From the IMG/VR virus record IMGVR_UViG_3300022217_000200, positions 1 through 43,496 of that record: 43,496 nucleotides of DNA, one strand, 5' to 3'. Below, piece after piece: positions 1 to 43,496 of the stretch. Made by a program: the position numbers and the translations under genes. The notes under the pieces are model-generated. The model searched no databases. It was not told the DNA's origin and worked only from the letters and a program-made list of their open reading frames with translations. The stretch is from a virus (lineage: Duplodnaviria; Caudoviricetes). The stretch's first letter is position 1, and each line of letters begins with the position of its first letter.

Positions 1-209
1 ATCCAGGGCCATCTCATCCCGTGGTTTAGTCCAATCGTATTTCAGTGTTGGTTCAATTAAATTCATGAATATATCGTAAAGTGCTATGATTTCATCACAA
101 TTAGAAGCAATCCATTCGAGATATAGATCTGTATCAGGGGGACTATTACCGGTAATCGCGTGTTCGCGGATTACCTCATTTGGTGGTCGACAGTAAATTA
201 GGGTAACCG
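1..209. repeat. Terminal direct repeat, left copy (209 bp)
   Basis: 1-209 matches 43288-43496 except A127 versus G43414. Confidence 0.97.
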
Positions 210-492
210 GTTTCATTGCCCGATTAGCGTCGATGTATTGATGCCAGGATAAGCCTTTGCATTCAGTTGATTTTTTAGCGAGGTCATAAATCGGTTCTGT
301 TATCCAAGTGATGCGATCTTGAATAACACATTGTCGAGTCAATAGCCAGGATTCTCGGAGATTTAAAGCCAATTCATCACTATTTCTCGGCGGATTATTC
401 CATTGGATGACTTCTTGAATGTTGAGTTTGCGTTTCAGTTTTTCAACCAATACAGATTTGCCCGAACCGTCTGGTCCTTCTACAATAATCAT
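1..492 (-). CDS. P-loop dNMP/thymidylate-kinase-like protein, 5' part; continues across the ends (197 aa in total)
   Basis: Not in the ORF track; translated by hand. ATG at 492 after GAGGT. MIIVEGPDGSGKS Walker A, then QDRITWITEPIY, LIYCRPP and YDWT. No stop before base 1. Confidence 0.85.
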   Translation of the reverse strand, partial: MIIVEGPDGSGKSVLVEKLKRKLNIQEVIQWNNPPRNSDELALNLRESWLLTRQCVIQDRITWITEPIYDLAKKSTECKGLSWHQYIDANRAMKPVTLIYCRPPNEVIREHAITGNSPPDTDLYLEWIASNCDEIIALYDIFMNLIEPTLKYDWTKPRDEMALD

Positions 493-498
493 GCTACC

Positions 499-1887
499 TC
501 ACTTTCGGGATTTTCGATAATCCAATAATGCTTGGAATAAAGAGCGTTGAGACAGGTCTTTGTTTCGGAGTCTCATCATTATTGCTTCATCTACAGTATT
601 TTCTGCAATGATATGATGAATACGTACTCGGTCGTCAACGCCTTGACGATAAATACGTCGATTGAATTGGATATAGTTCTCGAGGGAATCGGTAAGTGCG
701 AACCACGCAATATCGTTGCCACCCTGTTGCAAGTTCACCCCATATGCAATTGCTTGTGGATGAGCACAGAGTATCAGCAATTCGCGTTTATTCCAGCGTT
801 TGATAGCCAATAAATCGAGGGCATCAGTTGAAGGGATAATGGGGACTTTTTCGCCGAAGGCTTTGCGCAATTGATCTAGATCATGCCGAAAATGATAGGC
901 CGTGAATAAAGGCTTGCCTTGTAGTTCCCCCATTAACTCTTTAAGCGCTTCGATTTTGACCCCATGCAACGGTATGATTTCTCTATTTTTGACGTGCTTA
1001 GCGCGTTCTAGGGGGTCAGGGGGACGGTAAAAATGACCATTGGCTATTTGCCGGCAAACGTTATAGAGCGCTACAGCTGAATTCAATGACATGCCATCTG
1101 CATAACCATCCAATTCGGCAAAAAGCTCTCGTTCGAAATCGTCATAAATTCGCCGAGCATTGGCTGGCAAGCGAACCTTGATGATATGGTTTACCAATGG
1201 GGGCAAATCGAGATGGGTATCACCGTCGATGCGCATGACCATTGGCGCTATTTTGTGCGGTATTAGTTTTTCAGACCCCGGGATTAGATTGTATTCGGTA
1301 AATCCGCGGTATCCTGTAGGATAGAAATATTTTTCTCGGAAGGCCGTAATGTTTTTGCCCAGCGCTTTTCCCTGGTCTAAAATATAGATTTGACCGTATA
1401 GGTCCATTAGAGTATTTGGAGATGGGGTACCAGTGAGAATTATTCGTCGATTGAATCGTTCAATCCATGGTTTCAGCGCTGCAAGGCGTTTGCTGTCATG
1501 ACCTTTGTATCCACTGGATTCATCAATTACCAAAAGGTCATAAGCGGGCATTTGCTCATCTTCGAGCAACCAAAAAGTATTTTCGACATTGAGCAAATCA
1601 ATAGTCTCGTGACCAACGCGGTTCTCTTTGTTTTTGCCGTGCAAAATGGAGTAGGGCAACAGCAAATCCCACTTGTCTATCTCCTCGGGCCAAACTGTAT
1701 AAATGACTCGCTTGGGGGCAATGAGTAGAACACGCAAAGTACAGCCCGAGCGCCACCATAGACGCTCTAGAAAGTGGAGTACTACAGCGGTCTTGCCCAA
1801 ACCGGGATCAGCGAACAGACCCGCGTAGCGCTGTTCCTCGAGGAATTCAAGAGCGTCCCTCTGGTAATCGTGGGGAACAAATTTCAC
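499..1887 (-). CDS. SNF2-family (SF2) helicase
   Basis: PHDYQ Q-motif, DPGLGKT, VIDESS, LTGTP, GVNLQ and RIYRQG motifs. Confidence 0.93.
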   Translation of the reverse strand: MKFVPHDYQRDALEFLEEQRYAGLFADPGLGKTAVVLHFLERLWWRSGCTLRVLLIAPKRVIYTVWPEEIDKWDLLLPYSILHGKNKENRVGHETIDLLNVENTFWLLEDEQMPAYDLLVIDESSGYKGHDSKRLAALKPWIERFNRRIILTGTPSPNTLMDLYGQIYILDQGKALGKNITAFREKYFYPTGYRGFTEYNLIPGSEKLIPHKIAPMVMRIDGDTHLDLPPLVNHIIKVRLPANARRIYDDFERELFAELDGYADGMSLNSAVALYNVCRQIANGHFYRPPDPLERAKHVKNREIIPLHGVKIEALKELMGELQGKPLFTAYHFRHDLDQLRKAFGEKVPIIPSTDALDLLAIKRWNKRELLILCAHPQAIAYGVNLQQGGNDIAWFALTDSLENYIQFNRRIYRQGVDDRVRIHHIIAENTVDEAIMMRLRNKDLSQRSLFQALLDYRKSRK

Positions 1888-2180
1888 GAGATACCCAATA
1901 GCTCGAGCTGAACGAGCCGATGACCGTCTTTGATATTATCTATCACATACACTGTAAATCCACGTTCCCTGAGTTTTTTAATTACCAGTTTTTGGCCAGA
2001 CCGGGGCGTTTTCCCCTTACGTTTGAATTCGACGAAAAAACAACGGCCACCGGGTAACAGAAAAAGTCGATCTGGCCAGTTTCGCCGATACTGTTTGATC
2101 GCGACAGTGCCCGGAAACCTATCAACTATTGTCGTCTCGATTTCCTTTTCTAAACGTTCCCTTGATGTTAATTTTCCCAT
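1884..2180 (-). CDS. VRR-NUC domain nuclease
   Basis: LEKEIE...WPDRL...FVEFKR...Q (PD-(D/E)xK), lying next to the SNF2 helicase. ATG 2180 is preferred over the track start at 2228. Confidence 0.88.
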   Translation of the reverse strand: MGKLTSRERLEKEIETTIVDRFPGTVAIKQYRRNWPDRLFLLPGGRCFFVEFKRKGKTPRSGQKLVIKKLRERGFTVYVIDNIKDGHRLVQLELLGIS

Positions 2181-2352
2181 CGTTCCATAGTTGAATAGTA
2201 CGTTTTGAAACCATCCAACGGGTTCCACGAAACAATATAGCCCCAGCTAATGCGCCCTCTTTGCAATACTGATGAGCAGTACTGTAAGGGAGCCCCATTA
2301 ATTGCGCTGCCTCAGGCAAGGGGGTGTAGTCATTTTCTAGGTCTAACGGCAT
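2122..2352 (-). CDS. Excisionase-like (HTH_17-type) winged-helix DNA-binding protein
   Basis: EAAQLMGLPYSTAHQYCKEG...RWMV pattern in a 76-aa protein. Confidence 0.75.
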   Translation of the reverse strand: MPLDLENDYTPLPEAAQLMGLPYSTAHQYCKEGALAGAILFRGTRWMVSKRTIQLWNDGKINIKGTFRKGNRDDNS

Positions 2353-2354
2353 AC

Positions 2355-2870
2355 TTAGTGCTCCTTTTTCTTCCTATATTTTAACACAGCTCGACGATAA
2401 AGCCTATCGCGTCTGCGTGCGCGGTTTGAGGGAACTAGTCGACATTTGCCACTTGCGAAATACCATTGATTGGCTTGTGCGCCGTTTCCATTACAACGGC
2501 GCATACCCTCGCTAAACCAATAAATACCTGCGTGTAATTGACCATCAAGAGTGTGCAAACCGAATTGTCGAAATAAACGCGGCATAACCTGTAACGGCCC
2601 AATCTCGCCTTTTTTGCCATTGCCGATTTGTTTCCAACTGTTTTCTTCAGAAATGAGAATTGCGATTCGTAGAGGGTCAACGTTATACATCTCACAATAT
2701 TTGAGGATAGTCGGAATCATAGCGATGGCCTCTTTTTTACGTTGGCCATAAAGTCGAGTTTTGGCCACTGGTTTTAACCAGTCATCAATATGCGCTTGTA
2801 ATTCGGCGTAATATTCGGGCTCGGCTGCAGCTGAATACACGAACATGGACAAGAGTGTGATGATGAGCAT
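2355..2870 (-). CDS. Lytic transglycosylase (SLT-like) with N-terminal signal peptide; candidate endolysin
   Basis: YNVDPLRIAILISEENS (catalytic Glu region) and GEIGPLQVMP. Hydrophobic leader ending SAAA. Confidence 0.8.
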   Translation of the reverse strand: MLIITLLSMFVYSAAAEPEYYAELQAHIDDWLKPVAKTRLYGQRKKEAIAMIPTILKYCEMYNVDPLRIAILISEENSWKQIGNGKKGEIGPLQVMPRLFRQFGLHTLDGQLHAGIYWFSEGMRRCNGNGAQANQWYFASGKCRLVPSNRARRRDRLYRRAVLKYRKKKEH

Positions 2871-3079
2871 TAACTTTTTCCTTTCTCAATTATCTTGGTG
2901 ATATTTTCTATTGGAACCCAAACTGCTCGGGGCGCTTGGTAGAGTTTACAAAGACAAGTTTTTTCCCAATCAAAACAATTTTTTATCACTAGGCCTTCAC
3001 CTGAAAAATCCATCCAATTTTCGATTCGGACAATATCGCCTGCTGAATAGATCTTCTTGTTCTCTGTGAGTTTAATCAT
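2870..3079 (-). CDS. Small hypothetical protein, SH3/KOW-like
   Basis: ATG 3079 overlaps the polymerase stop (ATGA). GDIVRI...GLV...VWVP pattern. Confidence 0.6.
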   Translation of the reverse strand: MIKLTENKKIYSAGDIVRIENWMDFSGEGLVIKNCFDWEKTCLCKLYQAPRAVWVPIENITKIIEKGKS

Positions 3080-5079
3080 TTTCGATACCTTTCTCCGCGC
3101 CAACCCTTTGCCGCGATAGGACAACCGTAAGCCCAAGCGGGCAGTGTACACAATAGACGTTCAAATTCTTTCACGGTGCCGAACCCTTTAAGCACTTCGG
3201 AAATAATTTCATCGTGCACAGTGGCTACGAGCCAGTAGCCCGCGTTTTCAACTAGATGCATTGCGTAGGCCATTATGTCCCGAGCGGTGGCTTGTACAAT
3301 GTTCTCGACAAGATGGCCCCCATAGCCCGTAGTACGTACCCACTTTTTTGTTTCGGGGTCCACGTGTTTGTAAGATATGGAACGATTACCAAAACGGTTC
3401 ATTCTGATTTCAGGGTCAGCGTAGGTTAGCATCCGGCCACTAGGCAATTGAATACATAAAAAAGAGTCTCGACGACCCATTTTAATGGGTAGACCTACGG
3501 TCGTAGTTGCCGGGCCAGATAGGGCACGCAAGGCTGTTCGGTGAACGTCATACCAAAGCGCCTTGACGCGTTTGTACTCGTTGCGATAGGTCCGGATTAT
3601 AAAGTCCGCCATACCTTCGGGTAAATCTATTCCCTTCTTTTTGCACTCTGAATCAAAACGCGGCGCACCCATTTGATAGCCGCAGCCGAGCACCGTCTCT
3701 TTGCCCACCTTGCGCTGTCTGGTAGCTGTAAGATCTTCGTTTTCATAGCCCTCGAGAATTTGTTCAGCTGGAATACGGTAGATTTTTGAGGCCATGTCAA
3801 CATAGACGTCTTCATCATCGTGGAATAATTGCAGCGCAAATTCCTCTTTAGCGATCCAGCTAAGGACACGTGCTTCGATACTCGAGTAATCCGCACCAAT
3901 CAAATCGTGGTCAGGCGCGGCGGTTAAAGCGCTTCTCAAAGTATCGCTGAGTGCCGCGCCTACAGAGCCCCGATACAGCTCTAGCAAATCTGTACGTTCG
4001 TCCATAATAGCGGGTATTAAGAGGTGTTCGATTTCTAAGCGGGATAGTTTGGGCCGCGGGTAGTTATGAGGTTGAATCTTTATCCCCGACCAACGGCCTG
4101 TGTGGGCTCCGCAAAATAGGAGTATTTCACGGATGCGATTGTCAACGCCACTTGCTCTATTGAGCATAGCGAGATATTTTTTAACTGAGGATTTTGAGTT
4201 TTGTTGTCTACAAGTCAAAATAGCTTCGACATCACAGGGAAGCGCAGTATTTAGAGCGGCTTCAACTGTTTCAGCTCTCATATTGTGCATAGCAAAGCCG
4301 CAGTGTTCCCAGAGATAATGCCGAATTTTTTCTGTTTGGCCAGTTGTCTTAACCGCACCGTTAGTGAGTTTGTCGATTTTTTCGTTTCCTTTTCGAGCTG
4401 CAATCGCGCTTAAACCGATCGCTTTCTTTATCAACGCTTTGTCACAGTGAATACCACGGCGATTGATTTTAAGGTCTAGTAAAAAAGTCTTGCGTTCGAA
4501 CGGGAGCAACGGCCGCAACTTTTTCGATAATGCATATTCCGTCCGGACGTCTTGTTTACAGTACTCGAGTAGTTGTTCGAATTCCTCTCGAGTACCAAAA
4601 TAAATATTGCCCTTGCCCGTCTTTTTCCAGTGCGGCCGCGGTTTAGAGAGCTTGAGCATTAGGGCTTTGCCTTTTTTGTCTTTTTCAATGGGAAGGTGCA
4701 TTGCTTGTGCTGCGCCTTCTAAGTCCCGAGGTAGGCCATGGGCTGCAGCTTTTGCCGCGGAGCAGTAAAAATTCATGGGATTTGGTTGTGGCCAATCGTA
4801 TCGAGGGCACATGATATTTTCCCAAATGGCCAGCTCAAAGCCGACATTGTGGCCTTCAAAAAGTGCGTGCTGCAGAGTGTGGAACTGATAGGCTTGGACA
4901 ACTTCAAGATCAAAATCGGCTAGGGTTTCCTCAACAAAAGCACCCCACACCGGGCCGTCGTTTATTTGCGAAGCGTAGCAGAGTACTTCAGTCGTCGGAT
5001 GCAGGGAATACAACCGAGCACCTAAGAGTTTGAGATCACCCTGGGACCTAGTTTCAAAGTCTATTCGTACTGCATCCAT
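3076..5079 (-). CDS. Family A DNA polymerase with 3'-5' exonuclease and no 5'-3' exonuclease
   Basis: Exonuclease motifs IDFETRS and HNVGFE. Motif A ADYSSIEAR, motif B RKVGKETVLGCGY, motif C VHDEI. Confidence 0.96.
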   Translation of the reverse strand: MDAVRIDFETRSQGDLKLLGARLYSLHPTTEVLCYASQINDGPVWGAFVEETLADFDLEVVQAYQFHTLQHALFEGHNVGFELAIWENIMCPRYDWPQPNPMNFYCSAAKAAAHGLPRDLEGAAQAMHLPIEKDKKGKALMLKLSKPRPHWKKTGKGNIYFGTREEFEQLLEYCKQDVRTEYALSKKLRPLLPFERKTFLLDLKINRRGIHCDKALIKKAIGLSAIAARKGNEKIDKLTNGAVKTTGQTEKIRHYLWEHCGFAMHNMRAETVEAALNTALPCDVEAILTCRQQNSKSSVKKYLAMLNRASGVDNRIREILLFCGAHTGRWSGIKIQPHNYPRPKLSRLEIEHLLIPAIMDERTDLLELYRGSVGAALSDTLRSALTAAPDHDLIGADYSSIEARVLSWIAKEEFALQLFHDDEDVYVDMASKIYRIPAEQILEGYENEDLTATRQRKVGKETVLGCGYQMGAPRFDSECKKKGIDLPEGMADFIIRTYRNEYKRVKALWYDVHRTALRALSGPATTTVGLPIKMGRRDSFLCIQLPSGRMLTYADPEIRMNRFGNRSISYKHVDPETKKWVRTTGYGGHLVENIVQATARDIMAYAMHLVENAGYWLVATVHDEIISEVLKGFGTVKEFERLLCTLPAWAYGCPIAAKGWRGERYRK

Positions 5080-5082
5080 AAT

Positions 5083-5143
5083 AAAAAATCCGACCCCATC
5101 AAAAGGAGGTTACGTCATGAAAGCGACGCAGATGGGGTCGGAT
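5083..5143 (-). terminator. Terminator/attenuator-like hairpin between ssb and pol
   Basis: 13-bp inverted repeat (5088-5100 / 5131-5143) followed by a U-tract on the - strand, a few nt before the pol ATG. Confidence 0.7.
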
Positions 5144-5153
5144 ACCGACCCAA

Positions 5154-5747
5154 TTATAAACCAAAATCTAAATCGCCGCTACCTTCAAATGCTTTTGCGG
5201 CATCACTCTTTTTTGACAGTTCATCGTTGAACGCTTCTTGAGCTGAAATTCGATTTGCGAAACGCTCCCCTTCTTCCAATTTTTGAAAGTGTATCAATGC
5301 GAACGAGACACCCTTAGCTGTTTTGCGGTCATAAGTAAACGCCTGTAGAAATCCGCGTCCATAACAACCCCCGTAAATATGTTCCTTGTCTAAAATCGGC
5401 GAAGTATATTCATCGACTACAGATGGTTCATATTCTGAGACAGCCTTGAGGATATAGCAGCCTTCGTATCCATCATATGGATATAGCAAATCCCCGTTTT
5501 CATCGACTGCGTCGCCGTCTTTAAAAGGCGTTTTGAATCCCTTGGGAACTTTGTCACCCCACTTTTCACGGACAGCTATAGAGGCAGCTTCTTTTAATCC
5601 GCTCATATCGGTGTCTTTGGGAAAGAGAAAAGTGATCGAAAAAATCGGTTTCCCTTCCTCAAAAACTTCTTTTTCGAACAAGTGGGGAAAGGCAATTCTG
5701 GCCTTCGGTGTCACCACTTGTTTCGATGGTTTTTTCTGTTCAGTCAT
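5154..5747 (-). CDS. Single-stranded DNA-binding protein (DUF2815 / T7 gp2.5-like)
   Basis: RIAFPHLF, PFKDGD, IYGGCYGR and GVSFALIHFQKL.GERF motifs, acidic C-terminal tail, located between DUF2800 and pol. Confidence 0.9.
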   Translation of the reverse strand: MTEQKKPSKQVVTPKARIAFPHLFEKEVFEEGKPIFSITFLFPKDTDMSGLKEAASIAVREKWGDKVPKGFKTPFKDGDAVDENGDLLYPYDGYEGCYILKAVSEYEPSVVDEYTSPILDKEHIYGGCYGRGFLQAFTYDRKTAKGVSFALIHFQKLEEGERFANRISAQEAFNDELSKKSDAAKAFEGSGDLDFGL

Positions 5748-6009
5748 TGTTGCTCTCCTTTAAAATCTTTTTGATTGTCTCCTTTATTTTCGGTTCGCCC
5801 TCTCGTGTATATCGGGCTCGAGCCGCATTGGTCCACATCACGCATTCCTCGAGTTTTGTAAGAGCCAAAGATCGCTCGCGACTCTCAGGGCAAGCCGCTA
5901 CGATATTTTCAGCTAACCACATAGCCCAACCACGAAGACTTTGATAAAACCGAGTATCCTCCTTATCAGGTGGATGATAGGTAAAATTGTTCGCTAGATT
6001 ATAGGCCAT
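5740..6009 (-). CDS. Acb2/Tad1-like helical-hairpin protein; candidate signalling-nucleotide sponge
   Basis: FTYHPP...CPESRERSLALTKLEECVMWTNAA signature. Confidence 0.65.
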   Translation of the reverse strand: MAYNLANNFTYHPPDKEDTRFYQSLRGWAMWLAENIVAACPESRERSLALTKLEECVMWTNAARARYTREGEPKIKETIKKILKESNND

Positions 6010-7240
6010 TAAACAACCCTTTCGCGGCTAAACACTTCAATTGCTTCTCGGGCAATAGAGGTGTAGTTTTGAATACCTCTGCAGCGGGTACAAAGGCACG
6101 TCTGGGGTCTGTACTCGGCACAAGTCTAACCCCCTGCATCGGAGTCACAGTGAACTCATCTAGTTGTTTGGGGTAGCGGCCCCCAAGCTCGGTCCGAACC
6201 TGTTTCGGCGTGCGCAACGATACGTTTTGGTATTCGTGGGATTCAGCGCCAATCAAGTCGAGTAGTTTACGGACGTCTTTTTGTTTGTGAGGGAGCCATT
6301 TTTCACGCCCCCAAGTTTGGACAAGTTTAAAACCCGCAACATTTTGCCCCTTGATAATCAGTTCAGTTGCTCGAGCTTTGCATTGGTTAATGTGTTCAAG
6401 GATGATAGCTTCACTCGAGAGTACTCGTTCTAATTCCTCTACAGTATAGGGCACGGGCAAAATCGGTTCTACCATTATTTCGCCACAGATTTCTTCTGCG
6501 CGAGGGCAGTTAATAGCGCCTTTACACCATTTGCAGTGTTCACCGGGATTGTATTCGTATTTGTGGGTTTTGGCCCGTTCAACAGCTTTGGTAATCCGGG
6601 GCAACCAAAGCTCTTTTAATTCTCTGGTTTCTACTTCCCAAGTCCGTACTGTTTCACCAACACCGCGAGGTTGAAAAATGGACATTTTGACCGTTTCGAA
6701 ATCGTCACCAAAATGTCTGAGCGCGCCCAGACCATAGATGGCCAGTTGGGGATTATTGATAGCTTCGACTTGTAGACCCGCACCGTACTTGAGATCAATA
6801 ACATGTAGAGTCACGGGCCAGTCAGAGATTGCGATGTCCAGTGTTCCATCAACATCTCGGGATAGTCGAATCGGATGTTCAATGAGTACTTTGTCACACT
6901 CGAGTAGACTCACATTTGGAGGTAGTTGCTTTTTGACAAAGAGGATAAAAACTTGAGCGGCCCAAATCATTTCTTCATCAATACGGATGTCAAGATAATC
7001 ATGTTCAAGGGGATCCAAGAGTGGCGCTATTTCACGGATGAGTTTACCCTGTGATCGCGTCAATTCAGTGTGAGTCATGACCCCTTTGGCGATCATTTCA
7101 CTGAGCAGGTGACAGGCCGAACCCTCGCGAGCGAAAATGGTTGATTCACTGTCCGGGGCCAAGGCTTCGAGAATTACCGACCCCGGACAGGGCAACCAAC
7201 GTTTGGCCCCAGACGGCCGAAATAGAGATAGATCAGACAC
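5999..7240 (-). CDS. DUF2800 Cas4/RecB-like exonuclease
   Basis: PSGAKRWLPCPGS, AREGSACH, GTLD, IDLKYG, QLAIY and HCKWC...CP. Probable GTG start at 7240 overlaps the upstream stop. Confidence 0.9.
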   Translation of the reverse strand: MSDLSLFRPSGAKRWLPCPGSVILEALAPDSESTIFAREGSACHLLSEMIAKGVMTHTELTRSQGKLIREIAPLLDPLEHDYLDIRIDEEMIWAAQVFILFVKKQLPPNVSLLECDKVLIEHPIRLSRDVDGTLDIAISDWPVTLHVIDLKYGAGLQVEAINNPQLAIYGLGALRHFGDDFETVKMSIFQPRGVGETVRTWEVETRELKELWLPRITKAVERAKTHKYEYNPGEHCKWCKGAINCPRAEEICGEIMVEPILPVPYTVEELERVLSSEAIILEHINQCKARATELIIKGQNVAGFKLVQTWGREKWLPHKQKDVRKLLDLIGAESHEYQNVSLRTPKQVRTELGGRYPKQLDEFTVTPMQGVRLVPSTDPRRAFVPAAEVFKTTPLLPEKQLKCLAAKGLFNGL

Positions 7241-7763
7241 CGAGCAACGCGTCCGTAGACCCTTGGTCTGTACTCTCGGACGCTTTCCGTCTGCAGAGTC
7301 CGCAAACGCCACTGATAAAGTCTTCGATGTTTTCCAGATCATCGAAATTGTTTGCGCCGAGCTTGTGAAGTATCGCGAGGACAGAATCGATCTCAGCATA
7401 GGTGTCATTGTAGTGTTTAGCCACTATACGACACTCGAGTAGGTTGTGTTCCTTGCGCGCTTCTAAGTAGTCAACCACTTCACTCAGACTCATTTTGAGC
7501 AGTTGATCTTTGGTCTTAGCCTTAGGTGCTCGCTTTCCTCCTTTTTTCCCTGTAGCTTGGGGTTGAGCCGCGGGGGGTTGAGCCGCCGGGGGCACTTCCG
7601 CAGCTGGCGCAGTAGGCGCAGCTGATTTGGCAGGGGGTGTTGTTGGAGTGCCCCCAGCGACCTGTTGGGTTTGAGCGGCGGTGAATTCGACAAGCTTATG
7701 CATCCCGTTAAGTATCTGAGCGTCAACGGGGTTATTCGTGTCCAGTTCCCAGGTTACTTTCAT
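7233..7763 (-). CDS. Hypothetical protein with Ala/Pro-rich linker
   Basis: AGGAG RBS. N-terminal strand, low-complexity linker and helical C-domain, in the usual position upstream of DUF2800. Confidence 0.7.
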   Translation of the reverse strand: MKVTWELDTNNPVDAQILNGMHKLVEFTAAQTQQVAGGTPTTPPAKSAAPTAPAAEVPPAAQPPAAQPQATGKKGGKRAPKAKTKDQLLKMSLSEVVDYLEARKEHNLLECRIVAKHYNDTYAEIDSVLAILHKLGANNFDDLENIEDFISGVCGLCRRKASESTDQGSTDALLGV

Positions 7764-7795
7764 TTTCGATTACTCCTTTTGTTTTGTTTTGTTCT

Positions 7796-7824
7796 TGTAT
7801 AATTCAGATTTTTCAGAGAGTCAA
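7796..7824 (-). promoter_or_regulatory. Sigma70-like promoter with 9-bp boxes in the spacer
   Basis: TTGACT-N17-TATACA, intergenic. Confidence 0.45.
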
Positions 7825-7825
7825 C

Positions 7826-8251
7826 TCAAAAATCGAGTTGACGTTTCAATTTGTCCCGAGCGATTTGCTCGGTGCTTTTCTTTTTCTCTTTTGGGTGTAT
7901 ACCTTTCATCCAATCATCTAAATCGTCTTGGCGTTTTTGATTTGTCTGCTCGCGAGCCTGCGCCAAGCGCTCGCGGGCTGCGTTCTTTTGTTCTTCTGTC
8001 ATCTCCTTCCCGCAATCTTCCCAAAGTACATGACCTTTTTTGCGTGGATTGTAAGCCATCCACCAAAGGTCGGGCTCGAGCTTGGCACGAATCATCCACG
8101 GATACAGCGGGCAACTGATACCCTCACAATCCCGTATCCCGTCGGCATAGGCGGCTAAGCACGAATGACACTTGGCCAACATGGCCAGGGCCCTAGTTGG
8201 TTTTTTCGGTCTCTGCATTTTTGGCTTGTTCCTGTTTTTGTAGTTCTTCAC
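7826..8251 (-). CDS. Cys4 zinc-binding phage protein
   Basis: AKCHSC...RDCEGISCPLYPW; ends in RQLDF. Confidence 0.7.
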   Translation of the reverse strand: MKNYKNRNKPKMQRPKKPTRALAMLAKCHSCLAAYADGIRDCEGISCPLYPWMIRAKLEPDLWWMAYNPRKKGHVLWEDCGKEMTEEQKNAARERLAQAREQTNQKRQDDLDDWMKGIHPKEKKKSTEQIARDKLKRQLDF

Positions 8252-8558
8252 ATCCGCGTAAAATTGCCCGGACGATCATTTCCAGGTCTAGTCCTTTGGC
8301 ATTACAGTAATCTGCAATTTGTAACACTGCAGCACCAATTAGCGTTTCCATTTGCCCTGGTGTCCATTTTTGCAGAGTCTCTTTTTTCCAAAGCGCTGGG
8401 GCAATTTCACCCAGGCGCAACCACGGTTTATTGTAGATAGGCACTGGTATTTCACGATGGCAACAAAGCCCTTGTTGCCGGTTTTGTATTTCACGAACAG
8501 TCAGTGGACTTTGTTTTTGTATTTCACGGACAATGGACAGTTTTTTGTTCTCGGGCAT
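8193..8558 (-). CDS. Hypothetical protein, possibly a degenerate MazG-like fold
   Basis: LGEIAPALWKK...IGAAVLQIADYCNAKGLDLE resembles the MazG helix pattern. Confidence 0.45.
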   Translation of the reverse strand: MPENKKLSIVREIQKQSPLTVREIQNRQQGLCCHREIPVPIYNKPWLRLGEIAPALWKKETLQKWTPGQMETLIGAAVLQIADYCNAKGLDLEMIVRAILRGCEELQKQEQAKNAETEKTN

Positions 8559-8621
8559 TTTTTCCTCACTTTTTGTTCAAAAACCTCGAGGTTTTTGTAC
8601 AGTTATCTAAAAAGAAGGCCT

Positions 8622-11189
8622 CTATTTAGCGAAAACGTCTTGAGCAGTACCCTTCATAACCGCACCAATTATTTCGTGTTCCGAATCGGTGCCGTCCCCA
8701 ATTCGGTATCCGATTTGTTTTAATGCAATTTCGAATCGATTTTTGGCCACTGGAAAACGAACGCCCCCGACGTTATGACACCAATTCAGATAGTGTTGAT
8801 AAATAGCGTTTACTGGTACGATTTTTGTATTGTCTTTGCTGGGCTGCAATTCCGTTTTGCTAAACTCAATCAAAGGGCTGGCGGCCATAAGCCACTCGTC
8901 TTTTGCCCGGGAACATTCAATCGGTTCTGCTAATTGACCGCGAGCTCGCATTCGACTGTAACCCGCCAGAGAGCGGTTGAGGATTCCCGGTAATTCATTT
9001 TTGACGACATAGGGTTCGCGTTTCAGGTCATATTCCTCGGGCGCGAAAACTCGGCGAAACGGGAGGACATAGGCTTTACGAATTAGTCCCCAACTTAAAT
9101 CTTTTACCTGCGGCCAGTCGTTTATCAACATGACCGGCGTCGCACAACTTAAAAAGGTAAATGCATCTTTTCGTTTGGGATTCGCCTCAAAAAGTTTCAT
9201 CTCACTCAATTTCTTGAGCGCCGACTCAGGTAGAAAACCGTTTGTCTTCGCGTCATCGTCCATGATTAGGAGTTTACCAACTAGGCTATACAGAGAGTGA
9301 TTGTTACGGCCGACATCTGCAAATTCGTTGATAGCCCTTGGCAAAACCGCAGACCCAAGCAGATTGCGATAGACGTTGAAACAGAATGTTTTTCCATTCG
9401 AACCTTCACCCTGAAACATCCACCATGTGGGGATGTTTTTAAAGGGCTGCATTGTATAACCAAAAAACTCAAAGAGGTGGCGAATCATGCCTGCGGAATC
9501 ATCATTGTTCTGAAAAATTTCTTGGAGTGTTCGATCGAAAACGGGGCACTTGGCCGCGGGATCAAATTCGGTGTTGAGACAGGATAACAAATAGCTCTCA
9601 GGTTTATGCGGCGCTGGATGATAGCCCCCATCTTCATTCATCCAAACTTCAAAATTTGTCGTATTGACCACAGCTGGCGGAGGTCCTTGAAAAGCGAAAA
9701 CATCGTCTGTCCGAGTCGTTCGAGCTATCAAAACGCGTTCAGCCGAAGCGAATAGAGTAGACGATTTGAATTTGAGTACGTTTTCAGGATTGAGCTGGAT
9801 TTCTTCTGCAGCATCAAAAATCAATTGGTCAATTTCGTTTGGTGGTAGGGGTTCCCAATGGGTCTTTTTGAAGGCGTAGAACTGCTGATTTTTGGCGTGA
9901 ATGAGTAATCGACCCTTTTCGAAACGTGACTCGAGTAGATGTTTAACGACATCAATTGCGGGGTCTGCAACTTGCCGCTCCCCGATTTGTTCCTCTTTTT
10001 TCTTTTGACGTTTACGTTCTCGCGCTTTACGCAGGCGCGCCTTATCAAATTCCCTTTTCACTTGATCAACACTGGATAATCGGACATCATAAATGACCTT
10101 TAACTGTTCGCGAATTTGGTCCCAATTTTCGGGACCGTAACGATGCGCTTGGGCAACGGCCCGGGCCAAGGTGGGGCGAGAATCACGTAACAACGATCGT
10201 AGAAATTCAGGTAGTGTCTGTAAAGAAGGTGCCGCAATCACAGGAGTATCAAAAGCGAGTTTAGGTGGAAGTGAGCAGGGTGAACCACCCTCTAACATAG
10301 CCGCTTGAACTAGAGTTGCTGCTGTAACGCCATTATCATGATCGGTTGAAAAAGATTCCCACTTAGCCCGGGCCGCTGCTTCTGCGTCAAAATAACTCGG
10401 GTCAGAAATAGACCAGCGAACAAACAATTCACAACCCTCAGGGTCGCCCTCACAAGCCGCATGCACAGCCATACCAATGCGCAACCAATCCTGGTAATTC
10501 TGGTGTTTTTCGGCTGGGATGTGGCTCAGATGTCCCTCGATTTCGGGTAGGCTGAGTTTGATAGGCAGGCTGTAGGGTTTACGTTGCCCTACTGTTAGAG
10601 TTGGATCTACCCGCTCTCGTTTAGGTTGTGGAGGTCGGTTCTGGGTACTATTGACCCAGAGCATATCGAATAACCAAGGTGGTATTATTGGCGCATCTTG
10701 GGGACAGAAAAAATCCCAACGGTAGGCACGCCCCGTATCCGGGTGAATACACCCTGGTATTAAAACGAACAAAGGATGACGAATAAAATCGATTCCATCA
10801 AATTGGGCTAATACAGTTTTGCACTTGACTGCCTCAGGTAGTCTCGTGTAATAATGTCTACCGCAATCAAGTCCACCCGTGTGGACTGTCGGGCATAATT
10901 CGTTGAGACGTTCGGTCTCCCACTTCTCGGTCAATCTCTCCTCAGACCCCAGCGCGTTTTCGTGTCTGGGGTCCACGTCTATCACCAGGTCATCAGGACT
11001 TAGTCGCCAACCGATATTGCATCCACGACGATTGACGAAACTGTGAAGTGCTCGGCGTGAATATTTAATCGTGTTCCATTTTTTCTCTAACGGGTCTTTT
11101 TGACCCGGTTTGATCGGAAATAACTGACGTCCGAGGGCCAAAAATCGGTCAACTTCCCGTATCATAGCCGCTTTTTGCTGCTCGTTCAA
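8622..11189 (-). CDS. Bifunctional primase-polymerase + PriCT-2 + D5-like SF3 helicase
   Basis: LVIDVDPRH and GRHYY (Prim-Pol); YQDWLRIGMAVH...KWESF (PriCT-2); GEGSNGKT Walker A. TTG start after AAGGAG. Confidence 0.93.
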   Translation of the reverse strand: MNEQQKAAMIREVDRFLALGRQLFPIKPGQKDPLEKKWNTIKYSRRALHSFVNRRGCNIGWRLSPDDLVIDVDPRHENALGSEERLTEKWETERLNELCPTVHTGGLDCGRHYYTRLPEAVKCKTVLAQFDGIDFIRHPLFVLIPGCIHPDTGRAYRWDFFCPQDAPIIPPWLFDMLWVNSTQNRPPQPKRERVDPTLTVGQRKPYSLPIKLSLPEIEGHLSHIPAEKHQNYQDWLRIGMAVHAACEGDPEGCELFVRWSISDPSYFDAEAAARAKWESFSTDHDNGVTAATLVQAAMLEGGSPCSLPPKLAFDTPVIAAPSLQTLPEFLRSLLRDSRPTLARAVAQAHRYGPENWDQIREQLKVIYDVRLSSVDQVKREFDKARLRKARERKRQKKKEEQIGERQVADPAIDVVKHLLESRFEKGRLLIHAKNQQFYAFKKTHWEPLPPNEIDQLIFDAAEEIQLNPENVLKFKSSTLFASAERVLIARTTRTDDVFAFQGPPPAVVNTTNFEVWMNEDGGYHPAPHKPESYLLSCLNTEFDPAAKCPVFDRTLQEIFQNNDDSAGMIRHLFEFFGYTMQPFKNIPTWWMFQGEGSNGKTFCFNVYRNLLGSAVLPRAINEFADVGRNNHSLYSLVGKLLIMDDDAKTNGFLPESALKKLSEMKLFEANPKRKDAFTFLSCATPVMLINDWPQVKDLSWGLIRKAYVLPFRRVFAPEEYDLKREPYVVKNELPGILNRSLAGYSRMRARGQLAEPIECSRAKDEWLMAASPLIEFSKTELQPSKDNTKIVPVNAIYQHYLNWCHNVGGVRFPVAKNRFEIALKQIGYRIGDGTDSEHEIIGAVMKGTAQDVFAK

Positions 11190-11235
11190 TTATCGGGCTC
11201 CTTGTCGTCATCGGGGTTCGGTCAGCCCCGGATAC

Positions 11236-11264
11236 AGAATAAGAGATTTCAGATTTTACCGCAA
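11236..11264 (-). promoter_or_regulatory. Sigma70-like promoter upstream of the primase gene
   Basis: TTGCGG-N17-TATTCT with an AGATTTCAG box (+ strand) in the spacer. Confidence 0.45.
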
Positions 11265-11687
11265 GTGAAAACCTATCGTCTTCCTAAAAAACTTGTTTTG
11301 AATTCCACCCCAAAAACGTCTAGGTAGTTCAGTCAAATACCACCAAATTGACGGCCTCGAATATCGAATTGGTTCTAAATATCGAAGCATTTCCGATGTG
11401 TACTTTGCTCCACGATCACAAGGGGGCAAATACGGAATTTGAATAGACCCTTTTGGAACAAAAACTACCCGATTGCCGTAAGAGTCTTTGTTATTGATTT
11501 TCTGATACTGCCCAATTGCTTTGCCAAAAGAGATTGGGTCGCCCCCAGCCACAATGCACTTGAATCCACCGCGATTGAGTTCAGTGGCCGATATAGATTC
11601 AATTTTGACAAAGCGCACCCCTGGACGTAGTTTTATTTGAGTTTTAAGAGAATCGAAATTGAGATTATCGGTCATCTTTTTCACCAT
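11256..11687 (-). CDS. Hypothetical protein
   Basis: 143-aa ORF that tiles the - strand operon. Confidence 0.65.
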   Translation of the reverse strand: MVKKMTDNLNFDSLKTQIKLRPGVRFVKIESISATELNRGGFKCIVAGGDPISFGKAIGQYQKINNKDSYGNRVVFVPKGSIQIPYLPPCDRGAKYTSEMLRYLEPIRYSRPSIWWYLTELPRRFWGGIQNKFFRKTIGFHLR

Positions 11688-11865
11688 TGATTTCCCTTCG
11701 CTCGATGTCTTCCAAAATGGCTTCGTCTAAAATTCGCTCGCAATTGGCACAGAGATCGGGACTATCCTCAGATGGCGCGGGTGCGAAGCATCTAATACAA
11801 TATTTCGGTGGTTCAAAGTATCCTGGGTAGTCTAATCTGTCGATTTCTGTGTATTCTCGAGTCAT
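11665..11865 (-). CDS. Small CxxC...CxxC zinc-finger-like protein
   Basis: CIRC...LCANC; ATGA coupling with the upstream gene. Confidence 0.7.
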   Translation of the reverse strand: MTREYTEIDRLDYPGYFEPPKYCIRCFAPAPSEDSPDLCANCERILDEAILEDIERREINGEKDDR

Positions 11866-12101
11866 GTGGGCACCTTGATTGTAATGTGCACGAAAACGGT
11901 GTCAGGGATAGCGCACAGCTCATTGTGACACTCTTTCCAGGTCAGGATAGTACCCTGGATAGTCTGGTCTGCGGTTTTAACTGTGAGCGTTTCTCCGACC
12001 CTTTGTGAGCTTTCACTTTTTTCGAGACTGGTTTTACGAATATGCATAGATATAGATTTCTTTGTATAACGTTGCTTTTTTGGTACTCTCAATGTAGTCA
12101 T
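11862..12101 (-). CDS. Hypothetical protein
   Basis: 79 aa, with ATGA overlaps at both ends. Confidence 0.65.
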   Translation of the reverse strand: MTTLRVPKKQRYTKKSISMHIRKTSLEKSESSQRVGETLTVKTADQTIQGTILTWKECHNELCAIPDTVFVHITIKVPT

Positions 12102-12304
12102 GATTTATCCCTGTCAGGTGAATGAAAACTGATTACGATTCGGTGGCCGCAACCGGGACACTGCGCCACGGTGAGTCAGCAGTCAGTAGTCGAGCCGCAG
12201 CTGAATTCGTCTCTTTCCTCTGTCGTTGGATCCGTTTCATCGAAATAACAACCGCAGTGGCAAACGATGAAACGGATTTCTTTACTCGCGATTTCCAGGG
12301 TCAC
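12098..12304 (-). CDS. Cys-rich 68-aa protein with in-frame TGA at codon 43; candidate selenoprotein
   Basis: Hand translation MTLEIASKEIRFIVCHCGCYFDETDPTTEERDEFSCGSTTDC*LTVAQCPGCGHRIVISFHSPDRDKS. GTGA overlap upstream and ATGA overlap downstream. Confidence 0.7.
12143..12169 (-). promoter_or_regulatory. Bacterial SECIS-like hairpin 3' of the in-frame UGA
   Basis: GUGGC-GCAGU-[GUCCCG]-GUUGC-G-GCCAC. The loop starts with G, 16 nt after the UGA. Confidence 0.55.
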
Positions 12305-12528
12305 AGTGTCCACCCTTGTTTTAGGGCAAACCAATATTTTACGACTATGGTGCCACTAGTTCCCTTTTTATAACATTCACTATTGTCGTGGATGCAACTC
12401 TTGGGAATCCAAAACGGTTCCGGTTGAAAGTCAACCGCTACAACGCAAAGCGCTTTATCAGTCTCTTTGTAGCAGGCTGCTTCTTTACTCAGCTCTACAG
12501 GGTCATTACCCCCGTTACCTCGGGTCAT
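12301..12528 (-). CDS. Small phage protein with ETxKA...WIPKS motif
   Basis: KETDKALCV...FWIPKSCI...WFA. ATG 12528 is preferred over the track start. Confidence 0.7.
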   Translation of the reverse strand: MTRGNGGNDPVELSKEAACYKETDKALCVVAVDFQPEPFWIPKSCIHDNSECYKKGTSGTIVVKYWFALKQGWTL

Positions 12529-12919
12529 CGGTTTTTCTCTCCTTTCCGTGGACTGGGCACGGTAGATTGCCCAGTTTGTAACAGGTACATTGTTCGGCTT
12601 CCCGTTTGTTGGGACCCACTGTTCCGCAGGGGAAGTGTACGACATCAGGGAACACGGCCTGTTTGCAAACGGGACAAAAGGCCATCATAGTCTTTGTTTT
12701 TTTTTGGTACTCTAGAACCATTTCTGCTTGAGTAACAATTACGCGTGTTTGAACCCGGGTCAGCTCTTCATAGGCAGATAGAAGATTCCTTTGCCGATCG
12801 ATTTCGTTCCCCAGGTCAATGAGAGCGTTTTGCAGTTGGTTTTCGCGACCATGAGCTGGACACGGATCGTCACAGTTCTCATCACAAGTGCACGGGATTT
12901 CGAATTTTTTATTGACCAC
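12515..12919 (-). CDS. Coiled-coil protein flanked by two CTC-x7-CPxHG knuckles
   Basis: Motif repeated at both termini, plus CPVC; GGAGG RBS. Confidence 0.75.
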   Translation of the reverse strand: MVNKKFEIPCTCDENCDDPCPAHGRENQLQNALIDLGNEIDRQRNLLSAYEELTRVQTRVIVTQAEMVLEYQKKTKTMMAFCPVCKQAVFPDVVHFPCGTVGPNKREAEQCTCYKLGNLPCPVHGKERKTDDPR

Positions 12920-13124
12920 TGTTATCCTCCTTATAAAAGCGGTCCGCCCAAGTCGGTCTCAGCTCGACAAGGACAGCGATTGTATCCTGGCAGACTGCAG
13001 GCGCATCGATTACGTAGTAGTCCCGCTGCAGTGCCGATCGGTTTATTCGTTTGATTCTGTAGGTCCCTTTCCCGAGCATGAGTTCAAGGTCTTGAAGCGT
13101 TCGCTCATTTTGAATGAGTCGCAT
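12909..13124 (-). CDS. Hypothetical protein
   Basis: ATG 13124 forms a TAATG overlap with the upstream stop. Confidence 0.6.
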   Translation of the reverse strand: MRLIQNERTLQDLELMLGKGTYRIKRINRSALQRDYYVIDAPAVCQDTIAVLVELRPTWADRFYKEDNSGQ

Positions 13125-13669
13125 TAGGCCTGGCCCCCATGTGGTTCGACGAAACTGACATCGCCACAATTAGGGCATATTGCCCGAATGCGTCCGCCGA
13201 TGAAAGTCCCCATTACTCTCAGGGGGACATCGCACTCAACACAACGGATTGGGGTACCCGCAGGGGGTAACTCCTCATAGCTGGGTTCACACTCACTGCA
13301 GTGTACACATGGGTCCTCATGACAAGGCTGAGTTTCAACTGGTTGAGTTGGCTCGCGGTCTTGACTTGTTTCAGTTTCATTCATCATTTCAGAGAGTCGA
13401 AAGGGACCCAAGAACCCGAGTGAAGGCTTTTTCTGAGCTTCGAGACTCAATATTCTCAGCTCGATGTCAGTGGCTATCTGCAGGGCACCGCAAAGGCGGT
13501 CGTAGAACTCGAAAATTCTGGTCATGCTCAAGGGCACGTCACTGGCAAGCATGCGGTCACGGACGGTCTCAAGGCCGTCAAACAGCACCTCGAGCACGGC
13601 CCGGGCCAAGTCAGTCTTGAAAGGTGTCTCTTTTGGTATTTCTATGATTTTTTGTTGCGTTGTCATCAC
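13124..13669 (-). CDS. Hypothetical protein with C-terminal zinc ribbon
   Basis: CVHCSEC, CVEC...CPNCG. Confidence 0.75.
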   Translation of the reverse strand: MMTTQQKIIEIPKETPFKTDLARAVLEVLFDGLETVRDRMLASDVPLSMTRIFEFYDRLCGALQIATDIELRILSLEAQKKPSLGFLGPFRLSEMMNETETSQDREPTQPVETQPCHEDPCVHCSECEPSYEELPPAGTPIRCVECDVPLRVMGTFIGGRIRAICPNCGDVSFVEPHGGQA

Positions 13670-13737
13670 AATCCCCCTGTTTGGGTCCCTCTGGATTGAG
13701 AGACCAGTTGTTTGGTTAACCTAGATTCCCCTATCAT
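13666..13737 (-). CDS. 23-aa leader ORF
   Basis: GAGGAG RBS, MIGESRLTKQLVSQSRGTQTGGL; its stop overlaps the next start. Confidence 0.45.
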   Translation of the reverse strand: MIGESRLTKQLVSQSRGTQTGGL

Positions 13738-13764
13738 ATTCGCTCCTCGGTCAGTGTTTCCTCT

Positions 13765-13794
13765 GTTTTACGACTGGTAAGATGGCTGCGTCAA
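13765..13794 (-). promoter_or_regulatory. Sigma70-like promoter
   Basis: TTGACG-N18-TAAAAC with A-rich 9-bp repeats directly upstream of the -35. Confidence 0.5.
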
Positions 13795-13818
13795 GTATTT
13801 TTCGTATTTTTCAGAAAT

Positions 13819-14256
13819 TTAATGTGTGAAATCCGGATAGAGACGGCGCAAAGCATTAATCGCTTTTTGAATTATTTGCTGATGAACTTTGGCCAGTTCG
13901 GGATCATTTAGAGATTTTGATACAACCCCAGCCCATCTGCCAAAGCAGGTAGCTAGGATTTTCGATCTCTCAACGTCTTTGGCCGGTACTCGGACACCCC
14001 ATTGATAGAAGTACCCACTTGGGAAGGCGACAGTGATAACGGCCTCGGTCTCACAAGGATAAGGATACCAATCACTGACCGCGCCACCGTGGATGACATT
14101 AAGTAGAGGTTCATCCAGGTTCATCGAGTCCTTGAGCAACTGTAGAGCTTCGGCTTGCTCATCGACTCGGCGCGTTTTCAGTCTTTGCCCCCCGCGTTTA
14201 AGGTCTTTGGTAGCCAGATGACCGCGGATTTTAGGTTTTTGTCTTCGTTTTGACAT
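13819..14256 (-). CDS. Hypothetical protein
   Basis: 145-aa ORF in the early operon. Confidence 0.7.
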   Translation of the reverse strand: MSKRRQKPKIRGHLATKDLKRGGQRLKTRRVDEQAEALQLLKDSMNLDEPLLNVIHGGAVSDWYPYPCETEAVITVAFPSGYFYQWGVRVPAKDVERSKILATCFGRWAGVVSKSLNDPELAKVHQQIIQKAINALRRLYPDFTH

Positions 14257-14271
14257 GGTTATTCTTTCTGT

Positions 14272-14478
14272 TTAAAAAGGAGACTCATAAGTTCTAAAAA
14301 TGTCTTTTGGGAACTTATAACAGTCTCTATCTTTCGGATGCCAATGAATGCCGCGTTCACAATTATGCTGTTCTCTCAGACAACAGATACACAGCCCAAC
14401 AAATACACAGAAAAGCAAGCTGAGAAGAAAACAAAAAATTCCGCTTATTATCAATGTCCAGGTATTTCTAAATATCAT
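14272..14478 (-). CDS. Small membrane protein
   Basis: One long hydrophobic, Cys-rich segment; ATGA coupling. Confidence 0.6.
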   Translation of the reverse strand: MIFRNTWTLIISGIFCFLLSLLFCVFVGLCICCLREQHNCERGIHWHPKDRDCYKFPKDIFRTYESPF

Positions 14479-14879
14479 TTCGAATCCTTTTCGCTTTGGC
14501 AGTGTACTTGCAGTTTCTCTTTGGTTTGCTCCTTGCGCCGTTGCTGGCGGCGCTTGTTGCGTCGCTCCTTGCGTTTCTGTTTTTTGATTTCCACTGCATC
14601 TGTATCGACCCCGAATTCAATAATCCTATTTTCTTCGGGGTCTTCGTAGGGCTTTATTGTGGTCACGTCGATGACCGCAAAATCAGAACCGATTTGCTCC
14701 CCTGTTTCAGGGTTGTATTTAGTACCCATTGAGTCGACCCAATAGTCGCCCTCGCGGCTCAAACTAATATAGGTTAGTTGGCCCATAATCGTACGGATGA
14801 GACCGGAATGGGTCATCTCGCGGCCCATGACAGCTTTAATTGGTTCGTGTTTGACTTTCGTCTTAGTCCACAGGGTCAT
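14475..14879 (-). CDS. Hypothetical protein with basic C-terminus
   Basis: GAGGT RBS, ATGA coupling, K/R-rich tail. Confidence 0.7.
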   Translation of the reverse strand: MTLWTKTKVKHEPIKAVMGREMTHSGLIRTIMGQLTYISLSREGDYWVDSMGTKYNPETGEQIGSDFAVIDVTTIKPYEDPEENRIIEFGVDTDAVEIKKQKRKERRNKRRQQRRKEQTKEKLQVHCQSEKDSK

Positions 14880-15313
14880 ACTGCTACCTCGCTAATATCG
14901 TCTACAGTGTCATCTGTGTCTATGGTCACCACAGCTAGATCAGGATAGACACCAAACGGGTCAGGTTGTTGCATCTGGCGCATTGCAACTTCGGCTTCTG
15001 TTTTCGTAGTGTAGCGGCCGGGATAGTCGACGCACCAATTGTGCGCGTAGTAGTCAGGGTGATAACCAGTCAGGTCGCCCCACCGAGGATTTTCCCAGCC
15101 TAGAAAAGCGATGCGCCACTGCTTGGGCTTGCTGGCCCACACTGTGTGTTTGGAAAACCCGCTGCGCGGGCTGTTGGTCTGGCAAATCCGGACCAGATGA
15201 AAATTGGCCCACTTTTTGGTCTGGTCCATACGGGGATTGTTCCCACAGTGGATCCGATAGCCGTGCTTTGAGTAGTATTCCATCAATTTATAGGTTCGTT
15301 TTGAATAAGCCAT
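14876..15313 (-). CDS. Hypothetical protein
   Basis: AAGGAG RBS; 145 aa, aromatic-rich. Confidence 0.75.
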   Translation of the reverse strand: MAYSKRTYKLMEYYSKHGYRIHCGNNPRMDQTKKWANFHLVRICQTNSPRSGFSKHTVWASKPKQWRIAFLGWENPRWGDLTGYHPDYYAHNWCVDYPGRYTTKTEAEVAMRQMQQPDPFGVYPDLAVVTIDTDDTVDDISEVAV

Positions 15314-15338
15314 TGTTTTTACTCCTTTTTTAGAAGTT

Positions 15339-15370
15339 GCTCGAGCAAACCGGCCAAAATCTGCTCGAGC
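15339..15370 (-). other. Intergenic RNA hairpin (processing or pause site)
   Basis: GCTCGAGCAGATT/GGTTTGCTCGAGC 13-bp stem. Three G-U pairs form only on the - (mRNA) strand. Confidence 0.55.
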
Positions 15371-15383
15371 TAAATTTTGTGTC

Positions 15384-16256
15384 TTAGTCCATCTCGTTCA
15401 GGCCGAAAAAGCGGACCAAAACCTCGCGTAATTGTCTGGAAGTTGCGGTCTCACAAACTACGACATATTCACGCTCTCTTAAAGAAAACAGATGAACGAC
15501 GGGCTTGCCAACACCAATCATATCATCGAGTTCGAGAGATCGACTATCTCTGCCCGGTGCCCAAAGCTGGACTTCCAAGTCTTTTTGTGTCTCAGCGAAT
15601 AGTACCTGAGTGTTGGGTGTCGCCTCGTTGGTCAAATCCCTTAGTTCTTGATAAGCCGCTGTCCATATTTCTTTGAATTGGCTCATGGTCATCGGCTGCG
15701 CGTCTCGTGTACAACCCAGAGGGTCAGGGGTTACAGGTTTTCTGGTTGATCTGGGTGGAATACGGCCGCTGTCGCACCCCTGTTCTACAAAGGGATACCT
15801 TATTCGTTTATCATGAGTTTTCGGCGGTTTCACTGCGGGCATAGTCGGAACAGATTTGGGCGGGGGCAATCCCGCATCGTAGTCGAATTCGCAAAAATCC
15901 CGCATCGTAGTCGAATTCGCAAAAATCCCGCTCGGGCAGTGGCGAGCTGAGTATTTCGGGAGATTCCGGGTTGGTTTTGGCTTGACCTTGCGCCCGAGGA
16001 ATTCGTCAAAGACCGTCGGTTCCCAGTCCTCTACCGTCCTTTTGACTTCGCCTAATTTCATTTTGGTGTCGTTGACTGCGTGCATTACTTCAAGGAGACC
16101 TCGAGCACGATTAGTTTGGTAAGTCCTTAATATCTCGTTAGCCAGGCGTTCAAGGCAACCTAATATTGCAGAGAGGGCATGGCCCAGGGCAGTCAGCTCA
16201 TTGAGTTGAGACTCAGTCAATTCATAGTCGCTATTCGATGTCGATGTCGTTGTCAT
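15384..16256 (-). CDS. Two-domain hypothetical protein joined by a Pro-rich linker that contains a 28-bp duplication
   Basis: AGGAGG RBS before ATG 16256; the track start at 16478 overlaps another gene. Confidence 0.75.
   Translation of the reverse strand: MTTTSTSNSDYELTESQLNELTALGHALSAILGCLERLANEILRTYQTNRARGLLEVMHAVNDTKMKLGEVKRTVEDWEPTVFDEFLGRKVKPKPTRNLPKYSARHCPSGIFANSTTMRDFCEFDYDAGLPPPKSVPTMPAVKPPKTHDKRIRYPFVEQGCDSGRIPPRSTRKPVTPDPLGCTRDAQPMTMSQFKEIWTAAYQELRDLTNEATPNTQVLFAETQKDLEVQLWAPGRDSRSLELDDMIGVGKPVVHLFSLREREYVVVCETATSRQLREVLVRFFGLNEMD
15868..15931. repeat. 28-bp perfect tandem duplication (about 2.3 copies)
   Basis: CCCGCATCGTAGTCGAATTCGCAAAAAT at 15871-15898 and 15899-15926. Confidence 0.95.
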
Positions 16257-16497
16257 TCTCTTTCCTCCTTTGAATAGTGATTTCCAGGGTGCGCCACTCA
16301 AGCAGAAAGGCCAATGGCGCTTTCGACATGGCCAGGTTGTGAAGATGGCTAACTTTTTCATTGGGGTCTGTGGTAGCCAGCGGGCAGATTTGGTTGTGGA
16401 TTTCACCGGGATGAGTGGTATCGCGGAACCGGACGATCCAACCCGGACACGCTGGCCCTGCGTGCTCATCGTAAACAATTTTTACACTTTTGGTCAT
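16231..16497 (-). CDS. Early protein A' (paralogue of the N-half of 16781-17293)
   Basis: VKIVYD...PGW...AP...W...ITIQR aligns with VRIIFD...PGW...AP...W...ITIER. Confidence 0.8.
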   Translation of the reverse strand: MTKSVKIVYDEHAGPACPGWIVRFRDTTHPGEIHNQICPLATTDPNEKVSHLHNLAMSKAPLAFLLEWRTLEITIQRRKENDNDIDIE

Positions 16498-16501
16498 GGC
16501 A

Positions 16502-16762
16502 CTAATCCTTTACGGGTCTGTCTAAACGGTAGGCTTTTGCTGCGGCCCAGAAAATCTCATAGGGATTCTCACCTTTAGCCATAGCGGATTCAGCTTTGCT
16601 TAGAGCATCAAGAGTATGGTCAAAGCGCAAAGTGATGCCTTCCCAGCTGTCCCACAGTCGAATATTGCCTCCTTTGATTTCGGCACAGGTTAATTGGTGC
16701 TCATAAGCACCTAAGGCCCTATTGATAGCTTTGTTGACGAGTTTTTCACGGAGTGTGGTCAT
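16502..16762 (-). CDS. Early protein B' (paralogue of the C-half of 16781-17293)
   Basis: Shares MTTLREKLVNKAINRA, GNIRL.D.WE and NPYE.FW. Confidence 0.85.
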   Translation of the reverse strand: MTTLREKLVNKAINRALGAYEHQLTCAEIKGGNIRLWDSWEGITLRFDHTLDALSKAESAMAKGENPYEIFWAAAKAYRLDRPVKD

Positions 16763-17047
16763 CAGACTAACCCCCCTTTTTTATTTAGAATTTTGCCCGT
16801 AAGCCGTTGCCATAGACCAAAAAACTTCATAGGGATTACCATCGGTATTTGCGGCATGTTCGGCTTGTCCGAGGGCTTTGAGCGCTTGTTCAAAATTCAG
16901 AATGATGCTTTCCCAATCGTCGTAAAGACGAATATTACCGTCTTTGACTTCTTCGCAAGCCAGTGAAGTACATGGCCCTTCATGCTCATGATTGAGCTTG
17001 GCCCTATTGATAGCCTTGTTGACGAGTTTTTCACGGAGTGTGGTCAT
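16715..17047. repeat. 48-bp direct repeat pair (16715-16762 and 17000-17047)
   Basis: 47/48 identical; the single change is synonymous. Confidence 0.93.
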
Positions 17048-17293
17048 TTTGAGTACCTTCACATTGCGCTCGATGGTTATTTTGACTTCGTCCCAGTTGT
17101 CGAAAAAGAGCGCTGGCGCTTGAATCTTGGCGTAGGATTTCAGGGTTTTCTCGGATTCTTCTTGGTCTTCAAAGGACAGAGCCCAATCCTCTTGAATGAC
17201 TCTGCTGTTTGGGCTGTCATCGTGATAACGAGCAAACCAACCGGGGTTTTCAGGGTCACTTGTAGTATCAAAGATGATTCGGACCGTTTTCAT
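16781..17293 (-). CDS. First early gene, A-B fusion protein
   Basis: GGAGGT RBS before ATG 17293, directly downstream of the leftward promoter. Confidence 0.85.
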   Translation of the reverse strand: MKTVRIIFDTTSDPENPGWFARYHDDSPNSRVIQEDWALSFEDQEESEKTLKSYAKIQAPALFFDNWDEVKITIERNVKVLKMTTLREKLVNKAINRAKLNHEHEGPCTSLACEEVKDGNIRLYDDWESIILNFEQALKALGQAEHAANTDGNPYEVFWSMATAYGQNSK

Positions 17294-17328
17294 TTTGGAT
17301 ACCTCCATTTTGTTGTGTGTCTAAATCC

Positions 17329-17356
17329 ATTCTAGCAATGGTGGCTTAGTTGTCAA
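17329..17356 (-). promoter_or_regulatory. Leftward early sigma70 promoter
   Basis: TTGACA-N16-TAGAAT. Confidence 0.8.
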
Positions 17357-17378
17357 CCCTCTAAGCCACTTTTTTTTT
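17341..17378 (+). promoter_or_regulatory. 9-bp inverted repeat around the early -35, followed by a T-tract (operator and/or + strand terminator)
   Basis: GTGGCTTAG-N11-CTAAGCCAC then a T run. Confidence 0.6.
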
Positions 17379-17379
17379 C

Positions 17380-17640
17380 TTGAGACAAAATGAATGCTTT
17401 TGACTCGGTTTAATAGGTATTAATAGGGTATTGTACTTTGATATGTTTTCGCGGACGGAAAAATAAAAAAATAAACATAAGAATATAATATACATATAAT
17501 TATAGCAGTATAAGTGTAATAGTATATACGTAATACGATATACATATACTATAATATTCCCCCATGAAGGAAACTTATGTTTCTTTTTTTTTAAAAAAAC
17601 TCAAAAAAAAATCAGAGATTTCAAAAAGGTAGTAAATGGG
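17380..17640. other. Very AT-rich non-coding segment; candidate replication origin
   Basis: A/T tracts, TA-rich core, AAACATAAG/CTTATGTTT inverted repeat, located at the strand switch. Confidence 0.45.
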
Positions 17641-17645
17641 ACTAT

Positions 17646-17686
17646 TATGATTTAAATAGAGTCACTATATGATTTAAATAGAGTCA
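17646..17686. repeat. 19-bp direct repeat with 22-bp period
   Basis: TATGATTTAAATAGAGTCA at 17646-17664 and 17668-17686. Confidence 0.9.
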
Positions 17687-17705
17687 TAGTGATTCATTGA
17701 AGGCC

Positions 17706-17734
17706 TTGACATCCCTGTTCTATCACCTTAGAAT
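17706..17734 (+). promoter_or_regulatory. Rightward sigma70 promoter
   Basis: TTGACA-N17-TAGAAT, then GAGGT RBS and ATG 17760. Confidence 0.85.
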
Positions 17735-17759
17735 CTACTGCAGAAAGTGAGGTAATAAA

Positions 17760-18371
17760 ATGAATTCAATTCATCCAAAAAGCTCAAAATATTTAGGCTT
17801 CATTACGATGAGAGAAGCGAGTGAATTGCTGGGTGTTTCACGTTCTACCCTACTCAGGTGGATGAAAGCGGGTATACTGGAATACACGAGAACGCATGGC
17901 GGTCATCGGCGAATTAAATATAGTGCCCTATCACGCTTGGCCGAAACCAATCTAAATTCAAAGGAAAAGAATCCAAAATACAATAAGCGTAAAGCAACAG
18001 GAGCCGCCGCAAAATGGGCACAAAGGAAAAAATTACTCGAGAGTATTGAGAATCAGTCTTCGCAGTCCAAACAGTTAGAACGACCAGAGGGTTCTGAGAG
18101 TCCCCCTGCGGATTCTCCACAACCCCAAAAAATCGAACAACCTTGGCATGGGTTCCTCGAGCGCAAGCCTGAGGATTTGCGCACAGAGGGATCTAGACAG
18201 GAGGTAGCGGCACTCCTGCCCTATTGTAAACAATGCGGCGGGGACATGCTCTATGGTAGTACCGGGTTTCGCTGTGATGCGTGTGTCAAGCGCACCCTCT
18301 TGGAAATCCCCGACACTTCTGACACTGTCAACACTGTCGACGATGATCCCCTGGGTTTAGGGGATTTGTAG
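17760..18371 (+). CDS. BldC/MerR-like winged-HTH regulator with C-terminal zinc ribbon
   Basis: EASELLGVSRSTLLRWMKAG...RTHGGHRRI; CKQCGG...FRCDAC. Confidence 0.85.
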   Translation: MNSIHPKSSKYLGFITMREASELLGVSRSTLLRWMKAGILEYTRTHGGHRRIKYSALSRLAETNLNSKEKNPKYNKRKATGAAAKWAQRKKLLESIENQSSQSKQLERPEGSESPPADSPQPQKIEQPWHGFLERKPEDLRTEGSRQEVAALLPYCKQCGGDMLYGSTGFRCDACVKRTLLEIPDTSDTVNTVDDDPLGLGDL

Positions 18372-18443
18372 ATTTCGTAAGTTTCGTAGATTCCAGAGAT
18401 ATGGTCGATTTGGCTTGATCCCTCCTTAATTCCACTCTACGAT
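18362..18443 (+). promoter_or_regulatory. Late promoter 1 with upstream 9-bp repeats
   Basis: AGATTTCGT-AAGTTTCGT-AGATTCCAG (18370-18396); TTGATC-N17-TACGAT (18415-18443). Confidence 0.65.
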
Positions 18444-18469
18444 AAAACCAGAAAGGCGTTTGGTGCGAT

Positions 18470-18622
18470 ATGGCCGTACGCAAAAGCCCAAAGGGTGGCT
18501 GGCTCGTAATCTCTGAAAAAGGCAAAGTGCTCCGTGGACCGTTTAAGACCAAGGCCGAAGCGGAAGCGGCGCTCAAGGAGATCGAAATGTTCAAGCACAT
18601 GAGGAAGAATGACAAAGAGTGA
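18470..18622 (+). CDS. 50-aa basic phage protein
   Basis: Not in the track. MAVRKSPKGGWLVISEKGKVLRGPFKTKAEAEAALKEIEMFKHMRKNDKE; fills the gap before terS. Confidence 0.75.
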   Translation: MAVRKSPKGGWLVISEKGKVLRGPFKTKAEAEAALKEIEMFKHMRKNDKE

Positions 18623-19028
18623 ACGAAAGAAGCAATTGCGCGAGGAGATAGACGAGCATCTGGACGCACTGGGTGCGCCTCCTGTGCATATACAGCTGGC
18701 CAGTTATTCAGCGGGTATTGATCCTTGCGGTGTCGTTAGCCAGTTGTGGGAGCTACTCGAGCAGTGTCATCGATACCGGGTTGACGGTCGACCCCGGGCC
18801 ACGGATTGGGAACGACTGTGGGACCATGTCACGGAGAATCCAGCGCTACGAGGTGGCGTAGTCGACCGGGAATTGCGGCTATCGGCGACCAAGGAATTGA
18901 TGCCTTATTTACACGCTAAACTCAAAGCCGTTCATGTCAGCGGTGAGTTGTCTCATCTCGTGAGTGTAGAGCCATTGACCGATGAAGATATTGACAAACT
19001 CAAAGAACGGATGAAGAATGAATTCTGA
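18609..19028 (+). CDS. terS: Probable terminase small subunit
   Basis: Upstream of terL; RLSATKELMPYLHAKLKAV.VSGE...LTDEDI pattern. Confidence 0.6.
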   Translation: MTKSERKKQLREEIDEHLDALGAPPVHIQLASYSAGIDPCGVVSQLWELLEQCHRYRVDGRPRATDWERLWDHVTENPALRGGVVDRELRLSATKELMPYLHAKLKAVHVSGELSHLVSVEPLTDEDIDKLKERMKNEF

Positions 19029-19128
19029 AATTTATGCCGGGTGTGCGCGAACCGCGGATAGCGCACCGAATTTCCCATTGACGAATGTGGCGATAGCTGA
19101 CCGAGCAAGGTTAGGCCCGGCTCGTTTT

Positions 19129-19290
19129 TTACCCCGGTGTCGCGGGCACGGAGAGTCAATGACATGGCGGCCGACCGTGCAAGATCGCAGACGCCCCCCA
19201 AACCTGTCTAGGTCACGGAGAAACGCAACCCAATTCATCGGGCGATTGGGTTGTATTAGCTGGTTTGAATCCAGCGCGGCACCGGGGTAA
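19129..19290 (+). ncRNA. Expanded tRNA-like structured element
   Basis: 15-bp closing stem, three internal arms and a GCTGG-TTTGAAT-CCAGC T-arm stacked on the closing stem. Confidence 0.6.
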
Positions 19291-19293
19291 TCT

Positions 19294-20871
19294 ATGACCA
19301 GGGTTGTCAATCCTGAGGCGATGATTAGGGTTCTTGATGAATATTCATACGCTGAATTGAGGGAACTGCAATATCTCTGTCGCGAAAAATTCAGGACATT
19401 TGCTAAGGTCTTTTTTCGTGAGCGCACCGGTTATCCGCTCATCTGGAATTGGCACCATGGTGTACTTTGCAACACTTTGCAGCGGGTTTTCAGGGGCGAG
19501 ATTACTCGACTCATTATCAACCTGTCCCCAGGGTTTACCAAAACTGAATTTATTTCTAAGCTCGCGAATGCTTATGCGTTTTCGCAGAACTCGCGGGCTA
19601 AAAATTTGCATCTCAGTTATTCGGCCGATCTGGCCTGGGACAGCTCAACAGCAGTCCGAGACATAGTCACCTCGGACCTTTTTCAGGCGCTGTATCCAGG
19701 TATGCCCCGGATAGACACCAGGTCAAAACGAACGTGGCGCACTGAGGGCAACGGTATGATGGTTGCGGGCAGCATAGGTGGCCAGGTGACCGGGCAACGG
19801 GCTGGCCGGATGGAACCGGGATTCCATGGTTTGATGACTATTGATGACCCGACGAAACCTGAAGACATGTTCTTTCAAACACTCAGGGCAAAACGGAACC
19901 GTGTTTTCAAAACAACGTTGCAGAGCAGGGTTGCCCGGCCTGAGGTTCCCGTGATTCTGATTATGCAGCGCCTCCACGAGGACGACCCAACGGGTTTTCT
20001 GCTCAAAGGGGGTACTGGTGAGAAGTGGCATCACTTGGTAATCCCGGCTGAAATTGAACAACAGCAATGGGCCGAGGGATACCCCGAGGAATATACTCAT
20101 GGAATCCCCATCCGCTATTTGGCTCCGCTCGGCTATACCTGGCCACTCAAAGTATCAGGTGAATTCGCCGAGGCGCTCAAGGCTGATTTGATGATCTGGT
20201 TGACTCAGTTCCAGCAAGAGCCAACCGCGGAAAAAGGCGAAATCTTTCACGATGATTGGTGGGTTCCTTATGAGGAGTACGATCCCATCAATAACGTAAT
20301 TCGGTTCGAAGACGGTACCGAGGTACGGGTTTTGTACAAATCAATCTACGCAGACACGGCTCAAAAAATTAAAGAGAGAAACGATTTCAGCTCACTACAG
20401 GCTTGGGTCTATTTGACTGACGACCGTATCGCCATAATCGACAACGACACGGACAAGTGGGAAGCGCCCGATCTCGAGGAAAACTTTTTGGCCTTTTGTG
20501 ACAGACACGCCTTTCAGGCTGGTGTCAACAACATGGGTGTCCGGACTCGCAAGGTCGAAGATAAATCAAGTGGGACTGGGCTTATCCAAGCGATTAACAA
20601 AGTGAGGGGTATCGATTGGGTGGAAGGTATTCCCCGTGATACCGACAAAGTTAGCAGAGCGAAAGGTTGTGCCCCGCAAATGAAACGGGGCAAGGTGCTT
20701 GTGCCGCGTTCAGCGCCCTGGCTCGAGGGATACCTTAAAGAATTTCATCGTTTTAATTCGGCGATGATTCATAAACATGACGACCAAGTCGATGCGACCA
20801 TGGACGCGATTGAGGATATGCTCATCGGGACTCCGATGATTAACTATGCAACTGTGATAGGCGGTAACTAG
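19294..20871 (+). CDS. terL: Terminase large subunit
   Basis: INLSPGFTKTE, TIDDP, IMQRLH, YADTA...NDFS and HDDQVDA motifs. Confidence 0.95.
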   Translation: MTRVVNPEAMIRVLDEYSYAELRELQYLCREKFRTFAKVFFRERTGYPLIWNWHHGVLCNTLQRVFRGEITRLIINLSPGFTKTEFISKLANAYAFSQNSRAKNLHLSYSADLAWDSSTAVRDIVTSDLFQALYPGMPRIDTRSKRTWRTEGNGMMVAGSIGGQVTGQRAGRMEPGFHGLMTIDDPTKPEDMFFQTLRAKRNRVFKTTLQSRVARPEVPVILIMQRLHEDDPTGFLLKGGTGEKWHHLVIPAEIEQQQWAEGYPEEYTHGIPIRYLAPLGYTWPLKVSGEFAEALKADLMIWLTQFQQEPTAEKGEIFHDDWWVPYEEYDPINNVIRFEDGTEVRVLYKSIYADTAQKIKERNDFSSLQAWVYLTDDRIAIIDNDTDKWEAPDLEENFLAFCDRHAFQAGVNNMGVRTRKVEDKSSGTGLIQAINKVRGIDWVEGIPRDTDKVSRAKGCAPQMKRGKVLVPRSAPWLEGYLKEFHRFNSAMIHKHDDQVDATMDAIEDMLIGTPMINYATVIGGN

Positions 20872-23424
20872 ATGGCAACGATTCATTGTCACGTACAAGT
20901 GGAGCAGGCGCTTGACCAGCTGGGACTCAAGCAGGGATCAACCCCATGCACTCCGGGTTCGGCCTTTGGCGAGGCCAATGTTGGGGCCAATGTTGGAGTA
21001 GGGGACGGCGAGATCTATCGCGATAAGGTTGGGGTGACCCTGAATTTTCGAACACTCAAGGCTGGCACCAATATCACAATCGGTACCGCAGGTGACGAAG
21101 TAACCATCAATTCTACGGCCGGTGGAGGTAATGTTATTGGGCCAACTCCACCCGCGGAGCCTAAAAGTATCGCCACCTTTGCCGATGCAACTGGTCTCAT
21201 TTTGGATGATAATCTCATCCGCATCGACACAGCCAGTGGAGGCGCTATTTTGCCGGCTCGGGCTATCCAAGCTCGGGATGACGAAGTGTCACCGAAGTGG
21301 CACGATCTTATCGCTGCAGATAAAATCACAGGCGTTGAGGTCATCGTAGGCAATGTCCTGGATCGAATAGTTGTCCGGGCAGTCCAAGACGTAGAAGCGG
21401 AAGGTTCAGGAGGTCGGGGTCGAATTATCCAAGAAAAGATTTCAGTAGATTGGGAAGTTGAAAAGGCGGGATCTATTTACTTGCCCACCGAGCCCAATAC
21501 AAAACGGATATTCCGTTTGGGTACTGGGGGAACGAGTGGATCTAAATTTGACATCTACTGTGGTTCTATCGACCCACAAGGCGCTGTTGCAGCTGCACCC
21601 GGGTCACTCTATGTTCGGGGCGATGTCGCGCTCAGTAATGCCTCTATTTATCAGCACCAGGGCACCACGGTAACGAATTCGGATTGGGTTGAAGTCGGAT
21701 TCAAAGGCGTTATCACTGCGTCTGACGTGATAATCGACACGACGGGTGTTTCGCCCCCCTGGGACAATGTACAGGATTCTATAAAAGCTTTTGGAATGGC
21801 CGGGACAGCGCAACACAATAGCCCCCACATCAGTGATGCGGGCAGTGGGCAAATCAATGTGCAGTCCGGTTATGGTTTTTTTCGTGCCACGGACAACCCC
21901 GAATTGAGCCTCTATGCCGGCGGATGGCCACCGTCCAGCGGGATTTCGATACCTACGGGTACAATCCGCTATGTGGGTGCGGAATACAATGCAGGTTCAC
22001 CCCAGGTCACGGTACGCACGTCCGAAAATTTCAATGGGCACACTGATTTTCGCTTAGGGACTGTGGTAAACGAAGGGGGCACACTGCACATACTCAATAA
22101 TCCCCAGTATTGCTCAGATTTCGGTGAGCGGACGTTTCACCGATTTTTCGAAACCTTCCCGCTCAAACGCGCTGATCGTTTAGGGGGTATCATCCCGGCG
22201 GGGACAGGGGTTCGGTATCTCACTGTCTCGATTGGTGAGCTGTATGACGGATTCAATGAATTTGTGATTAGCGCGATCGATACTTCGGGCACAGACACTT
22301 TCGATTCTTATTATCGGGACGGTTCTGGGGGCTGGACGAAAACCGCTTCGCAATCTCAGTGGGACAATGCCAACTATGATGACGGGACCGGTACTTTGAA
22401 CAGTTTGGGTGTTGGGAAGTATGGTATCCACTGGCTCTATATCGAGGCAGACAGCAACCTGGTGCTGCTTTACGGTCAAGATCAATACAACACTGCAGCT
22501 GAGGCGGAATTGGCTTCCGTGCCTGCCACAGTGCCTTTGAGAATTACGGCTCATGGTCGATTATTAGGCCGTTTGATTTTTCAGCAAGGCGCGTCAAGCC
22601 CGCTGGCCGTAGACAACGTTTGGGACGAAGTGTTTACGGGTTCGGCCAGTGGGGGCGATGTATTCGGACCGACCAGCGCGAGCGACGAAGCGGTGGCTAG
22701 ATTCGATACCGGTACCGGGAAATTGATTCAGAACTCCACAGTGCTCATTGATGATACAGGGCATATTTACGCTGCAGCTGCGGATACAACTTCCCCCGTC
22801 GGGCTGAAAACCACAGGTACCAATGGGGGAACGGCCCGGATTTACATCGGCGATCGTTCGCCCGAGGGCAATGTGAGCGCGGCCCCGGGCGCGTTCTATA
22901 TCAAAGAGGCGGGGTCAGAGTCACGACTCTACCAACACCGCGGCACGTCGACGGGTTCCACAGGCTGGGTCGACCTGACTGCAGTGGGTGGAGGTACCGC
23001 GGTCAACATCGGTTTCTATGCCTATCGGACTGGGTCAAACCAGACATTGAGCACTGGTGTCGAGACTACGGTAGGGATGAACAATGTCCGGGACGATGCT
23101 GGCAGTGATTTCACTACGAGTTTAACAGACAGCTATTTTACTTGTCCAACTGCAGGTCGATATGTTTTTTCAGGTTCGCTTGAGCTGACCTTGGCCGCAG
23201 CGGGTAGGGGTGAAACACGGCTCTATTCCTCGGTTCATGGCAGGGTTGCCGAGTCCAGCGATCACGAGAATACAGCGGGTACGGTAAAACCTAGTATCTC
23301 GACAGTGCTCTATTGTGACCAAAACGAGGTAATCCGACTCAAAGCGTGGCAGAATAGCGGGTTCACAGCGACAATTCAATTGGCCTATTCGCATTTTTCT
23401 GGCGCTCAAATAGTCCAGGTATAA
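20872..23424 (+). CDS. 850-aa fibre-like virion protein with C-terminal C1q-like domain
   Basis: G/T/S-rich with an internal duplicated module. C-terminus GFYAY...FTCPTAGRYVFS...SHFSGAQI. Confidence 0.75.
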   Translation: MATIHCHVQVEQALDQLGLKQGSTPCTPGSAFGEANVGANVGVGDGEIYRDKVGVTLNFRTLKAGTNITIGTAGDEVTINSTAGGGNVIGPTPPAEPKSIATFADATGLILDDNLIRIDTASGGAILPARAIQARDDEVSPKWHDLIAADKITGVEVIVGNVLDRIVVRAVQDVEAEGSGGRGRIIQEKISVDWEVEKAGSIYLPTEPNTKRIFRLGTGGTSGSKFDIYCGSIDPQGAVAAAPGSLYVRGDVALSNASIYQHQGTTVTNSDWVEVGFKGVITASDVIIDTTGVSPPWDNVQDSIKAFGMAGTAQHNSPHISDAGSGQINVQSGYGFFRATDNPELSLYAGGWPPSSGISIPTGTIRYVGAEYNAGSPQVTVRTSENFNGHTDFRLGTVVNEGGTLHILNNPQYCSDFGERTFHRFFETFPLKRADRLGGIIPAGTGVRYLTVSIGELYDGFNEFVISAIDTSGTDTFDSYYRDGSGGWTKTASQSQWDNANYDDGTGTLNSLGVGKYGIHWLYIEADSNLVLLYGQDQYNTAAEAELASVPATVPLRITAHGRLLGRLIFQQGASSPLAVDNVWDEVFTGSASGGDVFGPTSASDEAVARFDTGTGKLIQNSTVLIDDTGHIYAAAADTTSPVGLKTTGTNGGTARIYIGDRSPEGNVSAAPGAFYIKEAGSESRLYQHRGTSTGSTGWVDLTAVGGGTAVNIGFYAYRTGSNQTLSTGVETTVGMNNVRDDAGSDFTTSLTDSYFTCPTAGRYVFSGSLELTLAAAGRGETRLYSSVHGRVAESSDHENTAGTVKPSISTVLYCDQNEVIRLKAWQNSGFTATIQLAYSHFSGAQIVQV

Positions 23425-23434
23425 AGGGGTTCCC

Positions 23435-24187
23435 ATGGAAATTATCGTTATGAAGGACAGTGACCTTATCGTCGATTTCGGCGATTTGGGAGAATCACAA
23501 GCCACATTGACATCACAGGGTCGTTACAATGCGACCTATCATGATTTCGTGACTGCAACGCCTACGTATCCCTCAAACCCTACGACTTTTCGGGCTTCTA
23601 CAGATTGGACAGACCAAGAGGCCTGGTATTGGGACTCAGGGTCGAACAGTTTCGTCATCCCGAAGATAATGACAGGCTGTCAGCATTATACCCATGGGCA
23701 CAAAACCCGGTCAGATATGCTCGACATATCATCGCCAAAAATCGGGGACACAGTTTGGTGTACAACGTACAATCGGATGTTTTGGTGGTCAGGGAATACC
23801 TGGCAATGTGACCAGACAATTGAAGGAATAAATAACAGCGGTTTTACGATTTACGAAGGGGATGTTGTTGTCCCAAGCGCTGTTGTTGATGATGCCTATG
23901 TAACTACTACAACGGCTTATCATCCCTCAGTATCTGGTGTGGTAGTAGTTGGGGCATCGAATGGTAATTGGATGACTATCGCTGTCCAAGGGATTTGGAA
24001 GGTGTTCGTTTATGGTCTATTAAACGAGGGCGAACATTTAGCTACTTATTCAACACATGGAAATGCTCAAGGAGTCGGTGGCCCACCTGCCTCGGTGAGC
24101 GGTCAATTTGCTACAGCTAAGGAAGATAAAACAGCGTCACCAGTTGCGACGATAAAAGCTCAAATAGGAATTTTGGCCCATTACTAG
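23435..24187 (+). CDS. Putative head fibre/decoration protein (DUF2190-like C-terminal domain)
   Basis: NNSGFTIYEGDVV...GVVV...IAVQG...GEHL pattern. Confidence 0.55.
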   Translation: MEIIVMKDSDLIVDFGDLGESQATLTSQGRYNATYHDFVTATPTYPSNPTTFRASTDWTDQEAWYWDSGSNSFVIPKIMTGCQHYTHGHKTRSDMLDISSPKIGDTVWCTTYNRMFWWSGNTWQCDQTIEGINNSGFTIYEGDVVVPSAVVDDAYVTTTTAYHPSVSGVVVVGASNGNWMTIAVQGIWKVFVYGLLNEGEHLATYSTHGNAQGVGGPPASVSGQFATAKEDKTASPVATIKAQIGILAHY

Positions 24188-24198
24188 GGAGGTCTATT

Positions 24199-24429
24199 AT
24201 GGGTATTGAAATGTCAGTAGTAGGACACGCACAAGGTATCAAGATGCGCAATCAAGTATTGCGTCGAATCTATGATGCCCTGACTGATTTAGATTCAGAG
24301 ATTGATGATGGGGACACTGAGCCCGCTTTTGCTGGGGCTACAGCAATCGCTGACCCCGATCGTGGGCTCATACAAATAAAGGTCAACGATAGACGATTTG
24401 ACATTATAGTTGTACCTCATTTCAGGTGA
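24199..24429 (+). CDS. Hypothetical protein
   Basis: GGAGG RBS; 76 aa. Confidence 0.75.
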   Translation: MGIEMSVVGHAQGIKMRNQVLRRIYDALTDLDSEIDDGDTEPAFAGATAIADPDRGLIQIKVNDRRFDIIVVPHFR

Positions 24430-24456
24430 CAACTGAGTCAAGAAAGGGATGGGAAC

Positions 24457-25014
24457 ATGGCATTAGATGACACTTGGGGTTGGTTAACAAATAGACCGGG
24501 AAGATCACTTTCGTTTTTTCTTACCGAAGACGGAACCCCAACGGGTAACTATAATATGACGGGTGATTATTCAGTTACACCGAAAGATTTCTTCATTCAA
24601 CCCGCAGTTGGACTGGTTTATCAGCTTTTAGGACTCAAGGTCTTTATGACCCTGAAACCTATTCCTAGTAAAAATTATTATGGGGAGATAGTGGGAGGTC
24701 TTACTAATGGAGTCTCACTTATTTATCAAAGGGGTGCTTATGAAAAGGAATTATTACCCCTTGGACCTGCAAAGAATAACGCGGATTGGGTAATCGCAAA
24801 TGCGACCCGGATAAATCCGATGCTTGACGGAGCAGCAGAGCTTAATGTATTCGAATTTGATTTTCGACAACTTTTCAGTTTGTCGCAACCTCTATTTGGA
24901 GAACAAAACGACCGTTTCATTGCTCGACTAAACGACGATTTTACTATGCAGACCACACATATGATCATGGTAAACGGCCTTAGTCAAGCGCTTCACAGGG
25001 ATCAACAATTATGA
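24457..25014 (+). CDS. Hypothetical beta-rich protein, possibly virion-associated
   Basis: 185 aa; ATGA-coupled to the portal gene. Confidence 0.7.
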   Translation: MALDDTWGWLTNRPGRSLSFFLTEDGTPTGNYNMTGDYSVTPKDFFIQPAVGLVYQLLGLKVFMTLKPIPSKNYYGEIVGGLTNGVSLIYQRGAYEKELLPLGPAKNNADWVIANATRINPMLDGAAELNVFEFDFRQLFSLSQPLFGEQNDRFIARLNDDFTMQTTHMIMVNGLSQALHRDQQL

Positions 25015-26429
25015 CAAAAGCAGACAGAGCCGCGGAATTGACATTTTTCGATTCGTTTTTCAACTTGGTCGCTCAACTTGGGACTCAAAAGGATAAACGA
25101 GCCCATGGTGTTTTCGGGTACCGGGAAATCGATGATCTTGAGCTTGAAAATATGTATGAGTATGACTGGCTGAGTGGCAAGGTCATTGATATTCCCGTGG
25201 ATGACGCAACGCGGAAGTGGCGAACGATAACAGCGCCGTCTATCGAAGATCGATTACAGACAGTGCGAGACGCTGAAAAAGCGATAGGCATCAAACGAAT
25301 TGTAAATGAAGCGCAGAAATGGGCTGATCTTTATCGTGGCTCTGTTGTTGTGATGCTCCTTCGTGGTGATACGGACGTTGAGGAACCCCTAGATTTAAAC
25401 CGGATTAGAGAGGGAGACCTTGAGCGTTTAGAGGTTTACGATGCGACTCAAGTTTCGCCCCATGTCGAAAATGTCAATGATATTACTGCACCCTATTACC
25501 GTAAACCTTCGCATTATTCGATTGACGGCGCGCATATGATTCACACTACCCGAGTATTGCGTTTTGACGGTGTCAAACTCCCTTGGCGGGCCGCGGCTCG
25601 TAGAGCTTATTGGGGTGCGTCGAAACTGCAGCGGTTTTATGATGCTTTGCGTAATTCCCGGTCAGTCGTTGACTCAATTGCCAGTATGGTTTTTGAGGCC
25701 AAATTGGATGTGATTAGCGTGCCCAATCTTTATCAGGAGCTGGCCTCGCCTCAGGGATTTACGAAAGTCGTTGAGCGGTTTCGCCTGGCTGACCAGATCA
25801 AGTCCTTTAACAACACGCTTCTGCTTGATGCCAAAGAGGTTTTCCAGCGGAATGCAACTCAGTTTGCTGGCCTGGGTGATTTGATGACCCAGTACATGGT
25901 TCAAAATTCAGCGGCCGCGGACATCCCAGTTACTCGATTATTCGGACAGTCGGCCAAGGGACTCAATGCCACCGGTGAGGGTGACGAACGGAACTACTAT
26001 GATCGGATTTCGAGCGATCAAGAGGTCAAACTCAGCCCACCGCTTGAGCAATTCGACGAAGTTTTTGTGCGCAGTACTCTTGGGTTTATGCCCGAAGATT
26101 GGGGCTATGAATGGAATCCACTGAGACAGAAAACCCAAAAGGAGACATCGGAGATCGAGGATAAAAACAGCCAGCGGGATGAGCGGTATCTACGCAACGG
26201 GGTAGTCACTGAGGCCATCGTGGCCAGTCAACTGCAGGAAGACGGGGTATATTCGGGCATTGATGACGATTACGTCAATACTCTCAGGGACTTAGAATCA
26301 CTGGAATCCGGTACCGATGACCAGGGCCAAGGCCAAGGCCAAGGCCAAGGCCTTGGCCAGGATTGGGGGAAAGATACCGACATGGATACCGACACGGACC
26401 CCTTGGGCTTGGCTACTTTGGAGGTATGA
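25011..26429 (+). CDS. Portal protein (DUF1073 family)
   Basis: IDIPVDDATRKW, IHTTRVLRF, WGAS, AADIPVTRLFGQSAKGLNATGEGDERNYYD. Confidence 0.92.
   Translation: MTKADRAAELTFFDSFFNLVAQLGTQKDKRAHGVFGYREIDDLELENMYEYDWLSGKVIDIPVDDATRKWRTITAPSIEDRLQTVRDAEKAIGIKRIVNEAQKWADLYRGSVVVMLLRGDTDVEEPLDLNRIREGDLERLEVYDATQVSPHVENVNDITAPYYRKPSHYSIDGAHMIHTTRVLRFDGVKLPWRAAARRAYWGASKLQRFYDALRNSRSVVDSIASMVFEAKLDVISVPNLYQELASPQGFTKVVERFRLADQIKSFNNTLLLDAKEVFQRNATQFAGLGDLMTQYMVQNSAAADIPVTRLFGQSAKGLNATGEGDERNYYDRISSDQEVKLSPPLEQFDEVFVRSTLGFMPEDWGYEWNPLRQKTQKETSEIEDKNSQRDERYLRNGVVTEAIVASQLQEDGVYSGIDDDYVNTLRDLESLESGTDDQGQGQGQGQGLGQDWGKDTDMDTDTDPLGLATLEV
26321..26360 (+). repeat. GGCCAA hexamer microsatellite (Gln-Gly run) in the portal tail
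   Basis: CAGGGC CAAGGC x4 CTTGGC, in frame. Confidence 0.9.
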
Positions 26430-26430
26430 A

Positions 26431-26610
26431 ATGGAACCGTTGACTTGTTTTATAATCGGACTTGTTGTGGGGACTCTCATCGGAATGAGTTTTTCGAAAT
26501 GGTGGATACTCAAAGAACTCGAATATAAAGCGGAAACTGGAATTGATATGTGTGAAGGTGGGAAGTTTTTCACTGTTCGCAGAAATTACGAACGAGAGCG
26601 TAACAATTAG
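26431..26610 (+). CDS. Small membrane protein (59 aa)
   Basis: GGAGG RBS before ATG 26431; N-terminal TM segment FIIGLVVGTLIGM. Confidence 0.65.
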   Translation: MEPLTCFIIGLVVGTLIGMSFSKWWILKELEYKAETGIDMCEGGKFFTVRRNYERERNN

Positions 26611-27471
26611 ATGGGCCTGGGCCTCACACCCGGTGAACTGAAACGGTTGCGACTCCGGGCTGCGGCGCGTAAACAGGGACAACCGACCCGAGGTGAGGGC
26701 ATCGAACCACCCCGGTCAGTGGAGGCCTCTTATTATCGTTCCCTTAGGGCCATCGTGCGCAAGCTCGAGCAGAGAGTAAAACGTAAAATTATTCCACTGC
26801 TCGAGCAGTTCGAGTCTGAATATGTTATCGATAGTCCTTATTCTGTTCAACAAATACTCTCGGCTGCGGTCACTGATCTCGAGCAAACCCCTGTGGTGCT
26901 CGAACGCGAACAACAGCGCATCGTTACCAAATTGGCCAACGGAACGGAAGCTTTCAATAGGGCTAAGTTTCTAGCCGATCTCAACCGTATTCTGGGAGTA
27001 TCCTTGCGGGACATAATCACCCGGGAAGGAATCGCTTTTCAGGTTGGACAAAGCATCGAGGCCAATATCGCGCTTATCAAGTCGATACCCGAGCAGTACC
27101 ATGAGAATCTACGCAACATAATCAATGAAGGTATTGACCAGGGTGACAACGCATTTTCGATTCGAAAACAGATTTTGGAACTTGGTGAAAGCACTGCAAA
27201 ACGGGCCAAATTCATTGCCCGTGACCAAGTGGCCAAGTTAAATGGAGCGATTACGCAGGCGCGGCAAACTCGACTCGGTGTGACACATTATTTCTGGCGC
27301 ACAAGTAAGGATGAACGGGTGCGGCCAAGCCATAAGGAAAAAGAGGGCAACCGTTATGCTTGGGACAGTCCTCCTGCGGATACGGGCCACCCGGGGCAAG
27401 ATTTTCAATGCCGTTGCTCTGCTGAACCGGACCTTTCCGGTGTTTTAGATGAGCTGAACGTTGCCGCTTAA
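26611..27471 (+). CDS. Minor head protein (Mu gpF / SPP1 gp7-like)
   Basis: RAKFIARDQVAKLN, WRTSKDERVRPSH, HPGQDFQCRC. Confidence 0.93.
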   Translation: MGLGLTPGELKRLRLRAAARKQGQPTRGEGIEPPRSVEASYYRSLRAIVRKLEQRVKRKIIPLLEQFESEYVIDSPYSVQQILSAAVTDLEQTPVVLEREQQRIVTKLANGTEAFNRAKFLADLNRILGVSLRDIITREGIAFQVGQSIEANIALIKSIPEQYHENLRNIINEGIDQGDNAFSIRKQILELGESTAKRAKFIARDQVAKLNGAITQARQTRLGVTHYFWRTSKDERVRPSHKEKEGNRYAWDSPPADTGHPGQDFQCRCSAEPDLSGVLDELNVAA

Positions 27472-27557
27472 ATTTAGAAATCTCATAAATTTCATAGATT
27501 TAGTAATTTCCTCGTTTTGCGAATTATGTTGACTGTGGCGAAATACAACGCTATTTT
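27470..27557 (+). promoter_or_regulatory. Late promoter 2 with upstream 9-bp repeats
   Basis: AAATCTCAT-AAATTTCAT-AGATTTAGT (27478-27504); TTGACT-N17-TATTTT (27529-27557). Confidence 0.65.
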
Positions 27558-27576
27558 CAAAAGAGGAGCATGAAAC

Positions 27577-28725
27577 ATGCCAATTTTTGTCGATGTTGGC
27601 GAAATCACTACCCGAGCAGAAACCCCCGAGGGGTTTTTGTCCGTAGTAGCCGATTTTGCACGGACCGGAATTCAGGAATATCATGCAGGTGAGCTGATTC
27701 GCAAAGACCTACCGCCACAATTTCAAGACGATCCACACCGTATTATTCGGATTTTGCGGCCGGCCCAAGAGGTCTTTGAACAAGAGGCCATGAAATCGTT
27801 CGGTCAGCGGCCGGTTACCAACAATCACCCCGCGAGCAAAGTAGTTGATAAAAAGAATTTCAAACGAGTTGTCGTTGGGACTTCAAAACATAAAGTGGAG
27901 CGCAACGATGACAAACTCAGGGTGGGCCTGGTAATCCAAGATGCAGATGCGATCGAAGACGTCAAGAGAGGGAAGGACCGCCTATCAGCTGGGTATTCAG
28001 CGTCTCTTGTTTGGGATTCCGGAACTGACCCGCTCTATGGCCCGTATGATGCAATTCAAACTCAAATTCGCGGCAACCATATTGCCGTAGTCGATTCAGC
28101 TCGGGGCGGTCCCGAGATACGAATAAACGATTCGTGGCCATCGGCCACCAAACCAAAGGACAAACCCAAGATGGCAGAGAGAAAAATCAACGGTATTGCC
28201 ATCGAGTTTACTGATCAGGGTGCGCAAGCGGTGGACCATATTTTAGCTGAGACGAAAAAGGTCTCAGACGAAGTGGCCACCCTTCGGACCCAGATAGCAG
28301 ACGCCAATAAAAAGGCTGAAAAACTGCAGGGTGAACTCGATGCGCAAAAGGCCGCTCAATTGACTGACGAGCAAATCGAGGCCAAGATCACTGAGCGGTT
28401 GAATGTCATCGATGCAGCTCGAAAACTGTATCCCGACGTCGAAACCGCGAATAGGTCGCTTACCGAAATCAAGGTAGCGGCAATCACCCATGTCGATAAA
28501 AACCGCAATCTCGAGGGAAAATCGGCTGATTACGTTGACGGGATGTTTGAAACTTTTGTTGCAAAGGCCCCGGATAAGTCCAGGGCATCGATGCGACAAG
28601 CAACCCAACATGCCGATGCAGCCAGCGGGACTCAGACCCCGCCGGACATTGCAGGCGATGCACAACGCGAGTTCGCTAAACGCAACGCTACGGCCTGGCA
28701 ATTTGAGAAAGGGGGTGAGGCATGA
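27577..28725 (+). CDS. Prohead protease/scaffold (DUF2213)
   Basis: TPEGFL, ARTGIQEY, PVTNNHP, LSAGY, NHIAVVDSARGG; coiled-coil C-terminus. Confidence 0.92.
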   Translation: MPIFVDVGEITTRAETPEGFLSVVADFARTGIQEYHAGELIRKDLPPQFQDDPHRIIRILRPAQEVFEQEAMKSFGQRPVTNNHPASKVVDKKNFKRVVVGTSKHKVERNDDKLRVGLVIQDADAIEDVKRGKDRLSAGYSASLVWDSGTDPLYGPYDAIQTQIRGNHIAVVDSARGGPEIRINDSWPSATKPKDKPKMAERKINGIAIEFTDQGAQAVDHILAETKKVSDEVATLRTQIADANKKAEKLQGELDAQKAAQLTDEQIEAKITERLNVIDAARKLYPDVETANRSLTEIKVAAITHVDKNRNLEGKSADYVDGMFETFVAKAPDKSRASMRQATQHADAASGTQTPPDIAGDAQREFAKRNATAWQFEKGGEA

Positions 28726-29189
28726 GCGTCCAAACCACCTACGAATTCAAACAGCCCCGAGCCTATGCAGGCTTACAAGCGGACAACAATCCTGTCCGCT
28801 CGATTTCGCCATTTGCCGAGTCAGGCCCAATCCCCTTTGGGCGGGCTGTGCAAGAAGGCACTGACGAAGATCAAGCGGTCATCGGCACGGGTACTGGTTT
28901 GTACCTCGGTATCACAATGCGCGTTCACAACGAGGAAAACAGCGCGGCCGGGGTCGAATCGGCCCAGTACACAGATAAAGAGCCCATGGCTGTGATGCAA
29001 GAGGGCACGATCTTTATCAACCTGGTAAACACGGGTGCCAAGGGTGATCCTATCTACTCAGTAGATGTGGATGGAACAATTGGCGCGGGTACTGCTGTTG
29101 CGGGTCAAACGCAGATTCCCGGCGGCGAACTCCTTGAAACAGTAACCTCGGCCGATACGATTGTACCGGTTCGACTCAAATCGGAGTAG
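28722..29189 (+). CDS. Head decoration/cement protein
   Basis: IPFGRAV...GIT...VMQEGTIF; lies between scaffold and MCP. Confidence 0.8.
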   Translation: MSVQTTYEFKQPRAYAGLQADNNPVRSISPFAESGPIPFGRAVQEGTDEDQAVIGTGTGLYLGITMRVHNEENSAAGVESAQYTDKEPMAVMQEGTIFINLVNTGAKGDPIYSVDVDGTIGAGTAVAGQTQIPGGELLETVTSADTIVPVRLKSE

Positions 29190-29232
29190 TTCAACGGTTT
29201 AAGTTGAACCCCCCTATTAAGGAGATAGCACA

Positions 29233-30261
29233 ATGCCAAGAACACGATTTGACGATCATCTGGACGCTCTCAAAGCGATGGGCTTCTGGATCCCGCAGCC
29301 GGCCGTTGTTCAACAGATCATGGCTGATGGTGTATTGCCGCGAGGCGATTTCGCGGATGCCAGTGGCCAGGTCTTTTTCGCTCGCCAACTTGAGTATATC
29401 GAGGCTCAAGTCTACAAGGTGCTCTACAGTGACCTGAAATGGCGGCAACTTTTCCCGATCGATACCAGTGTACCCGAAGGAGTGAAGTCCACGACCTATC
29501 AGGTTATGGACAAGGCCGGTCAATCCAAATGGATCAACACCGGGGCCAAAGACATCCCCAGGGTCGACATTGCTGGCGCTGAGCAGACTGACCCAGTACA
29601 CTGGGGTGCCAACAGCTACGGCTACAACATCGGTGAGCTGGCCAGTGCTCGGCATCTGGGCATGAACCTAGACGCAGCCAAAGCGGAAGCATCCAGACGG
29701 GCTCATGAACAGATGATGAGTGATGCCGTATGGCTGGGTAACACCAAACTCGGATTCACCGGTATTTTCACCACTGGCAACGGAATTCCCCGTACCACGG
29801 TGCCTACAGGCGTTGGCGGTGTGACTTGGGATCTCAAGACCCCAGATGAAATCCTGGCTGACATCAATCTCGGTTTCAGCACAGTAGTCGAAGACACCAA
29901 AGAAGCGGAGATTCCGACGCATATGTTGTTGCCGACCAAACAGTACAATGACATTGCCACTCGGCGGTTGACCGATACCGCTGAGACGATTCTCAGCTAT
30001 GTCGTCCGGACATCCCCCTGGATTGCCGGACCGGACCGCATTGTTTCCGTCCCCGAGCTGGCAGGGGCTGGCACAGCGGGTGCGGATGCATCGCTCATCT
30101 ACACTCGAAACCCGAGCAAAATCCAAACGATTATCCCCAAAGACATCTCATTCCTGCCCGTTCAGCAGATTGGGCTCGAATACGTAGTCTATTGCGTAAT
30201 CGTTTTCGGCGGTCTCCGAATCCGGTACCCGCTTAGCGCTCATATCCTAGAAGGCATCTAA
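29233..30261 (+). CDS. Major capsid protein (DUF2184 family)
   Basis: FFARQLEYIEAQVY, DIPRVD, W..KTPDEILADIN, GGLRIRYP; AAGGAG RBS. Confidence 0.93.
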   Translation: MPRTRFDDHLDALKAMGFWIPQPAVVQQIMADGVLPRGDFADASGQVFFARQLEYIEAQVYKVLYSDLKWRQLFPIDTSVPEGVKSTTYQVMDKAGQSKWINTGAKDIPRVDIAGAEQTDPVHWGANSYGYNIGELASARHLGMNLDAAKAEASRRAHEQMMSDAVWLGNTKLGFTGIFTTGNGIPRTTVPTGVGGVTWDLKTPDEILADINLGFSTVVEDTKEAEIPTHMLLPTKQYNDIATRRLTDTAETILSYVVRTSPWIAGPDRIVSVPELAGAGTAGADASLIYTRNPSKIQTIIPKDISFLPVQQIGLEYVVYCVIVFGGLRIRYPLSAHILEGI

Positions 30262-30303
30262 GCAAAGAGACGTTTAACCAAAAGCCATAGCCCGAATAGG
30301 CTA

Positions 30304-30684
30304 ATGGGAGAAAACATGAAGATTGAAAACTGTACCGCAGATCCCCGAAACCTGGTAACCACGTTGCCGTCGGGTGTACGGGTAACAGTGCGGCTAAAAC
30401 CAGGCGAAATGTCTAAGGACCTTGATCCAAAAGTGATCGATATTCTTAGACAAAACAAGGCCGTGGATTTGCTGTTCAAGCAGCGCCTAGTGAGGGTAGT
30501 TAAACCTGGGGAAAAACCCCGGGCCGTAGAACCGCCAAAACCCCGCACACCATCAAAAGCCGCGGTTGCGCAAGCTGAGACCGCCAAAAAAGAGGCCAAA
30601 GAGCAAGCGGATGCGGTCAAAAAAGTGGCTAAGGCCAAGGGCAAGTCCAAGGCCAAGACCGGAAAACTCGACATCGGAGTGTAA
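30304..30684 (+). CDS. Lys/Ala-rich protein following MCP
   Basis: ORF in the structural operon; true start may be ATG 30316. Confidence 0.7.
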   Translation: MGENMKIENCTADPRNLVTTLPSGVRVTVRLKPGEMSKDLDPKVIDILRQNKAVDLLFKQRLVRVVKPGEKPRAVEPPKPRTPSKAAVAQAETAKKEAKEQADAVKKVAKAKGKSKAKTGKLDIGV

Positions 30685-30687
30685 GCA

Positions 30688-31068
30688 GTGGCCATAAACC
30701 CCACAGATTTCAAAGCCCGTTACCCCGAATTCCTGGCAATCGATGATTCGAGAGTACAATTCTACCTTGATGACGCATTGCTCGAAGTCGGGGAACAGGC
30801 TTGGGGTTCTATGTACGAAAAAGGGGTTTTCCTCTTAGCCGCACATCTCCTGCAATTGGAACTTGATCGTATCGAAGATGATTCCAGTGGTTCCGTAACC
30901 ATGAATCGAGTCACCTCTAAAAAAGTTGGGGATGTCCAGGTCAGCTTTGCCCGGGCAACCGCGGATTCTACTGAAGACGATTGGTACCTATTAACCTCTT
31001 ATGGAGTCGAATATCTACGTCTTAAAAAGCGCTTTGGCATGGGGGCTGTGGCCGTTGGAGGTTGGTAA
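30688..31068 (+). CDS. Head-tail adaptor (DUF4054)
   Basis: FKARYPEF, AAHLL, SKKVGDVQVSF, TSYGVEYLRL. Confidence 0.9.
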   Translation: MAINPTDFKARYPEFLAIDDSRVQFYLDDALLEVGEQAWGSMYEKGVFLLAAHLLQLELDRIEDDSSGSVTMNRVTSKKVGDVQVSFARATADSTEDDWYLLTSYGVEYLRLKKRFGMGAVAVGGW

Positions 31069-31550
31069 TGACCACAGAACTCAAATTCGAACGAGTCACC
31101 CCACCGGGCGAAGGCGTTGACGGCTGGATTGACCTGGCCAAAAAGCACAAAAGGCCTTTTATCAAAGTCGGTATCCTCTCAGGTACTGGCGAGCACCCAA
31201 ACGCAAAACACGGACAAACACTGGCCGAAATTGCTTGGTGGAACGAATTTGGAACAATCAAAATCCCTGAACGTCCGTTTTTGCGGACGGGATTAAAAGA
31301 GAACATCACTAAATATCGAGTGATTTTGGGTAAGGGTCTGCGCAAAATCCTTATTGGCGATACCAACCCCGAACAAGTCCTGGGTATACTGGGCCTTGCC
31401 GCGGTGGCCGATGTGCAGGCGAAAATCGTTGCGGTAACCTCTCCACCTAATACGGAAGCGACAAAAGAGAAAAAGGGTTCTAGTTCCCCCTTGCAGGATA
31501 CTGGAGCACTTAAGCAGCATATCAGCTGGGGTATTGTGGAGGGTAGTTGA
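31068..31550 (+). CDS. Neck/tail-completion protein
   Basis: IAWWNEFGT..IPERPFLR, PPN..T...KGSSSPLQDTG; TAATG start overlap. Confidence 0.85.
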   Translation: MTTELKFERVTPPGEGVDGWIDLAKKHKRPFIKVGILSGTGEHPNAKHGQTLAEIAWWNEFGTIKIPERPFLRTGLKENITKYRVILGKGLRKILIGDTNPEQVLGILGLAAVADVQAKIVAVTSPPNTEATKEKKGSSSPLQDTGALKQHISWGIVEGS

Positions 31551-31551
31551 T

Positions 31552-31905
31552 ATGCTGCGCTATTTTAAACGACAGAAAATCACAGTGTCTCTAATTCGGG
31601 GAGGTATCGGGGTCTACGTTGACGGGGAATGGATCCCAGCGTTTGAGGTTCCCGTAGATATTCGGATCATCGCTCCACAACCGCTCACAGCCAATGACTC
31701 TCAATTTCTTCCCGACGGAGAGCATGTTCGAGACTATCTACGGTCCTGGTCCAGTGTCAAAGTGTATCCACGTGAGGGTGCCGAGGATGCGGATAGAATT
31801 GTGTTTGACGGTGACCGGTACAAAGTGGTTCAGGCTGACAATCGATCGATTCTGGGTCGCTTCTATGCGTTCGAGATGCGCGTGTTAGAGCCAGGGACAC
31901 TATGA
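31552..31905 (+). CDS. Head-closure (stopper) protein
   Basis: G.YVDGEW, QPL...LPDG, ADRIVFDGDRYKVV; position in the neck module. Confidence 0.75.
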   Translation: MLRYFKRQKITVSLIRGGIGVYVDGEWIPAFEVPVDIRIIAPQPLTANDSQFLPDGEHVRDYLRSWSSVKVYPREGAEDADRIVFDGDRYKVVQADNRSILGRFYAFEMRVLEPGTL

Positions 31906-32429
31906 GCTACGATACCGCGGTACAAGCTTGGATCATGGAAGTCACTGGCTATGATGACCAACACGTTTTTCGGTCACAACAGGTGGGTCAGCGACCCGAA
32001 GGGGATCATGCCACTTATCTCTGTATCGCGGGCCAGGACAGCGATTTTGCAGAGTGGGTTCGGGCTGAAACGGACCCAGTCAGCGACAACATTGATATGA
32101 GCTATGTGGCCCCAAAGATGCTCGTTTATTCGGTCAATATCTTCGCCAGTAATGGTGAGGCCCTGCTAACCTCCCTTTGGAAATCCCGGTATCTATTGGC
32201 CCCGCGGTTATTATTGCGCGCCGAAAATATGGTACTGCGAGTAAAAAGTAATAGCAATGAAGTGCCTACTGTCGGTGACACATCTTGGCGCCGACAGTAT
32301 CACGCTGATTTTACATTTGGTGTTTTCACTGTCAGCAGTGAAGAAATCGAGAAATTATACACGTATCGACTCCAAGGAATTTGGACGATTCAACCAGGTG
32401 ACGATCTAACGGTTGTCATCGATAACTGA
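31902..32429 (+). CDS. Tail terminator / neck protein
   Basis: Position before the sheath gene, size, W.R...DF.F motif. Confidence 0.7.
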   Translation: MSYDTAVQAWIMEVTGYDDQHVFRSQQVGQRPEGDHATYLCIAGQDSDFAEWVRAETDPVSDNIDMSYVAPKMLVYSVNIFASNGEALLTSLWKSRYLLAPRLLLRAENMVLRVKSNSNEVPTVGDTSWRRQYHADFTFGVFTVSSEEIEKLYTYRLQGIWTIQPGDDLTVVIDN

Positions 32430-32440
32430 GGAGCAAAGAA

Positions 32441-33877
32441 ATGGCGACTATTGTTGACCATATAGATTTTCAGGCGATTTTGCAAACAGCAGTAGCGCCT
32501 CGTAAAACCTTCGGGGTTCAGCTTCTGTTAGTAGATGATACTCAAATCCCAGTTGATCTGCGTTTGCTGTATACCACTCCTACAGCGTGGGATGACGATT
32601 TCACTCTAGGGTCCATACCCTACGAATACGCGGAAGTATTTTTTGCCCAAGCCCTAGTCCCCGATACTCTCATGCTCGGCCGCTGGGTTTCTGCGGCCAG
32701 TAATCCACTGTTTGTTTGCGGCCCTGCATATGAAAAAGACTATGCCATTTGGGCAGCGGTCACAGACGGTGAATTCGCTGTCACAGACGGAACCAACACA
32801 GACGATGTTGGGCCGTGCAACTTCACTGGGGTGACTGAGCTGAGTCAAATCTTACCGATTCTCAATGCGGCCCTGGCTGCAGTTGCAGTCCCAACAGTTA
32901 CCGGGCTCAACACGTTCGCGTTCGAATTGGACTCAGTAGGACGATTGGTTCTGCGCTCGAGTCAAACTGGCGCTTCCGCAGCATCAATCTCAATCACAGT
33001 CCACGGTACAGCGCTTGGAACTGATTTGTCTGCTGCTTTTATGGACGCAACCAACGGCACAAGCGTTGCCGGCCTAGATGCAGAGGAGCCCGAGGAAGCG
33101 TTGCAAGCTATCAGCGCGATTGACGATAGCTATTTCAATATCCACATCCGTGGAGCGAATGACACCCAGCAAGAAGCCCTGGCCGACTATGTCGAGACGC
33201 AAGAAAAGTTGCTCGATGTCGTGACCGTTGACCCCAATGCGATTTTGCCGGCAAGCGTCGACGACTTGCCCTACAACATGAAAGCGAAAAATCTCAAACG
33301 CACTCTGTGTATCTATCATGAGCACACAGATGAATTCCCTGATGCAGCTGCAGCTGGACGATTTTTGCCCGAGAAAGAGGGAACATTCCAATTCGAGTGG
33401 CAAGACCTGGCCAAAGTCAGTGACAGCGGGCTCCTTTCTCCACTCAGTGAGACAGCACGAACCGCGCTTAAGGACAAAAACTGTTCACACATTGAGCGTA
33501 TTTCGCCTGTCACATTTCTCTACAATGGGCTCACATCCGGCGGTATCGAGAAACGTATCATGCTGGGCCGGGATTGGTTCGTGGCGCGAAACCGGGAAGA
33601 CATTTTCACGAACCAAATCAACACCAAATTGGCCGCATTTGACAATATCACTCTAACGGCGCTTGAGGAAATTATCCGCAAAAATGGCACCGAAGCAATT
33701 ACTCGGCGAATTCTAGTAGATACCCCAGAACGGCCGTTTCTCGTGACACTGCCAGATGCAGACGACATTGATGCTGCAGAGCGGGCAACCCATGAATTTG
33801 TCGAGCTGGAAGCTTTCAGCGGATACCTCAATGTGGCTATCCATGATTATAGAATTGTCGGTACCTGGACACTGTAA
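32441..33877 (+). CDS. Tail sheath protein (DUF3383)
   Basis: EY..AEVFFAQ...P..LMLGRW, GRDWF, IH...IVGT C-terminus. Confidence 0.88.
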   Translation: MATIVDHIDFQAILQTAVAPRKTFGVQLLLVDDTQIPVDLRLLYTTPTAWDDDFTLGSIPYEYAEVFFAQALVPDTLMLGRWVSAASNPLFVCGPAYEKDYAIWAAVTDGEFAVTDGTNTDDVGPCNFTGVTELSQILPILNAALAAVAVPTVTGLNTFAFELDSVGRLVLRSSQTGASAASISITVHGTALGTDLSAAFMDATNGTSVAGLDAEEPEEALQAISAIDDSYFNIHIRGANDTQQEALADYVETQEKLLDVVTVDPNAILPASVDDLPYNMKAKNLKRTLCIYHEHTDEFPDAAAAGRFLPEKEGTFQFEWQDLAKVSDSGLLSPLSETARTALKDKNCSHIERISPVTFLYNGLTSGGIEKRIMLGRDWFVARNREDIFTNQINTKLAAFDNITLTALEEIIRKNGTEAITRRILVDTPERPFLVTLPDADDIDAAERATHEFVELEAFSGYLNVAIHDYRIVGTWTL

Positions 33878-33914
33878 AATTTTAGGGCACTGACCCCAAA
33901 AAGGAGCACGAAAT

Positions 33915-34340
33915 ATGACAAAAGTAGCCTATGACCCGACCAAAGTTTCCATCGCGGTCAACGGTGTCGGGATTACCGGTTTTGCAGACGGCGATATGTT
34001 CACTGCCTCTTATGCAACCAACAAAACCTCTACTCACATCGGCACTGGGGGCGAGGGCCGATTCATTGTGAGTAAAGACGTCAGTGGCGTTTGTACGATC
34101 CGTTTAGCGGATTATAGTAATGCCAATGCAGGTCTACAAGTCGTGGACAAAACGGGTGTCCCCGTGGCTCTTACAGTCACAGACAAGACATCAAACGCCG
34201 ATCTGTTTTTCACTGAGGCAGCTATGGTACAAAAGGTGCCAGATATGCAAAAGGGCAATGAAGCCAAAATGAACGAGTGGGTTTTCGAATTCGTTCGAGC
34301 TGACATCGTCCATTCAGGCGCGAAAGACATCGAAGTTTAA
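33915..34340 (+). CDS. Tail tube protein (DUF3277-like)
   Basis: YDPTKVSI.VNG..ITGFADGD, IGTGGE, EWVF. Confidence 0.88.
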   Translation: MTKVAYDPTKVSIAVNGVGITGFADGDMFTASYATNKTSTHIGTGGEGRFIVSKDVSGVCTIRLADYSNANAGLQVVDKTGVPVALTVTDKTSNADLFFTEAAMVQKVPDMQKGNEAKMNEWVFEFVRADIVHSGAKDIEV

Positions 34341-34356
34341 GGAGGAGTAATCAGCC

Positions 34357-34884
34357 ATGTCACAACAGCGTAAATTAGCCCGAGAAATCCGGGCCGCACA
34401 AGGCCAATCACCTGCCGTGGATATTGACGGCAAGCAATACGTCTTCAGAAAACTCAAGCGGAAAAAATGTCATGAAGTCCTTTATAATCTAGTGGCCCCT
34501 TTCATTCGAATTGTGGCGACCCTAATTGAATCCGTGGCGTTGCCCATCGGTGAATTGATCCGTGGTGAAACAGAATTTGACTTTTCAAAAATGTTCAAAT
34601 CTGAAAAATTCAACACGGATACTTTGGCAACGCTTTTAGATTCACTTCCGTTCGAACAGTATTGGACGCTCGCATGCAATATCCTCAATGATGTGGAGAT
34701 CAACGGGACGCAGATGGGTGTGCTCGATGACAATGACTACTACGATGACAAGCCGCTTGAAATGTTAAAAGCAATACTCAAAGGGATTGAGGTGAATTAC
34801 CCTTTTCTAAAGGCTTTAGTGCGGAAAAAGGAGCATGGGTCAAACGGTTCATCCCGGGGGAACCAGACCCAAGCGAAAGAGTAG
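34357..34884 (+). CDS. Tail assembly chaperone (G-like)
   Basis: Between tube and tape measure genes; AGGAGG RBS. Confidence 0.8.
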   Translation: MSQQRKLAREIRAAQGQSPAVDIDGKQYVFRKLKRKKCHEVLYNLVAPFIRIVATLIESVALPIGELIRGETEFDFSKMFKSEKFNTDTLATLLDSLPFEQYWTLACNILNDVEINGTQMGVLDDNDYYDDKPLEMLKAILKGIEVNYPFLKALVRKKEHGSNGSSRGNQTQAKE

Positions 34885-35069
34885 ACCCCGTCCCCAATTC
34901 GTTGGATGACTGGGTCTACCAAGACTTACAGGTTGCAAAATTTTTCGGTGTTTCTCTCGGGGAGATCGCCGAATGGTACAACGCAGATTTTTACGACTAT
35001 TATGAATTCATGATGGTCCAAAACGAGTACGATAGACGGGCATTGAGAAAGGCGGACAGTGAGCGTTAA
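34824..35069 (+). CDS. -1 frameshift extension of the chaperone (GT-like)
   Basis: G_AAA_AAG at 34824-34830, followed by a hairpin; the -1 frame is open to TAA 35067-35069. Confidence 0.7.
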   Translation, partial: EKGAWVKRFIPGEPDPSERVDPVPNSLDDWVYQDLQVAKFFGVSLGEIAEWYNADFYDYYEFMMVQNEYDRRALRKADSER

Positions 35070-36807
35070 AATTGAGGAATTTGTTGCCCATCTCGGTTGG
35101 GAGGTAGACGCAGCCCAGCTCGAGGAATTCAATGCCCAAGTCAAGGACACAGTAAAGTTTTTCGCTAAAGCCGCTGCAGCTATCACAGGCGCTTCTGTAG
35201 CGCTTGCTGCTTTTACAGTAGCCACCAATAAACAAACTGCAGAAATGGCCAATTTGGCCGATTCTGTGGGTCTTTCCGTTGACGCTTTGATGGCCCTGGA
35301 CAGCGTGGCTCAAGCCATTGGCAAGGACTCAGAGACAATCATCGACCTTGTCGAGGAGATGAATAACAAATTCGGCGAAATGGCCGCGCTTGGCAAAATG
35401 ACCGCGGTTGAAGAGTCGATGAAAATCTTAGGGTTGAGATACAAAGAGCTTAAAGACCTGCAGCCTGAAGAACAATTCATCAAGATTCTCGATGCAGCCA
35501 AAGATCTCGAAGACCACCAAAAAGCAGTTGCTGGAGTCGACATGCTTTTTGGGGGCGAGGCCAATAAGATTCTCGGATTCATCCGGACGATTGATGGATC
35601 CCTTGACGATTTCATTGCGAAGCGAAAAGAACTTAATTTTCTCAGTAATGAGGGAATTCAACAGGCCATTAAATTCAATGTGGCTTGGGCGGATACTACC
35701 AGTGTCATAAAAACAGCTGGCGCTGAATTTGCGGCACTGCTCGGCAAAGAGCTTAGGCCGTTACTCGAGGAATTCGTTACTTGGGTTCGAGCCAATCGCG
35801 AGCTTATAAAAATCAAACTTGCGCTGTGGGCTGAACGGGTCGGCTGGTTTCTCAATGTAGTGTTCCGGACGCTCAAGTGGGGTTTGGTTGTTCTTCAACG
35901 AATCACTGCAGCATTCGGCGGACTCGAAAACGTCTTGGCTTTGATTGCCGGCATAATCACCGGTCTTGGGCTTGTTAAACTCATACAACTTTTTATCAAG
36001 TTGGCCCCACTGATTATGAAAGCGGTGGCCGCGGTCAAGTCTTTCGGCGTTGCTGGTGCCCTGTTGGGGACCAAATGGTTAGGCACGCTGGGCCTTTTGG
36101 CGCTTGCCGGGCTCGCAATTAATTCACTCATCCGGATGTTCGAGGGTCGGGATTCTCTGGTAGGAGACATCGGTGAGAAAACCGGTGAACAACTCCAAAC
36201 TGCAGCGCATGCAATGGCTGAATGGTTTGGTTGGACCGGAGTAGAATATGACGCGTTTGTGGTTCGGTGGGTAGAGCAGACCCAAAAATTATGGGATTCA
36301 ATATCTGGCTTTTTCAAGGAGATGTTTAATCTCGACTGGGCTGGATTATTTGAAGCTTGGGGTGCGACCTGGTCAATGGCTGTCAATAAACTTCGGCGAT
36401 TGTGGCATGAATTCATCGCCTGGTTTTCAACGGCTGTCCCTAATGCGATTTTGAAAACGGCTCGAAAAATAGCGCGGCAAGTTTTTGAGATTGTCCGGCA
36501 AATTCCTGTAGTTGGGAAATTAATCACTGGACCCATTGAAGAAATTAGAGCAGGTATGCCGGGTTCCCCCGTTACAAGACAACGGCCGAGTCCCGGGGTG
36601 ACGCAAACTATCAATCAAACTCGAGCTATGCAGAGCGCAATAACCAATGTCTCAAAACAAGGGGGCGATATTTACGTTACTGCGCCAATGTCGATTACAC
36701 AACAGCCGGGGGAAAGTGGGGAAGCCCTAGCCCGACGAATACGCCAAGGCTTCCGTGAGGAAATGTCCCTAGCAATCCGGGATAACGACACGGGAATTGA
36801 GTACTAA
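35059..36807 (+). CDS. Tape measure protein
   Basis: IEEFVAHLGWEVD start, Ala-rich helical body, hydrophobic segments, periodic Trp/Phe. Confidence 0.88.
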   Translation: MSVKIEEFVAHLGWEVDAAQLEEFNAQVKDTVKFFAKAAAAITGASVALAAFTVATNKQTAEMANLADSVGLSVDALMALDSVAQAIGKDSETIIDLVEEMNNKFGEMAALGKMTAVEESMKILGLRYKELKDLQPEEQFIKILDAAKDLEDHQKAVAGVDMLFGGEANKILGFIRTIDGSLDDFIAKRKELNFLSNEGIQQAIKFNVAWADTTSVIKTAGAEFAALLGKELRPLLEEFVTWVRANRELIKIKLALWAERVGWFLNVVFRTLKWGLVVLQRITAAFGGLENVLALIAGIITGLGLVKLIQLFIKLAPLIMKAVAAVKSFGVAGALLGTKWLGTLGLLALAGLAINSLIRMFEGRDSLVGDIGEKTGEQLQTAAHAMAEWFGWTGVEYDAFVVRWVEQTQKLWDSISGFFKEMFNLDWAGLFEAWGATWSMAVNKLRRLWHEFIAWFSTAVPNAILKTARKIARQVFEIVRQIPVVGKLITGPIEEIRAGMPGSPVTRQRPSPGVTQTINQTRAMQSAITNVSKQGGDIYVTAPMSITQQPGESGEALARRIRQGFREEMSLAIRDNDTGIEY

Positions 36808-37475
36808 TGGGATTCGCACAGACATTACAGAACCCAAACGAATTGTGGAAAAGCATAATCCCCGACCCAGCGTTCATTGGGTCGGGGGATTCCGCGATTG
36901 AAATCGATGTGCTCAGAATTGACGAACGGGTCAACCGCTGGGAGATTACGCGATTTCCAGTCGAAAAAGGCCTCGACATTTCAGATGTCCGTTATAAGCT
37001 CCCCGATTTCGTTCGTATCGAGGGTACGCTGACTGATACGCAGCTTGACCCGCGTTCTATTGGAACAACGCTTTTAGCCACGGGCACTTTCGGTTTTGCC
37101 ACTTGGCAAGACAAAAAGAAAGCTCTCGAGGAATTGGCTAATAGCAATGAGATAATTGAAATCACTACTCGGATGCACTTCTATCCGAAAATGCAGATCA
37201 CATTCCTTAGAGCAATCCACGACAAGGACACATCCGGATGTTACCCTTTCGTTTTGGAAGCAGAGGAAATCCGGGTTGTCTCGAGCACAAGCGTTGACGT
37301 GGATCCGTCTCAATTGCCCAAGGAATTACAAGACAAGGAAACCGAGGGACAGAAAGAAGCCCGGAAGAAAAAGAAGAAACCAAAGAACAGTGGCAAAAAA
37401 GCCCCAAAGACAGCCACTGAAAAAGATGTTGATCCATTGAGAAAACTGGCCCAGTTAGCGGGGTTTGACGTATGA
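36807..37475 (+). CDS. Baseplate tube-initiator protein
   Basis: ITRFPVEKGLDISD motif; follows the TMP. Confidence 0.8.
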   Translation: MGFAQTLQNPNELWKSIIPDPAFIGSGDSAIEIDVLRIDERVNRWEITRFPVEKGLDISDVRYKLPDFVRIEGTLTDTQLDPRSIGTTLLATGTFGFATWQDKKKALEELANSNEIIEITTRMHFYPKMQITFLRAIHDKDTSGCYPFVLEAEEIRVVSSTSVDVDPSQLPKELQDKETEGQKEARKKKKKPKNSGKKAPKTATEKDVDPLRKLAQLAGFDV

Positions 37476-37804
37476 CCATCGTATATCTACCTTTCAAACC
37501 CGAACCTGCGGATTACTTCGAAGCTGAATTAGAAGGCATCGCTTGGCAAATTTATTACCGTTGGAACGGTACGGACTCAGCCTGGTATATGGATTTGAGC
37601 AGTGTTCAAACGGGTACTACTCTTAAGGGCTTAAAACTTGTCAGCGGTTCCAATATCTTGCGTCCCCATGCTGTCACTGAGCTGGGGAAAATCTTTGTCG
37701 TAGATACAGAGGGCAAGGAGACCGATCCAAATTTTGACGATTTCGGCGATCGTTACAAAGTCCTTTACGTGCCACTCGAGGATGTCAATGACTATCCTCT
37801 TTAA
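37472..37804 (+). CDS. Baseplate plug-family protein
   Basis: RWN....WYMDL...G.KLV.G...P.FDDFG....LY pattern. Confidence 0.75.
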   Translation: MTIVYLPFKPEPADYFEAELEGIAWQIYYRWNGTDSAWYMDLSSVQTGTTLKGLKLVSGSNILRPHAVTELGKIFVVDTEGKETDPNFDDFGDRYKVLYVPLEDVNDYPL

Positions 37805-38759
37805 CAGATCTCTGCAGCTGGACATTTTTGCCAATAACCAACGCGTGACATTGGCCAAGTCTGGTGACCGTCCGGGAATCGATTCCTTATTTTTCGAATT
37901 CGATGTTTATGTCAGCAGAGACAAGGAGCCCAATCGAGCACAAATCGCGGTTTACAATTTGAATGAAACGAACCGAAATCTATTCAGCGGAGATCACCAA
38001 GGGGTTGAATTGTTGGCGGGATACAACGGTGAAACCAATTTGCTTTTCCGCGGTGTTACTACGAACGTTACTCATACCCATGAACGCGGATATTGGCAAA
38101 CAATGTTCTATTGTGGAGATGGGGAAAAGGAATATGGGACGGCCAAGTTCAATAAATCTTATTCGGCTGGGGTTCTAATTCTGGTCATTTTCAAAGACGT
38201 CGCAACGGCGCTGGGTTTACCAAACGAGATAATTTTCGAAGACCCTTTCGCGACTCTGTTAAAAGGTCGTTCTTTTTCTGGCCTGGCCAAAGATGCCCTC
38301 GATGAGTTGACCAAAGATTACAAGCTACAATGGTCAATCCAACGGGGTACGCTCGAGATTACACCCCAGGGTTCGCCTGTTCTGTCCCAGCCTATCGCAA
38401 CGCTTCTTTCAGCCGACACAGGAATGCTCAGTAGTCCTGAACTCATCGAGCGCCAAACCAAAGATAGAAACACGAAACGGGAGCGTAAGAAAAAGAGCAA
38501 GAGAGTTGAGGAGCGCATGATTGGTGTTCGAGTGCGGTCATTGCTCAATACAGAGATTTACCCGAATCGATTGATCCAAATCCTTCCACAGCGGACACAA
38601 ACGGATACTTTGGGCAAACTCATGGAAGTCAAAATTCCAGAAATGACAGCGGAAGGAATTTGGCTGGTAGATAAAGCTCATTTCTTTGGCGACAATATGA
38701 CCGGACCCTATGAAGTCGATGCAGAGGCAGACATTACGACACAGGTGATTGATGGTTGA
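37788..38759 (+). CDS. Baseplate hub protein
   Basis: PNRAQIAVYNL, LLAGY...LLFRG, WSIQ.G, TGMLSSPE, RSLLN; start at ATG 37788. Confidence 0.85.
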   Translation: MTILFNRSLQLDIFANNQRVTLAKSGDRPGIDSLFFEFDVYVSRDKEPNRAQIAVYNLNETNRNLFSGDHQGVELLAGYNGETNLLFRGVTTNVTHTHERGYWQTMFYCGDGEKEYGTAKFNKSYSAGVLILVIFKDVATALGLPNEIIFEDPFATLLKGRSFSGLAKDALDELTKDYKLQWSIQRGTLEITPQGSPVLSQPIATLLSADTGMLSSPELIERQTKDRNTKRERKKKSKRVEERMIGVRVRSLLNTEIYPNRLIQILPQRTQTDTLGKLMEVKIPEMTAEGIWLVDKAHFFGDNMTGPYEVDAEADITTQVIDG

Positions 38760-39438
38760 GGTACGAAAAGAAGAACCAGGGGGCAAGGCAATCAAGACGA
38801 TTTTTGATTTGCTTACCTCTAATCAACATACTTGCATGCCCGGGATTATCACTGAATTCAATGAAGTGGAACGAACTTGTTCTGTTCAGCCTGCCCTGAA
38901 ACGTCTATTTACAGGCGAGGAAGAAACAGTGCTTTTGCCAATTCAAGAAGACGTCCCAATTCTCTTTCCAGGTTCAAATGAATATTATTTGGAATTCAAA
39001 TTGAATAGTGGGGACGAAGTCCTTTGTATAGTGTCAGAACGAGCTATTGACCAATGGATTGAGGCAGGAGGACCCGTAGATCCCCAGTCTAGTAGACGAT
39101 TTTCTTTGTCTGATATTATAGTAGTTCCCGGGCTCAAATCAAAGGTCAATGTCCAAGGACCAGTTGGGGAGGGAATTTCATTACGCAATGCAACGGGTAG
39201 TGTATTTATTCGTGTTAAATCCGATGTAATCGTAAATCAAATTGGGACAATGAAATTTGAAATCAAATCGGGTGCGGTTGCAGCAGAACCCCTTATCCCT
39301 TTTTCACCGCAACTTAATGATGTCCGTGCATGGAACGGCATAGGGGTACCACCTGGTTATGTATCTTTAGCGTGGCATACACATTCGGGTGTTACGCCTG
39401 GGGTAGGGGCAAGTGGACCGCCAATACCAGGACCTTAG
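38749..39438 (+). CDS. Baseplate spike (Gp138-like)
   Basis: TCMPGII, DVPILFP, GDEVL...ERAIDQW, RRFSLSD; HTH metal-binding tip. Confidence 0.88.
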   Translation: MMVEVRKEEPGGKAIKTIFDLLTSNQHTCMPGIITEFNEVERTCSVQPALKRLFTGEEETVLLPIQEDVPILFPGSNEYYLEFKLNSGDEVLCIVSERAIDQWIEAGGPVDPQSSRRFSLSDIIVVPGLKSKVNVQGPVGEGISLRNATGSVFIRVKSDVIVNQIGTMKFEIKSGAVAAEPLIPFSPQLNDVRAWNGIGVPPGYVSLAWHTHSGVTPGVGASGPPIPGP

Positions 39439-39447
39439 GGTGAACTC

Positions 39448-39804
39448 ATGGCTATTGATTTTGAATTAGCTGAAAATCACGATCTCAGTCTCGTTGAAGG
39501 AGACTTAGTATTAACTCGAGATCGACCCGAGGTATTGCAGTCAGTCAAAATTCGACTTCTATTCATTCGATTCGAGTGGGCCTATGACGCGTTTATTGGG
39601 ATTCCATGGGCTACTGACATGTTTGATATTCGAGTGCCCATTGTTAAAAAAGAGGCCTACGTCAAAGATGGGATAACACAGACAGTAGGGGTCCGCGCCT
39701 TATTGGAATTTGAATTCAATATTGACCGAGAAAACCACGGGGCGTTTATCGCCTATACGGCAGAGACCGTTTACGGCCCAATCGAACAAGAGGTCACGAT
39801 ATGA
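39448..39804 (+). CDS. Baseplate wedge / sheath initiator (gp25-like)
   Basis: QSVKIRL....EW..D...GIPW...T.GV...TVYG. Confidence 0.82.
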   Translation: MAIDFELAENHDLSLVEGDLVLTRDRPEVLQSVKIRLLFIRFEWAYDAFIGIPWATDMFDIRVPIVKKEAYVKDGITQTVGVRALLEFEFNIDRENHGAFIAYTAETVYGPIEQEVTI

Positions 39805-40958
39805 GTTCTTTTACGCCAGATGGAATAGAAATCGATCGCTTTGATGATATTTTTCTCAAAATAATTGCAGACCTAAAAAGTCTGTGGGGTGATAATATCA
39901 AAGATACTCCGGACAGTGTTCTCGGGGGATTTACGACTATTTTTGCCGAAGCTGTTGCGGACCAAAACGAACTCATTGAAAGCGTTGTTTCCGCATTTCA
40001 GCCTAGCAAAGCTACGGGTGTATTTCTCTCGGAATTAGTTCGATTCAATGGAATCGATCGCAATGAACAAAAATTCACAACAGTTACTTTGAATTGCACA
40101 GCTGACCCAGGGACACCAACAACAATACCCGCGGGTTCAATTGTCGAAGACCCAGTGACTGGCATACAAGTACAAACCACTGCACCTATTACTATCCCTG
40201 CGGGTAATACCGACCCGGTTGCGGCCGAAGCACTTGAAGAAGGTGCAATTGAGATTGAGCCCAATACGATGACCAAAATCGTAACGGCTCAATTCGGCTG
40301 GGTCTCGGTTAATAATCCTGCTGCAGGAGTGACTGGACAAGCGGAAGAAAGTGATTCAGCTCTACGACTCCGACGTGATATTGCATCCGAACAAAAAGCA
40401 AGTTGCGGTGTTGCTGCAATTTTTACCGCTCTTTTTGATATTCGCGAAGTCACCGATGTGGCTGTCCACGATAACAAGGGCAGCTCAACAGATTTGCTCG
40501 GGGTGCCCCCAGGGCAGGTTTGGTGTATCGTCGAAGGGGGTACAGAGGCAGATATTATTGAGGAGATTTCAACACACTTAGCAGGCGGGATAGGAAGCTT
40601 TGGCGCTATTTCAGCGATATATAATGACCCCGTTACAGGTTATGCCGAAACCATTAATTATTCTCGACCGACTTTGCGCAATACTTGGATCATCGTCAAT
40701 CTCACTCGCAATTCAAAATATCCAGGGGACGGCGATGATCAGATAATTAAGAAACTAGTCGACTATTTCGATGAGACTCAAAAACTCGGCACGGATGTGA
40801 TTAATTCGCGTTTGTATTCTGTGGTGAATGAAGTTCCGGGGCACACAATCAATGCGATTTACCAGGGGTTTGCAGCAAGTCCGGGGTCAACTGCAGATTT
40901 AACGGTAGCAATCAATGAAAAAGCGATTACGGACGACACGAAAATAACTGTACCATAG
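39801..40958 (+). CDS. Baseplate J/gp47-like wedge protein
   Basis: ATGVFL...GIDR, GWVSVNNP...G...ESDSALRLR, IVEGG. Confidence 0.92.
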   Translation: MSSFTPDGIEIDRFDDIFLKIIADLKSLWGDNIKDTPDSVLGGFTTIFAEAVADQNELIESVVSAFQPSKATGVFLSELVRFNGIDRNEQKFTTVTLNCTADPGTPTTIPAGSIVEDPVTGIQVQTTAPITIPAGNTDPVAAEALEEGAIEIEPNTMTKIVTAQFGWVSVNNPAAGVTGQAEESDSALRLRRDIASEQKASCGVAAIFTALFDIREVTDVAVHDNKGSSTDLLGVPPGQVWCIVEGGTEADIIEEISTHLAGGIGSFGAISAIYNDPVTGYAETINYSRPTLRNTWIIVNLTRNSKYPGDGDDQIIKKLVDYFDETQKLGTDVINSRLYSVVNEVPGHTINAIYQGFAASPGSTADLTVAINEKAITDDTKITVP

Positions 40959-40974
40959 AGGCACCAGAGGCACC

Positions 40975-41571
40975 ATGGGCACTAGAGTAAACCTGGCAAT
41001 AAGTCGAATAATAAGTCAATTCTCAGCGTCACAACGATACGCTGAATTGATGACAGTTCTGGTCACTCGGCTCGAGGAAGTAGACGCACTACTGGCCAGT
41101 CTGGCCACTGAGCGCTGGATTGATAGCGCCGAAGGTGTTTGGCTCGATACTGTCGGTAAGATCATAGGCATCCCTCGTTTTTACGGTGAAAATCTTGGCC
41201 CATTTTTCGAATACAAAGCCGCCTATCCAGGGACCAATGATCCGACAAAAGCATATAGTGCTTTGCCCGGGCCGCCTACAGGGGGACGCTATCAGTCTCT
41301 TTATGGAATCGATTCGGATACACTTATCGACGATGACACCTATCGCCGCTGGATAAAAGCCAAGGCAAAAACCACAGGCACTGCAGGGACTCTCCGTGAT
41401 ATTTGGGTTTTTATCAATGAGGCACTTCAAATCACGAATCACGTAGTCGAGACAGGGGGGACGCGTTTAGTCACAGTGACTACGCCAGCTCAGTTGTCTT
41501 CATGGAAACAGGCAAAAATTCGACAATGGAGTCCCGTAAATGCGGGGATTGACATTGCGTTCATATTTTGA
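40975..41571 (+). CDS. Baseplate wedge protein (DUF2612-like)
   Basis: IDSAEGVWLDTVGKIIGIPR, DDDTYRRWIKAK, P..AGI. Confidence 0.85.
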   Translation: MGTRVNLAISRIISQFSASQRYAELMTVLVTRLEEVDALLASLATERWIDSAEGVWLDTVGKIIGIPRFYGENLGPFFEYKAAYPGTNDPTKAYSALPGPPTGGRYQSLYGIDSDTLIDDDTYRRWIKAKAKTTGTAGTLRDIWVFINEALQITNHVVETGGTRLVTVTTPAQLSSWKQAKIRQWSPVNAGIDIAFIF

Positions 41572-41579
41572 GGTGAGTT

Positions 41580-43001
41580 ATGGCCGACATCAATAAAACA
41601 GACCTTTGGGCAAACTTGGAAACACAGGTAGCCGAACCCCCTGGATCATTACAGGACTCTGGTTATGCGCCACTTGAACAACCATTTAACGAGCATCACA
41701 ACTGGCTTTGGAATTCCAGAGACAAAATCCAGCATCAATTGGTTCAGGAGCGCAATTACAAACAGCACATGGCGTCAGGGATTCTGATTACGGACCAATG
41801 TGCCCAACGTTTCTACAATCGCGATTGGCTTCACCCCTATAGCGCAGTCAACACCTATACATTCCTATCTGGAAACCAACCACATTGCATGTGTCCGGGT
41901 TGGGATTACTCGCGCAATAGACCTTGTATTTTCGTCGGTCTAATGGACGAAGATGGGGTTTACCGTGTATTCAACGAAGATGGGGGCGGAATTGGCGCAG
42001 AATTCATCAATCTAGGCTTTCTCAATACTTCTCTCGAATATCCAGAGGCGCTTGTCTGTGAGGGCGACGCACTCTATGTGATGACTTTTGGCAATCCGAG
42101 TGGAAATATGTATTTCTATCGGTTTCCAATGAATCCGTTTAGTTCGACACCGACTTGGTCAACTTCGCACACTGGTTCGAATTTCAAAACTGGACTCGGC
42201 GAAAATGCGATGTGTATTGCAGGCGATTGGCTTGTTTATCTGTTGTCCAATCTGCCTTTAGGCAACAATACTATCCGCTTTATCCGCAAATCAGATGCGG
42301 GTGCTTTTCAACAAGGCGAGGGAAACGGCCTGGCTTTAGGTTCAAATTATCAGGTTACCCCGTCTCTGGTATCCAACGGTACCGAGGTTTTCTTTCAAGC
42401 AACTGACAATACGGCTACATTCCACAATTATCTCTGTGGTTGCGATGTTTCAAACCCTGCAAACGCTACTACCCCGTTGGGTGCTTGGACTGCTAAAGTT
42501 CTCAACGGTACTATCATCGGCCGCGGCGGTGACCTTATCTATGACGGACATCTAGTTCATTGTCTATCAGCTAATGGTCATGTTGGTTCTTACAATTGGC
42601 ATCGTAATGTTTGGCCATTACTCAATGATGCAATGTGGCAATATGCCAGTGCAAAAATAACAGCCGGACCAACACGACAGAATCACGCGAATTTCGCTTT
42701 TGACGGTTTCTATGGTTGGGCACTCCTCGAATTTGACGGAGAGGATGCGGACAATCAAGCTTTCATTTCTCCGTGTCGTTTAGGCGACACTGCAATCGAC
42801 TATAATACCTCCAATATTCCTATTGCTCTACAAGCACCTTGGCCAGAAATTATGCTCGGTGAGCCTAAATCCGCTGACCCCGTTAATTATCTGACTAAGA
42901 TGATCTATAGTGACAACTGTTTATGGATAATTCCGCGAATCAAAACAGCTCCAGTTGGTACAACTCTTTTACGACTTCCCGACATTCGGAGCAGGAGGTA
43001 G
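41580..43001 (+). CDS. Tail fibre / receptor-binding protein
   Basis: N-terminal WA...EPP....SGY...QP....HNWLWN attachment motif; beta-rich C-terminal part. Confidence 0.75.
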   Translation: MADINKTDLWANLETQVAEPPGSLQDSGYAPLEQPFNEHHNWLWNSRDKIQHQLVQERNYKQHMASGILITDQCAQRFYNRDWLHPYSAVNTYTFLSGNQPHCMCPGWDYSRNRPCIFVGLMDEDGVYRVFNEDGGGIGAEFINLGFLNTSLEYPEALVCEGDALYVMTFGNPSGNMYFYRFPMNPFSSTPTWSTSHTGSNFKTGLGENAMCIAGDWLVYLLSNLPLGNNTIRFIRKSDAGAFQQGEGNGLALGSNYQVTPSLVSNGTEVFFQATDNTATFHNYLCGCDVSNPANATTPLGAWTAKVLNGTIIGRGGDLIYDGHLVHCLSANGHVGSYNWHRNVWPLLNDAMWQYASAKITAGPTRQNHANFAFDGFYGWALLEFDGEDADNQAFISPCRLGDTAIDYNTSNIPIALQAPWPEIMLGEPKSADPVNYLTKMIYSDNCLWIIPRIKTAPVGTTLLRLPDIRSRR

Positions 43002-43008
43002 ACGCAAA

Positions 43009-43245
43009 ATGGACGAAATTCTCAATGATTGGAACCAGTACAAGCTATTAGTTACTAGTGGGCTTTCCAGGCTGAATAAAGAGGTCGGTGAACTACGAAT
43101 GGCTCATAACAATAGTATGTTGCAGCTAGGCGTAGAGATCGCGAAACTGCAGGTATCGACAAAAAATCATGCCCGTTTGTGGGGTTTAATTGCTGGGGCT
43201 ATTCCCTCGATGATTCTGTTGGTACTCACTAAGGTTTTGAATTGA
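43009..43245 (+). CDS. Holin-like protein (coiled coil plus one C-terminal TM)
   Basis: AGGAGG RBS before ATG 43009; last late gene; LWGLIAGAIPSMILLVL. Confidence 0.55.
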   Translation: MDEILNDWNQYKLLVTSGLSRLNKEVGELRMAHNNSMLQLGVEIAKLQVSTKNHARLWGLIAGAIPSMILLVLTKVLN

Positions 43246-43496
43246 ACGGAGATAAATAGGCGATCGCTTAATATCGTTAACTAGAATATCCAGGGCCATC
43301 TCATCCCGTGGTTTAGTCCAATCGTATTTCAGTGTTGGTTCAATTAAATTCATGAATATATCGTAAAGTGCTATGATTTCATCACAATTAGAAGCAATCC
43401 ATTCGAGATATAGGTCTGTATCAGGGGGACTATTACCGGTAATCGCGTGTTCGCGGATTACCTCATTTGGTGGTCGACAGTAAATTAGGGTAACCG
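43186..43496 (-). CDS. 3' part of the dNMP-kinase-like gene (43186-43287 unique; the rest duplicates 1-209)
   Basis: Frame continues ...EMALDILVNDIKRSP... to TAA at 43188-43186. Confidence 0.8.
   Translation of the reverse strand, partial: VTLIYCRPPNEVIREHAITGNSPPDTDLYLEWIASNCDEIIALYDIFMNLIEPTLKYDWTKPRDEMALDILVNDIKRSPIYLRSIQNLSEYQQNHRGNSPSN
43288..43496. repeat. Terminal direct repeat, right copy
   Basis: 208/209 identical to 1-209. Confidence 0.97.

Follow-up and report, generated by a model that had tools for sequence, protein, structure and literature searches.

Does a bacteriophage encode a selenoprotein? The question arises from a locus at which an earlier note proposed, from the letters of the DNA alone, that a hidden gene carries an in-frame TGA read as selenocysteine (Sec). 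The window, by which we mean the whole stretch of DNA analysed, is an entire virus record of 43,496 bases with a completeness of 97% (CheckV), and is recognizable as a tailed phage. A contractile-tail module occupies its plus strand, and its minus strand carries an early and replication arm with helicase, family A polymerase, primase and exonuclease genes. The candidate gene lies in this arm, among the following features.

12098..12304, minus strand: candidate gene, 68 codons with the internal TGA read through and 42 without.
12176..12178, minus strand: internal TGA (codon 43), in place of the second Cys of an invariant Cys-Cys.
12301..12528, minus strand: upstream gene, phrog_8389-like (E 7e-5), whose TGA overlaps the candidate GTG.
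11862..12101, minus strand: downstream ORF of 79 amino acids with no family match, whose ATG overlaps the final TGA of the candidate gene.
12310..12317, minus strand: SD-like AAGGGTGG, a putative ribosome-binding site 5 nt before the GTG.
12108..12112, minus strand: SD-like AGGGA belonging to the downstream gene, within the 3′ half of the candidate.
17329..17356, minus strand: sigma-70-type promoter match, 11/12 to consensus.

The layout proposed for the hidden gene is present in full. Its GTG start (12304-12302) overlaps the TGA of the upstream gene as GTGA, its final TGA (12100-12098) overlaps the next ATG as ATGA, and the frame fills the operon gap between them. The in-frame stop also sits where it had been placed, beside a Cys and ahead of a CxxC, because codons 42 and 43 read TGC-TGA (12181-12176) and the 25 further codons include CPGC. 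The upstream gene likely starts at the ATG at 12528, its longest ORF running from 12645. The promoter match at 17329..17356 would head the leftward early and replication operon that contains the candidate gene.

We lean towards the reading in which this UGA is decoded as selenocysteine by host SelB and Sec-tRNA, guided by a hairpin that follows the codon. The odds that we attach to this and to the competing readings are a matter of judgement and were not computed.

The most mundane explanation is an artefact, either a sequencing or assembly error or the use of TGA as a sense codon throughout the genome (genetic code 4 or 25). The TGA occurs once only, and the window may derive from two of the runs that contain it, X1 and X2; contigs also drop rare variants. 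However, at contig level five of the eight runs compared bridge the codon with no letter other than TGA (X1, X2, X3, X4 and X7), at a depth across it of 33.5 in X1 and 57.4 in X2, and neither TGC nor TGT appears there. X5 reaches the TGA only at the end of its record, and X6 and X10 do not cover the codon. The bridging runs come from five studies dated 2018 and 2025, and the TGA at 12178-12176 is no sequencing error, which removes this part of the main alternative raised in the earlier note. A change of code fares no better, given that 24 of the 58 called genes end in TGA, frequently within ATGA overlaps, that TGG is used 254 times and that translation table 11 leaves the core genes open. In this phage TGA serves as an ordinary stop, and we regard an artefact of either kind as having a negligible chance of being correct.

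The phage is listed for 11 runs, 10 of them sediment metagenomes and one an estuary metagenome, with no RNA dataset among them. All runs represent the same near-identical strain and therefore give no time depth. Two differences among them lie near the candidate gene. At 12697-12705 (minus strand) the window has a run of nine A residues and run X2 has 11; in X2 a TGA that overlaps an ATG at 12688 closes the upstream frame, which makes two genes, and the window fuses them into a single ORF of 134 amino acids (12515-12919). Slippage between strains and phase variation could each account for this difference. Separately, a minor contig of X1 (depth 8.9 versus 25.6) skips 296 bases (11296-11591) inside the ORF at 11256-11687.

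Several features elsewhere in the record are also of note. The terminal segments 1-200 and 43297-43496 have about 190 bases in common, with one difference, so the record is near circularly complete, though it is classed as linear. An uncalled ORF at 1-500 (minus strand), right after the helicase, begins with a P-loop motif and is nucleotide kinase-like, and an Acb2/Tad1-type anti-defence gene occupies 5740-6009 (minus strand; PF24729, E 2e-12, above the curated cut-off). Divergent promoter matches at 17329-17356 (minus) and 17706-17734 (plus), each 11/12 to sigma-70, flank the AT-rich gap between the arms. The two genes that come first after the leftward promoter (16502-16762 and 16781-17308, minus strand) have, by eye, a duplicated segment in common, the C-terminal part of the first gene of the pair resembling the entire second gene.

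We asked whether the codons on both sides of the TGA encode a protein with relatives. Read through, the product is a 68-residue member of an unnamed family of seven-Cys phage proteins of about 60–70 amino acids. A phmmer search of 1.84 billion representatives gave 32 matches, 30 of which are proteins of 58–85 residues with the same cysteine pattern; matches P0002 and P0013 were repeats and were dropped. Profile searches added 88 further homologues for a total of 118 distinct ones, the shortest having 55 residues. The family pattern, C-x-C-G ... E ... C ... C-C-x5-C-x2-C-x2-R-x7-P-[DE] in 55–120 amino acids, is kept by the window protein at every position except the TGA at the second C of CC. 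The CC-x5-C segment is found in 118 of 118 homologues, and the column that holds the TGA in the window is Cys in all 90 aligned homologues (91-row alignment). Indeed, C17, C42, C43, C49 and P63 are invariant in this alignment, and C15, C36, C52, E30, T27 and R55 are nearly so. Since both sides of the TGA are homologous to a protein family, the reading frame goes beyond chance, and by this homology the candidate is a real gene.

Conservation extends past the stop codon, as the earlier note's proposal implied. Against a profile built without it, the window protein scores 61 bits, compared with 52–103 for members and at most 18 for non-members. For residues 44–64, which follow the TGA, the score is at the median of the closest subfamily, where 17 of 34 are lower, and C49, C52, R55 and P63 are retained. 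Residues 8–42 fall in the low tail of the same subfamily (5 of 34 lower), with K8, C19, S35 and S38 off consensus. The protein thus represents a divergent lineage with every invariant residue kept, and the gene has no lesion besides the TGA. At 12248-12250 (minus strand) it encodes an eighth Cys, residue 19, where homologues have Gly in 80 of 90 cases and Cys in one; this residue might rearrange the metal site considered below.

The family is easily overlooked and was reached only by index-free phmmer and by motif scans. It has no Pfam name, the window protein having no Pfam match, and its PHROG matches are stray, with at most 2 of 35 members matching any one PHROG. Members occur as hypothetical proteins in the Caulobacter phages CcrColossus and CcrPW, and the atlas clusters matched by a Cys homologue were all unnamed and mostly viral. 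A shared-word search and a search of viral contigs with the read-through protein were both empty, and cultured phages gave one chance match (E 7). Against metagenome contigs the protein matched the record itself and one other locus, a kinase zinc knuckle that was rejected as a family member. A first motif scan gave 120 loci, all noise once translated. At one family locus (L167), an ORF of 65 amino acids just upstream of the family gene resembles the upstream gene of the window (12301-12528) by eye, which suggests a gene pair common to both; tblastn at E 0.001 gave no confirmation.

The CcrColossus and CcrPW members have the same seven-Cys pattern and spacing as the window protein but carry Cys-Cys in place of Cys-TGA. 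This difference can also be read as a recent one-base nonsense mutation from Cys to TGA that knocked out a dispensable accessory gene and became fixed in one clonal population, an explanation to which we give a sizeable probability, somewhat short of even. Cys to TGA is 8 of the 23 one-base routes to a stop in the candidate gene, all runs lack time depth as noted above, and the same operon tolerates lesions, namely the 2-base slip at 12697-12705 and the 296 bases missing in the minor X1 contig. A knocked-out gene is harder to reconcile with the lack of any further lesion and with the retention of all invariant residues in a divergent lineage. Furthermore, the mutation must have struck a Cys, the second of the CC pair, ahead of a model-conforming hairpin, for which the family and phage background is about 4–18%, and the second Cys of a pair is the place of Sec in known Cys-Sec proteins (10.1101/2022.07.06.499078).

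Do other members of the family bear the TGA? Because protein collections favour full-length Cys forms, we searched DNA with a pattern that permits TGA at either Cys of the pair and is blind to Cys versus TGA; the pattern fits 102 of the 108 proteins tested against it. It matched 64 viral loci, of which 23 are family members (52–103 bits). None of these 23 has TGA at the Cys pair: all have two Cys codons, two of the loci encoding identical proteins. A scan permitting TGA in the CxxC recovered the same 23 members among 71 loci and no new one, a TGA-only scan of 24 of the 64 parts of the genome collection gave 120 loci and no members, and 401 Desulfobacterota genomes held no TGA-bearing member. 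Searching for truncated proteins with a profile of the N-terminal half also found none, as the 13 matches among 32 candidates were all full length. The window therefore holds the single TGA-bearing sequence of the family in the scanned collections.

This result weighs on the side of a nonsense mutation, with TGA in one lineage and Cys in 23 of 23 viral loci. This alternative, already raised in the earlier note, is nearly as likely as Sec. A new selenoprotein family is held to need two or more different TGA sequences, a single one being termed a ‘candidate’ (PMC1976440, sections consulted), and the window gene falls below that standard. One of the 23 family loci is itself interrupted, which is in keeping with the loss of such genes: L200 (2000-2220, minus strand) has two Cys codons, a frameshift near its start and an internal TAA. 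The interruption at L200 reflects either a broken copy or sequencing errors.

Bacterial Sec insertion depends on a SECIS hairpin, and the sequence after the TGA contains a candidate.

12143..12169, minus strand: SECIS-like hairpin of 9–10 bp with one bulged G (12148), −10.3 kcal/mol.

Its 6-nt loop (12159-12154) begins with GU, 16 nt after the UGA. The 10-bp hairpin with a bulged G that had been described is present at 12169-12143, except that the tenth pair, a terminal U-G, is open in the minimum-energy fold, which has 9 bp and an 8-nt loop. Its stability does not exceed that of dinucleotide shuffles (z +0.3 to +1.0 in five of five folds). We assessed the element with our own script, not bSECISearch, which applies in relaxed and strict forms the constraints of the bacterial SECIS model in Fig. 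2A of PMC13188914: a loop of 3–9 nt with G in its first two places, a stem of 4–16 bp, a spacing of 16–37 nt and an energy of at most −7.5. The window hairpin passes both forms (−10.3 kcal/mol, stem of 10 bp, 6-nt loop, spacing of 16), and so conforms to the generic bacterial constraints as proposed, at the edge of their range.

Controls indicate how much this pass is worth. Real Sec codons pass in 39 of 56 cases (selD 20/27, fdh 14/18, SelW-type 5/11). These positive controls are mostly from Desulfobacterota, with one Nitrospirae genome and two E. coli genes. For selD, the motif was not matched at 4 of 31 loci, and 1 of 28 rows was removed as not being the selD site; for fdh, 18 of 32 loci yielded a Sec site. 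The negatives pass far less often: 2 of 23 Cys relatives in the relaxed form and 1 of 23 in the strict form, 11 and 4 of 124 phage Cys codons, 1 and 0 of 24 other TGA stops of the phage, and 39 and 22 of 214 homologue peptides written in phage codons. From these pass rates, the likelihood ratio is about 4–10. The background resembles that of the Cys-type hydrogenase relatives, about 26% of which have the loop G (PMC13582414, part consulted).

The peptide itself accounts for much of this signal. When the window's own peptide is recoded synonymously, 64 of 200 versions (32%) pass the relaxed form and 56 of 200 (28%) the strict form, since the stem is made by the codons for Val-Ala and Gly-His. 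Under a nonsense mutation, the hairpin would be simply a by-product of these codons, and the recoding rates favour that explanation. In addition, the 39 real elements that pass have loops of 3–5 nt starting 17–22 or 33 nt after the codon, compared with 6 nt at 16 in the window. Beside genuine SECIS elements the window hairpin is marginal, and it is in large part a consequence of the peptide. No paper on minimal SECIS spacing was found in the literature searched.

Folding under constraint gives a similar picture. When a 6-nt loop is permitted, 31 of the 56 real elements are no stronger than that of the window, whose strength is matched at 5 of 23 Cys loci, by 13 of 428 recoded homologue peptides and by 49 of 400 recodings of the window's own peptide. 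Limiting loops to 5 nt changes these figures to 16 of 56 controls, 6 of 23 Cys loci, 28 of 428 homologue recodings and 136 of 400 own recodings. Few homologues have the residues that form the stem, V46, A47 and H54 (7, 2 and 4 of 90, respectively), a rarity that fits adaptation of the peptide to a SECIS element and is no proof of it. Two other structures considered in this region were set aside: a terminator-like site at 12154-12131 does not exceed what chance would give in the window (6 found, 7.7 expected), and an 81-nt alternative fold, in which the loop region pairs with the SD of the next gene, is less stable than shuffled sequences (z +1.0). Given the latter result, we do not claim coupling by SD masking.

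The codon could also be read through without selenium, either as Cys by an opal-reading tRNA-Cys (selC* with SelB* and CysRS*) or by leaky near-cognate decoding of UGA-C. The first route would exactly restore the family residue. A selC* tRNA-Cys with a UCA anticodon exists in a subgroup of Desulfobacterales (PMC5389517, part consulted), and the runs that hold the phage are sediment metagenomes. Such a tRNA is restricted to few hosts, however, and the phage contributes nothing of the kind: no tRNA genes were found in the window, and an Rfam search of the window gave no matches at gathering level and three weak ones, none at the candidate gene and none of weight. Leaky read-through of UGA usually yields Trp, yet no homologue has Trp at column 43. 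We consider read-through of these sorts improbable.

Insertion of Sec would rely on a host that has the machinery, as no Sec tRNA or sel gene was recognized in the phage and no second Sec candidate was found among its called genes. The closest cultured phages are 35–42% identical in capsid, polymerase, terminase and portal, and nearly all have Gram-negative hosts. Near-consensus sigma-70 promoters and AGGAG-type SD sites fit many phyla. Capsid searches for phage relatives gave two loci of 37–38% identity, whose incomplete records lack the family gene, and primase searches gave none. Prophage relatives were found neither in 301 Desulfobacterota genomes by capsid and polymerase nor in 251 genomes of one gammaproteobacterial class by capsid, results that say nothing about the identity of the host. 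Desulfobacterota is a group known from sediments. Its members include Sec users, given that selD is present in 43 of 46 genomes and carries TGA in 42 of these, and nothing ties the phage to them.

What such a protein might do is suggested by predicted structure. AlphaFold models the read-through protein, with Cys in place of Sec, at a pLDDT of 82.9 (88.7 for homologue P0010), with strands at 44–48 and 55–59 after the UGA. Because two of the three predicted strands follow residue 43, the 42-residue product would be unlikely to fold. The seven Cys or Sec side chains would probably coordinate zinc or a comparable metal, in two sites or one binuclear site. In a fold search of 48,161 chains, the P0010 model gave weak zinc-ribbon rows, led by the N-terminus of NrdR (Z 2.7, rmsd 4.7, 45 residues) and by ZPR1 (Z 2.4, rmsd 3.4, 44 residues); its best Foldseek match among viral models had an E of 0.1. 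The likeness, a CxxC knuckle on a beta hairpin, is a hint of a common arrangement and no assignment.

Returning to selenocysteine as the preferred reading, expression would begin with a ribosome starting at the GTG at 12304. SelB would bind the GU loop and insert Sec at codon 43, and translation would continue past the CxxC knuckle as far as the ATGA overlap. The product would be a predicted metal-binding accessory early protein of 68 residues with a Cys-Sec pair. Where selenium or the machinery is lacking, translation would stop at residue 42, with the loss of three of the seven ligand positions and two of the three strands. The earlier note had further proposed that translation of the next gene would depend on selenium; that gene has its own SD-like AGGGA. 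As for the Cys-Sec protein made with host machinery, the pairing of Cys with TGA at an invariant site, the conserved C-terminal half, the genuine codon and the model-conforming hairpin speak for it, and the failure to find a TGA-bearing homologue and a marginal, largely peptide-driven hairpin speak against it. The balance between Sec and nonsense depends on how often phage genes use Sec. On present evidence we give a slightly better than even chance to a phage-evolved SECIS element and a Cys-Sec early protein, from a family never listed among selenoproteins, whose output would depend on host selenium.

The candidate resembles bacterial genes with an in-ORF SECIS element, such as E. coli fdhF and fdnG and the selD, fdh and SelW-type genes of Desulfobacterota, in having UGA at the Cys of its homologues, homology behind the UGA and a hairpin loop starting with GU within 16–37 nt. 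It differs from them in being phage-borne and known from one sequence, in its earlier (16 nt) and larger (6 nt) loop, and in that its Sec would likely be a structural metal ligand instead of part of a redox active site. Most Cys-form members of its own family, in contrast, have no SECIS-like hairpin (21 of 23 loci). The Cys-Sec dipeptide is a known selenoprotein motif in a MerB-related family and in SaoC (10.1101/2022.07.06.499078, part consulted), in which Sec likewise takes the second position of an invariant Cys-Cys; these proteins belong to chromosomal operons of anaerobes and are found in many genomes, with no sequence relation shown between them and the candidate.

Among viruses, the consulted text of PMC6769590 gives the GPX of molluscum contagiosum virus and of fowlpox virus as the only proven viral selenoproteins and leaves phages unmentioned. 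Like the candidate, these are virus genes reliant on host Sec machinery, but they belong to eukaryotic viruses, use a eukaryotic SECIS and are host-derived enzymes. The words ‘phage’, ‘virus’ and ‘viral’ do not occur in a 2026 review of the prokaryotic selenoproteome (PMC13188914). No phage selenoprotein was found in the open-access literature searched, where the phrase ‘phage-encoded selenoprotein’ is absent. If Sec is inserted, the carrier and the protein family would be new, with a mechanism no different from the usual Sec insertion of bacteria.

If the TGA is a nonsense mutation, the result is an ordinary one, apart from the definition of an unnamed family of phage proteins. Should Sec be inserted, phages would be able to take up the twenty-first amino acid in gene families of their own, and Sec could occupy a position that is probably that of a structural metal ligand. 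The codon would then mark the host as a Sec user, the gene would work only in hosts that use Sec, and genes of this kind would be missed by phage annotation.
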